Source: Octopus vulgaris (taxonomy: Eukaryota). From it: 64,000 nucleotides of DNA. Shown here piece by piece: positions 1 through 64,000 of the stretch (within the stretch, counting starts at the first letter, position 1; each line of letters starts with the position of its first letter). The stretch is from the NCBI GenBank assembly GCA_951406725.2, contig OX597814.1:2790001-2854000 (forward strand). Direction: 5' to 3'. The notes under the pieces were generated by a model. The model had not been told where the DNA came from, did not search any database, and worked only from the letters and a program-made list of their open reading frames with translations. Made by a program: the position numbers and the translations under genes.

Positions 1-495
1 CACGTGTCTCCTACAGTAATCGAGTCGCATGGCCAGTAAACTGTAACCGTTGCTTAGTCAGCGCTTCCTGCAATCTCCCGAATCTGTCCCCCATAAGAAA
101 TGACCTCGACTGAACGTAGACAATATCAAGAGAAGGCGTCCAGCATTTGAGAGGCCTTCACCGTATTTTTTCGGGTTTCACAGGCGTAGATAATTGTTGG
201 TATAATAGATGACTAGAGCTGCAGTTTTATCTTCTTATCAATGGCCCTCAATCTCAATTCCCTATGAGGGTATTGGACTACTGAAATTGCCTTCTCTATG
301 CTGGACTTTAACTTTAGCATGAACATCGTTGGAAAGACAGCCTCTGAGATATATAAAATTTACGACGAACCGAATTTTGTCTTGTCCTAGATAGAGGAGT
401 CGTATTTAGACTCAACCAGTTAAAATGGCTTTAGTCTTTTAGACGCCAATCCACAAATTTACTTTCGCTCCCGAATTGTTCAGGCCATTTGTCAT
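1..495 (-). pseudogene. Decayed RTE-clade LINE reverse transcriptase C-terminal fragment
   Basis: Manual minus-strand translation through stops/frameshifts gives KTKAIL...FIYL-GCLSND...KIKLQL*SSIIPTIIYACET...LDAFS*YCLRS...QRLQFTGH, matching the RTE pattern KTKVM..F.YLGS..KL.LY...YGCETW..LD.F...CLR..RL...GH. Confidence 0.7.
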
Positions 496-614
496 GGCCT
501 GAAGCATATCTCTGTCAGAGTTTTGTAACGGAAAGTAGTGTGCGAATTCCAACGCCACCCGTTTTTCTGGTCTTCGCGTTATTCCATAATTGGTGCTGAT
601 ACATCGCTTTTCGC

Positions 615-714
<100 letters not shown>

Positions 715-805
715 AACACACATATATACATTCACGCATACACAGACACACAGTCACACATATATTTAGATAATGTATACACACACACACATACCACATA
801 TATAT

Positions 806-1020
806 ATGTGTGTGTGTGTGTCTGTGTTTGTCCCCATCACCATTGCTTGACAACGGTTGTTGGTGTGTTTACGTGCCCGTCACCTAGCGCTTCAGCAAAA
901 GAGACCGTTAGAATAAGTACTAGACTTACAAAGAATCAGTCCCGGGGTCGATTTGCTCGACTAAAGGCGTAGCTCCAGCATGGCCACAGTTAAATGGCTG
1001 AAACAAATAAAAGAATAATA
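806..1020 (+). mobile_element. SINE family B, 3' half
   Basis: gtctgtgtttgtcccc...cattgcttgacaac...aaaagagaccg.tagaataagtact...ctccagcatggcc.cagt recurs at 35270-35478, 45705-45805, 49430-49645 and inverted at 53870-54070. Confidence 0.85.
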
Positions 1021-1029
1021 ATAAAAGAA

Positions 1030-1078
1030 TAATAATAAAAGAATATACAGATAGATAGATAGATAGATAGATAGATTG

Positions 1079-1129
<51 letters not shown>

Positions 1130-1131
1130 TG

Positions 1132-1199
<68 letters not shown>

Positions 1200-1200
1200 T

Positions 1201-1230
<30 letters not shown>
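1030..1230. repeat. (GATA)n tract abutting the 3' end of the Tx1-like LINE
   Basis: Direct reading. Confidence 0.97.
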
Positions 1231-1231
<1 letters not shown>

Positions 1232-2949
1232 TGTTTCTTTATTAGCCACACAGGGCTGCACACAGATAGAACAAATTACAAGGTAGAGCTTTTCTTTTGA
1301 AGGTTTAAGAAAAAAAAAAAAAAAAAAAAAAAAAAAGGAAGGGGGAGTTTCGATCAAAAGGGATCGTAAAAGGAGAGAAAGAGGACAAAAAAAAAGGGGG
1401 TTTAAAAAAAAGGGGGGAGGAAAAAAATTGATCAATAGGGATCGTTATCACAGAAATGTCAATATGAAGTGTAAAGGGGAGGACAGGTGAGGTTTACCCG
1501 TGCAAAGAAAAGCCTACGGAAAAGACCACGGTAACCTCGGTCAATGATGTCACATTTTATATTTCTTTTTTTTTTTTTTTTTTGCAAATAAGCAACTCTC
1601 TGTTTTCGATTTCTGGGTTCATAGGACTATGCTCAAGGTGGCTTCGTCATTCATACGTGCCATTCTTGCTACATTCACCCATCTTTTTTTAAAACATTCG
1701 CTAGACAAAACTTGCCTCTCTACTCTCACTTTCCTTTTCAAGTGGTACTTGAAGAAGTTGATGAGAGATTGACCAGAGAGGAAAGTGTTTGTCTCCAATC
1801 CTTTCAGACGCGTCCACCAGATACATTCTTTCGCCATAGCCACAAGGATGATGAAAATAGCTCTTCCTTCCCGTTTGAAGGAAGGAGGCGTGACAATATT
1901 GACGATAGACTCAGCTGATAAACCGACTCGTCCCACACGTGACAGCAGTTGTTCGACATAAGCCCACAGGTCGGAAATTGTTGGACACTGAACGAGTGCG
2001 TGCAGAACGGTTTCGTCGCTCTGACCGCATCTCGGGCAGGTCGGCCCCGTGTTTCTCGAGCCGTGTCTGTAGAGCTTATCCCGAACGGGTAGCGCTTCTC
2101 GGTAGCACTGCCAGGCCAGGGATCTCTGGAAGTTGTCCATGGGCCCTGGCCCGAAAGTCGTCCTGAACAGGCGGGTCAGGTACTCCTCGTCGACGTCCAG
2201 GTTCGCCCCGAGCTCGTCGTCGTACCTCCCCTCCACTAAACCCCTATAGAATGCTTTGGTTGTGTTGAAGTCACTTAAGGTCGACCCAGGACGGCAGAGT
2301 TGCTTGAGGGCAACGCGACACTCGCGGTGCCATTCCCCCTTCCTCGGCCTCTTTTTGATCCACGACTGCAGTTCGGTCATGGAGACGAGCTGCGGGAGAG
2401 CGTGCCTCACAAACGGCGACCACACCTGTTCACCGTCGTCTACATAGAGCCAGAGATGCCGCAGTCTCAGCGCGTGTCTGCGCATCATCAACCACGGCAT
2501 GCCCAGCCCTCCTTTTAACGGGTGTTGACAGCAAATGGATCGCCTGACCATCGGGACGCATCCTTTCCACAAGAAGCGAAAGAGGATGCGTTGTAGTTTG
2601 GTGATGGTAGGGTCGGGACAAGGTACGACGGTCAGGCGGTAGTAGATGACGGACGCGATGTACGTGTTCGCCACCTCCGCTCGACCTTTTAGGGACAGTT
2701 TCCTCTCGGCCCATTGCCGGGCGAGAGTGACCACCCTACTCGTTATCTCGTTCCAGTTCTTCTCCACTTGGAGGTCCGGACCAAACCAGACCCCGAGCAA
2801 CTCAACCGGGCCGTCGGTCCAGCGTCCCACGACGGAGGCGCTGGTGGACGGCATGGGCTTGCTTCTCCAGGTGCCTAGTCGCAAGCCCACTGACTTTTCC
2901 CGGTTGATTTTCGCTCCTGTCACCGCTTCGTAATTTTTCAGTGTCTCGC
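1231..2949 (-). mobile_element. 5'-truncated Tx1/L1-clade non-LTR retrotransposon inserted in (GATA)n
   Basis: Uninterrupted ORF2 C-terminus, T-rich 3'UTR, AATAAA a few bases from the 3' end, (TATC)n at both junctions; near-identical to 17526-18286. Confidence 0.93.
1619..2949 (-). CDS. Tx1/L1-type ORF2 C-terminal part (RT thumb + zf-RVT CCHC zinc finger), 5'-truncated with no native start
   Basis: YEAVTGAKINREKS...LLGVWFG...WAERKLSLKGRA...FRFLW...GGLGMP...CPRCGQSDETVLHALVQCP; the frame is open up to the microsatellite junction. Confidence 0.9.
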
Positions 2950-3018
<69 letters not shown>

Positions 3019-3364
3019 CTGACTGACTGACTGACTGATAGATATAGATATAGATATTTGTAGATACACATATGTAGCAATTTCCATATCATACTTAAAG
3101 CAGACATATTCTTGAAAGCCTACTAAACTGTGGTACTCGTCTGGAGAAGGCATCTCTTCTACACTCATAGCTTAAGACATAAAGAAATTAAAGTGAAGAA
3201 ATATATCAGCTGTCAACGAAAATTACTCAGTAGTGTTTGGGCCATTGATAAATACGTATTTTTGCTTCTTTTAGCAAAATAAGTATTTTAGCTTCATTAG
3301 TAAGTAACCATTAGCAACGCATGCTAAGACAAATCTGGTTGTTAACTGATATCGTTAAACAATG

Positions 3365-3860
3365 ACAGCCAGGTCTATGATGTCGCTTTTAGCCAACATG
3401 ATGAATAAGAATTTGTTGTCGATGAATTGTCGTCGTGAACTGAGTAAAATTTTCTTTAATTGTGAGAGTAAAGCTGCTATGATAAGCATAGTATAACGTT
3501 TGATGGTGAAGTAAGACATATTAATAAAATTTGGTAAATGGAGGTTAAGCTCCACCAGTGGAGGGAACAATATATTTAGAGTAGGTGGAAGACCTGTACA
3601 AGACATAAATGTGAAAATAAAAATGTAACAAAAAGATAAAGTAGAAAAGAATGACTGAAAGGAAGCATAAATGTGTCTGTGCATAAATGGTTTTAGTCGG
3701 GTGATGGTGAGGTTTTGTAGTTTCATAATAGATGCTTTTCAAATGGCTGCATTTTTCGAATAGCTTTGATCCGGTGATTGAATAGAAGCGTTGTTTATGA
3801 CGGTTTTTGATATTCACTTTTTCTCCGCTGTACTTAAGTCACACTTTATATTGCCAAATT
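3365..3860 (-). pseudogene. Possible decayed Penelope-like GIY-YIG endonuclease C-terminal remnant
   Basis: Translation contains RLKPFMHRHIYASF...STLSFCYI...LLSSRRQFIDNKFLF, loosely like the PLE pattern FK.R...H..SF...STTLS.YIW...LLN.R.E....C.H..KF.L. Weak, by eye. Confidence 0.35.
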
Positions 3861-4194
3861 GGCATCGTCACGATCACTCCCGGACTTCTCATTTACTTCG
3901 GAATATAGAGAAGTCGAATTTCTCTGAAGAAATGACACATTGAATAACTGTGAGCAAAATATTCCTTAAAATAAGAGATTATCAGCACGGGAACATTGTT
4001 TTTGATTATAGTTCTACTAAATCAAGTTTGAAAAGGGACTAAACAAAAGCAACAACAACAATACGCATGGTTGACTCAGGCTTGAACTCCTGACTGTGTA
4101 ATTGGCAGTATATGTCCTTAACCACATAACTATCGAGTCTCATTATTTATCTTTCTTTATACCTATATGCAAATATAGATGCATGTTTATGCAC

Positions 4195-4227
<33 letters not shown>

Positions 4228-4269
4228 GATAAGTAAAATATCTATATAAATATTTTGTGACACACACAC

Positions 4270-4309
<40 letters not shown>

Positions 4310-4328
4310 TTTTGGTGAGTAAGTATTA

Positions 4329-4359
<31 letters not shown>

Positions 4360-4885
4360 TATGCTTTCACATAAATATACATATTAATACTTATCCCCCT
4401 TCTCTCTCGCACACACACAACTAAGTGTATGTATGTATGTATATGACCATGTGCTGGAGTGTGAGAGCAAAAGTGTGTGTATTCCTTTATTATTATATCC
4501 GTGACACAATGATAAATTCATATATTCACAAAAATAAAATTGTTTATTGAATTCTTTATCGAAAAACAAAAAACCTACACATAAAAAAATAACAATATTA
4601 CATTGCTATATAATATAAAAATCAACGTCAAGAACAATATCGTGATTTTAATATTATTTAATATTTTTTCAACTTATCAATAATGTTGTGATTTTATAGC
4701 CTCATTATATTTTATAGCTTTTCGGTTTGGAATCAGGAATCGTGCTGGAAATTGTGTCTTTGAGAGATCTGTACTAAGAAATGGGTTGAATATGGTGTAC
4801 ATGTATATATATATATGCATATATATACATACATATAAATACATACATATATATATATAGGTGTGTGTGTGTGTAAGTATTTTTG

Positions 4886-4934
<49 letters not shown>

Positions 4935-4965
4935 GTATATGCACACATATGCATATATATATATA

Positions 4966-5010
<45 letters not shown>

Positions 5011-5299
5011 CGATATGTATTTATGGTCATATATGCATGTATACGTACGCATACATTAATATATTCAAATATTTATAGTCATTTGTATATGAATATTTAT
5101 ACATATATATATGTATTTCATGAGATATATTATATATACATGTATATAGACACACACATTATACATGCATAATGTACAATACATGTGAACATATATGGGT
5201 ATATTAAAATATTTATTGTCACATATAGATATGTATATGCATATATCTCTCTCTCTCGCCCTCTATCTCCCTATATGTATGTATATACATATCCATACG

Positions 5300-5351
<52 letters not shown>

Positions 5352-5362
5352 CGTATATATAT

Positions 5363-5421
<59 letters not shown>

Positions 5422-5739
5422 CACATAATTATTGATTGATTGATTTTTCGTTCACTTTTCCATATTTGTTGGTTTCTGGTTTTATTTGCTGGTAATTTGA
5501 AATGCGAAATTCTTTGAAAATTTGCAACAAAACGTATTTTATGCTCCTCATTAACATTTTTTTGGAGTGACATATTCGCTTTTAACTAACGCTTCGAGTT
5601 TTTAGTTTTCAAATGTAATGTGGCTTTATATCTTGCAAATCTTTGCTGGCTCTTCTTTTTCTTGTTTATGTTGTTGTTGTTCTTCTTGACTTTCTCCTTC
5701 GTTTTCTTCCTCAAATAATACTAATAATGATAAAACAGT

Positions 5740-5761
5740 AATGATGGTGATGATGATGATC

Positions 5762-5794
<33 letters not shown>

Positions 5795-5864
5795 GACATT
5801 ATCGTCATCAGTTTCATCATCATCATCATCACCATCTTAATCATCATCATCGTCATCATCATCG

Positions 5865-5895
<31 letters not shown>

Positions 5896-5905
5896 CATTA
5901 TTATT
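5740..5905. repeat. Compound (ATT)n/(CAT)n microsatellite
   Basis: Direct reading; similar arrays at 6493-6606, 6714-6810, 7032-7530, 24738-24897 and 27770-27915. Confidence 0.95.
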
Positions 5906-5929
5906 ACTTTTAAAGCTGTGATTTGGAAG

Positions 5930-6492
5930 AAACGCTAGAACAATCGGACAAATCCTGTCGTGGTATTTAGCTGTGGCTCTTGACATTCCGATTTCAAATC
6001 CAAACCAAGCTTACATTTGATTTCGTTTTGTCGCCATCTTTAATTTAATATATCACTTAAATTGTTTGGTCGATATAAATGACCAGAATCTCCCCCCAAA
6101 AGTTAGGTTTCTCTTCTATGTTAGAAATTATATTGGGTGACTTGATTGGTAAGAAACGTTGGAAAGCCAGACAAGATGTCTTGCTGTCATTACTCCGGCT
6201 CTTTAATTCTACTTCCAGAATCCGTTGAGGTCAACTTTGCCTTTCATCTTTCGGTGGGTCAATAAAATAAGTTACAAACCGAATGCTGGTGTCGAAGTAC
6301 TTAATTAACCTCTGCGCTTCAAAATTGCTGCCTTGTGCCAGAATCTGAAAAAAAGCTGTTATCATAAGGACGAGTTTATCTTTCATGTTATCAAGGGGTT
6401 CGATAAAAATAATACCAGTTGAGCAGTGGCGTGGATGCAATGGACCAGTCTATTCCCCAAAGTTTCTAACCCTTGTGCCTATAGTAGAAAAG

Positions 6493-6559
<67 letters not shown>

Positions 6560-6710
6560 ACATCATCACCATTATCATCATCATCATCATCATCATCATC
6601 ACCACCATAGTCTTTGCCTTTCACCTCTCTGGGGTCGATAAAATAGGTGCCAGTTGAACATTGCAGCCTCTAGTAAAATTTGCTGGTTTTGTGCCCAAAA
6701 TTTGCAAGCG
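5930..6710 (+). mobile_element. Cluster of old, degraded SINE family A copies
   Basis: Repeated degenerate ctttgcctttcatc.ttcggggtc.ataaaataagt motif at about 6235, 6378 and 6612. Confidence 0.6.
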
Positions 6711-6737
6711 CAATTATTATTATCCCTATTATTATTA

Positions 6738-6810
<73 letters not shown>

Positions 6811-7032
6811 CATTCAGTAGTTTTATTTTTATAGTGTGCTTTCACTTCACTACCGAGCGCAACTCTGTGTGCCTTGGGTATGTGCTGTGATTTGTTGTGA
6901 TGCTCTGATGGTTATTGTATGGAAAGTGTTCTGCGTAGGATGTGTGCAGTGCCTAGTAGTGCAATTTTCTGTATGTTATATGTGTTTGTAAGTCCTGGTG
7001 TTTTTGTTATATATTTGTCTGAATATTTTTTT
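6811..7032 (-). mobile_element. 3' end of an R4/Dong-like non-LTR retrotransposon inserted in (TAA)n
   Basis: KYSDKYITKTPGLTNTYNIQKIALLGTAHILRRTLSIQ* is the typical R4/Dong C-terminus; short 3'UTR with AATAAA; (TAA)n on both sides, the known Dong target. Confidence 0.85.
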
Positions 7033-7087
7033 ATTATTATTATCATTATTATGATTATCATTATTATCATTATTATTATCATTATTA

Positions 7088-7158
<71 letters not shown>

Positions 7159-7349
7159 GTTCTTGTTATTCTCATCTTTTTCCTCATGATTTTAAAATTC
7201 TTATCAGCATTATCAATCATCATCATCAACATCATCATAATTTGTGTATTTGTTTATTCGTCCTTGTAATGTTTTCAAAGTTGGGGGCCCATGTGACCAA
7301 TTTAAAATTGATACTCTTATAATTATTTTCATTATTATTATTATTATTA

Positions 7350-7408
<59 letters not shown>

Positions 7409-7412
7409 GTTA

Positions 7413-7476
<64 letters not shown>

Positions 7477-9061
7477 CATCACCATCATCGTCATCGTCAT
7501 CATCATCATCATCATCATCATTACTATTATTAAAAGTATTAGCTGTAATGTTCGTGGTATTACTGTTGGAATAGTAGTATTTTGATAATAAAACCATCAA
7601 GTCCTTGGCTTTAAACATTTTTGAAAAGAAAAATATTTTTTTTTGTTTCTGCTTTCATCCTCATATTCCACCTTAAGCTTGATTTATACTTGTCCTTCGT
7701 TTCCCCTATCCACATCGTTAGGTTACCTGTCATCTCCCTCCATCTATTCTGGGTTTTTCTTTTTTCAAAATTATATGGAAGGGTTTTGCATATATCGAAA
7801 AATCCTTTTAATATTCTTTACATTTCTTTATTCCATTATAAGCTCTCTTACACTCTCACTTTCTCCTCTATCTATCCCAAGATATCTTTTTCTCCTTTTT
7901 TCCCTCCCCCCATTTTTTCCTAATTTCCATTTTCTTTTTTCCCCTTCACTAAAACCTTCAACAACCGCTGTATTTCATCAAATATATGAAAATTTCAACC
8001 AAAATCGATTAAATTATTAAACAAATTTAATAAATGGAAAACAATTTCAAAACATCAATATGATGAAATTTTTCGGTTAAAAAATTTTGGAACAAAACCT
8101 AAAATCTAAACAAAATTTATTTAAAACTTTTTAAAAAATATTTCAAGAAATGAAATCCTGATCATTTTTTGTCTTTTTCTTTGCTTTTTTTTCTCTTTTT
8201 CTTTTCTCTCAGATGCAGAATAAGGAATTGATGGTTTTATAAACGAAGCCACATATTACTTAATTCTAACCAAAGATCAGAATTGCTCTGGAAATGGATC
8301 AACTGGTGACATTTAAACGAATCAAATTCAGTCCATGATTGAGGATAGAGTTTCAAGTTGACTTGAAAAAATATTTCCTTTTTCTGAAACTGCGAAGTTT
8401 AATTAATATGAATATAAAAAATAATTAGACCAGGAATTACGTTTGGCTTACGAAATTGTCAATATTTGAAAGGCAGCTTGTCATTCTACAGAGCTACTCA
8501 GCTGAATATGATATCCGCCATCATTTTTCTGTTTTTTCTTTCTGTTTTTGCTAATATTAGTATGGCTGTAGTATGTTATTTCTTTGTCTGTTTATATTTC
8601 TGCTTAGAGAGTGATATCCTTCATCCAGCGAAGTAATCACATCGTATGAAGGAAATATGACAGAGAAAGGTACTTACGCTAGGTGTTGTTGAGTTGTTTA
8701 GGTAACTGTCATGAAGGATATAAATCTATTATGTACGTGTTGTTTAACTACTTACGTTCCACAGACGTATCGTAGTCTGAATTCCTTTGAAAAACTCCAG
8801 CGATCATTTTATTATCAATTGATAATTACTGTTTAAACAAACATTATATTTAATTATATCCATTATATCCTTGATCGATACATTCAATTTGTCTCTCTCA
8901 GACCGATTGGTCATATTGCTCATTTAAGTTCGTGAGACGAGTGTGGAAGGTTAAAACAAAAACCACCTGAGGGGACTTAAATCTGCACGGGCAATACAGT
9001 CCCTGTTTCGCATTGTGAGAAATGACATACATAAACCATTTATCTAAACCACATACATATG

Positions 9062-9120
<59 letters not shown>

Positions 9121-9128
9121 ATAGATAG

Positions 9129-9180
<52 letters not shown>

Positions 9181-9181
<1 letters not shown>

Positions 9182-9463
9182 GTTTCTTTATTGGCCACAC
9201 AGGGCTGCACACAGATGGGACAAGTTACAAGGTAGAGCTTTTCTTTTGGGGGATGAAAAAAACAAAAACAAAAGAAATAAAAAAATAAAGGTGGCGTAGG
9301 TTTTCGATCAAAAGGGATCGTAAAAAGGAAAAAAGAACAAAAAAAAGAAAAGAAAAAAGAAAAAAAAGAAAAGGAACAAAAGAAAAGAAAAATGAAAAAA
9401 GAAGAAAAAAGACGGAAAAAAAGGGGAAAGAGGAAAAAAACGATCAATAGGGATCGTGTAACC
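9181..9463 (-). mobile_element. Short 3' fragment of the Tx1-like LINE (diverged variant) in (GATA)n
   Basis: agtttctttattggccacacagggctgcacacagat matches 1232-1267; (GATA)n at 9121-9180 and 9464-9481. Confidence 0.9.
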
Positions 9464-9524
<61 letters not shown>

Positions 9525-9690
9525 GTACAGGAGTGACTGTGTAGTAAGAAGCTTGCTTCCCGACCACATGGTTCAGAGTTCAGTCTCACTGCGTGGCACC
9601 TTGAACAAGTGTCTTCTACTATAGCCTCGGACCGCAAAGCCTTGTGAGTGGATTTGGTAGACGGAAACTGAAAGAAGCCCGTCGTATATA
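9525..9690 (+). mobile_element. SINE family B 5' part (tRNA-like head + CORE-like ccttg..caagtg)
   Basis: Same sequence at 35087-35215, 45530-45690, 47517-47682 and 55505-55670; inverted at 24980-25090 and 54340-54503. Confidence 0.85.
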
Positions 9691-9711
9691 TATATGTATA
9701 TATGTGTGTGT

Positions 9712-9998
9712 GAAGGCATATGGCCTAGTGGTTAGAGCAGTAGACTTGCGGTCGTGGGATCGCGGGTTCATGTGTGTGTTTATGAGCGAAACACCCAAGC
9801 TCGACGCGGCTCCGACAGAAGGTAATGGCGAAACTTCTGCTGAGTCTTACGCTACAACTTTCTCTCACTCTTTCCTCCTGCATCATGCAGCTCACCTTCG
9901 ACGGAAAGGCGTCCCGTCCAGGTGGAGAACCTATACGCCAAGGAAACCAGGAAACCGGCCCTTATGAGTCACGTGTGACTCGAGAAGAAAGAAACAAT
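9712..9998 (+). mobile_element. tRNA-derived SINE, family C-like head with a different (V-domain-like) body
   Basis: Box A tggcctagtggtt; head similar to 30663; body ggcgtcccgtccagg resembles the V-SINE domain (recalled, not searched). Confidence 0.65.
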
Positions 9999-10080
9999 GT
10001 GTATGTATGTATGTATGTATGTATGTATGTATGTATGTATGTATGTGTGTGTGTATGTATGTGTCTGTGTGTGTCTATGT

Positions 10081-10112
<32 letters not shown>

Positions 10113-10119
<7 letters not shown>

Positions 10120-10240
10120 TAATCCAAACAAGAAAACAAAAGGACAACAACGCGAGGACGTGGAACAAATAAAGTATTATTGGACGCTCAGGAAAGAAGG
10201 GAAGAAGGAGGGTTTGACGTTTCGAGCGGGGCTCTTCATC
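10113..10240 (-). mobile_element. Hammerhead-bearing repeat (family H2), truncated inside the ribozyme core
   Basis: Minus strand GATGA-A-GAGC-ccc-GCTC-GAAAC-GTC; flank homologous to 23665-23800. Confidence 0.7.
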
Positions 10241-10813
10241 CACGTACACACACACACACACAAACACACACACATCTATATATATATATACACATGTGTG
10301 TATATATGTATACACATATATATGTATGTATCGAGAGATAGAGGCAAAGCCAGAGACAGAGGCAGGGATAAAGAGGGAGAGAAGGCGATAGATCTCAGGT
10401 ATACAGCCAAAGACTCGAGAGGATTAAATATTGAATGATCAATCAAATAGTTAATAATCATTTAAATATTAAATGATCAATCAGTTATTGATTATTTCTG
10501 CATTTACAATGTAAAATAATTACATCTGAAAGCCACATAACGATAACAATTTTTCATTCATCGAATAATCAATTTTTAAATTTCCCTGTTCTTCCGTTTA
10601 GATATCTATTTCCAGATAGTTGTGTGCGTGGTTCGATTTCTTCTTGACTGGGCTGTCAGTATTGCTGTGGATTAGACCAAAGGTTCTTAAATTTTTGGGC
10701 CACCGCCTCCCTCGTGGCCACATATTACCCTCAGCGACACGCCCCTAGTTGTGTCAATACACGAACTCACATAAAGAATCTTGCAAGCCAGCTCCCAAAA
10801 CGAAATAAATATT

Positions 10814-11051
10814 ACAGTTCAAAATTTAAGAGATGAGAAATTATGTGCATTATTTATATTATTTACATTTGTCGGATATTTGTCATCATCTTGTTACTTG
10901 CTAACACAACGTTTCGGCTGATATACCCTCCAGCCTTCATCAGGTGTCTTGGGGAAATTTCGAACCTTGGTCCTCATTCCTAAGGTATTTTTCGATGTTG
11001 CTATTATTATCATTATTATCATTATTATCATTATCATTATCATTATTATTA

Positions 11052-11116
<65 letters not shown>

Positions 11117-11317
11117 AATAATAATAATAATAATAATATTTTTATTATTCAGGTCATTGCCTGGAATCCTACTCGGAATCTTAGGGTTAGTAGCCCGCTC
11201 TCTTAACCACTACGCCATATGTCCGTGGGCTCCTGATGAAGGCTAGATGGTATATCAACCGAAACGTGTTAACAACAAACAATATCAGAATACAGATCCG
11301 TCAAATGTAAATAATGT
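10814..11317 (-). mobile_element. tRNA-headed hammerhead element (family H1) with inverted tail copy
   Basis: Minus strand: tRNA-like head (about 11150-11225), (TAA)n, tail with hammerhead; inverted tail at 11230-11317; 11-bp TSD AAATAAATATT (10803-10813, 11318-11328). Confidence 0.85.
10903..10948 (-). ncRNA. Minimal type I hammerhead ribozyme (predicted)
   Basis: GACAC-CTGATGA-A-GGCTG-gagggtatat-CAGCC-GAAAC-GTT^GTGTT: stem I GACAC/GTGTT, stem II GGCTG/CAGCC, palindromic loopless stem III. Confidence 0.82.
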
Positions 11318-11599
11318 AAATAAATATTTTTTATTTTACTAATTCATCCTATGAATCATTTGATATTTAATATATTATATAATTTGTATACAATACTATA
11401 ATAATTCCCCTAATTCACTGCCTTCCTCCCTAACGCCTCCATTTCTTCTACTCCCCACCGTCCCCTTAGATACCAGCGTCTATCCGGACCGTCTCAACGT
11501 CCACGGGGGCTGGTAGCGCCCACATTGAGAACCTATGGATTAGACATTCAGAAGTCCGCTTCGCCTGAAGTTTATTTATATCAACAATTTCTAAACAAA

Positions 11600-12010
11600 C
11601 AGTGATGATTATTAACGGTTGTTCCTACCTTACCTGTTTCAAAATTCTGGGACACGCATTTTTTCTCCTCACACCCCACACCTCGCAGAACAAGTCTTAT
11701 TGCCGGTGGGTGCCGCAATATATGTTTTGAACGGTCTCCTTTACCTAAAGTGCGAACGCGTCCCATGTTAACCCATGCAATGGACGATGTGGTATAGTTA
11801 CTTTCTCGAGCTCTTTTCATAATGCAATGTTTGGTGGTCGTATTCGGACCAGGCACCAGGTTGACCTCAACCGGAAAGTGTGATGACTGTTGATTCTGAT
11901 AGGATCCTATGGAGGAGGTGCCTGGGAGTTTTACACCCAGAACCAACCCAGAAATAGGGGACGGAGAAAATGAATTGATGGACCCCAAGGATGACAAAAG
12001 TAAATTCTGT
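11600..12010 (-). mobile_element. Possible degraded 5' end of an RTE-like LINE
   Basis: ORF-track peptide contains IAWVNMGRVRTL, loosely like the APE endonuclease start (IATWNVRTL). Weak. Confidence 0.25.
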
Positions 12011-12197
12011 TACTGGAAATTATATGAAACGTTGAAAATGTTTCTGATACACTGATTAAATTAAGATTCTCCTTTCAAAAACTTTTGGCAGAAGGGAAAG
12101 AAGATAGAAACGAGGAATATGGTGAATTTTTTCAGGTATAAAGGTTCACGGAATTGATTTAGAGAAATATAGAAACCATTGCAAAGCCGAGGATGTA

Positions 12198-13493
12198 TTA
12201 GGTTGGCAACTAAGTTCTCACCGTTTTTTTAAATTTTAATTTTTTAAAAACGTTTAATAGAAAATAACAACTAATTAATTAATGATGTATTCAACCTTGT
12301 TGATTACAACTTCTTCCCAACGTTCAACAAGATTTTTAATACCTCGTTGGTAGAAATCACCCGATTTCGACTCGAAAAATTGATCCAACCAAACTCTCAA
12401 TTCTGCATCAGTATTGAACGAAACTCCGCACATAGCATTTGAAAAAGATCAAAAGAGGTGGAAATCCGTTGGTACCAAATCAGGAGATTACGGTGGGTGT
12501 GACAGCACTTCCCTGCCATGCGTTTGAATGGCTACCTTCGTCCTATTGGCGATATGAGTGCGGGCGTTGTCGTGCAGCAGAAGAACTCCATGCTGCCGAT
12601 TAGGTCTTTTCCCTTGAATAGCCATGTTGAGTCGTTCCATCTGTTGAACATAGATTTCCGCGTTGACCGTTTGGTTCCGTTCAAGCAATTCGTGATGGAT
12701 AATCCCTTCCCAGTCCCACCATACGCACAACATCGTTTTACGTGGATGAAGATCTTGTTTCACGCGCGGTGTCGCTTGTTTACCGGGGGTTAGCTATTCC
12801 TTATGCTCCTTCATATTGATGTACAGGTACCATTTTCCGTCGCCAGTAACGATTTGGTAAAGAAATCGTTGCTTGTGTCCATGAGTTGGGCGGTGACGAG
12901 CAAGAAAAACAGCTGAGATTGAGGCTCGTTGATTTTTGTTGTAGTCACTTAAAGCATTCAGAACCCATGCTCCATACTTCTGAGCCTTTCCCATCGAGTG
13001 AAAATGCTTCTCTATAGCAGTGTGGGAGCATTCTATTTTCTCTGCCAGTTCCCTTGTCGCTTGACGAGAATTTTCGTGCAAAATTTGGTTTAATCGCTCT
13101 TCATCGAACTCAAATGGACGTCTCGAACGAGGTGCGTCTTTGAGGCCAAAATTTCCACTTTTGAACTTGGCATACCAACCACAAACTGTTCTTTCAGCTA
13201 TGGTACCCTCTCCATACACAGAATAAATGTCGTGAGCAGCTTTTGCGGTCTTAGAACCTTGATTGAAAGTAAAATGAAGGTGGTGTCGAAACTGCTCGTT
13301 TTTCTTAACTTGACATTCCATTTTAATGATCAGAAATTAAACAAAACTTAGCTAAAATTAACTAGAAAAAAAAAAAAGATTCCAAAATGATTCAAAAATA
13401 GATTTCTCGAAAAAAATAGATTCCAAAATTTAAAAACGCAATAAATTCCAAAATTAAAAAAAAAAAACCGCGGGAACTTAATTGCCAACCCAA
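12198..13493 (-). mobile_element. Full-length mariner (DD34D) DNA transposon, about 1.3 kb
   Basis: TIRs TTAGGTTGGCAACTAAGTTC / GAACTTAATTGCCAACCCAA, TA on both sides. Confidence 0.95.
12275..13321 (-). pseudogene. Mariner transposase pseudogene (in-frame stops, no net frameshift)
   Basis: WVLNAL (WVPHEL), IVTGDGKW, HDNART, PP*SPDLVPTDFHLF; the two ORF-track pieces are in the same frame. Confidence 0.93.
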
Positions 13494-14076
13494 TATATTT
13501 ACAAGTAATTATGAGGGCCCTGTGCCTAGAGTAGAAAAGAATTTGAACTTTGGTCCCGAGCTTTCAATGCTCTTGAATGAGGTTAGTTATCTTTGCCCTC
13601 TTTCGGACAGAGTTCTTAATTAGAGTTAATTACTCCTGTTCCATTTTGGGCAGGTTTTTTTTAAACAGAAATTCATTATCCTTACTCTAAAGTCTATGTT
13701 CTCATCTTGTTTGGATTAATGCTTTTGTTAATATCTCGAATATCAAAGAAACAAACACCTGAAATATCTTGTAGTTGATAGAACTAATTGTGTTTCCTTT
13801 GTCAGTGTTTATAGAATATTACATTTGCAGTCGAAACATTATTAGTCAATGTTCCATAAGCAATGCTATAAACGGCCGAACATCTAACATGGCGCTGCTG
13901 TGATTGTATGGAGGTAGAGAAGCGATGGATGAAGTGCAGTAAAACTAGAAAAATGGTTTAACATCTGATGTTAAGGTTTTACTTGATTTACAAATAAGTA
14001 TTTATGTATTATATAAGGGGTTCCCAACCCTTTTATTTAAATGAGTTTTCCCACCTATCCATTTTAATATGCTTAT

Positions 14077-14140
<64 letters not shown>

Positions 14141-14142
<2 letters not shown>

Positions 14143-14244
14143 CGGGAAGCTTTATGAAAATAACCAAAAGACGAAGGCAGGTGGAATACAAACAAACAAT
14201 TGTATTAGTATGGCGCTCAGGAATATAAATAAAACAAGTCTTTA
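14141..14244 (-). mobile_element. Family H2 tail fragment between (TA)n tracts
   Basis: Homologous to 57131-57228; stops just before the hammerhead position. Confidence 0.65.
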
Positions 14245-14297
14245 TATATATATATAAATTTAATAAATAAAATATATACATACATACATACATATAT

Positions 14298-14666
14298 GTA
14301 CAGGCTTAAAAAAAGCCCTCAATGTTGGTTTCATTGTCCTGTTTTTATTCTCTATGTGTACTGTATTTTTATTTGTATTGCTTTTACGTCCTGTTCTTGT
14401 CACATTTTTTCTTTCCTTGTTTTACCCCTCTGCAAAAGAATTTTATTTAATTCTTTTGCAGGAAGGATTGTTTGGACCAGATCGTGTTCTGCCCTTACCT
14501 TCGAAACACGCATTGAGTCGAACCAGGGACAGCTGATGAAGGGGAATATTCCTTGTATTGTTTGTCCAGTACTCTGTTTTTTCTTTGTTAAAATAAGTCC
14601 GTTTCCATGCTTGTTTTCACGTTTTCGTTTCTCGTTGTGTTCTACGTTTATTTGTGGTGTCCTGTA

Positions 14667-14670
<4 letters not shown>
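14298..14670 (+). mobile_element. Interspersed repeat family H5 (candidate permuted hammerhead)
   Basis: Homologous to 41535-41925, 40929-41213, 52390-52565 and 57907-58040; resumes at 15241-15340 after nested insertions. Confidence 0.75.
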
Positions 14671-14715
<45 letters not shown>

Positions 14716-14859
14716 AAATGGATAAATGAATTATCTTGTTAAGGATTATTCAAAATTTAACCGATACCTGGGTAGCAAAAATCACAACAGAAAAAACACG
14801 GTTGAAGTTACGACCTTGGGGTGTCGCAACCGTGCCTTAGCGCGGATAATTGAAGTTTG

Positions 14860-15182
14860 ATATATTTAGTGAAGGGAAGAAATGGAGCTGAACGAAGATT
14901 CTACAGAATTCCTTTTATTATTTTCTACACATGTTTCAAAGGCCGCAAATTTCCAAATTCGGAAATTGTGCTATTTCATGGGCTCATAAGGAGCGTTTTG
15001 TTCGAATACCTTGCTGCGCATTTGTTTTGGAGTTTTAAATTCCTGGATTTTCCTGAAGAGAAAGCTGCAAAATGGGCTCCTTATTCAGTCCGAATTTGGA
15101 AATTTGCGGCCTTTGAAACATGTGTAGAAAATAATAAAAGGAATTCTGTAGAATCTTCGTTCAGCTCCATTTCTTCCTTCAC

Positions 15183-15191
<9 letters not shown>
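14860..15191. repeat. Fold-back element: about 104-bp near-perfect inverted arms, about 125-bp spacer
   Basis: 14860-14963 is the reverse complement of 15089-15191 apart from one indel. Confidence 0.92.
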
Positions 15192-15246
<55 letters not shown>

Positions 15247-15440
15247 TGTATATATACATATAGATGTAGGTACGTACATATATGTATGTATGCATATATT
15301 TTATTTATTAAATTATTATATGACTGAGCGCCCTCGCGTCGTGTCTGTGGAGTGCTCAGCCACTTGCACGTTCATTTCACGAGCAGGCTGTTCCGTTGAT
15401 TGGATCAACTGGAACCCTCGTCGTCTTACTCGAGAGAGTG

Positions 15441-15484
<44 letters not shown>

Positions 15485-15903
15485 AAAAAAGAACGCAAAA
15501 CATTTAGAAGACGATACAAAAAACACGGACGGGACATTCGAAGCCTTCAATCTTCAGTCAAGAACCGGATCATCCTCGCAATTTCGGCTGATTAATCTTG
15601 AGATTGCTCCAATCTGGCCAGCCCCATGGAAAATGTAAGCTAAGCGCATTAGATTCCTTGGAAGAATCTATATATATGAAATTTTGAATTTAGATTACTC
15701 CCCCACCCCAGGTTGAGAACCACTGGTTTATGTGGTGCTCTACAGCGTATGGAAATGGAGCACGGTAAACATAACTACTATGTATGAGTTACATAATGTG
15801 TACGTGTCTGAGAAAGTTGGCAAATGTTGCCTTCGTAAATCCACGAGCCCTGTTACGCAATGCAATGCTGCAGGGTCACTTCATCAGCGTTAATGATTGT
15901 ATG

Positions 15904-15949
<46 letters not shown>

Positions 15950-15965
15950 CATATATATATATATA

Positions 15966-16008
<43 letters not shown>

Positions 16009-16082
16009 CCCTTAACAGGTGTGCACTCACTTGTTGAATAGATTTCATTTTCAATATATACTGCTGAAAAGGGGGCCAGTCG

Positions 16083-16640
16083 CACGCCGGACGAAATACG
16101 TCTGCCGCTACGTTCTGAGTTCAAATTCCGCCGAGGTCGACTTTGCCTTTCATCCTTTCGGGCTCGATTAAATAAGTACTGGTTATGCACTGGGGTCGAT
16201 ATAATCGACTTACTCCATCTGTCTGTCCTTGTTTATCCTCTCTGTGTTTAGCCTTTTGTGGGTAGTAAAGAAATAGGTATTTCGGCTCCCGCTACGTTCT
16301 GAGTTCAAATTCCGACGAGGTCGACTTTGCCTTTCATCCTTTAAATTAAGTACCAATTGCATACTGGTGTCGATCGAATCGACTGGCCACCTCCCCCAAA
16401 ATTTCGGGCCTTGTGCCTATAGTAGAATAGAATGTATACCACTGGCATTCATAAGACGGTGTTTTGGCAGAGTCGTTAGCACGGTGGGCAACATCTTTAG
16501 CGGCATTTTGTCCGTCTGTAGGTTCTAAGTTCAAATGCTGCCGAAATCAACTTTGCTTTTCATCGATTTCGCGATGAAAGTACCAGTTGATGGAATAAGT
16601 ATCAGTCGATCGGTGGGATCGATGTAATCGGCTTACTCCG
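16083..16640 (+). mobile_element. Tandem/partial SINE family A copies
   Basis: gttctgagttcaaattccgccgaggtcgactttgcctttcatcctttcggg repeated at about 16112, 16296 and 16522. Confidence 0.85.
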
Positions 16641-16855
16641 ATAAAATTTGTCACTCATAACAATTTTATAAGTTTTCGAGAAATCGTGAAATACTTATCT
16701 TTTGAATGAATGATCTCGAAACACATATTAAGCCATTATAATATTAAACATTGGAAAGACAAAGTCCCGGGTTCACTTTCTACAAGGGTTTTTATACTCG
16801 CTATTTACATGCAGTTATTTATAGATTTGTGTATGCTTCGAGAACATTTATTCTG

Positions 16856-16927
<72 letters not shown>

Positions 16928-17447
16928 GTCTATCCGTCTGTCTATCTATCTATCTATCTAATCTAATATATCAATTTATCTCTCCCTCTCTAAAAGGGTG
17001 GTCATTCTCCTAAAATTCTGTATAAATACTTAAATATGATTTCTGATGAAGTTTTGACTAAGCAATACACTCTTTCTCCTATCAAATACTGTCCACAAAT
17101 TCTTTCTATATACATAAATATATACAATCATAATTTTTGATGCACTTATAGATATTTATGGATTTATTTTATTACCTATTTTGAACACTTTTATGTAAAC
17201 TATTTAAACACAAAGCCACACTTAACATTTTCTTATCATTGCAAAAGATTCTATTTCTTAACATTTTCTCATCATAATCAAAGACTGTATGACTGTATTT
17301 TAATATGATTATGATAACCATTTTTTGACACAACAAAGCTTATACAAAGCTTTACATTCTACTTTTGATAATCTTTTGTTAAAAAAGTGAAACCGGTCAA
17401 GTCAATAAACATCTTTAAAAGACCTCTGCATTTTCAAATCCTTTTTC

Positions 17448-17525
<78 letters not shown>

Positions 17526-17526
<1 letters not shown>

Positions 17527-18286
17527 CGCACTCGTTCAGTGTCCAACAATTTCCGACCTGTGGGCTTATGTCGAACAACTGCTGTCACGTGTGGGACGAG
17601 TCGGTTTATCAGCTGAGTCTATCGTCAATATTGTCACGCCTCCTTCCTTCAAACGGGAAGGAAGAGCTATTTTCATCATCCTTGTGGCTATGGCGAAGGA
17701 ATGTATCTGGTGGACGCGTCTGAAAGGATTGGAGACAAACACTTTCCTCTCTGGTCAATCTCTCATCAACTTCTTCAAGTACCACTTGAAAAGGAAAGTG
17801 AGAGTAGAGAGGCAAGTTTTGTCTAGCGAATGTTTTAAAAAAAGATGGGTGAATGTAGCAAGAATGGCACGTATGAATGACGAAGCCACCTTGAGCATAG
17901 TCCTATGAACCCAGAAATCGAAAAGAGAGAGTTGCTTATTTGCAAAAAAAAAAAAAAAAAAAAAGAAATATAAAATGTGACTTCATTGACCGAGGTTACC
18001 GTGGTCTTTTCCGTAGGCTTTTCTTTCCACGGGTAAACCTCACCTGTCCTCCCCTTTACACTTCATATTGACATTTCTGTGATAACGATCCCTATTGATC
18101 AATTTTTTTTCTCTCCCCCTTTTTTTTAACCCCCCTTTTTTGTCCTCTTTCTCTCCATTTACGATCCCTTTTGATCGAAACTCCCCCTTCCTTTTTTTTT
18201 TTTTTTTTTTTAAACCTTCAAAAGAAAAGCTCTACCTTGTAATTTGTTCTATCTGTGTGCAGCCCTGTGTGGCTAATAAAGAAACA
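17526..18286 (+). mobile_element. 5'-truncated Tx1-like LINE copy in (TATC)n
   Basis: Near-identical to the reverse complement of 1231-2001; (TATC)n at 17449-17525 and 18287-18304; ORF tail ALVQCP...LSIVL ends at 17908. Confidence 0.95.
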
Positions 18287-18547
18287 TATCTTTCTATCTA
18301 TCTATAACAAATAGTGAGGGATTATCAATCTGAGCAAAATACTTCATAAGCTCTCTGTTGGCACACCAGTCTAGCAATTTACCCGTTCAGTTTACCACAG
18401 CTGATCAATAGACCAATTGAATAAAGCTATCAGTAATGTACCTACGACGACTACTGGAATCAGCTGTAGGCCAAATATGCTCTAATAAATTAATTATATG
18501 TAATGACTATTATTTTCAACATGTTCCCTATATATACATACATAAAT

Positions 18548-18606
<59 letters not shown>

Positions 18607-18610
18607 CATA

Positions 18611-18644
<34 letters not shown>

Positions 18645-18652
18645 CTATTATA

Positions 18653-18882
18653 GGCGGCGAGCTGGCAGAAACGTTAGCACGCCGGGCGACCTGCGTAGCC
18701 GTATTTCGTCTGCCGTTACGTTCCGAGTTCAAATTCCGCCGAGGTCGACTTTGCCTTTCATCCTTTCGGGGTCGATAAATTAAGTACCAGCTACGCACTG
18801 GGGTCGATATAATCGACTTAATCCCTTTGTCTGTCCTTGTTTGTCCCCTCTGTGTTTAGCCCCTTCTGGGCAGTAAAGAAAT
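18653..18882 (+). mobile_element. Full-length SINE family A (tRNA-derived)
   Basis: ggcggcgagctggcagaa head, box B gagttcaaattcc, central gcctttcatcctttcggggtcgataaattaagtaccag, tail ...gtaaagaaata then (TA)n. Confidence 0.9.
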
Positions 18883-19099
18883 ATATATATATTATTACCT
18901 ATGCACAGCTTCTAACGCTGGTGATGTTCTACGGTGTCAGCTGTTCCCTACCAGTGAACTGAGGTAACACTTCTTATTTTTCGAGCACCTTCCGGTAAAT
19001 GATATTTCAAACTGAGATGGTGACCCGTGAAAGAAAGTATAACTATTATCAGTATTGTTATTTCTGTTGCTATTAGAGATGACAGCGAGTATAGTGTTG

Positions 19100-19102
19100 G
19101 AA

Positions 19103-19136
<34 letters not shown>

Positions 19137-20399
19137 CGACGACGACGATGGTGATGCTAATTGTGGTGGTTGGTGGTAACTACGATTTTGTTCATAATAA
19201 TACTGATGAGAATATTAGTAATAGTGATGGTGATGATGACGACAACGACGACGATGATGATGATGGTAGTGGGAATATTAGTGATGATGCTAATGATGAT
19301 GATGGCGACGATGATGACGACAACGACGACTATGATGATGATGATGATGATGGTGGTGGTAGTGGGAATGTTAGTGATTATGATAATGATGGTGATGATG
19401 GTGATGATAATGATGATGATGACGACGATGATGATGTCGACGACGACGGCGACATCATTGGTGATGATGATGAGGAGGAGGAGTTGGATGTTGTTGCTGT
19501 TGTTGTTGGTGGTGGTGGTGAAAATGGTCATGGTGATGATAACGGTGGCATCGATGATGGTGAAGATTGTGAAGTCTATGATAATCTAGAGGAGAGAGAG
19601 AGAGAGAGACAGCGGGCGGGGAAGAGAGAGAGAGTATAGATAGAAAGGAGGGTCAGAAAAAGAGGGTCAGAGAAAGAAGGAGAGAGGGAGGAGGTGGAGG
19701 AGGAGGAAGGGGTTATGCTGAGTTATCAGACATTAATTGCGCCAATAATTTTGCAATATTTATTTCATGAAATCGAAATATTTTATCTCAGCCTCCAATC
19801 TTTTCATTATAGTTCTTTTTTTTTGCTAGGTTTTGTTATAACTGTTTTGTTGTTGTTGTTGTTGTCGTGGCTGTTGTCGCCGTCCTCGTTGTTGTTGTTG
19901 TTGTTGTTGCTGCTGCTGTTGTTGATGATGATGATGATGATGTGGTGGTGGTGGTGGTGGTGGTGGTGGTGGTGGTGGTGGTGGTGGTGGTGGTGGTGGT
20001 GGTGTCGTCGATGATACTGTTGTTGTTAATATGGACAATCATTATAAAGATATTGCTGCTGCTGCTGCTGCTGCTGCTACTGCTACTGACGACAACGACG
20101 ACGACGACGACGATGATGATGATGATGAGGATAATGGTCGTGATATGATGGATGCTTGGGTGAGAGTAATGGTGACTATTGTGATAACTATGATGATGGT
20201 GATGATGATGACGTTTATGACAATGATGACGATGATGATGATGATGATGATGAACGCAGCGATGATGCAGGTGACAGTTTGTAATAATATAATTATGATG
20301 ATGATGATGACGACGACGAAGACGACGACGACAATGATGGTTGGTGGCGATGAAGAATGTGATGACGATGGTGGGAACTGATACGATGTCGCCATCGTC

Positions 20400-20470
<71 letters not shown>

Positions 20471-20490
20471 CGACGTCGACGATGACATTG
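19100..20490. repeat. Mosaic of trinucleotide microsatellites (GAT/GAC/GGT/GTT/GCT)
   Basis: Direct reading; similar mosaics at 37790-38800 and 53120-53330. Confidence 0.92.
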
Positions 20491-20679
20491 TCGGAGCAGA
20501 ATTTATTTGAGCTGTTAAGGGTTCTGTTACTTGAGCTGTTAAGGGTTCTGATGACGTTAAAGGCTCTAAAATTCTTTCTGAATCGAAAAGAAATTATTAA
20601 TGACACGGACCTTTTTTCAAGTTCTGGATGTGAAGATTGTTAAAAAGCAGAAAATAAATAAAATAATAATCGTTTCTGA

Positions 20680-20970
20680 TACAAGCATAAGGCCCAAATT
20701 TTGTGGAGAAGGGGACAGTCGATCGCATGGACCCGTGTAATCAACTGGTAGTAAATTTATCGATCTCGAAAAAGATGAAAGGCAAAGTCGACCTCGGCGG
20801 AATTTGAACTCAGAACATAGCAACAAGCGAAATACCTGTTTCTTTACTACCCACAAGGGGCTAAACACAGAGAGGACAAACAAGGATAGTCAAACAGATT
20901 AAGTCGATTATATCGACGCCAGTGCGTAACTGGTACTTATTTAATCGAGCCCGAAAGGATGAAAGGCTAA
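20680..20970 (-). mobile_element. Tandem SINE family A copies
   Basis: Reverse complement of the family A body twice. Confidence 0.85.
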
Positions 20971-21206
20971 GTCCGTAAGGTCCGTAACGAGAGAAGATGA
21001 GGAAAAAGATTCTTCGCTTGATATTGCTTTTGTGACGTTGAGAGGGATTGCCTTTATCTGTTCCCATAGGACAGGGATTCCCAACCATTTCACTACCAAA
21101 AACCCCTTTTAATTACAGGAGTTTTCCCACGGATGCCTTTTAATATGCTAATCCTTATGTGTGTGTGTGTGTGTTGTGTTTGTGTGTGTGTGTTTGTGTG
21201 TGTGTG

Positions 21207-22466
<1,260 letters not shown>

Positions 22467-22470
22467 TCAT

Positions 22471-23437
22471 TACAGATATAGAATAAAAAATTATTAATTT
22501 AATAAATTAACAAATTTTACCAAGTAGTTTTCGGTATGGAAAAGAACCATATTCGGTAAAAACTTATACAAAAAGTTTTTTTATATATAATTATAGCAAT
22601 AATTAAGGGTTTAGCAACAAGTTGCTTCACAACATACTGAAAATATTAGAAAGAGCAGCCAAAAGGCCGCTATTTCTTTTTCCTACAAAATATGTCTCCA
22701 CAGATAACAATATTTGTAACTCACTTAGGCAAAAAAGAAGAAAAATAAAGAAATCAAACAGTCTTCGATTAATTATGGAGGCGTTTCTGGATCAGAATTA
22801 TAAAAATTCATTTCCGTTATCAACATAATATTTCGAAAATTATAAATCTGAAAATACTAGGTAAACTTACCTCTTGTATTTCTGACCAAGCACCATACAC
22901 AAGATAATCAGCATACCCAAACTTATATAGACGAGTGAATTCGTATTTCCCTCCAATTTTCTAGTACTGCAGAAAAAAAGATCTGCAGTTTTGTTATCAG
23001 GGAGTGAAATAATCATTCCAGATATAGGGTAAAAAATTATTAATTTAATAAATTAACAAAATTTACTAAGTAGTTTTAACAAAATTTACTAATTCACTCG
23101 TCTATATAAGTTTGGATATGCTGATTATCTTGTGTATGGTGCTTGGTCAGAAATACAAGAGGTAAGTTTACCTAGCATTTTCAGATTTATAATTCTCGAA
23201 ATATCATGTTGATAACGGAAATGAATTTTTATAATTCTGATCCAGAAACGCCTCCATAATTAATCGAAGACTGTTTGATTTCTTTATTTTTCTTCTTTTT
23301 TGCCTAAGTGAGTTACAAATATTGTTATCTGTGGAGACATATTTTGTAGAAAAAGAAATAGCGGTCTTTTGGTTGTTATTTCTAATATTTTCAATATATG
23401 GTGAAGCAACTTGTTGCTAAACCCTTAATTATTGCTA

Positions 23438-23442
<5 letters not shown>
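22471..23442. mobile_element. Family H3 divergent member: about 549-bp unit + partial tandem + about 350-bp inverted arm
   Basis: cagatatag..taaaaaattattaatttaataaattaac at about 22473 and 23019; 23091-23442 inverts about 22585-22941. Confidence 0.9.
22772..22829 (-). ncRNA. Hammerhead-like fold with U3-A8 core variant (second copy on + at 23203-23260)
   Basis: ATTATG-TTGATAA-cGGA...TCCa-GAAACGCCTC^CATAAT, at the position homologous to the canonical hammerhead of sibling units. Confidence 0.65.
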
Positions 23443-23483
<41 letters not shown>

Positions 23484-23490
<7 letters not shown>

Positions 23491-23598
23491 ATCACGTGAC
23501 CGACCAGACCATCAGATGTTGTTACACATCGCTGGTCACAATGCGTTCGCATTGTTTTAGCCTTCGAATGACGCCACCCCGCTGGCTAAGCGAGCAGG

Positions 23599-23602
<4 letters not shown>
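23484..23602 (-). mobile_element. 3' tail of SINE family D
   Basis: catcgctggtcacaatgcg...ggccaa shared with 58720-58835. Confidence 0.65.
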
Positions 23603-23664
<62 letters not shown>

Positions 23665-23666
<2 letters not shown>

Positions 23667-23885
23667 GTAAATTCCCAAAAAGCAAAGAAAAAACACACAA
23701 AAATAACAACACGAGGAACGTGGTACATGTAAAGTATTAGCAGACGCTCGGGGAAGAAAAGAAAGGTGGTTTTACGTTTCGAGCAAAGCTCTTCTTCAGA
23801 AACAGGAGACGGAGGAAAGTCCAAGAGAGAAGGAAGACGGAAGGAAAAAATTGGTCAACGATTCATATGTGGTTACATTTTGAAT
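23665..23885 (-). mobile_element. Family H2 repeat with 35-nt hammerhead at 23769-23803
   Basis: GTTT-CTGAAGA-A-GAGC-ttt-GCTC-GAAAC-GTA^AAAC. Confidence 0.8.
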
Positions 23886-23892
23886 ATTTATA

Positions 23893-23950
<58 letters not shown>

Positions 23951-23975
23951 GTGTGTGTGTGTGTGTGTGTGTGTG

Positions 23976-24169
23976 AACATTATGTACAATATTTACATTT
24001 GACAGATATTTGTCCTCATCTTGTTTGTTGTTAACACAACGTTTCAGCTGATATACCCTCCAGCCTTCTTCAGGTGTCTTGGGGAAATTCCGAACCTGGG
24101 TTCTCATTCCTGAAGTATTTTTCGATGTTGTTGTATTTGTTATTGTTGTTATTGTTATTATTATTATTA

Positions 24170-24230
<61 letters not shown>
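23976..24230 (-). mobile_element. Family H1 tail with hammerhead (24033-24078) and (TAA)n linker
   Basis: GACAC-CTGAAGA-A-GGCTG...CAGCT-GAAAC-GTT^GTGTT; an H1-type tRNA head occurs at about 24908-24980 on +. Confidence 0.8.
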
Positions 24231-24737
24231 GAGTGAGAGAGCAATGCATGCCATCAAAGTGACACTGGGGTAAAATATACGAAGCCCAGTATACCCATCA
24301 TGACTACCCGTCTGATTAGGGTACACCAGGCACATGCATCACTCCCATATGTGCGTGACATGGTGATCTCATATCAAGATAAACAGCACATGACCTTGCA
24401 GGTGAGGCCTAGTTAGAATAGAGTAGACCATCTTGCTCAAAAGGTCCCTGAATAAGGGTTATTTAAGGATGTTGAGCGAAATACCCATGTTTCCAAAGGT
24501 GAATTATCCAAACCTCTAAGAATTCCTTTCAACATACAGCTATGATGATCCCCCACTACTTCTGCTTGTGATCAGAGATGCACATATCGTCAGCCACTAA
24601 GGGACATGCTCAACTGGTTAAGGTCAAACAACTGACAAGCAAATCTGTGGTATTGAGCAGAATATTTGCTGTAGCCCATCTTTTATACCAAGACAAAACT
24701 ATGTATATGATAACACTTCCAATCAGTTAAGATCAGT
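24231..24737 (-). mobile_element. Non-coding about 500-bp insert inside an (AAT)n tract; probable retroelement fragment
   Basis: Complex sequence sharply bounded by (ATT)n and (AAT)n; no recognisable ORF; orientation inferred. Confidence 0.5.
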
Positions 24738-24898
<161 letters not shown>

Positions 24899-25152
24899 AT
24901 ATCCAGGTGGGCATATGGCGTTGTGGTTAAGAGCGCGGGCTACTAACCCCACGATTCCGAGTTCGATTTCAAGTAGTGAAAGCTTTGGTCGGCCCGAGGC
25001 TATAGTAGAAGTCACTTGCCCTAATTGCTACGCAGTGGGACTGAACCCGGAACCATGTGGTTGGGAAGCAAGCTTCTTACAACACACCCTGTACTTATTG
25101 CTTATACAAAGCACAAAATATTTGAACAACCTTTTAATACAATTCTTAATAT

Positions 25153-25437
25153 GTAAGCAATTGCAGCGTGGAAGGTGCTTATAAGCCATTGAAAAACCCA
25201 CAAAAACCGTTATATTCACCTTGAAACCGCGACCAAAATTCTGTGCTGCGAATTTTGTCAGTGAACGGGTTGTGGTTTGAAAGCGATGAAAATATTTTGA
25301 CACAAATTAAATTTAAGTGTTGAAGTTGTGTTTTTGTGTGTTTTTAAATGGCTTATAAACTCCTTCCGCGCTGCAATTGTTTTTGTTTCAGCACACGATC
25401 TCAGATCAGATCACTTGCTATGCAAGTACATCTCCGT
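25153..25437. mobile_element. Family H4 fold-back element with decayed G3-C8 hammerhead (25251-25302, +)
   Basis: Inverted arms gcaattgcagcg.ggaagg / ccttccgcgctgcaattg; 12-bp TSD AATTCTTAATAT (25141-25152, 25438-25449). Confidence 0.82.
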
Positions 25438-26255
25438 AATTCTTAATATTTAATTCTGAAAATCCCAGATCTTTTAAAACACTGAATGTCAACGAGTGTG
25501 CAGTCGAGTGAAATAGGAATGAATGTGATCCATAGGCATAAAAATGGTTAGAAACCACTGTTGATCATCACCATCACGGTCATCATCGTCGTAGTCGCCA
25601 TCGTCAACGCATCCACCACCACCACCAACACCACCATCATCATCATCATCATCATCACTATCAGCAACAGCATTAACTGCTTCAAGAACGACAACTACAT
25701 CAGGTTTGAAATTCTACGATTGCTATTTCCGCAAAGACAGTAATACCATCAACAAGAACAACAACGGCAACAACAATCGTAAGAAACCATAACAGCAATG
25801 CCAACAACATAAGAGAGCAAACCAACAAAACACATAATAAAAAAAAAACAAAACAAATAAAGCTCGGTGCTAATTTTGTTTGAAACGACCAATCATTTTT
25901 TTTTTTTCGAAGTTCTTATCTGGTTTTTTGTCTATTTTTTGTGTTTTGTTTCGTTCATTTTGTTTTCGAAGGTTATCCTTCCTTTAATCGACTGGCTTCT
26001 CTTCCACTATCACACACAGACACAGCGCTTATTTACACACACACACAACACACACACACGCACGCACGCACACACATATACGCATGTATACACAAATGTA
26101 CGTACGCCTACAACACACTCATACATATCCACATTGCAAACACTCACTCGCACACACACACACATCATGGCTCTCCCTCACTCACACACATTCACTCTCC
26201 TGTCTCTTTTCCTCTTTGTCTATCTATCAATCTTCCTATATGTATGCGTTCGTAT

Positions 26256-26356
<101 letters not shown>

Positions 26357-26571
26357 GTCACACTTTCTCACTCCCGCTCTCTCTTTCACTCTCTCTCCCT
26401 CACCCTTCCTCTTTTTTTCATATCACTCAAATGTGTTTCACGGCTTTGATTTCATCTTCATAGTTATCCCCCTTTCACATCTTTCTTTCACTTTCCTCCA
26501 TTAATTCCTTTCCTTTTTCTGCCTCTCTATCTCTCTCTCTATCTAATTATCTGTCTAATTATAGCTTACCT

Positions 26572-26636
<65 letters not shown>

Positions 26637-26673
26637 ATGTATATGTATACATGTACGTGTGTGTGTGTATATA

Positions 26674-26716
<43 letters not shown>

Positions 26717-26899
26717 GTATATATGTGTGTGTGTGCTTATGTATAGATATGTATGTAAATATATATAGATATATATATGTATATATATGTATATATATTT
26801 ACATACATAGATGCATATTTATATACATATATATACACACACAGCTGATTTTTTTGAAATTCTCTGTTTATACATACATATATTTATAAATATGTTTGT

Positions 26900-26910
26900 G
26901 TATATATGTG

Positions 26911-26944
<34 letters not shown>

Positions 26945-27014
26945 TGTATGTATGTGTATGTTTGTATGTATGTATATATGTTTATATATATATATATTTA
27001 TAAATATGTTTCTG

Positions 27015-27048
<34 letters not shown>

Positions 27049-27306
27049 TGTATGTATGTATATATGTAGGCATGCATGTATGTATGTGTTTATGGTGACC
27101 TATTTTTGTATCTATGCAACTATCTGTTCTTCTATAATCTATATTGGTGAGGACGTATTTAAGCATTGCCCCCACACACTCATACGTTTTTGAGCGTGTA
27201 TACATACATACATACAAACATACATACATACATACATACATACATACATACATACATACACATACATACATACATACATACATACATACATACATACATA
27301 CATACA

Positions 27307-27340
<34 letters not shown>

Positions 27341-27350
27341 CATACATGTA
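26900..27350. repeat. (ATGT)n / (ACAT)n tracts in opposite orientation
   Basis: Direct reading. Confidence 0.9.
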
Positions 27351-27779
27351 TATGGTGTGTATATTTATATATTCCCACATTTTAAAAAATTCATACGCTC
27401 CATAACTTAATACTCCATTTTAACAATCCCCCCGACCCCGACCCCGTCCCCTTGTCACTTCCCTCCCCACACCACCGCTTCCCCCCACCCCATTTAATAC
27501 CAAATTACCCCATTATATCCACCCCTCTCCACTTTCCCATGACATTCCCCTTAAATCGCCCTCCCTGCCAACCTTGCTCCCCCGCCCCACCATCACCCAC
27601 CACCACCATCACAAAAACGCCACTATCAATGTTTACGTATCCCATCATCCACTAAAAAATAGTCGGAAGTGGAAGGGGGTGGGGGGCGATTATTCATATT
27701 CCTTTATCTTACCTTACTTCCGTTATTTTCACAATTTCACTTTGAACTTTGCTTTACTTTTTCTCTATTTGTTATTATT

Positions 27780-27813
<34 letters not shown>

Positions 27814-27841
27814 ACATCATCACTATTATCATCACTATTAA

Positions 27842-27917
<76 letters not shown>

Positions 27918-28053
27918 ATTGTTATCGTTATTATGTCAATGTTTCTCCACTTTCATCACCTTTCATATTTAACAAAATATATCCCGTTTTGTTGTTGCTG
28001 TTCTTGTTATTGTATTAACGGGGCTCTCCTGCTCGCTGCATACATTTCTTTAA

Positions 28054-28094
<41 letters not shown>

Positions 28095-28740
28095 ACAGTA
28101 GTAGTGGTTTGTGATAGTGATAGTTGTTCTTGTTAATTTTGTTGTTCATTCATTAGAACGCATATTACTTGCTGTTGTTGTTGTTGTTGTTGTTGTTGCA
28201 AGAATGACAATTGATATTGTTCTTGTTCGTGTTGTCCACAATGTTTCATATACTTTGTTTTTTTCGATGTTTCTCGTTGTTGTTGAACCCTGAATTTAAT
28301 TCTGATACCACGAACCTGTTATTAAACGTTTCCAGCCAAGAAAACCTCATCATAGTTTTAGACATTTTATATACTGGGACATCACTAACCTGTCTCCTCA
28401 TATTTGGTTGCTATTTCTGGCAGAAAGAATAGTCCTTTAGTGGTTGTTGTTGTTATTTAGCGTTACGGGATCTGTTATGGAGCAGCCCTATAATCATACA
28501 CAACCCAGCCGTGAATATCTTAGAGTACCTAGGAACGCATTGGTTATACAGTTGTTTAAGGTAGTTCAGAGTTAACCGATGGTAATATGGCCGTTCTTTA
28601 TAGAATGACGAATGTCTTTATATTGTTTTTCAATATGATGTGTTATTTAGTTCATATTTTCTCGGAGCTGACCTTGTCAGAGATCAGTCACAATTCAGTA
28701 AACCTCTATGTATGTATGTATGTATGTATGTATGTTGGTT

Positions 28741-29124
28741 GGAAGCACTCCGTCGGTTACGACGATGAGGGTTCCGGTTGATCCGAATCAACGGAACAGC
28801 CTGCTCGTGAAATTAACGTGTAAGTGGCTGAGCACTCCACAGACACGTGTACCCTTAAAGTAGTTCTCGGGGATATTCAGCGTGACACAGAGAGTGACAA
28901 GACCGGCCCTTTGAAATACAGGTACAACAGAAACAGGAAGAAAGAGTGACAGAAAGTTGTGGTAAAAGAGTACAGCAGGGATCACCACCATCCCTGCCGT
29001 AGCCTCGTTGAGCTTTTAGGTGTTTTCGCTCAATAAACACTCCCAACGCCCGGTCTGGGAATCGAAACCGCGATCCTATGACCGCGAGTCCGCTGCCCTA
29101 ACCACTGGGCCATTGCGCCTCCAC
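28741..29124 (-). mobile_element. Full-length SINE family C (tRNA-derived)
   Basis: Reverse complement of 30663-31050. Confidence 0.92.
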
Positions 29125-29291
29125 TGTATGTATGTATGTATGTATGTATGTATGTATGTATGTATGTATGTATGTATATACGTATGTATGTTTGTATGTA
29201 TGTATGTATGTATGTATGTATGTATGTATGTATGTATATACGTATGTATATACGTATGTATGTATGTATGTATGTATGTATGTATGTATGT

Positions 29292-30000
29292 CATTATTCG
29301 GTTTATTTCAAAAATGTTTGCCAGTAGTGAAAGAACAGGTTTCTAACCTAGATCCAAGGAATTTCAGCATCCACAACAGGGTATTTTTGTATTTATGTAT
29401 GTATGTATGTATGTATGTATGCATTTATGTATATTTGTATGTATGTATGTATGTATGTATGTATGTATGTATGCATTTATGTATATTTGTATGTATGTAT
29501 GTATGTATGCATGCATGTATGTATGTATGCATTTATGTATATTTGTATGTATGTATGTATGTATGTATGTATGTATGTATGTATGTATGTATGTATGTAT
29601 GTATGTATGTATGTATGTATGTGCAGATTTGTATGTTTTATGTATATATTCTCATGCATAGAGTTACATATCTAGGCATGCTCATGTATATTTAAATGAT
29701 AAATTTCTGGAAAGTTTTACAGATTTTTACAGTTCCAGTGATGGATTGGATCTGTAGTCTTCGAATTAGCATTCTCCTTTATGGTTCTGAGAAGCTTAAT
29801 TTCTGAAGATTGGTATTTAAGCAGTGTGTTACATATCCCAGAGCCCCAATAATTACAGGTATAAACCTGAACTTGTAATCTGGATAGAGTAACAGCAGAT
29901 TTCTCAATAGTTCAGCGTAGGTGTTCTCTTTTCCACTGATCTTCAGCTTTATGTTAACATCCGCTGGACAGCTAATTTCCACAACTGTGCACAGTTTCTC
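29292..30000 (-). mobile_element. 3' part of an R4-like LINE (restriction-like endonuclease) with (ACAT)n in and after its 3'UTR
   Basis: VEISCPADVNI..KISGKENTYAEL...FIPVIIGALGYV...IRRLQIQSITGTVKICKTF (coding about 29692-30000); AATAAA at 29307-29302 followed by (ACAT)n. The 3' boundary is inferred. Confidence 0.8.
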
Positions 30001-30092
<92 letters not shown>

Positions 30093-30117
30093 ATATCTAT
30101 ATATCTATCTATCTATC

Positions 30118-30328
30118 AAGACCACGGTAACCATGTGACATTATTTACCGAGGTTACCGTGGTCTTTTCCGTAGGCTTTTCTTTCCACGGATAACCCTTA
30201 TCTGTTTCCCGCTTTACACTTTACATTATGACATTTCTGTGATACACGATCCTTATTGATCATTTTTTTACGATCCCTTTTGATCGAAAACCTACCCCTT
30301 TCAGCCCTGTTTGTCTAATACATAAACA
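30118..30328 (+). mobile_element. Short diverged 3' fragment of the Tx1-like LINE in (TATC)n
   Basis: ccgaggttaccgtggtcttttccgtaggcttttctttccacgg matches 17990-18032; TATC on both sides. Confidence 0.85.
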
Positions 30329-30472
30329 TATCTATCTATATGTCTGTCTAATTGTCTGTCTGTATATCTATATATCTATCCATCAATCTATTTTAGATAA
30401 AAATTGCAAGTATATATCTGCAAATAATGCATGACCTCAGCCCTCGAGCTGGAACTAGTTGAGGAGTGAAAT

Positions 30473-30657
<185 letters not shown>

Positions 30658-30662
30658 TCAAT

Positions 30663-31050
30663 GTGGAGGCGCAATGGCCCAGTGGTTAGGGCAGCGGTCA
30701 CGCGGTCATAGGATCGCGGTTTCGATTCCCAGACCGGGCGTTGTGAGTGTTTATTGAGCGAAAACACCTAAAGCTTCACAAGGCTCCTGCAGGGGGTGGT
30801 GGTGATCCCTGCTGTACTCTTTCACCACAACTTTCTCTCACTCTTACTTCCTGTTTCTGTTGTACCTGTATTTCAAAGGGCCGGCCTTGTCACTCTCTGT
30901 GTCACGCTGAATATCCCCGAGAACTACGTTAAGGGTACACGTGTCTGTGGAGTGCTCAGCCACTTACACGTTAATTTCACTTGCAGGCTGTTCCGTTGAT
31001 TCGGATCAACCGGAACCCTCGTCGTCGTAACCGACGGAGTGCTTCAATCC
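30663..31050 (+). mobile_element. Full-length SINE family C with TSD
   Basis: Box A tggcccagtggtt, box B gtttcgattcc; 11-bp TSD ATATGGTCAAT (30652-30662, 31051-31061). Confidence 0.93.
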
Positions 31051-31543
31051 ATATGGTCAATAAGATACAATTTTTTCTTATACGGCAAAGCTCATTTAGC
31101 CGCAACATATACAAAATTCTATACACAAAAACCTTTCCCTATACAAAAGACTCAAAGTAACATGTGATCCCTTTTTATTTACCTTTTCTCGTTTTCTCTT
31201 GTGGTACAGTATGTCAATCTTACCTCATGGATACATACACTAATATATTTTCAGTCAAACGACAATACGAAAACATTTATTCTTTGAAAACGTATTTTCA
31301 TATTTTTATTTTCATCCATATAAATACACAAATAAAGATATTTTCCCTTTATGTCAAAAAGTTAAACCTGTTTAAATACCCCAAAAATTATGTGTGTATA
31401 CTTAAATATTTGACACATTAAAAACCACCTTCATAATCTTTTGGGATTAAACTGATGTTTATTCAGTTAACTGGATACTACACTAATCAGGTTCTTAAAT
31501 GAAGTGCTAACGAGATGATAGTTTTGATTATAATTATCCCCTT

Positions 31544-31581
<38 letters not shown>

Positions 31582-31584
<3 letters not shown>

Positions 31585-31906
31585 CGGAGATGTACTTGCA
31601 TAGCAAGTGACCTGATCTGAGATCGTGTGCTGAAACAAAAATAATTGCAGCGTGGAAGGTGTTTACAAGCCATTTAAAAACACACAAAAACCGTTAGATT
31701 CACTTCAACATTTAAATTTAATTTGTCAAAATATTTTCGTCGCTTTGAGACCGCGACCTGTTCACTGACAAAATTCACTGCTGATGCAGTACGGTTTCAA
31801 AACGACGAAAATATTTTGTCAAATTAAATTAAAATGTTGAAGTGAATCTAACGGTTTTTGTGTGTTTTTAAATGGCTTATAAACACCTTCCTCGCTGCAA
31901 TTGTTT
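31582..31906. mobile_element. Family H4 fold-back element in (TA)n
   Basis: 31643-31753 is inverted at 31792-31903. Confidence 0.88.
31722..31773 (-). ncRNA. Minimal type I hammerhead fold with G3-C8 core variant (predicted)
   Basis: TTTGTCA-GTGAACA-g-GTCGC-ggtctcaaa-GCGAC-GAAA-ATATTT^TGACAAA: 7-bp stem I, 5-bp stem II, palindromic AATATT stem III. Confidence 0.78.
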
Positions 31907-31937
31907 ATATATATATATATATGAAAATATTGTATAT

Positions 31938-32014
<77 letters not shown>

Positions 32015-32015
<1 letters not shown>

Positions 32016-32221
32016 GGCAGAAACGTTAGCATGCTGGACGAAATGCGTAGCTGTATTTCGCCTGCCGTTACGTTCTGAGTTCAAATTCCGCCGAGGTCGA
32101 CTTTGCCTTTCATCCTTTCGGGGTCGATAAATTAAGTACCAGTTACGCACTGGGGTCGACGTAATCCGTTTGTGTGTCCTTATTTGTCCCCTCTGTGTGT
32201 AGCCCCTTGTGGGTAGTAAAG

Positions 32222-32226
<5 letters not shown>
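32015..32226 (+). mobile_element. SINE family A
   Basis: Matches 18653-18882. Confidence 0.9.
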
Positions 32227-32313
<87 letters not shown>

Positions 32314-32479
32314 TTAGATAGATAGATAGATAGACAGTGAAATATTCGAGTTAAAGGAGGATCCAGGTTTCCCCTGTCGGTATATTCAACCAAACACACA
32401 CTCTGCATGCCTTTATCATTTATGATTAATTTTACAATAAATATTTCTTTGTTATTTCTCAATCTCCGTTTAAAATAAT

Positions 32480-32865
32480 GTTTCAGAGTTCCTCTAAAAA
32501 TACGTGGCCAGAGCTCAAGAAAAGATGCGCCGCAAGCAAGTCGTGAGATATGAAATTCAAGATCAAGAGAACCCCTCATTTTCAGGCTCTATCAATTGGT
32601 AAAGTTACACTCCAGGAACAGTCATTGCTCTCAATATAAATGTTTTTAGCGAAGAGTGGAATTACGTGAGTTGTCCTTGATAAGACGTGAAGAAGGTTCA
32701 CACTTTCCAACAAAGATTGTTTGGGGTGACGAGGTTACATTTGAATTAAATGCCTCTAGTAACCGACTCATATAAAACTTCTGGGCCTCTAAGGATCTGC
32801 ATGTTGTGGAGTTGCATCATATTAATTTACCAGAAGTTACAGTATGTTGCAGTTTTGTAATCAAA
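32480..32865 (+). pseudogene. Decayed Tc1/mariner-superfamily transposase fragment
   Basis: SSRKDAPQASRE...FPTKIVWGDEVTFELNASSNRLI*NFWASKDLHVVELHHINLPEVTVCC resembles I.WSDEA.F.LNG.VNRHN..YW..ENPH......N.P.V.VWC. Confidence 0.72.
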
Positions 32866-32889
32866 ACGATCTATCTATCTATCTATCTA

Positions 32890-32938
<49 letters not shown>

Positions 32939-33009
32939 ATATATATATATACATATAGATATATACATCACAATGTAGCTTTGTCTATTTCCCCCTCCCT
33001 TACTCTCTC

Positions 33010-33071
<62 letters not shown>

Positions 33072-33969
33072 ACACAATAAACAAATATCCGCGACCCACC
33101 GACTGATAACTATCTTTAGGTCACCACACTATCTCAATATATAAATACGGCGCTGACTTTTGTCTAGAATTTGAAAAATACTAATTTTTTTAGTTTTCTG
33201 CAACATCATACTGAACAAATGTATTTTAATCGCTCTCTTATTGCGCAGTGGTTTTCTTCTCAAAAGAGGGGACATAAGTGCTACAAAAGTAGCAAGGATA
33301 TCCACATTATGTTGGAGATTAAGATTATCTTCTGGCCAAGACAACATTTTGGTATCAATACTGTTTCTGTCTCTATTACTTATTTCTTAAGAAGCCCATT
33401 GGCTATTTGGACACTAGAACCTGAATGGGCACTCAGATTCTATACATAGTTGACGGGAGATTCGGCTGTTACTGCATTGTTGGCCATCTGTCACTGAGGA
33501 ACCCATAGCAAGGTGAAATCACGGGAACTGGCTGTTCATTTTGACGACCGGTACAGATGATTGTCATCTGCGAAAGATACTTGTGCTTTTAGGCACAACG
33601 AGACATTATGAGAAATTCTGAAAATGGCGTGTAGAGGGACATCGTATTTCGTTATGCAGCCACGATACACTGCAAAGTATATTAAACGTTTTTATAAGTC
33701 ATATTTGTGATATGCTTTGTTCTTCAGTGTTAGCAGTGCTATTATATCACTTGTTAAAATTATCTCTGCAGTTTCCACAGAAATTATAATCAGCACTAAT
33801 TTTATTGCATACCAGCTTCTAGGAATGTGTTTTACACGTTGCCTGCCACAGGATATTGATATGATCTGCTTCTATTTGTCTAAAGGGTTCCTTTTCTGAT
33901 TAATTTTGTGTGGTGCTATACAGGTAGATAATACATGTAATTACACTACAATGACGTGATACAAGTTAA

Positions 33970-34922
33970 CTCATAGTAATGCAATATGCTCAGATTGGTT
34001 TACTATGAAGGCTTTGAGGGTTTGGTATTCATTATTTGACTATGTCTCTTCATTGTATAATGCTTTCTTTATTTTTTCAGATTTATAAAGAACTATCATA
34101 AATTTGGTTTGTAATACATAAGATGCCCCAAAAGCCTTTCCAGTGAAAAAGAATTGCTGGAATACTTCAGGAACCCGCGAAAATGAACTATCGGAAGATG
34201 ATGTCTTAGAGTCAGAGAGTGAACACTCAGATGCTTTGGATACAAATCATGTAGCAAATACCAGTGGAAGTAATACCAGTGACACCAGTTCTACTGAAAA
34301 AGATGAACAATTAGTTGCCCGAGGTCGTAAGAGACAACAAGTTAACTTGTATTATTGGGCAATTAAAAGGTGTCTTTAGTGTTTCCACAAAACACTCACA
34401 ATGTTAGTTCCAAGACGCCTGTTCATTTTAAGCATGTTACAATAAAATAGACTGCCACGAGTATACTCCTACCTGTATAATACAGTGATGATATTTTTAT
34501 CATCACTGTATTATATAGTCTTTTCATTATTATATCATCACTATTATATATTATAATTTTCATTCCTACATATTAATTTATATGCATGTTTATAGGCATA
34601 AGTCACGTTTGAATTTAGTTTTGTAAATTTTTAATTTTTAATCAATTAAATTATGGATTGCACAGCAAGGTTTGGCGAATTTATTTGCACACACGCATAT
34701 TTGTCTGTTAATTACATTCGTAACTGTTAAGATATTAAAATTTATAATAAAGTTATTTAGAGACCTGACGATTGGGTTGTGTTTAAGAAATGTTCCTGTA
34801 AAAGACTGTGTGTTTAAGGAACGGTAAAAGAACCTCATGAAACACGGGTAGCAGAGAAATTTAGAAATGATTTGTAAGTATAAAAATAAAATTCTCTAAT
34901 ATGGTGTGATGTATATTAAGAG
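33970..34922 (+). mobile_element. Possible internally deleted piggyBac-like element
   Basis: TTAA|CTCATAGTA ... TATTAAGAG|TTGA imperfect ends; acidic peptide SEKELLEY...ELSEDDVLESESEHSD (34124-34350) resembles piggyBac N-termini. Confidence 0.35.
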
Positions 34923-35036
34923 TTGATGTTTTGCATGGGGACTTCTATCTCTAAATAACATATATTTCCTTAACGAGAATAATTCATTTTATTTAAATCC
35001 CTGTGATGCCGGAATTTTTAATCCCTAATAGATAAA

Positions 35037-35086
<50 letters not shown>

Positions 35087-35088
<2 letters not shown>

Positions 35089-35212
35089 ACCACATGCTTC
35101 CGGGTTCAGTCCCACTGCGTGGCACTTTGGGCAAGTGTCTTTTACTATAGCCTCGGGCCGACCAAAGCCTTGTGAGTGGATTTGGTAGACGGAAACTGAA
35201 AGAAGCCCGTCG

Positions 35213-35263
<51 letters not shown>

Positions 35264-35476
35264 ATGTTTGTGTGTCTGTGTTTGTCCCCCTAGCATTGCT
35301 TGATAACCGATGCTGGTGTGTTTATGTCCCCGTTACTTAGCGGTCCGGCAAAAGAGACCGATAGAATAAGTACTGGGACAACAAAAGAATAAGTCTCGGG
35401 GTCAAGTTGCTCGATTAAAGGCGGTGCTCCAGCATGGCCGCAGTCAAATGACTGAAGCAAGTAAAAGAGTAAAAGA

Positions 35477-35478
<2 letters not shown>
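35087..35478 (+). mobile_element. Near full-length SINE family B with internal (TA)n(TG)n
   Basis: Joins the 5' and 3' halves seen separately elsewhere. Confidence 0.9.
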
Positions 35479-35512
<34 letters not shown>

Positions 35513-35517
<5 letters not shown>

Positions 35518-36502
35518 ATATAAAAGGGCTTAGTAAAATAAATTACTTTGCCGCATACTGAACTCATTAGAAATAGCAGCTAAAAAACTTTTTTAAAAAA
35601 CCATTTCTAATACTTAAAGAAAATCTCTCTCGTATAGTGTTTGGTCAACTCAACTCACGAAAGTTTGGGGGTAAAGACATAAAAAAAATCAAATGCAAAG
35701 GTTATTCGAGAACGTACGTTTCAAGATTAGTCATCAAGACACTTCTATCATCAGCTCAGAAACTCCATGGTTTGGATTTGAAAACACTGAAAGTGAGAGC
35801 ATACTCTTTCGGCCTCTCATCACCTTCGAAGATCTGCTCGTAACTAACAGTGCCAACAAACTCAAACATGCAAGCGAAGAATTTCTGTCCTCCCCTTTCC
35901 ACCAGCGTGGGTTAAAATCAACAAACACTCTGCTTATTTCGGTAAAATCCGAAGCATTAATTAGAGGGAGATTAATTATAATTTCAACAATTGAGGGTAA
36001 AATTAATTAATTATTAATTAATTTCACCAAGTGTTCAGTATGCAAAGGGACCATGTTTGAGTTTGTTGGCACTGTTAGTTACGAGCAGATCTTCGAAGGC
36101 GATGAGAGGCCGAAAGAGTATGCTCTCACTTTCAGTGTTTTCAAATCCAAACCATGGAGTTTCTGAGCTGATGATAGAAGTGTCTTGATGACTAATCTTG
36201 AAACGTACGTTCTCGAATAACCTTTGCATTTGATTTTTTTTATGTCTTTACCCCCAAACTTTCGTGAGTTGAGTTGACCAAACACTATACGAGAGAGATT
36301 TTCTTTAAGTATAAGAAATGGTTTTTAAAAAAGTTTTTTAGCTGCTATTTCTAATGAGTTCAGTATGCGGCAAAGTAATTTATTTTACTAAGCCCTTTTA
36401 TATATTGTAATAATTTGAATTCGCCTTAAATGGTCCCTTTGCATACTGAACACTTGGTGAAATTAATTAATAATTAATTAATTTTACCCTCAATTGTTGA
36501 AA
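35513..36502. mobile_element. Family H3: circularly permuted unit + about 450-bp inverted arm, within (TA)n
   Basis: 36053-36410 inverts 35513-35869 almost perfectly; 36420-36502 inverts 35981-36052; hammerheads at 35705-35762 (-) and 36160-36217 (+). Confidence 0.92.
36160..36217 (+). ncRNA. Type I hammerhead ribozyme (predicted)
   Basis: tctGAG-CTGATGA-tAGA-agtgtcttgatgactaa-TCTt-GAAACGTACGTT^CTCga; palindromic stem III AACGTACGTT. Confidence 0.8.
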
Positions 36503-36565
36503 TATATATATATATATATATTGCAAACATAAAACGGAAGATGGAATATATGAGTATTTATTATT

Positions 36566-36673
36566 AATCACGACAATTGTTTCGGCACATCTAGCATCGA
36601 ATCCTCTTGAATGGGACACTCAACAACTGGTTCAGGAGCATCCGGTGGTGCAGATGTACCTCGCCGTGTGATA
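36566..36673 (-). ncRNA. Hammerhead-like scaffold with long stem II insertion and degenerate first core
   Basis: ATCAC-acggcga-GGTACATCT...AGATGTGCC-GAAACAATTGTC^GTGAT. Confidence 0.5.
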
Positions 36674-37483
36674 AATAAATTCAACTCGTTAAAAGGACAC
36701 ATATGCATGTATGTATGCACATTCGGATTGATATAGAAGCATATATACGCTACATTCGTTTCAAGTGCCTCACAGAGTTAGTTTTCCACTTAGCAGAGGC
36801 AGTTCTGTCCAAAAGTCTGCTACAGATTTTCTGCTCCTCAAACTTCACCCATTGGTGACACGATATTGGACTACAAAACCTTGTGGCACTGTGGAGTGGA
36901 ATTGATCCGGAAATCACGTTGTTGCAAACGAACCGCTTTAACCATGCCGCTATGCTTTCATCCAATCTGATATTTACATCTCGATGAAGTAAAAGGCCTC
37001 TCTGAGGTGAAAGTTTCTCATTGTGATGAGGGAGAGATGTAAAGGAAACGAGATACACATAAAGACAAATTATTTTGTGAGAGGTGGACTAATCTGCTTA
37101 GAACGTGGCAGGGCTTGTAAAGAAATAACAATAGAAGTACCTGAAGATGGTAAAAGAAAAAAACACACACATATAAGGAGAGGAGATAAATAAGAAACTG
37201 AACAATGAATATGAAGAATTAAACAGCAAACAGAAAAAAAGAACCGAAGCTCCCTTAACCTTAAAAAAAACAACATGGAGAGAATACGAAAAAAACGTAA
37301 AATACAAAACATAGAGTGTTTTGGCAGATGACCTTTGAGGTTTGAACTGTGAAAAACAAGGCCAGATCAATGGAGGTATCTTAGTTTAAACGTTCCGCCA
37401 TATCTCAGTCGAGATCTATAGATCTAGCTGGGATATTCTAGAAAATGGAGTCAACCAATCAGGGAAGATATTGGATGAGAAGA

Positions 37484-37518
<35 letters not shown>

Positions 37519-37843
37519 GAGAGAGAGAAGATGTAAAAAATAGAGTGGGTTGCAAAAAAAGGTGGGGATCCGGTATATGAGTCGAAAAGATAAAATAAAA
37601 GACCCATGGGAAATCAATTAAGGATGAAGGAGATGGACAGAAGTCGATTTAATTGCGAAGAGAGAGGGAGAGACAGAGAGGGAGAGAGGGAGGGAGAGTG
37701 GGGGAGAGAGAGAGAGATTGAGTCTGACTGACATTACAGATTTGTTAAGATTGGTCTCTAGTTGGATGTTAAATATAATAAATAACAATAATAACAACGT
37801 CAACAATAATGTGATAGGGATAATAATAATCATAATAATGATG

Positions 37844-37889
<46 letters not shown>

Positions 37890-38018
37890 CAGTAGTAACG
37901 ACATCAACAACAGTTACAAAAAACGCTAACGATAATAATGATAATGATGATAATGACGATGAGGATGATGTTGATGTTGATGATGATGTTGATGATGATG
38001 ATGAAGATGATAACAATA

Positions 38019-38053
<35 letters not shown>

Positions 38054-38171
38054 TAAATAAAGGAATTGTTAAAGAAAAACAAAACTGGTAGATAATTTGC
38101 CATATTGGTGATAAGATGGAGTCAAGTAAACAAGAGAAGGAAAAAATATTAATTTGATAAAAATGTATTAT

Positions 38172-38216
<45 letters not shown>

Positions 38217-38654
38217 CCACATCACCATCATCATCAGCAGCATCGTCGTCATCGTCGTTGTCTTCGTCGTCGTCGTTATGGAGATCGACAGAAAGTTTAC
38301 TACCATTCCCGACATCATCGCCACATACCGATTTCATCAATAACATCAACACCACCGCCACTACCCTTTTCCTTACCATCCTCCTCCTCCTCCTCCTCAT
38401 CATCATCATCATCATCATCATCCCACCTCCATTATTATCATTCTCCTCCTGCGCTTTCTTTCCTCCGCCTCCTCCTCTTCCTTCTCACCATTACCGATAT
38501 CATCATCATGAACAGCAACAGTAGAAGCATCTCAGAAGCATGGAAAAGCAGCAGTGGTGGTGGTGGTGGTGGTAATAGTGGTGGTGGCAGTGGCGACGGC
38601 GGCAGGGGCGGTGGCGTCGGTGGTAGTGGTTGTGGTGGCTCTAGCAGTCGTAGC

Positions 38655-38755
<101 letters not shown>

Positions 38756-39149
38756 ATTTGGTGGTGGTGGTGTTGGTGGTGGTAGTAGTAGTAGTAGTAG
38801 TTATTTGGAGCCTGTGGGTCAAATATGTACCAGTCATGTACTAAGGTCGACTCAACAGAGCGTGTTTCACCGCCTCCACAACCACCGATGCCCACTGATC
38901 TTGTCTCTGGGCTAGAAATCATTATCATTGATCGTCATCGATCTTCTTCATTTTCTGTGATTCTAACAATGAGATAGATGTAAAACTGGAAATATATTGA
39001 ACACTTTGTTTTTTATTTGTTGTTTCCGCACCATCACTACCACCACCATCAACATTTTGTCCAAAGCTAGAGTTTTTATAAACACGAAGGTCCCTTTTTT
39101 TTTTTGCTGTTGTTGTTTTTATTGTGGAACCTTGAAAGTATCGTTTAGA

Positions 39150-40213
39150 AAAGTTTCAGCAAGAGCAATCCGTAGGAACGACTGGATTACGGGGATAGAG
39201 ATTGAAGAAATTCAGAGAAACATGATAAAAGAAAAATGAGCAGAAGGAGAGGGAAACAGCAGAAGCAGAAAACGGTAAGGAAGGGGTAAGAAGAGATGAG
39301 GAACAGGAAATGGATGGAAACCACAGAGCACCGGAGGATAATTGATAAAGTAACTAACGAAGACGATCTAGATGGACAGGTGAGAGGAAGAAGTGCAGAA
39401 GACTTGAATGATGAAGAGGAGGAGATTTTAGGAATGTCGTGAGGTAAAATGACTGATGGGAACAATGAAGTACCACCAAATGTAAGATATGTGGATAGGA
39501 AACAGGTGAGGAAAACCACAGACAAAGTAAAAGACGGTTTAAGCTTGATTAAAAGAGAAAACATCAGAGAAACAAAGCAGGTAATCATAGGTGCTGCTAA
39601 TGTCGTAGCTAACATAAAGTAGGCTAGAAGCGGAAAATTGAAGAATTGAAAAGGAAGAAGCAAACTGGCGGAAGAGAATATGAATGAAACTGGAAAAGAC
39701 ACGGAAAGGACTGGGACAATTGAAAAGGATAATGAGAGGGGAGCTCAAGAATAAGGGAGTAATCAGGAAATTGAATGGACAGTACAGGTTAGAAGAAAGG
39801 GGAAAAACAAACAGTACTTGAGGAATTGACACAAAAGATGACGGCATTAAAGGCCAAATTGAAAAGATAGGATGTTAGATGCAAGGTTTCAAACAGAATA
39901 GATTGTTCCAATCAAATAGAAAGCATCAGTTTGAGGAAATAGAGGGAGACCAATACCAAGAACTGATTCAAGATGCAGTAGAAAGTAAAGAAATTTTGGG
40001 AGACCTGTGGTACTGGCCGGCGAGTCATAAAGAATGCGTTGAGTGGCTAACAAAGGTGGAAAGACAATTTGCAATTGTACCAAACCAAAAGGACGTCAGA
40101 ATTAATCGATAAACAGAAGTTTACAACAATAGGAAATTGGAAAGAACCAGGTGTGGATACAAAGCTGTTGGCTGAAGATCTTTACACTGTTGAATGAAAG
40201 GATTGTTGCACAA
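39150..40213 (+). pseudogene. Decayed R4/Dong-like LINE ORF, region upstream of the RT
   Basis: RAIRRNDWITGIEIEEI...FKQNRLFQSNRK...DAVESKEILGDLW...HKECVEWL..VE are typical R4-clade motifs; many stops. Confidence 0.75.
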
Positions 40214-40230
40214 CATACATACATACATGC

Positions 40231-40294
<64 letters not shown>

Positions 40295-40436
40295 TATATA
40301 AGGAAATGAAGAAAATGCTGACAAAATAATTTAAGTAAGGGAGAATGTATTTAATTAGGTGAAAGGTCTTTTTACCGGTTGCATATATACATATATATAT
40401 ATGTACATACTTACATCTATATGTATATATACATGC

Positions 40437-40475
<39 letters not shown>

Positions 40476-40484
<9 letters not shown>

Positions 40485-40856
40485 ATTAGAGATAAAACCA
40501 CTATTAGGCAAATCAAACAATGAAAAACATAAGCCAATACATAAAATTAATTTAAAATATAAAGTTAAAAATATAAAATTATGTAAATAATTTAAACTTA
40601 TAAATTTTATATATATATACAAATATATATATGTATGTATGTATATTTTTATATTTATATATTATTTTATTAATTAATTTATTTATTTATTAATTAATTT
40701 ATTTATTTATTTTTTATATATATATCAAAAGTATTAAAAGTTTAATAAAAGGTTTTATCTCTAATTTAATATAATATAATACAATATATTTATACTATAA
40801 AATTGGATTTAATCCTAAATCTCATTTTCCCCTGTAAGTTTGGTTTTATTCCCTAA

Positions 40857-40862
<6 letters not shown>
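40476..40862. repeat. AT-rich element with short inverted arms between (TA)n tracts
   Basis: atattaaattagagataaaacc (about 40478) versus ggttttatctctaatttaatat (about 40751). Confidence 0.5.
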
Positions 40863-40928
<66 letters not shown>

Positions 40929-40931
<3 letters not shown>

Positions 40932-42096
40932 TACAGAACACCACAAATAAACGTAGAACACGAGAAACGAAAACATAAAATCAAACAAGGAAACGGACTT
41001 TTTTTAACAACGAAAAAACAGAGTACAGGACAAACACTACAAGGAAAATTCACCTTCATCAGCTGCCCCTGGTTCGACTCAATGCGTGTTTCGAAGGTGT
41101 ATTGTTTGCCCTGTACTCTGTTTTTTCATTGTTAAAAAAAGTCCGTTTCCTTGTTTGATTTTATGTTTTCGTTTCTCGTTGTGTTCTACGTTTATTTGTG
41201 GTGTCCTGTACTCATATATATGTTTGTATGTATGCATATATTTTATTTATTACACTATTGTATGACTGAGCGCCTTCGCGTCGATTCGATTCGATTCGTT
41301 TGGTTTCGTTTCGTTTCTTCTTATCTAAGCTGGTTTTTATATATAATTATGACGCGAAACCCTATAACTCCTTCTTCTCTCTTTCTTTCACCCTCTTTTG
41401 CTTCCTTCCTCTCTATCTCTCTCACTCCTCCACATCTCTCTCACAGCCGGGTCTACGAACTTCCTTTCGCTGGCGGCCTTATTCAAGTAAACATGTTTCT
41501 TCCTGCGCTCGTGAAAAAAAATTTTCCTCGTCTAGGCTTATAGGCCCTCTTTATTTGTTTTCCTGTCCTGTTTCTATTCCTTCTTGTACTGTATTTTTTG
41601 TAATTGTATTTTTATTTTGTATTTGTTTTTAATTGTATTGTTTTTACGTCCTGTTTTTGTCACATTTTTTTCCTTGTTTTTACCCCTCTGCAACGGAATT
41701 TTATTTAATTCTTTCGCAGGAAGGACTAGTTCGACGAGACGTGTTCTGTCCTCACCTTCGAAACACGCTGGAGTTGAATTAGGGACAGCTGATGAAGGGA
41801 ATATTTGCCTGTGTAGTTGTCTTGTACTCTGTTCTTTCGTTGTTAAAAAAATGGTCCGTTCCATGCTGTTTTTACGTTTTCATTTCTCGTTGAGTTCTAC
41901 GTCTATTTCTGGTGTCCTGTACACACGTATATATATTTATATATGCATGTACATATACATGTAGATGTAGGAACGTACATATATGTTTGTATGTATGCAT
42001 ATATTTTATTTATTACACTATTGTATGACTGAGCGCCTTCGCGTCGATTCGATTCGTTTGGTTTCGTTTCGTTTCTTCTTCTTCTCTAAGCTGGTT

Positions 42097-42097
<1 letters not shown>
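40929..42097. mobile_element. Family H5: inverted tail + partial unit + full about 760-bp tandem unit
   Basis: 40929-41040 inverts 41100-41213; tgtatgcatatattttatttattacactattgtatgactgagcgccttcgcgtcgattcg is repeated at about 41228 and 41992. Confidence 0.85.
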
Positions 42098-42129
<32 letters not shown>

Positions 42130-42202
42130 ATATACATATAGATGTAAGTATGTACATGTATGTATGTATATATGCATATGTTTTATTTATTTATTATATT
42201 GT

Positions 42203-42266
<64 letters not shown>

Positions 42267-42357
42267 ATATATATAGATGTAAGTATGTACATGTATGTAT
42301 GTATATATGCATATGTTTTATTTATTTATTATATTGTTATTATATATATATATATAG

Positions 42358-42388
<31 letters not shown>

Positions 42389-42432
42389 CATACATTTATA
42401 TATATATGTATATATATATATATGTATATTTA

Positions 42433-43187
<755 letters not shown>

Positions 43188-43450
43188 ACGTATGTATGTA
43201 TGTATATATATATATAATTATAATGAGGGTAACTATTGGGTAACTCCACATGCTAGAAATAGACGCTAAATGGCTCTAAAACTACCTTATTTATCACTTA
43301 GATACGGGTTGGGATATTTTGTATTAAATTTTTACCTAAATGGTTTCTCACATGCTAGCTACTTGATAAAATCCTATATGGATTTTTATCCTTGATTATA
43401 ATGATAAATATACATATATTCTTATACACACACACGTACATATACATATA

Positions 43451-43493
<43 letters not shown>

Positions 43494-43620
43494 CATATTA
43501 TATATTATATATTATATCCATACGCACACACACAGACTCGTGTTTCTGAATACAGACCCTTCATTTCACATGTACTATAATAGGAATACATAAATCGAAG
43601 GCTGTCGCTTTTATACACAC

Positions 43621-43722
<102 letters not shown>

Positions 43723-44869
43723 TCACATAAATGTTCATTCCTTTGATTCGGCCTTGTAATGTAACTGTTTGGGTATGCGTGTTTGTGTGCTTGTTTATGT
43801 GTTTGTGGAGTGTGTGTGTGTGTGTGTATGTGTGTGCGCGCGTGTGTGCGTGTGTTTGTCCGCCCGTTCATTCCCCTATATGTTTATTTACACATGCTGT
43901 CTGCCTATGAGAGAAGCAATACAGTAACACGAGGCGTTGGTACTAAAAGCTAGAAATAAAATAACATCTGAAAAACTTTCTTTTTCCAATTCCTTCCAGT
44001 TCTATCCTTCTCCCTCCCCCTCTCTCTCTTTTTTTCGCTCTCTCCCTCTCTCTGACTAACCCTGCAAACCGTCTCCAAGAGTCCACACAACTCTTATTTT
44101 TTTAATAATCTACAGCGTTGAAAGTATTCTTTTACCAGAACCAAACAAAAATAAGCAATATAACTTTATCTTTGTGTATTTTTCCTGTGTATTTTTCTTA
44201 TCAACGTAATTCTTTGAACGTGGCTTCAGATTCCGATAGGCCTTGTAAATCTTTTGTCAGTGTGACCTAACTACACCAATAGTCATGTTTTCACATCTAA
44301 TTTAAGAATTTGTTTCATGTCTCTTCGTATATCGTTCAACTTCAAGTCAAATATAACTAAAATAATTTATACTTGCCTTGACTTGGATTCTCAGTTCCTC
44401 GATGGAGTTTTAGGGATGCCTTTGTGACATTCGGTGTGTCTCGGCCATTTCTAGACCCAGTTCTCTGCCGCTTTGACCACTGCCGATTTATTCCAGAAGT
44501 GAAAAGCCAGACAGACGGAATGAGTGAGGGAAAAAAAACCAAACAGAATCGACCCTATTACAGGACGAGCCCTTTACTTATCTGTCTCTAAAGACCCAAA
44601 GATTAAGTTGACATCAGCCGGACTTGAACTCATGGCGCAGAGCAAAGCCTGTTACAACAGAGTAATCTATCCGACGCTCTAACGACTCTGCCGATCGGTC
44701 ACCTATAATTTAGGTATGGGGATTTTGGGTCGGGCGAATAGTTAGACCGAATGGCTTGCGGTATTTATTACGTCCGTTTACGGTGAGAGTTTAGTTTCCA
44801 CTGAGATCGAAGTCTCGCCGTTCTATGATCGATTAAATACACATCATGAATAAATTAGTATTGGTTTTA

Positions 44870-45240
44870 AATTTTGGTACATGCCCTGCAAGTTCGGCGG
44901 ATTACATCGAACCAAGTGCTCGGCAGGTACTTATTTTATCGATCCCCAGAGGATGGATGTCAAAGTCGACCTCGGAAGAATTTGAACTCAGAACAAAATT
45001 CCCGACGTGCTACCGATTCTTATTTCTTTATTGCCCACAAGGGGCTAAACATAGAGGGGACAAACAAGGACAGACAAAGGAATTGAGTCAATTATATTGA
45101 CCCCAGTGCGTACCTGGTACTTAATTTATCAACCCCGAAAGGATAAATGCCAAAGTCGACTTCCGAAGAATTTGAACTTAGAACTTAAAAGCGGACAAAA
45201 TTCCACTAAGCATTTTTCCCGATTCTGCCAGCTCGCCACC
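44870..45240 (-). mobile_element. Tandem SINE family A copies
   Basis: Reverse complement of the family A body twice; tail ...gcaataaagaaata. Confidence 0.82.
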
Positions 45241-45846
45241 TTTAGTTAAGTTAATACTAACATATTTAATGCAGTTGGTTCGACAAAATAAATCGATAAA
45301 ATATTTACCCGATTGAAAATAAGTGGTGGGCTAAGAATTGTTGACTAAATTTCTCCTTGCCAGTGCCCCATATTTTGTGTTTATTTGTTTTATGAAAGAA
45401 TCAACCCCACCCCTCTTTCCTCCTCGAGTCCTACAAGAGTGACGAAGCTAACTTCTCATTGAACAACTTCCAGACGACATTCTGTAGGAAAGCATTTCGG
45501 AACCATGTTGTGATGAGGAAGAAAGATTGGCCAGGAGGGACTGTGTGGTAAAAAGCCTGCTTCCCAACCACATGCTTCCGGGCTCAGTCCCACTGCGTGG
45601 CACCTTGAGTAAATGTCTTTTACTATATCTTCGGGCCGACCAAAGCTTTGTGAGTGGATTTGGTAGACGGAAATTGAAAGAGACCCGTTTTATGTGTGTG
45701 CATTTGTGTGTCTGTGTTTGTCCCCCTCACCATTGCTTGACAACCGATGCTGGTGTTTTTACATCCCCGTAACTCAGTTCGGCAAAAGAGACTGATAGAA
45801 TAAGTACATTAGAGACCAATATGTCACTGTATTACACTGTGTTACA

Positions 45847-46084
45847 GTTCTAGTTTGACCTGATGAGTTGTGTACGTTCTCTGTTGAATTGTTTATACAG
45901 ATTGGCGAATGGCGAGATATGTTGTCACGTGTATCTAACATTGCTTGTTGTTCTCTGCACAAAGCTAATATCAGGTTAAGGGGTGTTGGGATGGGGGGGG
46001 GCAAGGAAACATATGAAGCAGATTCGATATCAAAGCGACTACAGTTAGAGACCTGAATAATTTGTAACGATGAAGGTCGTATTT
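45847..46084 (+). repeat. Unclassified dispersed repeat, inverted copy at 51382-51631
   Basis: aacattgcttgttgttctctgcacaaagctaatatcaggttaag...gcagattcgatatcaaagcgactacagttagagacctgaat is shared. Confidence 0.85.
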
Positions 46085-46374
46085 CCTTAGTCCCTTATTT
46101 TATTACGTCCATGTAACTCAGCGGTTCAGCAAAAGAGACCGGTAGAATAAGTAGTAGTTTGACGAGTGGTGCGAGAGGATTAGGTGTGACTAAAGGGCTC
46201 TGGCTAGAGACTAATTATTTCCAGAAACACTGACCGCTGCTCTAACGATAAAAATGACCGAGTGAGGGGACAACATGTTTTGGAGGCTGATTGTGGAGTA
46301 CTGCTAAGTGACTTCAAGCGAAAAGTTTAACTGGATTTAGTTTAAATGTTGCCAACTCTATCACTATGTTTAGA

Positions 46375-46697
46375 GAAGGTGCGTGACTTCGTGGTTGGAG
46401 GTAATTGGCTCACCACCACAAGGTTGCGAGTACGATTCCCAGCGGCGCGTTGCGTCATCGAGTAAAACGCTTTATTTCACGTTTCTCCAGGTCACCCAGC
46501 TGGCAAAAGTAAGTTCTGCCTGTATTTCAAAGGGGCCAGTTCTGTTACATGCTGTGTCACACTGAATCTCCCGGGGAACTACTTATGGGTCTGCATAATT
46601 GTAGAATACTCAACCAGTTTCATGTTAATTTCGCGAGCAGGCCGTTCCGTTAATCGAATCAACAGGAAAACTCGTCGTCGTAACCGACGGAGTGCCA
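46375..46697 (+). mobile_element. Older SINE family C-related copy (also 56545-56843)
   Basis: tRNA-like head and tail ctcgtcgtcgtaaccgacggagtgc. Confidence 0.75.
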
Positions 46698-46925
46698 GCT
46701 TTTAGGTTTAACAATAAGAACGTCCCGAAGGTAGGAGAAATTGTTTATTGTTCTCTGAGAATCACAGAAAGTTTATCTTCTGGCGAATGTTCAGAAAACC
46801 TTTGAAGCTGATCCTGACAATACTTGTTCCCGAAGAAAAAAGCGACATCAAATGAATCTACGCAATTCATTAAAAGAGTTGCGTGCATAACATTTATGTT
46901 TTGTATACAGACAATACAACAGAAT

Positions 46926-47125
46926 ACAGTTCTGTATTTAAGAGATGAGGAATTATGTACATTATTTACATTATTTACCATTCGACGGATTTTTGTCCTC
47001 ATCTTGTTTGTTGTTAACACAACGTTTCGGCTGATATACCTTCCAGCCTTCATCAGGTGTCTTGGGGAAATTTCAAACCTGAGTTCTCATTCCAAGGGTG
47101 ATTTTCAATGTTGTTGTTGTTATTA

Positions 47126-47173
<48 letters not shown>

Positions 47174-47451
47174 TTATTATTATTATCATAATTATCATTA
47201 TTATTATTATTATTATTATTCACGCCACTGCCTGGAATCGAACTCGAATCTTGGGGTTAGTAGCCCGCGCTGTTAACCCCTACGCCATATGCCCGTGTTC
47301 CTTAAGAATGCCTTAGGAATGAGAACCCTGGTTCGAAATTACCCCCAAGACACCTGATTAAGGCTGGAGGGTATATCAGCCGAAACGTTGTGTTAACAAC
47401 AAACAAGATGAGGACAAATATCGGTCAAATGCAAATAATGTAAATAATGTA
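46926..47451 (-). mobile_element. tRNA-headed hammerhead element (family H1) with inverted tail copy
   Basis: Hammerhead 47016-47061 (-), (TAA)n, tRNA head 47225-47297 (-, box B gagttcgattcc), inverted tail 47311-47451 with second hammerhead 47349-47394; 13-bp TSD AATACAACAGAAT. Confidence 0.88.
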
Positions 47452-47679
47452 AATACAACAGAATGCTACAGCTTGTACTGTTCCTTGTCGCTGTGCAAAT
47501 AATCAATCTTAAACATAGGCGCATGAGTGGCTTTGGGGTAAGTAGCTTGCTTACCAGACACATGGTTACGGGTTCAGTCCCACTGCATGGCCTCTTGGGC
47601 AAGTATCTTCTACTATAGCCTCGGGCCGACCAAAGCCTTGTGAGTGGATTTCATAGACGGAAACTGAAAGAATCTCCTC

Positions 47680-47728
<49 letters not shown>

Positions 47729-47729
<1 letters not shown>

Positions 47730-49370
47730 TAGCATTAAAGACCCGTCGTTGCCGGGTCATAGTGCTAGTGCATGTATATATGTGTATATATATGTGTACA
47801 TATTACATGTATATCTATATATATATATACATCTACACATAAAATACAAAATACAAAGTTATATCTTGATATCGCTAGTGATAACAATACTCAAAATATA
47901 TAACAGACTGGAATTGTTAACCCGTCTCTTGTAATTTCGATGAATTGTATCTTGTCTTCCCTCTTGTATAGAAGTGTGGCTACAATCCAGCCTACCTCTA
48001 CTTCAGGGGGGTATTTAAAATTTTTTTCCGGGATGTCCTACGTCCCAGATATAAAGGTAAAAATAAAATATTTCCACTTTGCAAGTTCAAGTCGAGTATT
48101 CCCTTGCTCGCTCCGTTGACTCGAACCTTGCTTCTATTGTGGCGAATTTACCGCCTCTGATTTGATACCTTTCATAGTCGCACCAAGACACTTTTCGAAG
48201 GTGATTTCCTCTATGTGTTCAAATCTTCGTTTTTCTCTACATTGTATACTTTATAGACAATAGTCTTTTCTTTAATTTAATTTTTTATTATCCATCTGGA
48301 CAATTCCATTTCTGCACGCTAATTTTATTTCTAATTTATTCCCATTCATGTGAAACCACTTATTCAAGTTCAAGTCATTGAAGCAATTTTACACCAATTG
48401 CTATTTTAATTTAATGAGTTCGCGCCCGCCGACGGCTGCAGAGAAATTCAGTTTTGGACTTTCTTCTATCGAAGGCATTATAACAAAAATGCTTCCGTAT
48501 AAACGGTGAAAATATTGTCAATTTCCCCAAACAAGGACACAATTCAATTTTTAAACAATAACCAAAGATTCTTCTCCCAAAGGGTGAGGGTTACAGATTA
48601 CAATTATTTAACAAATGCAACCCAACAACATTTCTCTTACGAGGAACCAACAAACGTGATAACAATAGTGAAACAGTAATAATAATAACAACAAACCTTA
48701 CGGTGAATCAAAAAGCAGTACGCAGTTGAAGCTAAAGTCCTTTATGTATAAGAAATAAAACAACAGCAGTACTCAGTAGAAGCGGCTGTTCGAGAAAACA
48801 GACATTACATACAGCCAAACTTCATATAGATACTTAATGCTAGCTAATTAGCAGATAATCTAATGTAAAAGCCGTGGTAAACGATATGTGCACAGCTCCA
48901 TTTGGGCTATTCCATTTCTGCACACTAATTTTATATTTAATTTATTCCCATTCATGTGAAAGCACTTATTCAAGTTCAAGTCATTGATGCAATTTTATAC
49001 CAATTGCTATATTTACTTTTGTTATGTTACGATTATATTATACTTTAGTTTGATTTTAATTATTACTTACTACATATAATTCAATTGTTATTATTATTGT
49101 TATTGTTAAAGTGAAAGTATCTGACATAAAATAGAGAAACGTTTTTGTTTCACTTTTAACACGTAATACTGAAATAGTGGAGAAGATATGATATTGCTAT
49201 GGGCTAGCTCTAGGCAAGAAGTTGAACATTTTTTTTGCCCATGAAACTACATGGACCCTAAGTAAGGCATGTGTAAAATTTGAATGGAATTGGTTGTGTA
49301 GTTCTCAAGTTTTAGGGAAACACACAGACAGACAGACAGACACACATTCTCAGTTTTATATATATAAAGA
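47729..49370 (-). mobile_element. Non-autonomous Helitron
   Basis: Minus strand A|TC...(GTCT)n near the 5' end; GACCCG/CGGGTC hairpin 7 nt before CTAG|T; internal about 100-bp direct repeat at 48303-48405 / 48909-49010. Confidence 0.85.
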
Positions 49371-50326
49371 TAAAGATATATATATGTATGCATGTATTAT
49401 GTGTGTATGTGTGTATGTGTGTGCTTGTGTGTGTGTTTGAATCTGTGTTTGTTCCCCCAACATCACTTGACATCCGATGCTGGTGTACTCACTATTCACG
49501 CCCCCGTAACTTAGAGGTTTGGCAAAAAGAGACCGATAGAATAAGTATTGGGCTTACAAAGAATAAGTCCTAGGATCGATTTGCTCGACTAAAAGCGGTG
49601 CTCCAGCATGGCCACAGTCAAATGATTGAAACAAGCAAAAGAATACCATATTTTTTTCTCATTTAGACTTTCGTAACAGCTAGGTTCCTTTGCATCCCTG
49701 TTAGTTCAAATGCTTTGAATTTATGTCATTTTACCTGAGGCACAATGAGTTGTTATGTAGAAACATTATTCATACATAACAACCACGTGAGCACTGTATG
49801 CAAATTAGTTTCGTCGTGGCCGCTAAGTCCTCCTCATTTGCGTTTGATCCAAATATCAATTGTCAAAAAATTCCGTGAGCAGAAACATGTGGCGGCTGTC
49901 ATCTGGTTCTGATTCTTAGTCAACCAGCGCCAAAATGTACCAGGACATCCTTCTCGATTGTTCTAAGTACAAAGAGAATAACAAAGTACATTTACATCTG
50001 TCTAGAGTTTCGTAACGTAGGACTTAAAAATGGATGCGTATATATATATACGGGTTGTGTGCTGAATAAACGTTTACATTGTAACACACACGCACACACA
50101 CTCACACACATACACACACAAGTATATAAAGGTGTGTGTGTGTGTGTGAGTGAACGCATATATATATATTTCAATATATGTTTATGCATATAAGTATGTA
50201 TATGTGTGTTTGTATGTGAGCGCGTGTATATATATATATGTATACTCACGAAAGCACACGTCTCTCTCTCTTTCGCTCTCTCTCCATATATATATATATA
50301 TATATATACATATAGTATAGATAGAT

Positions 50327-50357
<31 letters not shown>

Positions 50358-50358
50358 T

Positions 50359-50426
<68 letters not shown>

Positions 50427-50652
50427 GAGAGAGACAGAGACAGACAGACAGACAGAGAGACAGACGGACAGACAGAGGGTCTGATATGGATGGAGGGAGG
50501 AATTCCGATATATTTATGAAAATGCTCATGGGCGTAAACCCTTCTAAATATGCACACCCGTTAATGATTATTTAATTAGTATCACAAAGAACGGATTAAT
50601 TCTCACACATACTCGCATATACACATGTACATAGCAGGACTGCGTATATAGA

Positions 50653-50706
<54 letters not shown>

Positions 50707-50839
50707 CGGTATGTGTTATATTTACATCAATCTGGAAGATATACAGATATAGAGTTTTCTTTGGCATATATATGAGAGGTGGGGGTGGCAAGGAAAAACT
50801 ATAGTCGGTATGTGTGTCTTTGCCCCAATGCCTGTGAGT

Positions 50840-50908
<69 letters not shown>

Positions 50909-51180
50909 GTATGTGTATATATATATATATATACATACATATATGTATGTATATATATATATGCATGCATAAATGTATATGTATATATACATATATATAT
51001 GTATATATATATGTACATATATACATATATATGGGTATATATATGTATATATACATATATATGTATATATGTAAATACTATATATACAGATGTATATATA
51101 TATCTATATACACACACATATGTATATACACATCTGTATATATGTATGTGTATATATATATATATATATATGTGCGTGTG

Positions 51181-51213
<33 letters not shown>

Positions 51214-51764
51214 TGAGGGAAAGATAGAGAGAGAGAAAGAGAGAGAGTTATGCATGTGTATATATATATATATATGTCTATATGAATGTATGAATTCTTA
51301 TCTCACTCTTCAATATCGCATTTCTCATCACACTACGTGTAATATCCTGTCTTCCCGACAACATCCTTATCAGGGCTAATAAAATACTACCTTCGTCGTT
51401 ACAAACAATTCAGGTCTCTAACTGTAGTCGCTTTGATATCGAATCTGCTTCATATGTTTCCTTGCCCCCCACCACCACCACCATCCCAATACCTCTTAAC
51501 CTGATATTAGCTTTGTGCAGAGAACAACAAGCAATGTTAGATAGACAGCGCGACAAAGTATCTCACCATTCGCCATTCTGTAGAAGCAATTCAACATTGA
51601 ACGCGCACAACGCATCAGGCCAAACTAGAACAGAGTAAAAATATTCTGGAAACTCGCCGCGTACGGGCAGCTGATGGCTGGTGGACCGGCACCGGTCCGA
51701 TTCCTACCACTTTGAGTAGCATTGTTCTAAATGACTTGAGATACTCGTCCTGTTTGGGTTTTTG

Positions 51765-51972
51765 TTGCCCTTTTCCCTCAAATATAATCCGTGGAATAAG
51801 CTGCCGGACGAGATAGTGAAGATGCCGACGACCGCTCGGTTCAAAGTCTCTATTGACCAGAAATGGCCTGAACTCTTTGCATGAACACCCTCCCTGTACA
51901 TAACTCCATGTCCCCCTACATGGCTTTGCTTTTTGCTTTTTGAGCCAAAATTTAACTTAATTTAACTTAACT
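51765..51972 (+). mobile_element. 3' end of a CR1-clade LINE
   Basis: NPWNKLPDEIVKMPTTARFKVSIDQKW matches WN.LP..VV......FK..LD; short (TAACT)-like tail. Confidence 0.75.
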
Positions 51973-52162
51973 ATATATACCTTCTAACTCGGAACTCTAA
52001 TACGGATCCCCTCTAGCTCCAGTACATGTTTCAATTGTACCGATTAGTAAATAAAACCTCGAGAGCAAATTGTTTTGGGGCAGCCACCTTACTATTTACA
52101 AATACATGTGTGTGTGTGTGTGTGTGTGTATACGTATGTATATGTATGTGTATACGTGTGTA

Positions 52163-52375
52163 AGGCGGCGAGCTGGCAGAAACATAGCGCGCCGGTACGA
52201 AATGCTTAGCAGTATTTTTTCTGCCGTTACGTTCAAATTCCGCCGAGGTCGACTTTGCCTTTCATCCTTTCGGGGTCGATAATAAAGTACCAGTTTCGCA
52301 CTGGGGTCGATGTTCCCTTTGTCTGTCCTTGTTTGGCCCCTCTATGTTTGGCCCCATGTGGGTAATAAAGAAATA
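52163..52375 (+). mobile_element. SINE family A
   Basis: Matches 18653-18882. Confidence 0.85.
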
Positions 52376-52677
52376 TATATATATATATGACCTTCGAGAA
52401 CGCGGTGTAGATGAAAAACAGGCGACTGAAGAAGGGCGAATTTTCCTTGTTTTGTATGTCCTGTACTCTATTTTTTCGTTGTTTAAGAAAAATGTCCATT
52501 TCGTTGGTTTTGTGTTTATGTTTTCGTTTCTCATTGTGTTCGACGGTTTTGGGTGTCCTGTACCCATATATGCATGTATATATACATGTAGAGGTAGGTA
52601 CGTACATATATGTATGTATTGATCTGTCCATCAGCGTGTGACAACCATCGGTTAGCGATGGGAAGTGATTCTCAATG

Positions 52678-52727
<50 letters not shown>

Positions 52728-52913
52728 AATAAGAAAATGGAGAAACAAATTCATTTCGATCATCAACTTACGGATATTACAATTTCACATTATTAATTAT
52801 ACAAATGGGAACATATATATATATATATATACTTTTTCCAGTGACGAAAAGTCATTGGTCTCGAAAAAGTGGAAACAACCAATAATAAATCTTTCTCTCT
52901 CTTTCTATATATA

Positions 52914-52984
<71 letters not shown>

Positions 52985-53131
52985 TTATCAGCTGCACTAC
53001 TCATGGTCTCCACACTACCACCAACACAACGTTAGCACCACTCTACACTCCATCCATACAACCTGAAAAAAATTGGAAGAGGATGTTCACGGTTGGAAAG
53101 CTCGTCGGAGCAAATCAACGACACTACAACC

Positions 53132-53180
<49 letters not shown>

Positions 53181-53500
53181 GCAACACCACCGCCGCCACC
53201 ATCAGCAATACCTACGATATCACCATCATCATTCACAGTACTATTATTACCACAACAGCAACAACAACACTCGCTGCCTGCACCACCATTCACTGTATTA
53301 TCACCGCCACCACCACCACCACCACCACCTGTACTGGTGCCACAATCAACAATCTGATCGTCTATTTAAGACAGAATCTATCCGATAGGAGAGGCGATAA
53401 GCTATCACTTCTTGAGTGATGTAAAGCTGCGTTTGAGGCGCCAGCCTGCTTCTTTACACATTTCAGTCAATTAAAGACTGTAAAGGGACACTTAGAACCA

Positions 53501-53587
<87 letters not shown>

Positions 53588-53869
53588 ACACGCACACACA
53601 CACACACACACACGTCTCTGTGTTTTCTTGTGTTCTTAGAAAGAAACATGAAGAATGGAAGCTCCAACAGCTTTCTACTGTCTGTCATTTGAATCGGTTT
53701 AACATCACTGTTTGCTGTTGTCGATGTTGTTGCTGCTGCTGCGACTACTGCTGCTGCTACTGCTGTTGTTGTTGTTGTTGTTCCATGTAAAAGATGGAGA
53801 TTTCTTTTGAAGGGAGGAACCTGCTATTTTTTTTTATTAATTATTTATCTGTTATCGTTTAGCCATCAC

Positions 53870-54503
53870 TTGCTTCAGTCATTAGACAGCGGCCATGCTG
53901 AGGCACCGCCTTGAATATTTTGTCGAATGAATCGACCGCAGTACTTGCTTTTTTTTTATTAAGCGTAGTATCTATTTTATCGGTTATTTTGTCGAACCAC
54001 TAAGTTATGGGGACTTAAGCATACCAATACCGGTTGTCAAACGGTTGTAGGGGACAAACAGACACAAAGACACACGCACACATAGATACGTACATACATA
54101 TATTCTTTTCTTCTTTTTTTTACTTGTTTTAGTCATTTGACTACGACCATGCTAGAGCATCACCTTTACTCGAATAAATCGTCTTCAGAACTTATTCTAT
54201 CTGTTTCTTTCGCCGAACCGATAAATTATGAGGATGTAAACACACCAACATCGGTTGTCAAGCGATGGTGGAAAGACAAACACAGTCACAAATACATACA
54301 TATATATAAAATATATATGTATATATATATATATACATTCGACGGGCTTCTTTCAGTTTCCGTTTACTAAATCCACTCACAAGGCTTTGGCCGGCCTGAG
54401 GCTATAGTAGAAGACACTTGCTCAAGATGCTACGCAATGGGACTGAACCTGAAACTACGTGGCTGGGAAGCAAGTGTCTTATCACACAGCCACTCCTGCG
54501 CCT
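53870..54503 (-). mobile_element. SINE family B with partially duplicated 3' half
   Basis: Reverse complement of family B; the 3' half occurs at 53870-54070 and 54120-54290. Confidence 0.8.
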
Positions 54504-54512
54504 ATATATATA

Positions 54513-55295
54513 TCGTGTTTCCTCGAAAAGAAGACCCTCTCCGAAAATAAGCCCTACCATGATTTTTCAGGATGTTTTTATATAAGCCCTATCCCGAAAA
54601 TAAGACCTAGTGAAAAATACATCGGCTTGTTAACAAGACCATGTGATGTTTGCAAGGTAAGCCACCTACCACAGCTTGGCTAAAGTCTGCGCTAAGCCTA
54701 CATGCACGGAGGTTAACTCCCTTGGCTTGACTCCCTTGTTCCCCAGGCAAGATGAGTGCAAAAATAAAGAGTTATTACGTGGAGTACAAGAAAGGAATTG
54801 TGGAAGAGTCACATAACAAGAATCTTACGGCTTTCTGTAAGGAGAAGATGTTGGATCTCCAAATGGGTCGAAAATAGCGAGCAGAGTGCGATAATCTCAG
54901 CAAACAGGTGGATGAGCCAAGTGCTAAGAAGTACAAGTGTGGATCAAGTCGACGACCGATATTTTCGGAGCTGGAAGATATCACCTTGGGATGGATTTCT
55001 GACAGAAGAACAAAGGCTTTGGTTTTGTATGCAGGGCTGATATTCAAGATATTCATCGCTCTTGCAATGGCACCACAGTTGGATATACCCCCAGAGATAT
55101 TCAAAGCGTCACCACATTGGTTGGATAACTTCCTTCGATGATATGAGCTCCTCTCTCTAAGAAGATCGACAACACTGTTCAAAGTGGAGGATGCTGAAGT
55201 GATTCAACGTGCACTTGCATTCAAGTCCTTTGTTGATGGGTTCGACGTTTCTAAATATAATCTCTCCCACATAATTGCTTTGGATGAGACTGAAG
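54513..55295 (+). mobile_element. 5' half of a pogo/Tigger-family transposon with transposase pseudogene (ATG 54752)
   Basis: TA|TCGTGTTTCCTCGAAAA end with repeated ccgaaaataag.cct; MSAKIKSYYVEYKKGIV...FSELED...WI...FKASPHWLDNFLR*YELLSLRRSTT...IIALDET (CENP-B-type HTH + first catalytic D). No right TIR seen. Confidence 0.85.
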
Positions 55296-56314
55296 ATCAA
55301 AATAGTAGGGGGTCACATCTATAGGACACACAACTAACCTTACTCTCGTAATTTAAGGTACTGATCCCATTTAAAGACAGAGGGACTTCTATACACAAAA
55401 AGCACTTCTACTGCGCCACTTCAGAGTGCCGATTACTGGTATTCTGCAACATTTATAAACATCCTAGGGACCCCAGGCTCCAATAATGCAAGCATACATA
55501 GAAGAGTGTTTGTGACTGTGTGATAAGAAGCTTGCTACCTAACCACACGGTTCAGAGCTCAGTCCCACTGCGTCGCACCTTGGGGCAGTATCTTCTAATA
55601 TAATCCCGGCTCCACCAAAGCTTAGTGTGTGGATTTGGTAAACGGAAATCGAAAGAAGCTCATCGTATATATAACTTTGTGTGTGTGTGTGGAGGCGCAC
55701 TGACCCAGTGGTTAGGGCAGCGGACTCACAGTAAAGGAAAAAAGCACCGCAATCGCAGACTGGCGTCCAGATCACATCTATGAGATATCGTTGCTATGAA
55801 ACAGACACACTTTGTAGACCAACAATGGACAAACGCAGACATACGTATCACGGAAAGTGCTACACACTATCATTGCATTTTCACACTAGATTGCCACTCT
55901 AACATCTAGAAGATCAACAATTACTATCTCCCAGACGTTCTGTTGTTTTTTTCTTTTGTTTATTTTTTGTTTCTTCCTTGCCTCTCTTATCTACGTTTTA
56001 TCAAACCTCTACGGGGTTTGTTTCCTAGAGAGAATTTGATGCCCAATCTAATAAGTGATGGTCATCTGAAGAAGCTGGTTTGTGTGACAAACTGATTGAT
56101 GGTCATCTGTCAGATCTGGTTAGCTACTCCACGAACTGATCGTCATTTGTGCACCAAGTTAACCCATTTGCACTTAGTTTTAGCGCCTCCGGAAACGTTC
56201 AGGATAAAATGACCCACTGTTGTATTTCCACTCCAAACCAGATGTGTCTAACAATTTTGATGAGCTCAATAGCTTTCACAAGGGAAAATTCAATTCCGGG
56301 CGTTGATCACCAGT

Positions 56315-56364
<50 letters not shown>

Positions 56365-57049
56365 AACACCTCAGGTGTTTCTTTATTCCATGCCATAAGA
56401 TCCTATTTAAACTTAGGAAGGGTTGGGTTTTTGCCAACGCCAATCATAAACCGTTTCCATAGACTCTGATTGAACCAGGAAATAACTATATCACAATGTC
56501 ACAACCTCATACTAATTCTTTGCATATTAAGGTTTCTTGGGAAGACTCGTGGCTTAGTGTTTAGGGTATTTGGCTCAAGATCGTAAGGTCGTGAGATCGA
56601 TTCCCGGTGGTGCATTCTGTCCTTCAGCAAGACACTTTACTCAGCAGGCAAAAATGAGTTGTACCTGTAATACAGAGGACCAGCCATGTCACGTTCTGTG
56701 TCACACTGAATCTCTCTGGAAAACTACGTTAAGGGGACGCGAACTTGTGGTGTGTTTAGGCACTTTCACGTTAATTTCACGAGCCGGCTGTTCCATTGAT
56801 CACATCAGCTGCAACCCTCGTCGTCGTAACCGACGGAATACCAGTTAAGGCCTCTCCCAGATTCGTAAAAATCTGCATATATACATGTATGCACATATTT
56901 ATAACCACATAATTTCATACATATACTTACGTAATTTACTCAAACTTGATCTATCTCTTAGTACAGTATGGAGTAGAGTCGCATCAAAAAGATTAAGATA
57001 AACCTACTTGGGAAATGGATGCGTGGCGTTCAACCAAATAATATATATA

Positions 57050-57112
<63 letters not shown>

Positions 57113-57130
57113 TATATATTTTATATATAT

Positions 57131-57301
57131 AGGGAGAGTTTACGAAAAAACAACAAAAGACGAAGACAGGTGGTGTACAAAACAAATAGATGTATAAGTA
57201 TAACGCCCAGGAATAGAAAAAGTCTTTTATGTTTCGAGCTTATGCTCTTCTACAGAAAGGGACACAGAAAATAAGAAGAGAAATGTGTGTAGTGGCTAAC
57301 G

Positions 57302-57305
<4 letters not shown>
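57131..57305 (-). mobile_element. Family H2 repeat with hammerhead at 57224-57259
   Basis: CTTT-CTGTAGA-A-GAGC-ataa-GCTC-GAAAC-ATA^AAAG; A6 substituted, so probably decayed. Confidence 0.65.
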
Positions 57306-57333
<28 letters not shown>

Positions 57334-57402
57334 ATATATATATGTCAGTAAATGATGGGGTTGTGTTAACCGCACGCGGAGAAATGTTAAGAGAGGAAAA
57401 AA

Positions 57403-57858
57403 TATAATAAGGCAGAATGCTAAATTGAAAGTAAATTTTAATAAAAATGGGTGTATGAAAACTTTAAAAAGGAAAAACAATAAATCATCCGGCTCTCATA
57501 GCAAGGCAAATTTTCAAGATCTGGAAGGGGAAAAATTTTTTTTAAACACTAACTTAAACACAAGCATCCTAATCCTCCAAAGAAGTTTTTCCAAGGTCTA
57601 ATATTGAATTCTAAAAACATAAGACACTACAATGTGTTGGTATAATTATTTATTAATTTGTGTATATATGTATAATAATTTTTTTGAAAAAAAAAACATT
57701 TCCCCTTCCTCAATTTAAAAAAAAAATTCCCCCTTCCAAATTTTGAAAATTTGCCATGCTATCAAAGCGGGTTTGATTTATTATTTTTTCTTTTTTAATT
57801 TTTCATACACCCATTTTTATTAAAATTTACTTTCAATTTAGCATTCTGCCTTATTATA
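57403..57858. mobile_element. MITE-like element with about 140-bp imperfect TIRs
   Basis: tataataaggcagaatgctaaattgaaagtaaattttaataaaaatgggtgtatgaaaa is inverted at the right end; no hammerhead seen. Confidence 0.85.
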
Positions 57859-58039
57859 ATTTTTCCTCTCCTGTATATATATATATATACATACTTATGC
57901 TTATATGGGTACAGGACGTCATCAACAGTAAACAACATGAATTACGAAAACAAATGAGTTCAATACGCAAGCAAAAAGAGAAACAAAAGAAAAACAGGAC
58001 AAGTAACATAAAGAACGACCCTTCATCAGGTGTCAGCTG

Positions 58040-58081
<42 letters not shown>

Positions 58082-58500
58082 TATATATACATATAATCAT
58101 ATATATGTGTGTGCTTGTCTGTGTGTGTCTCTGTGTGCGTCCTATGAATATGTTCCACTGATTATGGTGTTTGGCTCAGAATCAGAATCTTCTGGGTTCA
58201 CTTCTTGAACCAGTCGAGTACCGGTGCAGTCCCTCTCCTCTGCTCTAGTCCTATCTAGGTAAAAGAGTAGTGAATTCAGAATAGCGTCTGTTTCTCTTCG
58301 CAATTTCTATTATAGGCACCGAAAGACTTGCCAACAACATGGCACATCTAACCGAATGACATTCATTTGCAGACGGCAGCTGAACTTTTATGAAGTGAGA
58401 CAAAAGATCGAGAAATGCTGCGTGTAAACTCAGCTCTATTTATAAATTAAGAATTCTTTTATATAATTATTTACACCATCATTTTAATATTCATCTACGC

Positions 58501-58536
<36 letters not shown>

Positions 58537-58719
58537 GTGTGTGTGCGTGCGTGCGTGTGTGAGAGTGTGCGTATGTGTGTGAGTATGTGTGTATATGTGT
58601 ATGAGTGTTGTGCATGTGTGTGTGAGCGTGTGTGTGAATGTGCGTGTGTAAATGTAAATGTATGTGTATGTGTGTGCTTCTAAGTCTACGGCTTATCTAT
58701 AACTATGTATACATACATA

Positions 58720-59013
58720 TATCACACGATATCGACCGAATTATTGGATGTAATACATCGCTGGTCACAATGCGCTTTCCGTCATATTAGCTTTCCAATG
58801 ACACCATTCGGTGGGCTTGGCGAGGGGGCCAACATTGCCCCCGATCGGAAGGTTAGTTCGCCACATTGTGACCCATTTACAGCCGAGTGCACTGGAGCAA
58901 CAAAGAACGAAATGCTTCGCTCAAAAGAACAACACCGCAAGTTCGGTTCGGGAATCCAACTTGCGATTCAGCGATCGTGAGTGCCGCACCCGAACCACTG
59001 AGCCACGCCCCAC
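58720..59013 (-). mobile_element. SINE family D (tRNA head + CORE-like body)
   Basis: gtggctcagtggtt box A, gttggattcc box B, ctccagtgcactcggctgtaaatgggt. Confidence 0.75.
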
Positions 59014-59228
59014 AAAATATAGACATATACAGAGTTGCGTTAATGTTCAATTCTTCACGGAAATATTCCTTCATTTTCAACAATGACAAAGAACTTCACT
59101 TATACACTCAGTTCAACTAAAACTTCTCATAAACATATAAAAACACACACACACACGCACACACACACATACATATATATATATGTGTGTGTATGTATAT
59201 AAATATATATACATATATACATTATATG

Positions 59229-59346
<118 letters not shown>

Positions 59347-59350
59347 CATG

Positions 59351-59383
<33 letters not shown>

Positions 59384-59404
59384 ATATGTGCGTGTGTGTG
59401 TGTG

Positions 59405-59436
<32 letters not shown>

Positions 59437-59759
59437 AATGTATGTATGAATGTACGTATGTATGTATGTATAAATATATGTATATATATATATATCCTAA
59501 AATCGAACTAAAACAAAACAGTACCAAAAGTAAACATCGGTGCGACAAGAACAACTCGGAGACAACGATGAACATAAATCTTCTCTCTGAAGTTTACTAT
59601 TTACCATTCTATTAGAACGTAGTTCCAAAAATGGTCAATAGATTCCTGACTTGGTGAAGCTTTTATGATTCACCCCACCCCCACCTCACCTCTCTTTCTC
59701 TTTCATTCTCTTTCTTACAGTCACACAACTCTTTCTCCCTCTGTTTGTCTGCCCCCCCT

Positions 59760-59803
<44 letters not shown>

Positions 59804-60668
59804 ATCTCTCTCGGTTACTTTTTTCCCCTCTTCGTCTCTATTTTGTGAAGCACCACGCCACTATCACAAGAACACCGCATTCCCAATCGCTGTTTTAGTG
59901 TAACAAAAGGCCTTTGTTAGTAAGTTATTTACATCATTTTGTCAGTTTTATGTAGTCCGATGGCTTTTTGCTTAGTAAAGCTTTCTTCACGGCCTGAAAT
60001 CATGGAACTCTATGCGGCAGAGAAGACCAAACCAAACCATGTCGCCCATCAAATTGAAGATAAGCCAAAAATGTCATGTCCGTATTCACTTCCAGCTGGA
60101 GATAAAAGCAATTTTCGTTGAAATGTCTTCTGAGAGACCAAACCGATTCCTGTATTATGGAAAATCTATTTGATTGTATATAAACACTCACCTATGGCTC
60201 TATGTAAAGACGTATTTATGCTTATTTACGTATGCATGAATGCGTATATACCATATACATACATACATATATATACATATATATATGTATATAAATATAT
60301 ATATATGTATATATATACGGTGTATATGTTTTTATATATCAATGTACGTATGTATGTATAGCATATGTTTATGTTTGCGTATATGTATAGTGGTGAATTT
60401 TCCATCATGGCATCACAACGTCGACATGACGAACATCCCACTCGCAACTACGAAATGAAGACAACCAAATGTGTGTGTGTGTGTGCGTGTGTGTGTGTGT
60501 GTGTGAGTGTGTGTGTGTGTGCGTGTGCCTTTCACCTTCCAAGAGTTAATGTGCTAATGTTTTTGCTTTGGAGATACGTTTGATATTATGCGCGCATATA
60601 CACGCAAGCACACGCAGATGTATACATATAGGTGTAGGTGTGTTTATATATTGTTATGTATATGTATG

Positions 60669-60720
<52 letters not shown>

Positions 60721-60768
60721 TATATGTATATATATATGTATATATATATATATATATATGTATGTATA

Positions 60769-60814
<46 letters not shown>

Positions 60815-60909
60815 TACATACATGCGTACATACATGCATACAGATAATAAAGTTAGTATACAAGTTCACATATGCATACATATATGTGTACACGCGCGTA
60901 TATATATAT

Positions 60910-60967
<58 letters not shown>

Positions 60968-61008
60968 ATATATATATATATATATATATGCATGTATATA
61001 TATGCATG

Positions 61009-61048
<40 letters not shown>

Positions 61049-61149
61049 ATCGCTTAATATTTCTAATCAAACAATCGATAAACGTGGTCTTGGATGACAT
61101 ATTTCCATACTCCCTGTCCGAACCTCCGCCCAACCCTCTCCTCTCTCCC

Positions 61150-61201
<52 letters not shown>

Positions 61202-61529
61202 CGCTGTCTTTTCCATTCTATTCAACAAGTTGCCTATATCCACATCAAGAGACCAAATAACGCCAAACTCTCGTCTAACTTACCAAACTCTCATTCAGAC
61301 CAATTCCGACAAGCTTTGAATATTTTTTTTTTCTTTTCTCATTTATATCTTTATTATATTTGTTATTTATTTATTTACTGCTATCTGGAATTACCACAAA
61401 GATGAGGGAATGGCGCAGGTTTTAGGTTTTATAGCGTTTTGGTTTTTGAATTCGGCGTTTGTGTATTTCTTTTTCTGCGTTTTGTTCCATTCTGTTACAT
61501 GTATGTGTAAGCATATACATATGTATACA

Positions 61530-61563
<34 letters not shown>

Positions 61564-62913
61564 CACATTCATACACATATATCCATGCGTATATGCAAAT
61601 ATACATATGCATATATCAATATACGTATATATATATGTATGCATATATATGTAATATATACATATTTGTGTGTATATACACATATAAGCATACCTGTGAG
61701 TGTGTGTTTGTGTGTGTGTATGTGTATGTTTGTGTGTATTTGTGAGTGTGTGTGTGTTGGTGATTGTGTATGTGTGTGTCTGTGTCTACTACGCGATGCT
61801 CCCAACAAGGGCGCCATTTTGATGATCTGGAAAACGTCAAAGTAGATCTGTTTTGATGTTTATGAAGTTACCTATGGCTAACTCAGCTACAAACACATTC
61901 AATTCAGTGCGAACGTTATTACATTTATTTTGATAGATTCTCTCTTTTCTCTTGCCTTCCATAAACTATGTCATTAAAGCACGACAAAGCCCAAGCTAAA
62001 TAGCCTCGCCTGTTTTTGTTAGCTTTATTTTCCTTTCGCTATTTCCTGCAAAATATTGCTTAATGTTGGATTGTGTAGGATAATATTTTAACAATAATTG
62101 CAGAAGGGAGAATAACGTACGGATGAAATATATGTAAAATTTAAAATATGTATCAACTCCTAGTACAAATTCCGTGTAAAATAAAGACAATGTTATGAGC
62201 TGTGTATGTGTGTGTGTGTGGAGGTGGAGTGGGAGATCAAAGGTGTGTTTTATAAACCTTTTTTTCTCGGGGATTATTCTGTGTTTCATTTTATGTAAAT
62301 ATCTCGGCTTTCTTTCTATCCAACAAATCCTACACCGTTATGCATCTAAGCATGACTCTATCTATATACTATCTATCTAATTGCCCACTTCTATTACCCT
62401 TTCTCTATTTAGCTATCTTGTTGTGCATATATCTGGAAACTCCTGTATACCTCACAGTATATATACCTGCATACACACATACACATATGTCTGTTTGTAC
62501 GTGTGTTCTCTTTGCTATTGTATTAGGTGTGTGTTTTATGTTTACCGAAATGGTTAAGTGTAGTGAATGAGTCTGTTAACCAGTTTTATGTTGAGATGTT
62601 CTTATTCGGTAACATGACTTACCGTTGTTATAAGAAGAGAATGGAAGCGTGTGACGTTTCCTGCACTAGTGTTTAGGGTGTTGCACTAACAACCGTAAGA
62701 TTGTGGTTTCAATTCCTGGACTAGGTGGTGTATTGTGTTCTTGAGCAAAACACTTTTTAATGGCGGTGCCCCAGCATGGCCACAGCTCGTGGGCTGAAAC
62801 TAGATAAAATAAAAATTAAAAAACCAGTGGGACATAACGTAGCCAACATCAGTGGTTCGAGTTAGGCAAGTCTTATTTATTTGTAAATAAATTTTTATTC
62901 TATTAAATTAGAA

Positions 62914-63328
62914 GGGCGGTGAGCTGGCAGAACCGTTAGCACGCCGGGCGAAATGCTTTGCGGTATTTCGTCTGCCGCTACGTTCTGAGTTCAAATTCCG
63001 CCGAGGTCGACTTTGCCTTTCATCCTTTCGGGGTCGATAAATTAAGTACCAGTTACGCACTGCGGTCGATATAATCGACTTAATCCCTTTGTCTGTCCTT
63101 GTTTGTCCTCTCTGTGTCTAGCCCTTGTGGGTAGTAAAGAAATAGGTAATTCGTCTGCCGCTACGTTCTGAGTTCAAATTCCGCCGAGGTCGACTTTGCC
63201 TTTCATCCTTTCGGGGTCGATAAATTAAGTACCAGTTACGCACTGGGGTCGATATAATCGACCTAATCCGTTTGTTTGTCCTTGTTTGTCCCCTCTGTGT
63301 CTAGCCCCTTGTGGGTAGTAAAGAAATG
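62914..63328 (+). mobile_element. SINE family A head-to-tail dimer (second unit 5'-truncated)
   Basis: 62914-63144 full; 63145-63328 restarts at ggta.ttcgtctgccgctacg; the units are near-identical. Confidence 0.93.
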
Positions 63329-63833
63329 TAAATTAGAATATCATTACCAAGTAATGAATTAGCTTACTGCTTTTCTTGCCAGCCCTAGCTGCGTTTTACC
63401 ATAGGAGTTAAGTTCCATTATACTTTTACCCACCCACAAAACCCACCCGTATTTTCTAGCATTGTCGTGCTATCCTTGAACTCTGCATCCTTACAATTTC
63501 TCATCTCGCAGAACTCATTCTCACTGCCACGCTTCCACTTTATCCTGGCTTTAGAAATGTATTTGTTGGTCACCTTCAGACACAAACCTTCAACCGTTTC
63601 ACTGATTCCAAGATAGTTGTTCCACCGATGACTACGCCGGCGCCACCTTACCTTAATCGCGAGTAACTCAACATTCTTCATTTCCTTCATCAGTTTTTTT
63701 CTTCTGTTCTGTTTTACGATTCACGTCTGCCATCTCTAAAAGGGTCTGTCGACCACTTAGATATGTTTGCTTCAATAACCCCCACCCGTCTGCCAACCTT
63801 ACCACGTTCATCTTTTACTTAGCATCTTTACAT

Positions 63834-64000
<167 letters not shown>

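What the first reader, a model, noticed from the sequence alone, without database searches (positions are those of the whole stretch)
22772..22829. U3-A8 hammerhead core variant in an H3 sibling
Seen: at the position where sibling units have CTGACGA or CTGATGA, both arms here read TTGATAA, with stem I changed to ATTATG/CATAAT. Known: positions 3 and 8 form a Watson-Crick pair in the active fold and compensatory swaps can retain activity. Caveats: C>T and G>A are common decay changes, the two arms are not independent, and stem III (GAAACGCCTC) has a mismatch.
Basis: partly seen in the sequence, partly recalled or inferred. Interest (0 to 1): 0.7.

Follow-up and report, generated by a model that had tools for sequence, protein, structure and literature searches.

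The report
Known hammerhead variant, decayed retroelement copy
This is an aged copy of a jumping repeat whose small self-cutting-RNA motif carries an already published U-A swap of a core base pair; the swap is shared across the repeat family, this copy is predicted not to cut, and copies with only half the swap are nearly as common, so a rescue effect is not shown.

Summary
Observation confirmed. Both arms of a ~360-nt inverted repeat read TTGATAA inside a type I minimal hammerhead motif. The motif belongs to a non-coding repeat family with a few hundred copies, likely moved by Penelope-like (PLE) enzymes.

U3-A8 is inherited, not decay: 83 of 152 loci carry it, against ~4% background C>T/G>A. 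But the half-swap U3-G8 is also amplified (39 of 152; 59 of 100 listed in a second branch). C3-G8 persists (23) and C3-A8 is rare (5). The 3-8 association is no stronger than ordinary subfamily linkage (rank 75 of 351), so compensation is not shown.

This copy's stem III change (4 of 152 loci) breaks the dimer palindrome, and it no longer folds as a hammerhead in silico. U3-A8 in PLE hammerheads is published (Cervera & de la Peña 2014; Perreault 2011). It is also near-fixed in another, younger PLE family here (96 of 100), and this scan has noted it before on other DNA, in this and other genomes.

Residual interest: one family spread with C-G, U-G and U-A cores, a ready natural series to assay. 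Cleavage is untested.

The parts
22772..22829 (-). Type I minimal hammerhead motif of the minus arm (the finding)
22817..22823 (-). Core strand U3 U4 G5 A6 U7 A8 A9 (U3 at 22823, A8 at 22818)
   Evidence: family states
22824..22829 (-). Stem I 5' strand ATTATG, pairing with CATAAT at 22777-22772
   Evidence: each pair kept in 136-147 of 152 loci (the strands were partly search anchors)
22788..22816 (-). Stem II: mismatched 10.1-11.1 (C-A here; A-A in 87 and C-A in 45 of 152 loci), then GGA/UCC, an internal loop and a 5-bp distal stem
22778..22787 (-). G12 A13 A14, stem III strand and C17 (predicted cut 3' of 22778). Position 16.2 (22780) is C here but G in 132 of 152 loci, which breaks the ACGCGU self-complementary hexamer
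   Evidence: homoduplex -1.5 vs -7.5 kcal/mol
23203..23260 (+). Second hammerhead motif on the plus arm; same core and stem III change, plus a stem I mismatch (ATCATG)
22586..22945 (-). Inverted-repeat arm 1; its partner is 23087-23445
23087..23445 (+). Inverted-repeat arm 2, running into (TA)n
22463..23445 (.). Whole non-coding insertion between TA/TG microsatellites. The longer minus arm ends at ~22463, and a second 69-nt copy of that end lies at 23009-23077
   Evidence: (D16)
21572..21634 (-). Context, not part of the insertion: canonical C3-G8 hammerhead (CTGACGA) of the young sister family

Best explanation
The stretch is a type I minimal-hammerhead motif with a U3-A8 core in an aged copy of a non-coding repeat family likely moved by Penelope-like (PLE) enzymes; U3-A8 is one of three core states (C-G, U-G, U-A) shared by many copies and likely inherited from source elements, and this copy is predicted to be catalytically inert. 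In source elements, two motifs from neighbouring tandem units would pair through the self-complementary stem III (ACGCGU or ACGUACGU). They would then cut after position 17, releasing a ~600-nt unit that a PLE reverse transcriptase/GIY-YIG protein would copy into (TA)n as partial-tandem and inverted arms. This step is inferred from anatomy, from the sister family and from the literature. The core likely drifted C-G to U-G to U-A by two transitions in source lineages, the second easy where 7-8 is a CpG. The wobble state was good enough to keep spreading, so A8 looks permitted after U3 rather than required. Here, a C at 16.2 in both arms removes the dimer helix, the two motifs lie on opposite strands, and a transcript across the locus would fold into one long hairpin.
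For: Shown: 83 U3-A8, 39 U3-G8, 23 C3-G8 and 5 C3-A8 among 152 loci; 19/14/6/1 among the 41 loci picked by the 3' anchor alone; 104/65/24/7 among 202 arms. Background decay is 3.7-3.8% and core states cluster on the tree. Four of four intact natural copies that printed give the dimeric hammerhead as minimum-energy cofold; neither window arm does. 57 of 58 bases of the plus-arm motif are paired in the locus hairpin. Structure was kept during the family's own spread: distal stem II is U-A in 124 and C-G in 44 of 187 loci, and stem III is palindromic in both lengths (longer form in 18 of 202 arms, all U3). The sister family (62% identical over 257 nt) differs by double-sided changes in three stem I pairs and one stem II pair. 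It is joined head-to-head, with no microsatellite between, to a GIY-YIG-like PLE end in L216 (that Pfam hit is below the curated cut-off). No similarity to a PLE RT/EN fragment and no Pfam hit inside the element. Literature: U3-A8 in Schistosoma PLE min-HHRs and dimer action (PMC4209133); inverted 5'-truncated copies and microsatellite bias (PMC8557442).
Against: No cleavage or RNA-end data. No direct junction between this family itself and a protein-coding PLE was found, so the carrier is inferred. C3-A8 never forms a subfamily while the three pairable states do, which does hint at selection on pairing; the 5 seen vs ~2 expected by decay and the few independent events give no power either way. 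The window pair's nearest tree neighbours are U3-G8 copies, without strong support, so a private G8A here cannot be excluded; it is unlikely, at roughly 4% per copy. The order C-G to U-G to U-A has no rooted tree behind it: C3-G8 copies are most diverged (5.5%), but U3-G8 (3.4%) is not older than U3-A8 (4.1%), and that measure inflates small subfamilies. The sample is not unbiased: 30 loci were chosen by likeness to this copy and most others by loop-specific anchors.
Confidence: 0.75

Rival explanations
1. True compensatory rescue: C3U lowered cleavage, G8A restored it, and U3-A8 lineages won out.
For: C3-A8 is depleted (5 of 152; Fisher p 2.5e-6 without correction for kinship). U3-A8 is the largest class. 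A younger PLE family here is 96 of 100 U3-A8 with no G8 among those listed. Perreault 2011 says such swaps were shown active in vitro.
Against: U3-G8 is the majority of one whole branch (59 of 100 listed) and is not older than U3-A8. Phi 0.40 ranks 75 of 351, and both positions link more strongly to unrelated flank sites. In one deep-mutagenesis hammerhead only the G-C swap rescued the pair; other single and double changes in the motif were low (PMC9901934).
Confidence: 0.2
2. Catalysis was lost early in this lineage. The fold is kept only as a structural signal, or as a passenger processed in trans, and the core drifted neutrally.
For: Lineages spread with U3-G8, with C4 (42 of 187 loci) and with a mismatched 10.1-11.1 pair in nearly all copies. 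A G5C core recurs in a few loci (3 of 167 arms). Both window arms share the palindrome-breaking 16.2 change, so a broken motif may have been the template.
Against: Subfamily-level variation falls on positions 3, 4, 7, 8 and 10.1, with a small linked lineage at 11.1 and 17. None of G5, A6, A9, G12, A13, A14, A15.1 or U16.1 has a common variant. A post-hoc Fisher test on hand-entered counts gave p 0.001-0.01, but absence at those eight sites alone has p ~0.2. The young canonical sister family also spreads with a U-U 10.1-11.1 mismatch (13 of 100 listed), and such a mismatch is reported as tolerated. The shared 16.2 change may come from conversion between arms (143-nt identical run).
Confidence: 0.3
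3. U3-A8 here is just two post-insertion decay transitions.
For: C>T and G>A are the commonest private changes. The nearest tree neighbours are U3-G8.
Against: U3 is in 158 and A8 in 103 of 187 loci, against 3.7% decay. Other CpGs in the motif are ~90% intact.
Confidence: 0.03
4. Positions 3 and 8 vary because they are silent in an overlapping reading frame (TGY Cys, then TGA/TAA stops).
For: A frame ending in TGY followed by a stop in the core is open for 46-86 codons of element sequence in some copies.
Against: No Pfam match for 3 of 3 such frames, no similarity to a PLE RT/EN fragment, and indel columns in subfamilies.
Confidence: 0.04

Closest known systems
Minimal hammerheads (min-HHRs) of metazoan Penelope-like elements, incl. 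the U3-A8 variant of Schistosoma mansoni Cercyon PLEs (Cervera & de la Peña 2014, PMC4209133; parts 1-2 of 4 of the text read; supplements not seen)
   Same: Type I topology, loop-less self-complementary helix III for dimer action, U3-A8 core (~1,300 hits there), pairs of motifs on opposite strands 100-700 bp apart, high within-genome variability.
   Different: No conserved G10.1-C11.1 pair here (A-A or C-A mismatch), a 6-bp helix I, no linked ORF, and a large amplified U3-G8 class. The parts I read do not describe that class.
Natural U3-A8 hammerheads (Perreault et al. 2011, PMC3088659; section 8 and passages read)
   Same: C3-G8 covaries to U3-A8 in nature; a U10.1-U11.1 mismatch and U4C are reported as tolerated.
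   Different: Those are individual ribozymes, not a graded series within one repeat family.
Animal non-LTR retrozymes as non-autonomous PLE derivatives (PMC7229834, passages; bioRxiv 10.64898/2026.07.22.740005, abstract and a word search only)
   Same: Non-coding, A+T-rich, hammerhead-bearing units; PLE enzymes proposed as carrier.
   Different: The unit here is ~600 nt (sister family 560 nt) against 170-400 nt. Copies are mostly single, truncated or inverted rather than long arrays, and circular RNA is not shown.
PLE insertion anatomy (Craig et al. 2021, PMC8557442; passages read)
   Same: Partial tandems, an adjacent inverted 5'-truncated copy, microsatellite targets.
   Different: No RT or endonuclease inside this element.

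Membership tests
Hammerhead ribozyme, PLE min-HHR type | Core boxes in order with helices I and II (G5 A6 A9, G12 A13 A14, A15.1-U16.1, H17) | tested here: met
Hammerhead ribozyme, PLE min-HHR type | Watson-Crick pair between 3 and 8 | tested here: met
   U3-A8 in this copy; not met in 39 U3-G8 (wobble) and 5 C3-A8 of 152 loci
Hammerhead ribozyme, PLE min-HHR type | Self-complementary helix III allowing a dimer | tested here: not met
   This copy has C at 16.2 and no dimer fold. The family meets it: C15.2-G16.2 in 125 of 152 loci, dimer fold in 4 of 4 printed copies.
Hammerhead ribozyme, PLE min-HHR type | G10.1-C11.1 closing pair | tested here: not met
   C-A here; A-A 87, C-A 45, A-C 11 of 152 loci
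Hammerhead ribozyme, PLE min-HHR type | Site-specific self-cleavage | not testable with these tools
   Only assembled contigs were available
Rfam hammerhead families | Covariance-model match | tested here: not met
   No hammerhead hit at E<=10 on 22480-23430; nothing at gathering score in the whole window, including the canonical sibling
Non-autonomous PLE derivative / non-LTR retrozyme | Dispersed multi-copy, non-coding, hammerhead-bearing unit | tested here: met
   (157, 188, 142 matches); no ORF likeness
Non-autonomous PLE derivative / non-LTR retrozyme | Inverted 5'-truncated copy next to the insertion | tested here: met
   Window arms; 13 of 152 loci hold two arms
Non-autonomous PLE derivative / non-LTR retrozyme | Head-to-tail tandem units | tested here: inconclusive
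   Circular permutation seen by eye. A landmark test printed no tandem pair. The sister family has 560-nt tandems.
Non-autonomous PLE derivative / non-LTR retrozyme | Microsatellite (TA)n target | tested here: inconclusive
   Seen directly in the window. 83 of 96 short-ended arms have (TA)4 nearby, but 70 of 202 lacked the landmark and the element's own tail is TA-rich.
Non-autonomous PLE derivative / non-LTR retrozyme | Mobilised by a PLE RT/GIY-YIG protein | tested here: inconclusive
   One chimeric junction for the sister family (L216); none found for this family
Non-autonomous PLE derivative / non-LTR retrozyme | Expressed as linear/circular monomer RNA | not testable with these tools
Autonomous PLE | RT plus GIY-YIG ORF between pseudo-LTRs | tested here: not met

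The most novel reading that the evidence does not exclude
The family records a natural neutral path through a ribozyme active site. Source elements with C3-G8, U3-G8 wobble and U3-A8 cores, some also with C4 and all with an unpaired 10.1-11.1 junction, each kept cutting well enough as dimers to spread, while C3-A8 never founded a subfamily. A U3-G8 wobble core, low-activity in test-tube mutagenesis, would then be viable in vivo, and the family would be a ready genotype series for measuring how little cleavage PLE mobilisation needs.
Probability: 0.3. Interest if true: 0.5.

Novelty: new member of a known kind. Interest (0 to 1): 0.24.

Why it matters
As flagged it is ordinary: U3-A8 in PLE hammerheads has been in print since 2014, it recurs in this genome, and this copy is predicted inert. 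What remains of value is the spread of core states in one family. Whether PLE hammerheads must cleave, and how well, for these elements to move is open, since their measured in vitro activity is low (PMC4209133). Natural copies with otherwise intact motifs exist for C-G, U-G and U-A and could be assayed side by side.

Tried and rejected
Rfam: the window-wide E-value scan was swamped by microsatellite/miRNA matches; the focused and gathering scans gave no hammerhead.

Sequencing runs: no RNA holder listed. Four runs laid were contigs only and cannot show ends, strand or expression; they are not used as evidence.

Tree: star-like, with 6 of 157 inner branches strongly supported (160 of 165 arms kept, core masked). 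Independent-pairs tests had 5 and 9 pairs and cannot reach significance (181 rows, 179 with both traits). I did not root the tree with the 62%-identical sister family.

Overlapping-ORF idea: rejected. Search for a protein-coding parent of this family: PLE ORF ends beside family arms in L014, L149 and L216 are separated from them by microsatellite or other DNA and carry different ends, so they were not counted as parents. The first 3'-end test was too strict, and the second is confounded by the element's own tail.

Rows dropped: 2 of 167 arms under 65% identity (one is the sister-family motif). 57 of 157, 88 of 188 and 42 of 142 pattern matches were never listed and so not seen; only 30 of the 100 listed were fetched.

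Papers not held, so not read: Przybilski & Hammann 2007, Lünse et al. 2017, Nelson & Uhlenbeck 2008, Martick & Scott 2006. They may hold U3-G8 kinetics or natural U3-G8 PLE variants. Searches for U3-G8 wobble hammerheads found nothing relevant (also 13), but this library lacks those key papers, so absence from print is not claimed. No supplements were opened; those of PMC4209133 and PMC9901934 may bear on the U3-G8 question. Sequence look-up in earlier findings returned nothing.

Full report
OBSERVATION. The minus strand of 22772-22829 reads stem I ATTATG, core TTGATAA, a 29-nt stem II region, GAAACGCCTC and CATAAT. The plus arm at 23203-23260 repeats it with ATCATG in stem I. The arms are a 360-nt inverted repeat with 12 mismatches and one gap, identical over a 143-nt run covering most of the motif, set between TA/TG microsatellites. 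Siblings with CTGACGA and CTGATGA lie at 21628, 35754 and 36168. Position numbers follow the standard hammerhead scheme (recalled; consistent). The genome is 2.8 Gb. Earlier AI notes call it octopus; I did not test that.

FAMILY. Patterns with N at the core found 157, 188 and 142 genomic matches with zero reversed-control hits; the first two overlap. Among 152 fetched loci, positions 3 and 8 are U-A 83, U-G 39, C-G 23, C-A 5 and other 2. Among the 41 picked by the 3' anchor alone they are 19, 14, 6, 1 and 1. With added loci, 202 arms give 104, 65, 24, 7 and 2; the commonest heptamers are TTGACAA 45, TTGATAA 33, TTGATGA 31 and TCGATGA 19. In the second loop II branch, the 100 listed matches are U-G 59, U-A 37, C-G 2, C-A 1 and other 1 (hand count). 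Private C>T and G>A rates are 3.8% and 3.7%. With the core masked, positions 3 and 8 need 11 and 22 changes on the tree against 26 and 58 for shuffled labels. U3-A8 is therefore inherited from source elements, and so are U3-G8 and C3-G8. Sampling is not unbiased: 30 loci were chosen by likeness to this copy.

IS IT COMPENSATION? C3-A8 is depleted (Fisher p 2.5e-6, ignoring kinship), but phi 0.40 ranks 75 of 351 diagnostic column pairs, and positions 3 and 8 each link more strongly to flank sites. Independent-pairs tests are null and underpowered. C3-G8 copies are the most diverged (median 5.5%, n 21), but U3-G8 (3.4%, n 58) is not older than U3-A8 (4.1%, n 94; p 0.054), so the wobble state was not a brief intermediate. 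The measure inflates small subfamilies. The five C3-A8 loci sit as scattered tips against about 2 expected from decay. The sister family has a CpG at 7-8, which offers an easy mutational route to A8 (inference). Net reading: A8 seems allowed only after U3, but U3 did not need A8 to spread.

WAS THE FOLD UNDER SELECTION? Probably. Against the young sister family (62% over 257 nt; 99 of 100 listed CTGACGA), three stem I pairs and one stem II pair differ on both sides. Inside the family, the distal stem II pair is U-A in 124 and C-G in 44 of 187 loci. Stem III is self-complementary in both its 6- and 8-nt forms (18 of 202 arms have the longer one, all U3). Each of these may be a single event. Common variants fall on positions 3, 4, 7, 8 and 10.1 and on none of G5, A6, A9, G12, A13, A14, A15.1 or U16.1. 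The post-hoc test on hand-entered counts gave p 0.001-0.01, while absence at those eight sites alone has p about 0.2. Against activity: 10.1-11.1 is unpaired in nearly all copies, 42 of 187 loci carry C4, and in one deep-mutagenesis hammerhead only the G-C swap rescued this pair (PMC9901934, passages). For tolerance: U10.1-U11.1 and U4C are reported in working ribozymes (PMC3088659), and the young sister family carries a U-U mismatch in 13 of 100 listed copies.

THIS COPY. Position 16.2 is G in 132 and C in 4 of 152 loci. The stem III homoduplex falls from -7.5 to -1.5 kcal/mol. Neither arm cofolds into the hammerhead dimer, whereas four intact copies and the sister motif do. The two motifs are on opposite strands, and a read-through transcript is predicted to bury 57 of 58 motif bases in a long hairpin. 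Both arms share 8 of 13 rare states including this one, either from the template or by conversion between arms. Its nearest tree neighbours are U3-G8 copies with weak support, so a private A8 is a small residual possibility.

MECHANISM. Shown: multi-copy, non-coding, inverted arms, and microsatellite flanks in the window. Inferred: a ~600-nt circularly permuted unit, dimeric self-cleavage after position 17 in source elements, and copying by PLE enzymes. The best local support for the carrier is L216, where a sister-family arm joins head-to-head, without microsatellite, to the end of a GIY-YIG-like PLE (Pfam E 9e-4, below the curated cut-off). No such junction was found for this family. That PLE end carries its own U3-A8 minimal hammerhead: 783 exact pattern matches, 96 of 100 listed TTGAAAA and none with G8. 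RNA data were uninformative.

KNOWN AND NEW. Cervera & de la Peña 2014 report U3-A8 in Schistosoma PLE min-HHRs (~1,300 hits), dimer action, opposite-strand pairs and low in vitro activity. Perreault 2011 reports natural U3-A8. Earlier notes of this scan list the same variant repeatedly, and one mentions another family here with four versions of a key pair (unchecked). The motif works like a PLE min-HHR. This copy fails two defining features (dimer palindrome, G10.1-C11.1) and is not filed as an active ribozyme. Verdict: real, inherited, known variant, inert copy; new member of a known kind, interest 0.24. The most novel live reading is a viable U3-G8 wobble core on a natural neutral path (probability 0.3).

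Noticed in passing
window 21292-22285 (core at 21628, minus); L222-L251: Very young sister family: top 40 copies 99-100% identical, 346 exact pattern matches, ~560-nt head-to-tail tandems, canonical CTGACGA core; 13 of 100 listed have a U-U 10.1-11.1 mismatch.
   Followed up: partly
L216:117-700: Head-to-head chimeric junction, without microsatellite, between a GIY-YIG-like PLE 3' end and a sister-family arm; suggests template switching by one enzyme.
   Followed up: partly
L149, L216, L231, L236, L252-L257: Abundant PLE end with its own U3-A8 minimal hammerhead (core TTGAAAA, 2-bp stem II, ACCGGT stem III); 783 exact matches.
   Followed up: partly
L178, L180, L183, L193 and others: Branch with U3-C4...G8 core (three departures counting 10.1-11.1) yet a perfect 8-nt palindromic stem III and a compensated distal stem II pair.
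   Followed up: partly
L047, L081, L104, L111, L116, L120: C3-G8 lineage, mostly C4, with linked C11.1 and A17 (cleavage triplet GUA instead of GUC).
   Followed up: no
L086, L087, L122: Three loci share a G5C core (TTCATAA), possibly a small lineage from a catalytically dead source.
   Followed up: no
window 35705-35760 (minus) and 36162-36217 (plus): Third sibling inverted pair with CTGATGA core, U-U stem II closure and an 8-nt palindromic stem III.
   Followed up: no
window 15047-15134 (plus) and about 24030-24080 (minus): Further hammerhead-like motifs with CTGAAGA cores from other repeat families (for the first; read by eye for the second).
   Followed up: no
window about 22864-22875 (minus) and 23160-23171 (plus): A splice-donor-like AG/GTAAGT lies ~45 nt upstream of the hammerhead; PLE pseudo-LTRs can hold introns. 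Some subfamilies lack it.
   Followed up: no
L014:1-927 and L018: PLE RT-thumb/GIY-YIG ORF end (Pfam GIY-YIG passes) beside a family arm across a TA microsatellite; L018 holds a different GIY-YIG-like fragment.
   Followed up: partly
window 1622-3088, 12797-13336, 17372-17905: Open frames that look like a LINE reverse-transcriptase fragment (first and third) and a mariner-like transposase fragment (second); names from recall, not scanned.
   Followed up: no

Follow-up and report, generated by a model that had tools for sequence, protein, structure and literature searches.

A tRNA-headed short repeat of Octopus vulgaris is the end repeat of an autonomous Penelope-type retroelement

The element at positions 46926-47451 of the window, the whole 64,000-nt stretch of Octopus vulgaris DNA analysed here (contig OX597814.1), consists of two broken-off ends of a protein-coding Penelope-type retroelement joined head to head. 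The repeat family to which it belongs, here called H1, represents the pseudo-LTRs of an autonomous retrotransposon of the Penelope/Poseidon kind and no stand-alone SINE. The free-standing SINE family implied by an earlier note on this DNA could therefore not be upheld, since head, TAA tract and tail together make up the end repeat of a Penelope-like element (PLE) that carries an ORF. Inverted arms, one-sided tails and TSDs are already known for Penelope, so that H1 as described in that note would be an ordinary finding. What is unusual is an end repeat starting with tRNA-derived sequence, a probable Pol III promoter, which would explain the thousands of short, SINE-like copies. A tRNA-derived promoter within the end repeat of an autonomous element blurs the divide between SINEs and autonomous elements, and copies of the element are likely misclassified as SINEs in annotation.

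Architecture of the element

The element is 526 nt long, with a main-arm tail of 185 nt (Table 1). On the plus strand, one reads first the tail (46926-47110) and then (TTA)n, the tRNA-like head, the filler and the inverted tail. The inverted arm is about 90% identical to the main arm, and its hammerhead core carries one point change (47354-47360). As the earlier note had stated, the copy at 10814 has the same terminus (acagttc) and the same succession of tail, (TAA)n, tRNA head and inverted tail, while the 46926 copy has a TSD of its own and an inverted part of different length. In the 10814 copy the second arm is shorter (11232-11323 aligns to 47311-47455 by BLAST), and the inverted arms of both copies end about 32-38 nt before the terminus. 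In ORF-linked copies, the extension reads on into the ORF. A third copy comprises an extension-less arm (23974-24231, minus strand) and a head on the opposite strand (24909-24978), with a repeat of about 500 nt between them.

Table 1. Features of the element at 46926-47451 and other copies in the window (window coordinates).
Feature	Position	Strand	Remark
Left TSD, 13 nt	46913..46925	+	exact match to 47452-47464
Right TSD, 13 nt	47452..47464	+	exact match to 46913-46925
Main arm, 5'-truncated Penelope/Poseidon copy (head, TAA tract, first ~55 ORF codons)	46926..47297	-	5' end at head start
One-sided extension ('tail'), ~32 nt	46926..46957	-	other arm without extension
Putative minimal type I hammerhead motif	47016..47061	-	motif reading
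Hammerhead core CUGAUGA	47056-47050	-	followed by long stem II
Hammerhead GAAAC-GUU with palindromic helix III	47028-47021	-	predicted cut between 47021 and 47020
ATG, likely start codon of the element ORF	47088..47090	-	frame broken at codon 6 here
(TAA)n tract separating head from ORF start	47111..47221	-	reads (TTA)n on + strand
tRNA-derived head	47222..47297	-	cloverleaf pairing lost
Head A box	47287-47277	-	box match
Head B box	47243-47234	-	box match
Junction filler, 9 nt, imperfect inverted copy of the second arm's first bases	47298..47306		sequence reading
Second (inverted) arm, tail only, without extension	47307..47451	+	
Sibling two-armed copy (L194)	10814..11317	-	11-nt TSD (10803-10813 / 11318-11328)
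Third copy (L195)	23974..24978		interrupted by another repeat

The (TAA)n tract varies in length among copies, and other elements often land in it. The repeat of about 500 nt (window 24232-24740) sits in the TAA tract of three separate copies (also L207 and L230), and a second common insert of about 200 nt recurs there (L017, L019, L172 and L208). Fragments of another abundant tRNA-like SINE adjoin element copies at 47520-47680 and 24979-25090.

Identity of the autonomous element

The complete unit runs ORF, stop, about 29 nt, head, (TAA)n, about 20 nt and ATG, and the tail corresponds to the first ~55 codons of the RT-endonuclease ORF. Sequence upstream of the head, common to seven loci, reads as the C-terminus of a Penelope ORF. 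When it was used as a query, 2944 candidates were obtained; among the 30 loci examined, the head lies directly downstream of the endonuclease end and in the same sense in 25 (23/28 without duplicates). From the other side, of 30 ORF-start loci found by a search with the ORF 5' region, 19 have the tail immediately before the ORF and in the same reading frame. Two loci (L360 and L373) preserve a partial tandem, i.e., the pseudo-LTR arrangement of tail, ORF, head and tail plus an inverted arm.

The N-terminus of the element, including the part encoded by the tail, shares 44% identity over 134 aa with an RT protein of 847 aa (E 2e-33), and the ORF contains the RT domain PF00078 (E 1.4e-10). Among 364 homologs of the ORF is an Anolis PLE-type protein of 836 aa (44% identity). 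By eye, the C-terminal pieces resemble the corresponding endonuclease part of the homologs, one of which is annotated with PF01541, and two decayed pieces gave no Pfam match; the endonuclease, read by eye, is probably of the GIY-YIG type. The element is probably one of the EN+ Penelope-like elements, and we take it to be of Poseidon type from its similarity to the Anolis protein and from its motifs, rather than from a tree.

A hammerhead can be recognised in the end repeat by motif, with its core, stems I and II and a palindromic helix III; Rfam returned neither a hammerhead nor a tRNA match on two stretches. Minimal hammerheads (min-HHR) are described for Penelope end repeats in the available part of PMC4209133.

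Two other candidates for the coding partner were discarded. A search with the tail peptide led to a single protein, an octopus gene model starting with the element peptide, which is not a partner. In this Octopus sinensis model of a cysteine-rich membrane protein, the first 36 residues or so correspond to the start of the element ORF (89% identity), either through exonisation or as a gene-model artefact. A GIY-YIG search led to other PLE families (30 + 20 loci), the ends of which do not match the tail, and these were kept as controls only. Younger PLE families distinct from H1 (L151-L156 and L166-L170) have intact ORFs of 781 aa and are inserted into (TA)n; their end repeats, direct or inverted, are nearly identical, and their hammerhead-like cores deviate from the standard pattern. 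Inverted arm, one-sided tail and TSD are also found in such families (L156 and L166).

Insertion geometry

The motif-selected sample was taken from the first 100 genome matches, in genome order, of a 29-nt tail motif, and comprised 87 loci once three duplicates were dropped. Extra loci from tail and head searches were added, and the number of pairs over all samples happens to be 87 as well. Rows dropped in the analysis were L261, L263 and L298 as duplicates, L178 and L192 because they are the second arms of elements already included, L215 as a duplicate of L213 and L002 as the same locus as L200; L211, a near-duplicate of one L213 arm, was kept.

According to a strict tail-tail rule, 57 of the 87 motif-selected loci are two-armed, or about 53% after hand correction for double sampling, and the second tail is absent in the other 30. 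In the head-selected loci, the figures are 10/29 by the strict rule and 15/29 by eye. The earlier note had held that a majority of full-length copies lacking an inverted tail would speak against its view. In the motif-selected sample most copies have one, whereas the head-selected sample is borderline.

Over all samples, exactly one arm bears the extension in 79 of 87 pairs, both in one and neither in seven. Extension arms mostly end at tail positions 183-186 and the others at 139-152, giving two classes of 3' ends about 32-40 nt apart, one per arm. A TSD was recognised in 51 of the 87 pairs, compared with 2/169 flank-swapped controls, and is 9-16 nt long (mode 12-13) and AT-rich (22% GC); the remaining 36 have no clear TSD. 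An inverted arm, a one-sided tail of 30-40 nt and a TSD have been described for PLEs in the accessible parts of PMC8557442 and PMC3846280, and the one-sided tail also in that of PMC11167929.

The 5' ends of the 114 arms of the 57 motif-selected pairs are distributed between head start (37), inside of the head (26), TAA tract (25), tail (19) and endonuclease region (7). At least one arm ends at the head start in 29 pairs, and both do in eight; in the other 28, arms end inside the head, in the TAA tract, in the tail or in the endonuclease region. The proposal that the inversion adjoins the 5' end of the head hence describes about half of the two-armed copies and fails for the rest. Its companion, that the inversion is made anew at each insertion, stands: junctions vary, insertions have their own TSDs, and in 34 classifiable pairs the extension lies on the longer arm in 15 and on the shorter in 19. 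Each arm is truncated independently, and the inversion arises with each insertion. The idea that a palindromic master element is inherited was rejected, given that both the junctions and the extension-bearing arm vary.

Proposed mechanism of insertion

Such elements are, in our judgement, probably head-to-head pairs of 5'-truncated copies, likely made in one insertion in which both strands are primed, from an RNA likely starting at a head that would serve as Pol III promoter. The endonuclease would nick both strands 12-13 nt apart, and each 3' end would prime reverse transcription at one of two sites within the 5' part of the ORF, at about +130 and +165. Each cDNA would then extend until drop-off or until the RNA 5' end, and the two cDNA ends would be joined, often via a small palindrome at the head start. 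Because reverse transcription would initiate internally, any head-initiated RNA, the full ORF transcript included, would yield a short SINE-like product by run-off, and copies extending past the head would derive from tandem or circular templates. According to the available text of PMC11167929, purified Anolis Poseidon cuts and extends both strands in vitro, and its RT starts at two internal ORF sites bounding the tail; these two sites would fit an origin of one arm from each.

Status of the short copies

The simplest reading of the short copies is that they may be run-off products of head-initiated RNA, and they may also re-amplify on their own. A stronger version, in which they form a true SINE lineage that does not depend on ORF-bearing sources, the Penelope protein copying their own Pol III transcripts in trans, appears rather unlikely. 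Short copies do hold in cis the A and B boxes and both RT start sites, their majority head and tail lack T4, and they far outnumber ORF-bearing copies, only 7/114 arms of two-armed copies reaching the endonuclease. Against this stand the variants 59A/128G/head 67A and 130T, which also occur in endonuclease-linked tails; no variant set is confined to short copies in an ORF-linked sample of about 44 tails, and thus no separate short-copy lineage was found.

With canonical tRNA-SINEs, the copies share a tRNA-derived head with A and B boxes. The head is, however, part of the ORF-bearing element rather than absent from the autonomous partner, and the 3' part is the start of the Penelope ORF instead of an end common with a LINE. 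Direct tandem tails, as expected of the tandem non-coding hammerhead units of retrozymes, occur in few of the 87 loci (L203 and L247). A free Dong/R4-type SINE inserting into TAA is ruled out, since a same-strand tail lies downstream in 26 of 29 head-selected loci and none of the 29 heads is preceded by a same-strand TAA tract.

The tRNA-derived head and its transcription

The head is colinear with genomic tRNAs, with tRNA-Arg(TCG) as the best match (z 9.8 versus shuffles, 25 distinct tRNAs compared). The A and B boxes are intact in the family majority and the tRNA pairing is lost; ARAGORN reported no tRNA in the 64-kb window. The head likely acts as a Pol III promoter.

A total of 97 head matches were mapped in 87 loci. 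Of these, 37 stop within the head itself, 50 lie with their 5' end at most about 16 nt from its start (three of them placed further upstream by fold-back artefacts) and 10 pass upstream. Expressed for the arms that reach head position 12, 50/60 stop within about 16 nt and 10/60 pass, most of them by hundreds of nt. On the upstream side, the 5' ends break off abruptly 13-14 nt ahead of the A box, at the distance expected for a Pol III start.

The sense strand of the ORF was also inspected for T4. Over 2.5 kb, none of 14 conserved sites with at least three T reaches T4. The density of T4 is 0.58/kb (78,660 aligned bases) versus 3.27 in seven ORF stretches of other PLEs with a like T content, a control that is not clade-matched, the 30 loci sought as a clade-matched one having all turned out to be the same family. 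The Poisson probability of zero is 3e-4, a base-composition null gives 0.004, and a Fisher test on T3 sites is modest (p 0.039). A second, partly overlapping set of copies has 0.49 T4 per kb. Codon-shuffled family pieces are expected to contain 6.8 T4, compared with 3 observed, so that few were expected anyway. Taken together, the accumulation of 5' ends at the start of the head and the missing conserved T4 fit a possible transcription by Pol III.

How far such transcription would extend is a separate matter. As a tentative and somewhat doubtful proposal, the whole autonomous element may be transcribed by Pol III, with a captured tRNA promoter as its sole non-coding part, an ORF purged of T4, and a SINE shed by run-off. 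If true, this would show how a SINE family can arise directly from a Penelope element, and would raise the question of how such an RNA gets translated, uncapped Pol III RNA being hard to translate.

That last point favours an alternative that we regard as unlikely, in which the head is a passenger, an old tRNA SINE in the 3' UTR, transcription being by Pol II or from a circle and the pile-up arising from RT stalling or RNA processing. The head and a local RLE-type LINE have like ends before the TAA tract, and ORF-bearing copies often run through the head start. Three of the four ORF-start copies with a head continue into an upstream endonuclease, and long templates therefore often do not begin at the head. 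Pol II-type promoters are reported for other PLE end repeats in the accessible parts of PMC3846280 and PMC6765202. However, a passenger head does not account for ends that pile up only after the tRNA-like fold has been copied, with the sharp edge before the A box, nor for a unit with no other non-coding sequence to act as promoter and a sense strand devoid of conserved T4 over 2.5 kb. The acceptor stem is unpaired by eye, and processing by RNase P at the head was discounted for that reason.

The head may have begun as a SINE. The LINE and the head end with the same few bases before TAA, a hint that the head could have originated as a SINE of that LINE, which we take to be Dong/R4-like. Its 3' ends were found inside the TAA tract of the element at L009 and L006, in both upstream of the tail, and also at L181 and L219.

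Transcript data were also consulted. In raw RNA-seq reads (three runs of one study), head and tail are equally represented on both strands without a common start or end, and such symmetric reads provide no evidence on Pol III. RNA contigs from four runs under four organism codes cover the ORF start, tail, head and endonuclease; their depth was not used.

Two primed strands or fold-back

An alternative to priming of both strands, close to the idea of the earlier note, is that the cDNA at the RNA 5' end snaps back on a GCCC-NN-GGGC palindrome and copies itself into an inverted arm. Almost perfect head-to-head palindromic junctions do exist, single-armed copies carry short fold-backs of 3-13 nt, and self-priming has been proposed for the inversions of Adineta Penelope (PMC3846280, available part). 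Very improbable in our view, it is contradicted by the 28/57 pairs with no arm at the head start and the mere 8/57 with both arms there, and by the extension on the shorter arm (19/34), which cannot come from copying the longer one. Fold-back explains the short palindromic additions at the head start, not that extension.

Subfamily alleles bear on both readings. Derived sites common to both arms number 39, compared with 11.9 +/- 3.1 in random pairs, and at head site 67 the arms are concordant in 22/26; the arms thus share alleles above random and usually come from one source, as would also follow from fold-back. On the other hand, discordance exceeds that expected from decay at site 59 (7/64 versus 1.0) and site 128 (14/75 versus 5.4), which speaks against fold-back, while the excess at site 130 is not clear (3/63 versus 0.9, P 0.07). 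Some pairs therefore likely derive from two templates, unless these sites are hypermutable. As a counterpoint to two primed strands, mostly concordant arms are also expected under fold-back, and site 59 may be hypermutable. With about ten thousand copies, a fixed RNA 5' end and subfamily markers, the family offers a natural test of the Penelope insertion mechanism, i.e., of two primed strands versus fold-back.

Relation to known systems

In the available parts of the sources, Poseidon_Ac of the green anole (PMC11167929) and Adineta Pen2a (PMC3846280) likewise have a single ORF for RT and C-terminal GIY-YIG (the latter a probable reading for the octopus element), an end repeat containing the first ORF codons with a hammerhead near the start codon, an inverted truncated arm and a one-sided tail of about 31 nt. 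Their TSDs are about 8-10 nt long, versus 9-16 in the octopus element. The end repeat of Pen2a is of the TATA/Inr type, whereas the non-coding part of the octopus element consists of the A/B-box tRNA head and (TAA)n; moreover, unlike both systems as described there, octopus copies mostly end where the head begins, and no conserved T4 is present on the ORF strand.

For the short form, the nearest analogues in the portions of the literature that were accessible are Schistosoma SM-alpha (PMC6765202) and the TRIMp3 elements Cassandra, Helenus and Ajax (PMC10886601). SM-alpha and Sj-alpha are likewise short repeats in which a Pol III promoter is followed by a hammerhead, but they are non-coding and often tandem, and no partner is given for them in the text covered, whereas the octopus arrangement is part of an ORF-bearing element and is inserted as inverted pairs. 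Cassandra, Helenus and Ajax have a Pol III promoter derived from a small RNA in their terminal repeat, possibly from a SINE insertion; they are non-autonomous LTR elements, with autonomous partners expected to use Pol II, while in octopus the autonomous Penelope element itself carries the repeat. Animal non-LTR retrozymes (10.64898/2026.07.22.740005; PMC4209133), as far as these texts go, share the Penelope-related type I hammerhead, the shortness and the high copy number, but are tandem non-coding units, compared with the mostly single or head-to-head pieces of a coding element in octopus. Canonical tRNA-SINEs, as presented in the accessible part of PMC10886601, are similar in their tRNA head with A/B boxes, shortness, high copy number and TSD; they differ in that the 3' part of the octopus copies comes from the beginning of a Penelope ORF and not from a LINE 3' tail, and that the octopus head is common with the autonomous element.

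A literature search, mostly without full texts, found no account of a tRNA-derived head in an autonomous PLE and no case of a whole ORF read by Pol III; Repbase or Dfam may hold the family. The main text of the octopus repeat annotation (PMC13282606), in its available part, does not mention the element, and its supplements may hold it.

Abundance and unusual copies

In the 2.8-Gb genome, exact matches to the 29-nt tail motif number 5931, and there are none to the reversed control. A copy of the element is present in 5/60 evenly spaced 10-kb stretches, and the copies share a mean identity of 93% with the family majority. As both arms matched the motif in 11/57 pairs, a hand estimate puts the family at about 12,000 elements, with about 18,000 arms in total.

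Some copies depart from the usual arrangement. L217 has two extension-bearing arms placed tail to tail, 138 nt apart, the opposite of the common orientation, and three loci (L203, L247 and L214) have three arms and show either a direct repeat of the tail or a template jump within the copy. On the contig of the window, L211, L213 and L215 (at 7.93, 8.94 and 9.05 Mb) contain a 99% alike ORF-bearing two-armed insertion, and the trio probably represents a segmental duplication. L213 carries an additional LINE-like insertion of about 2.9 kb.
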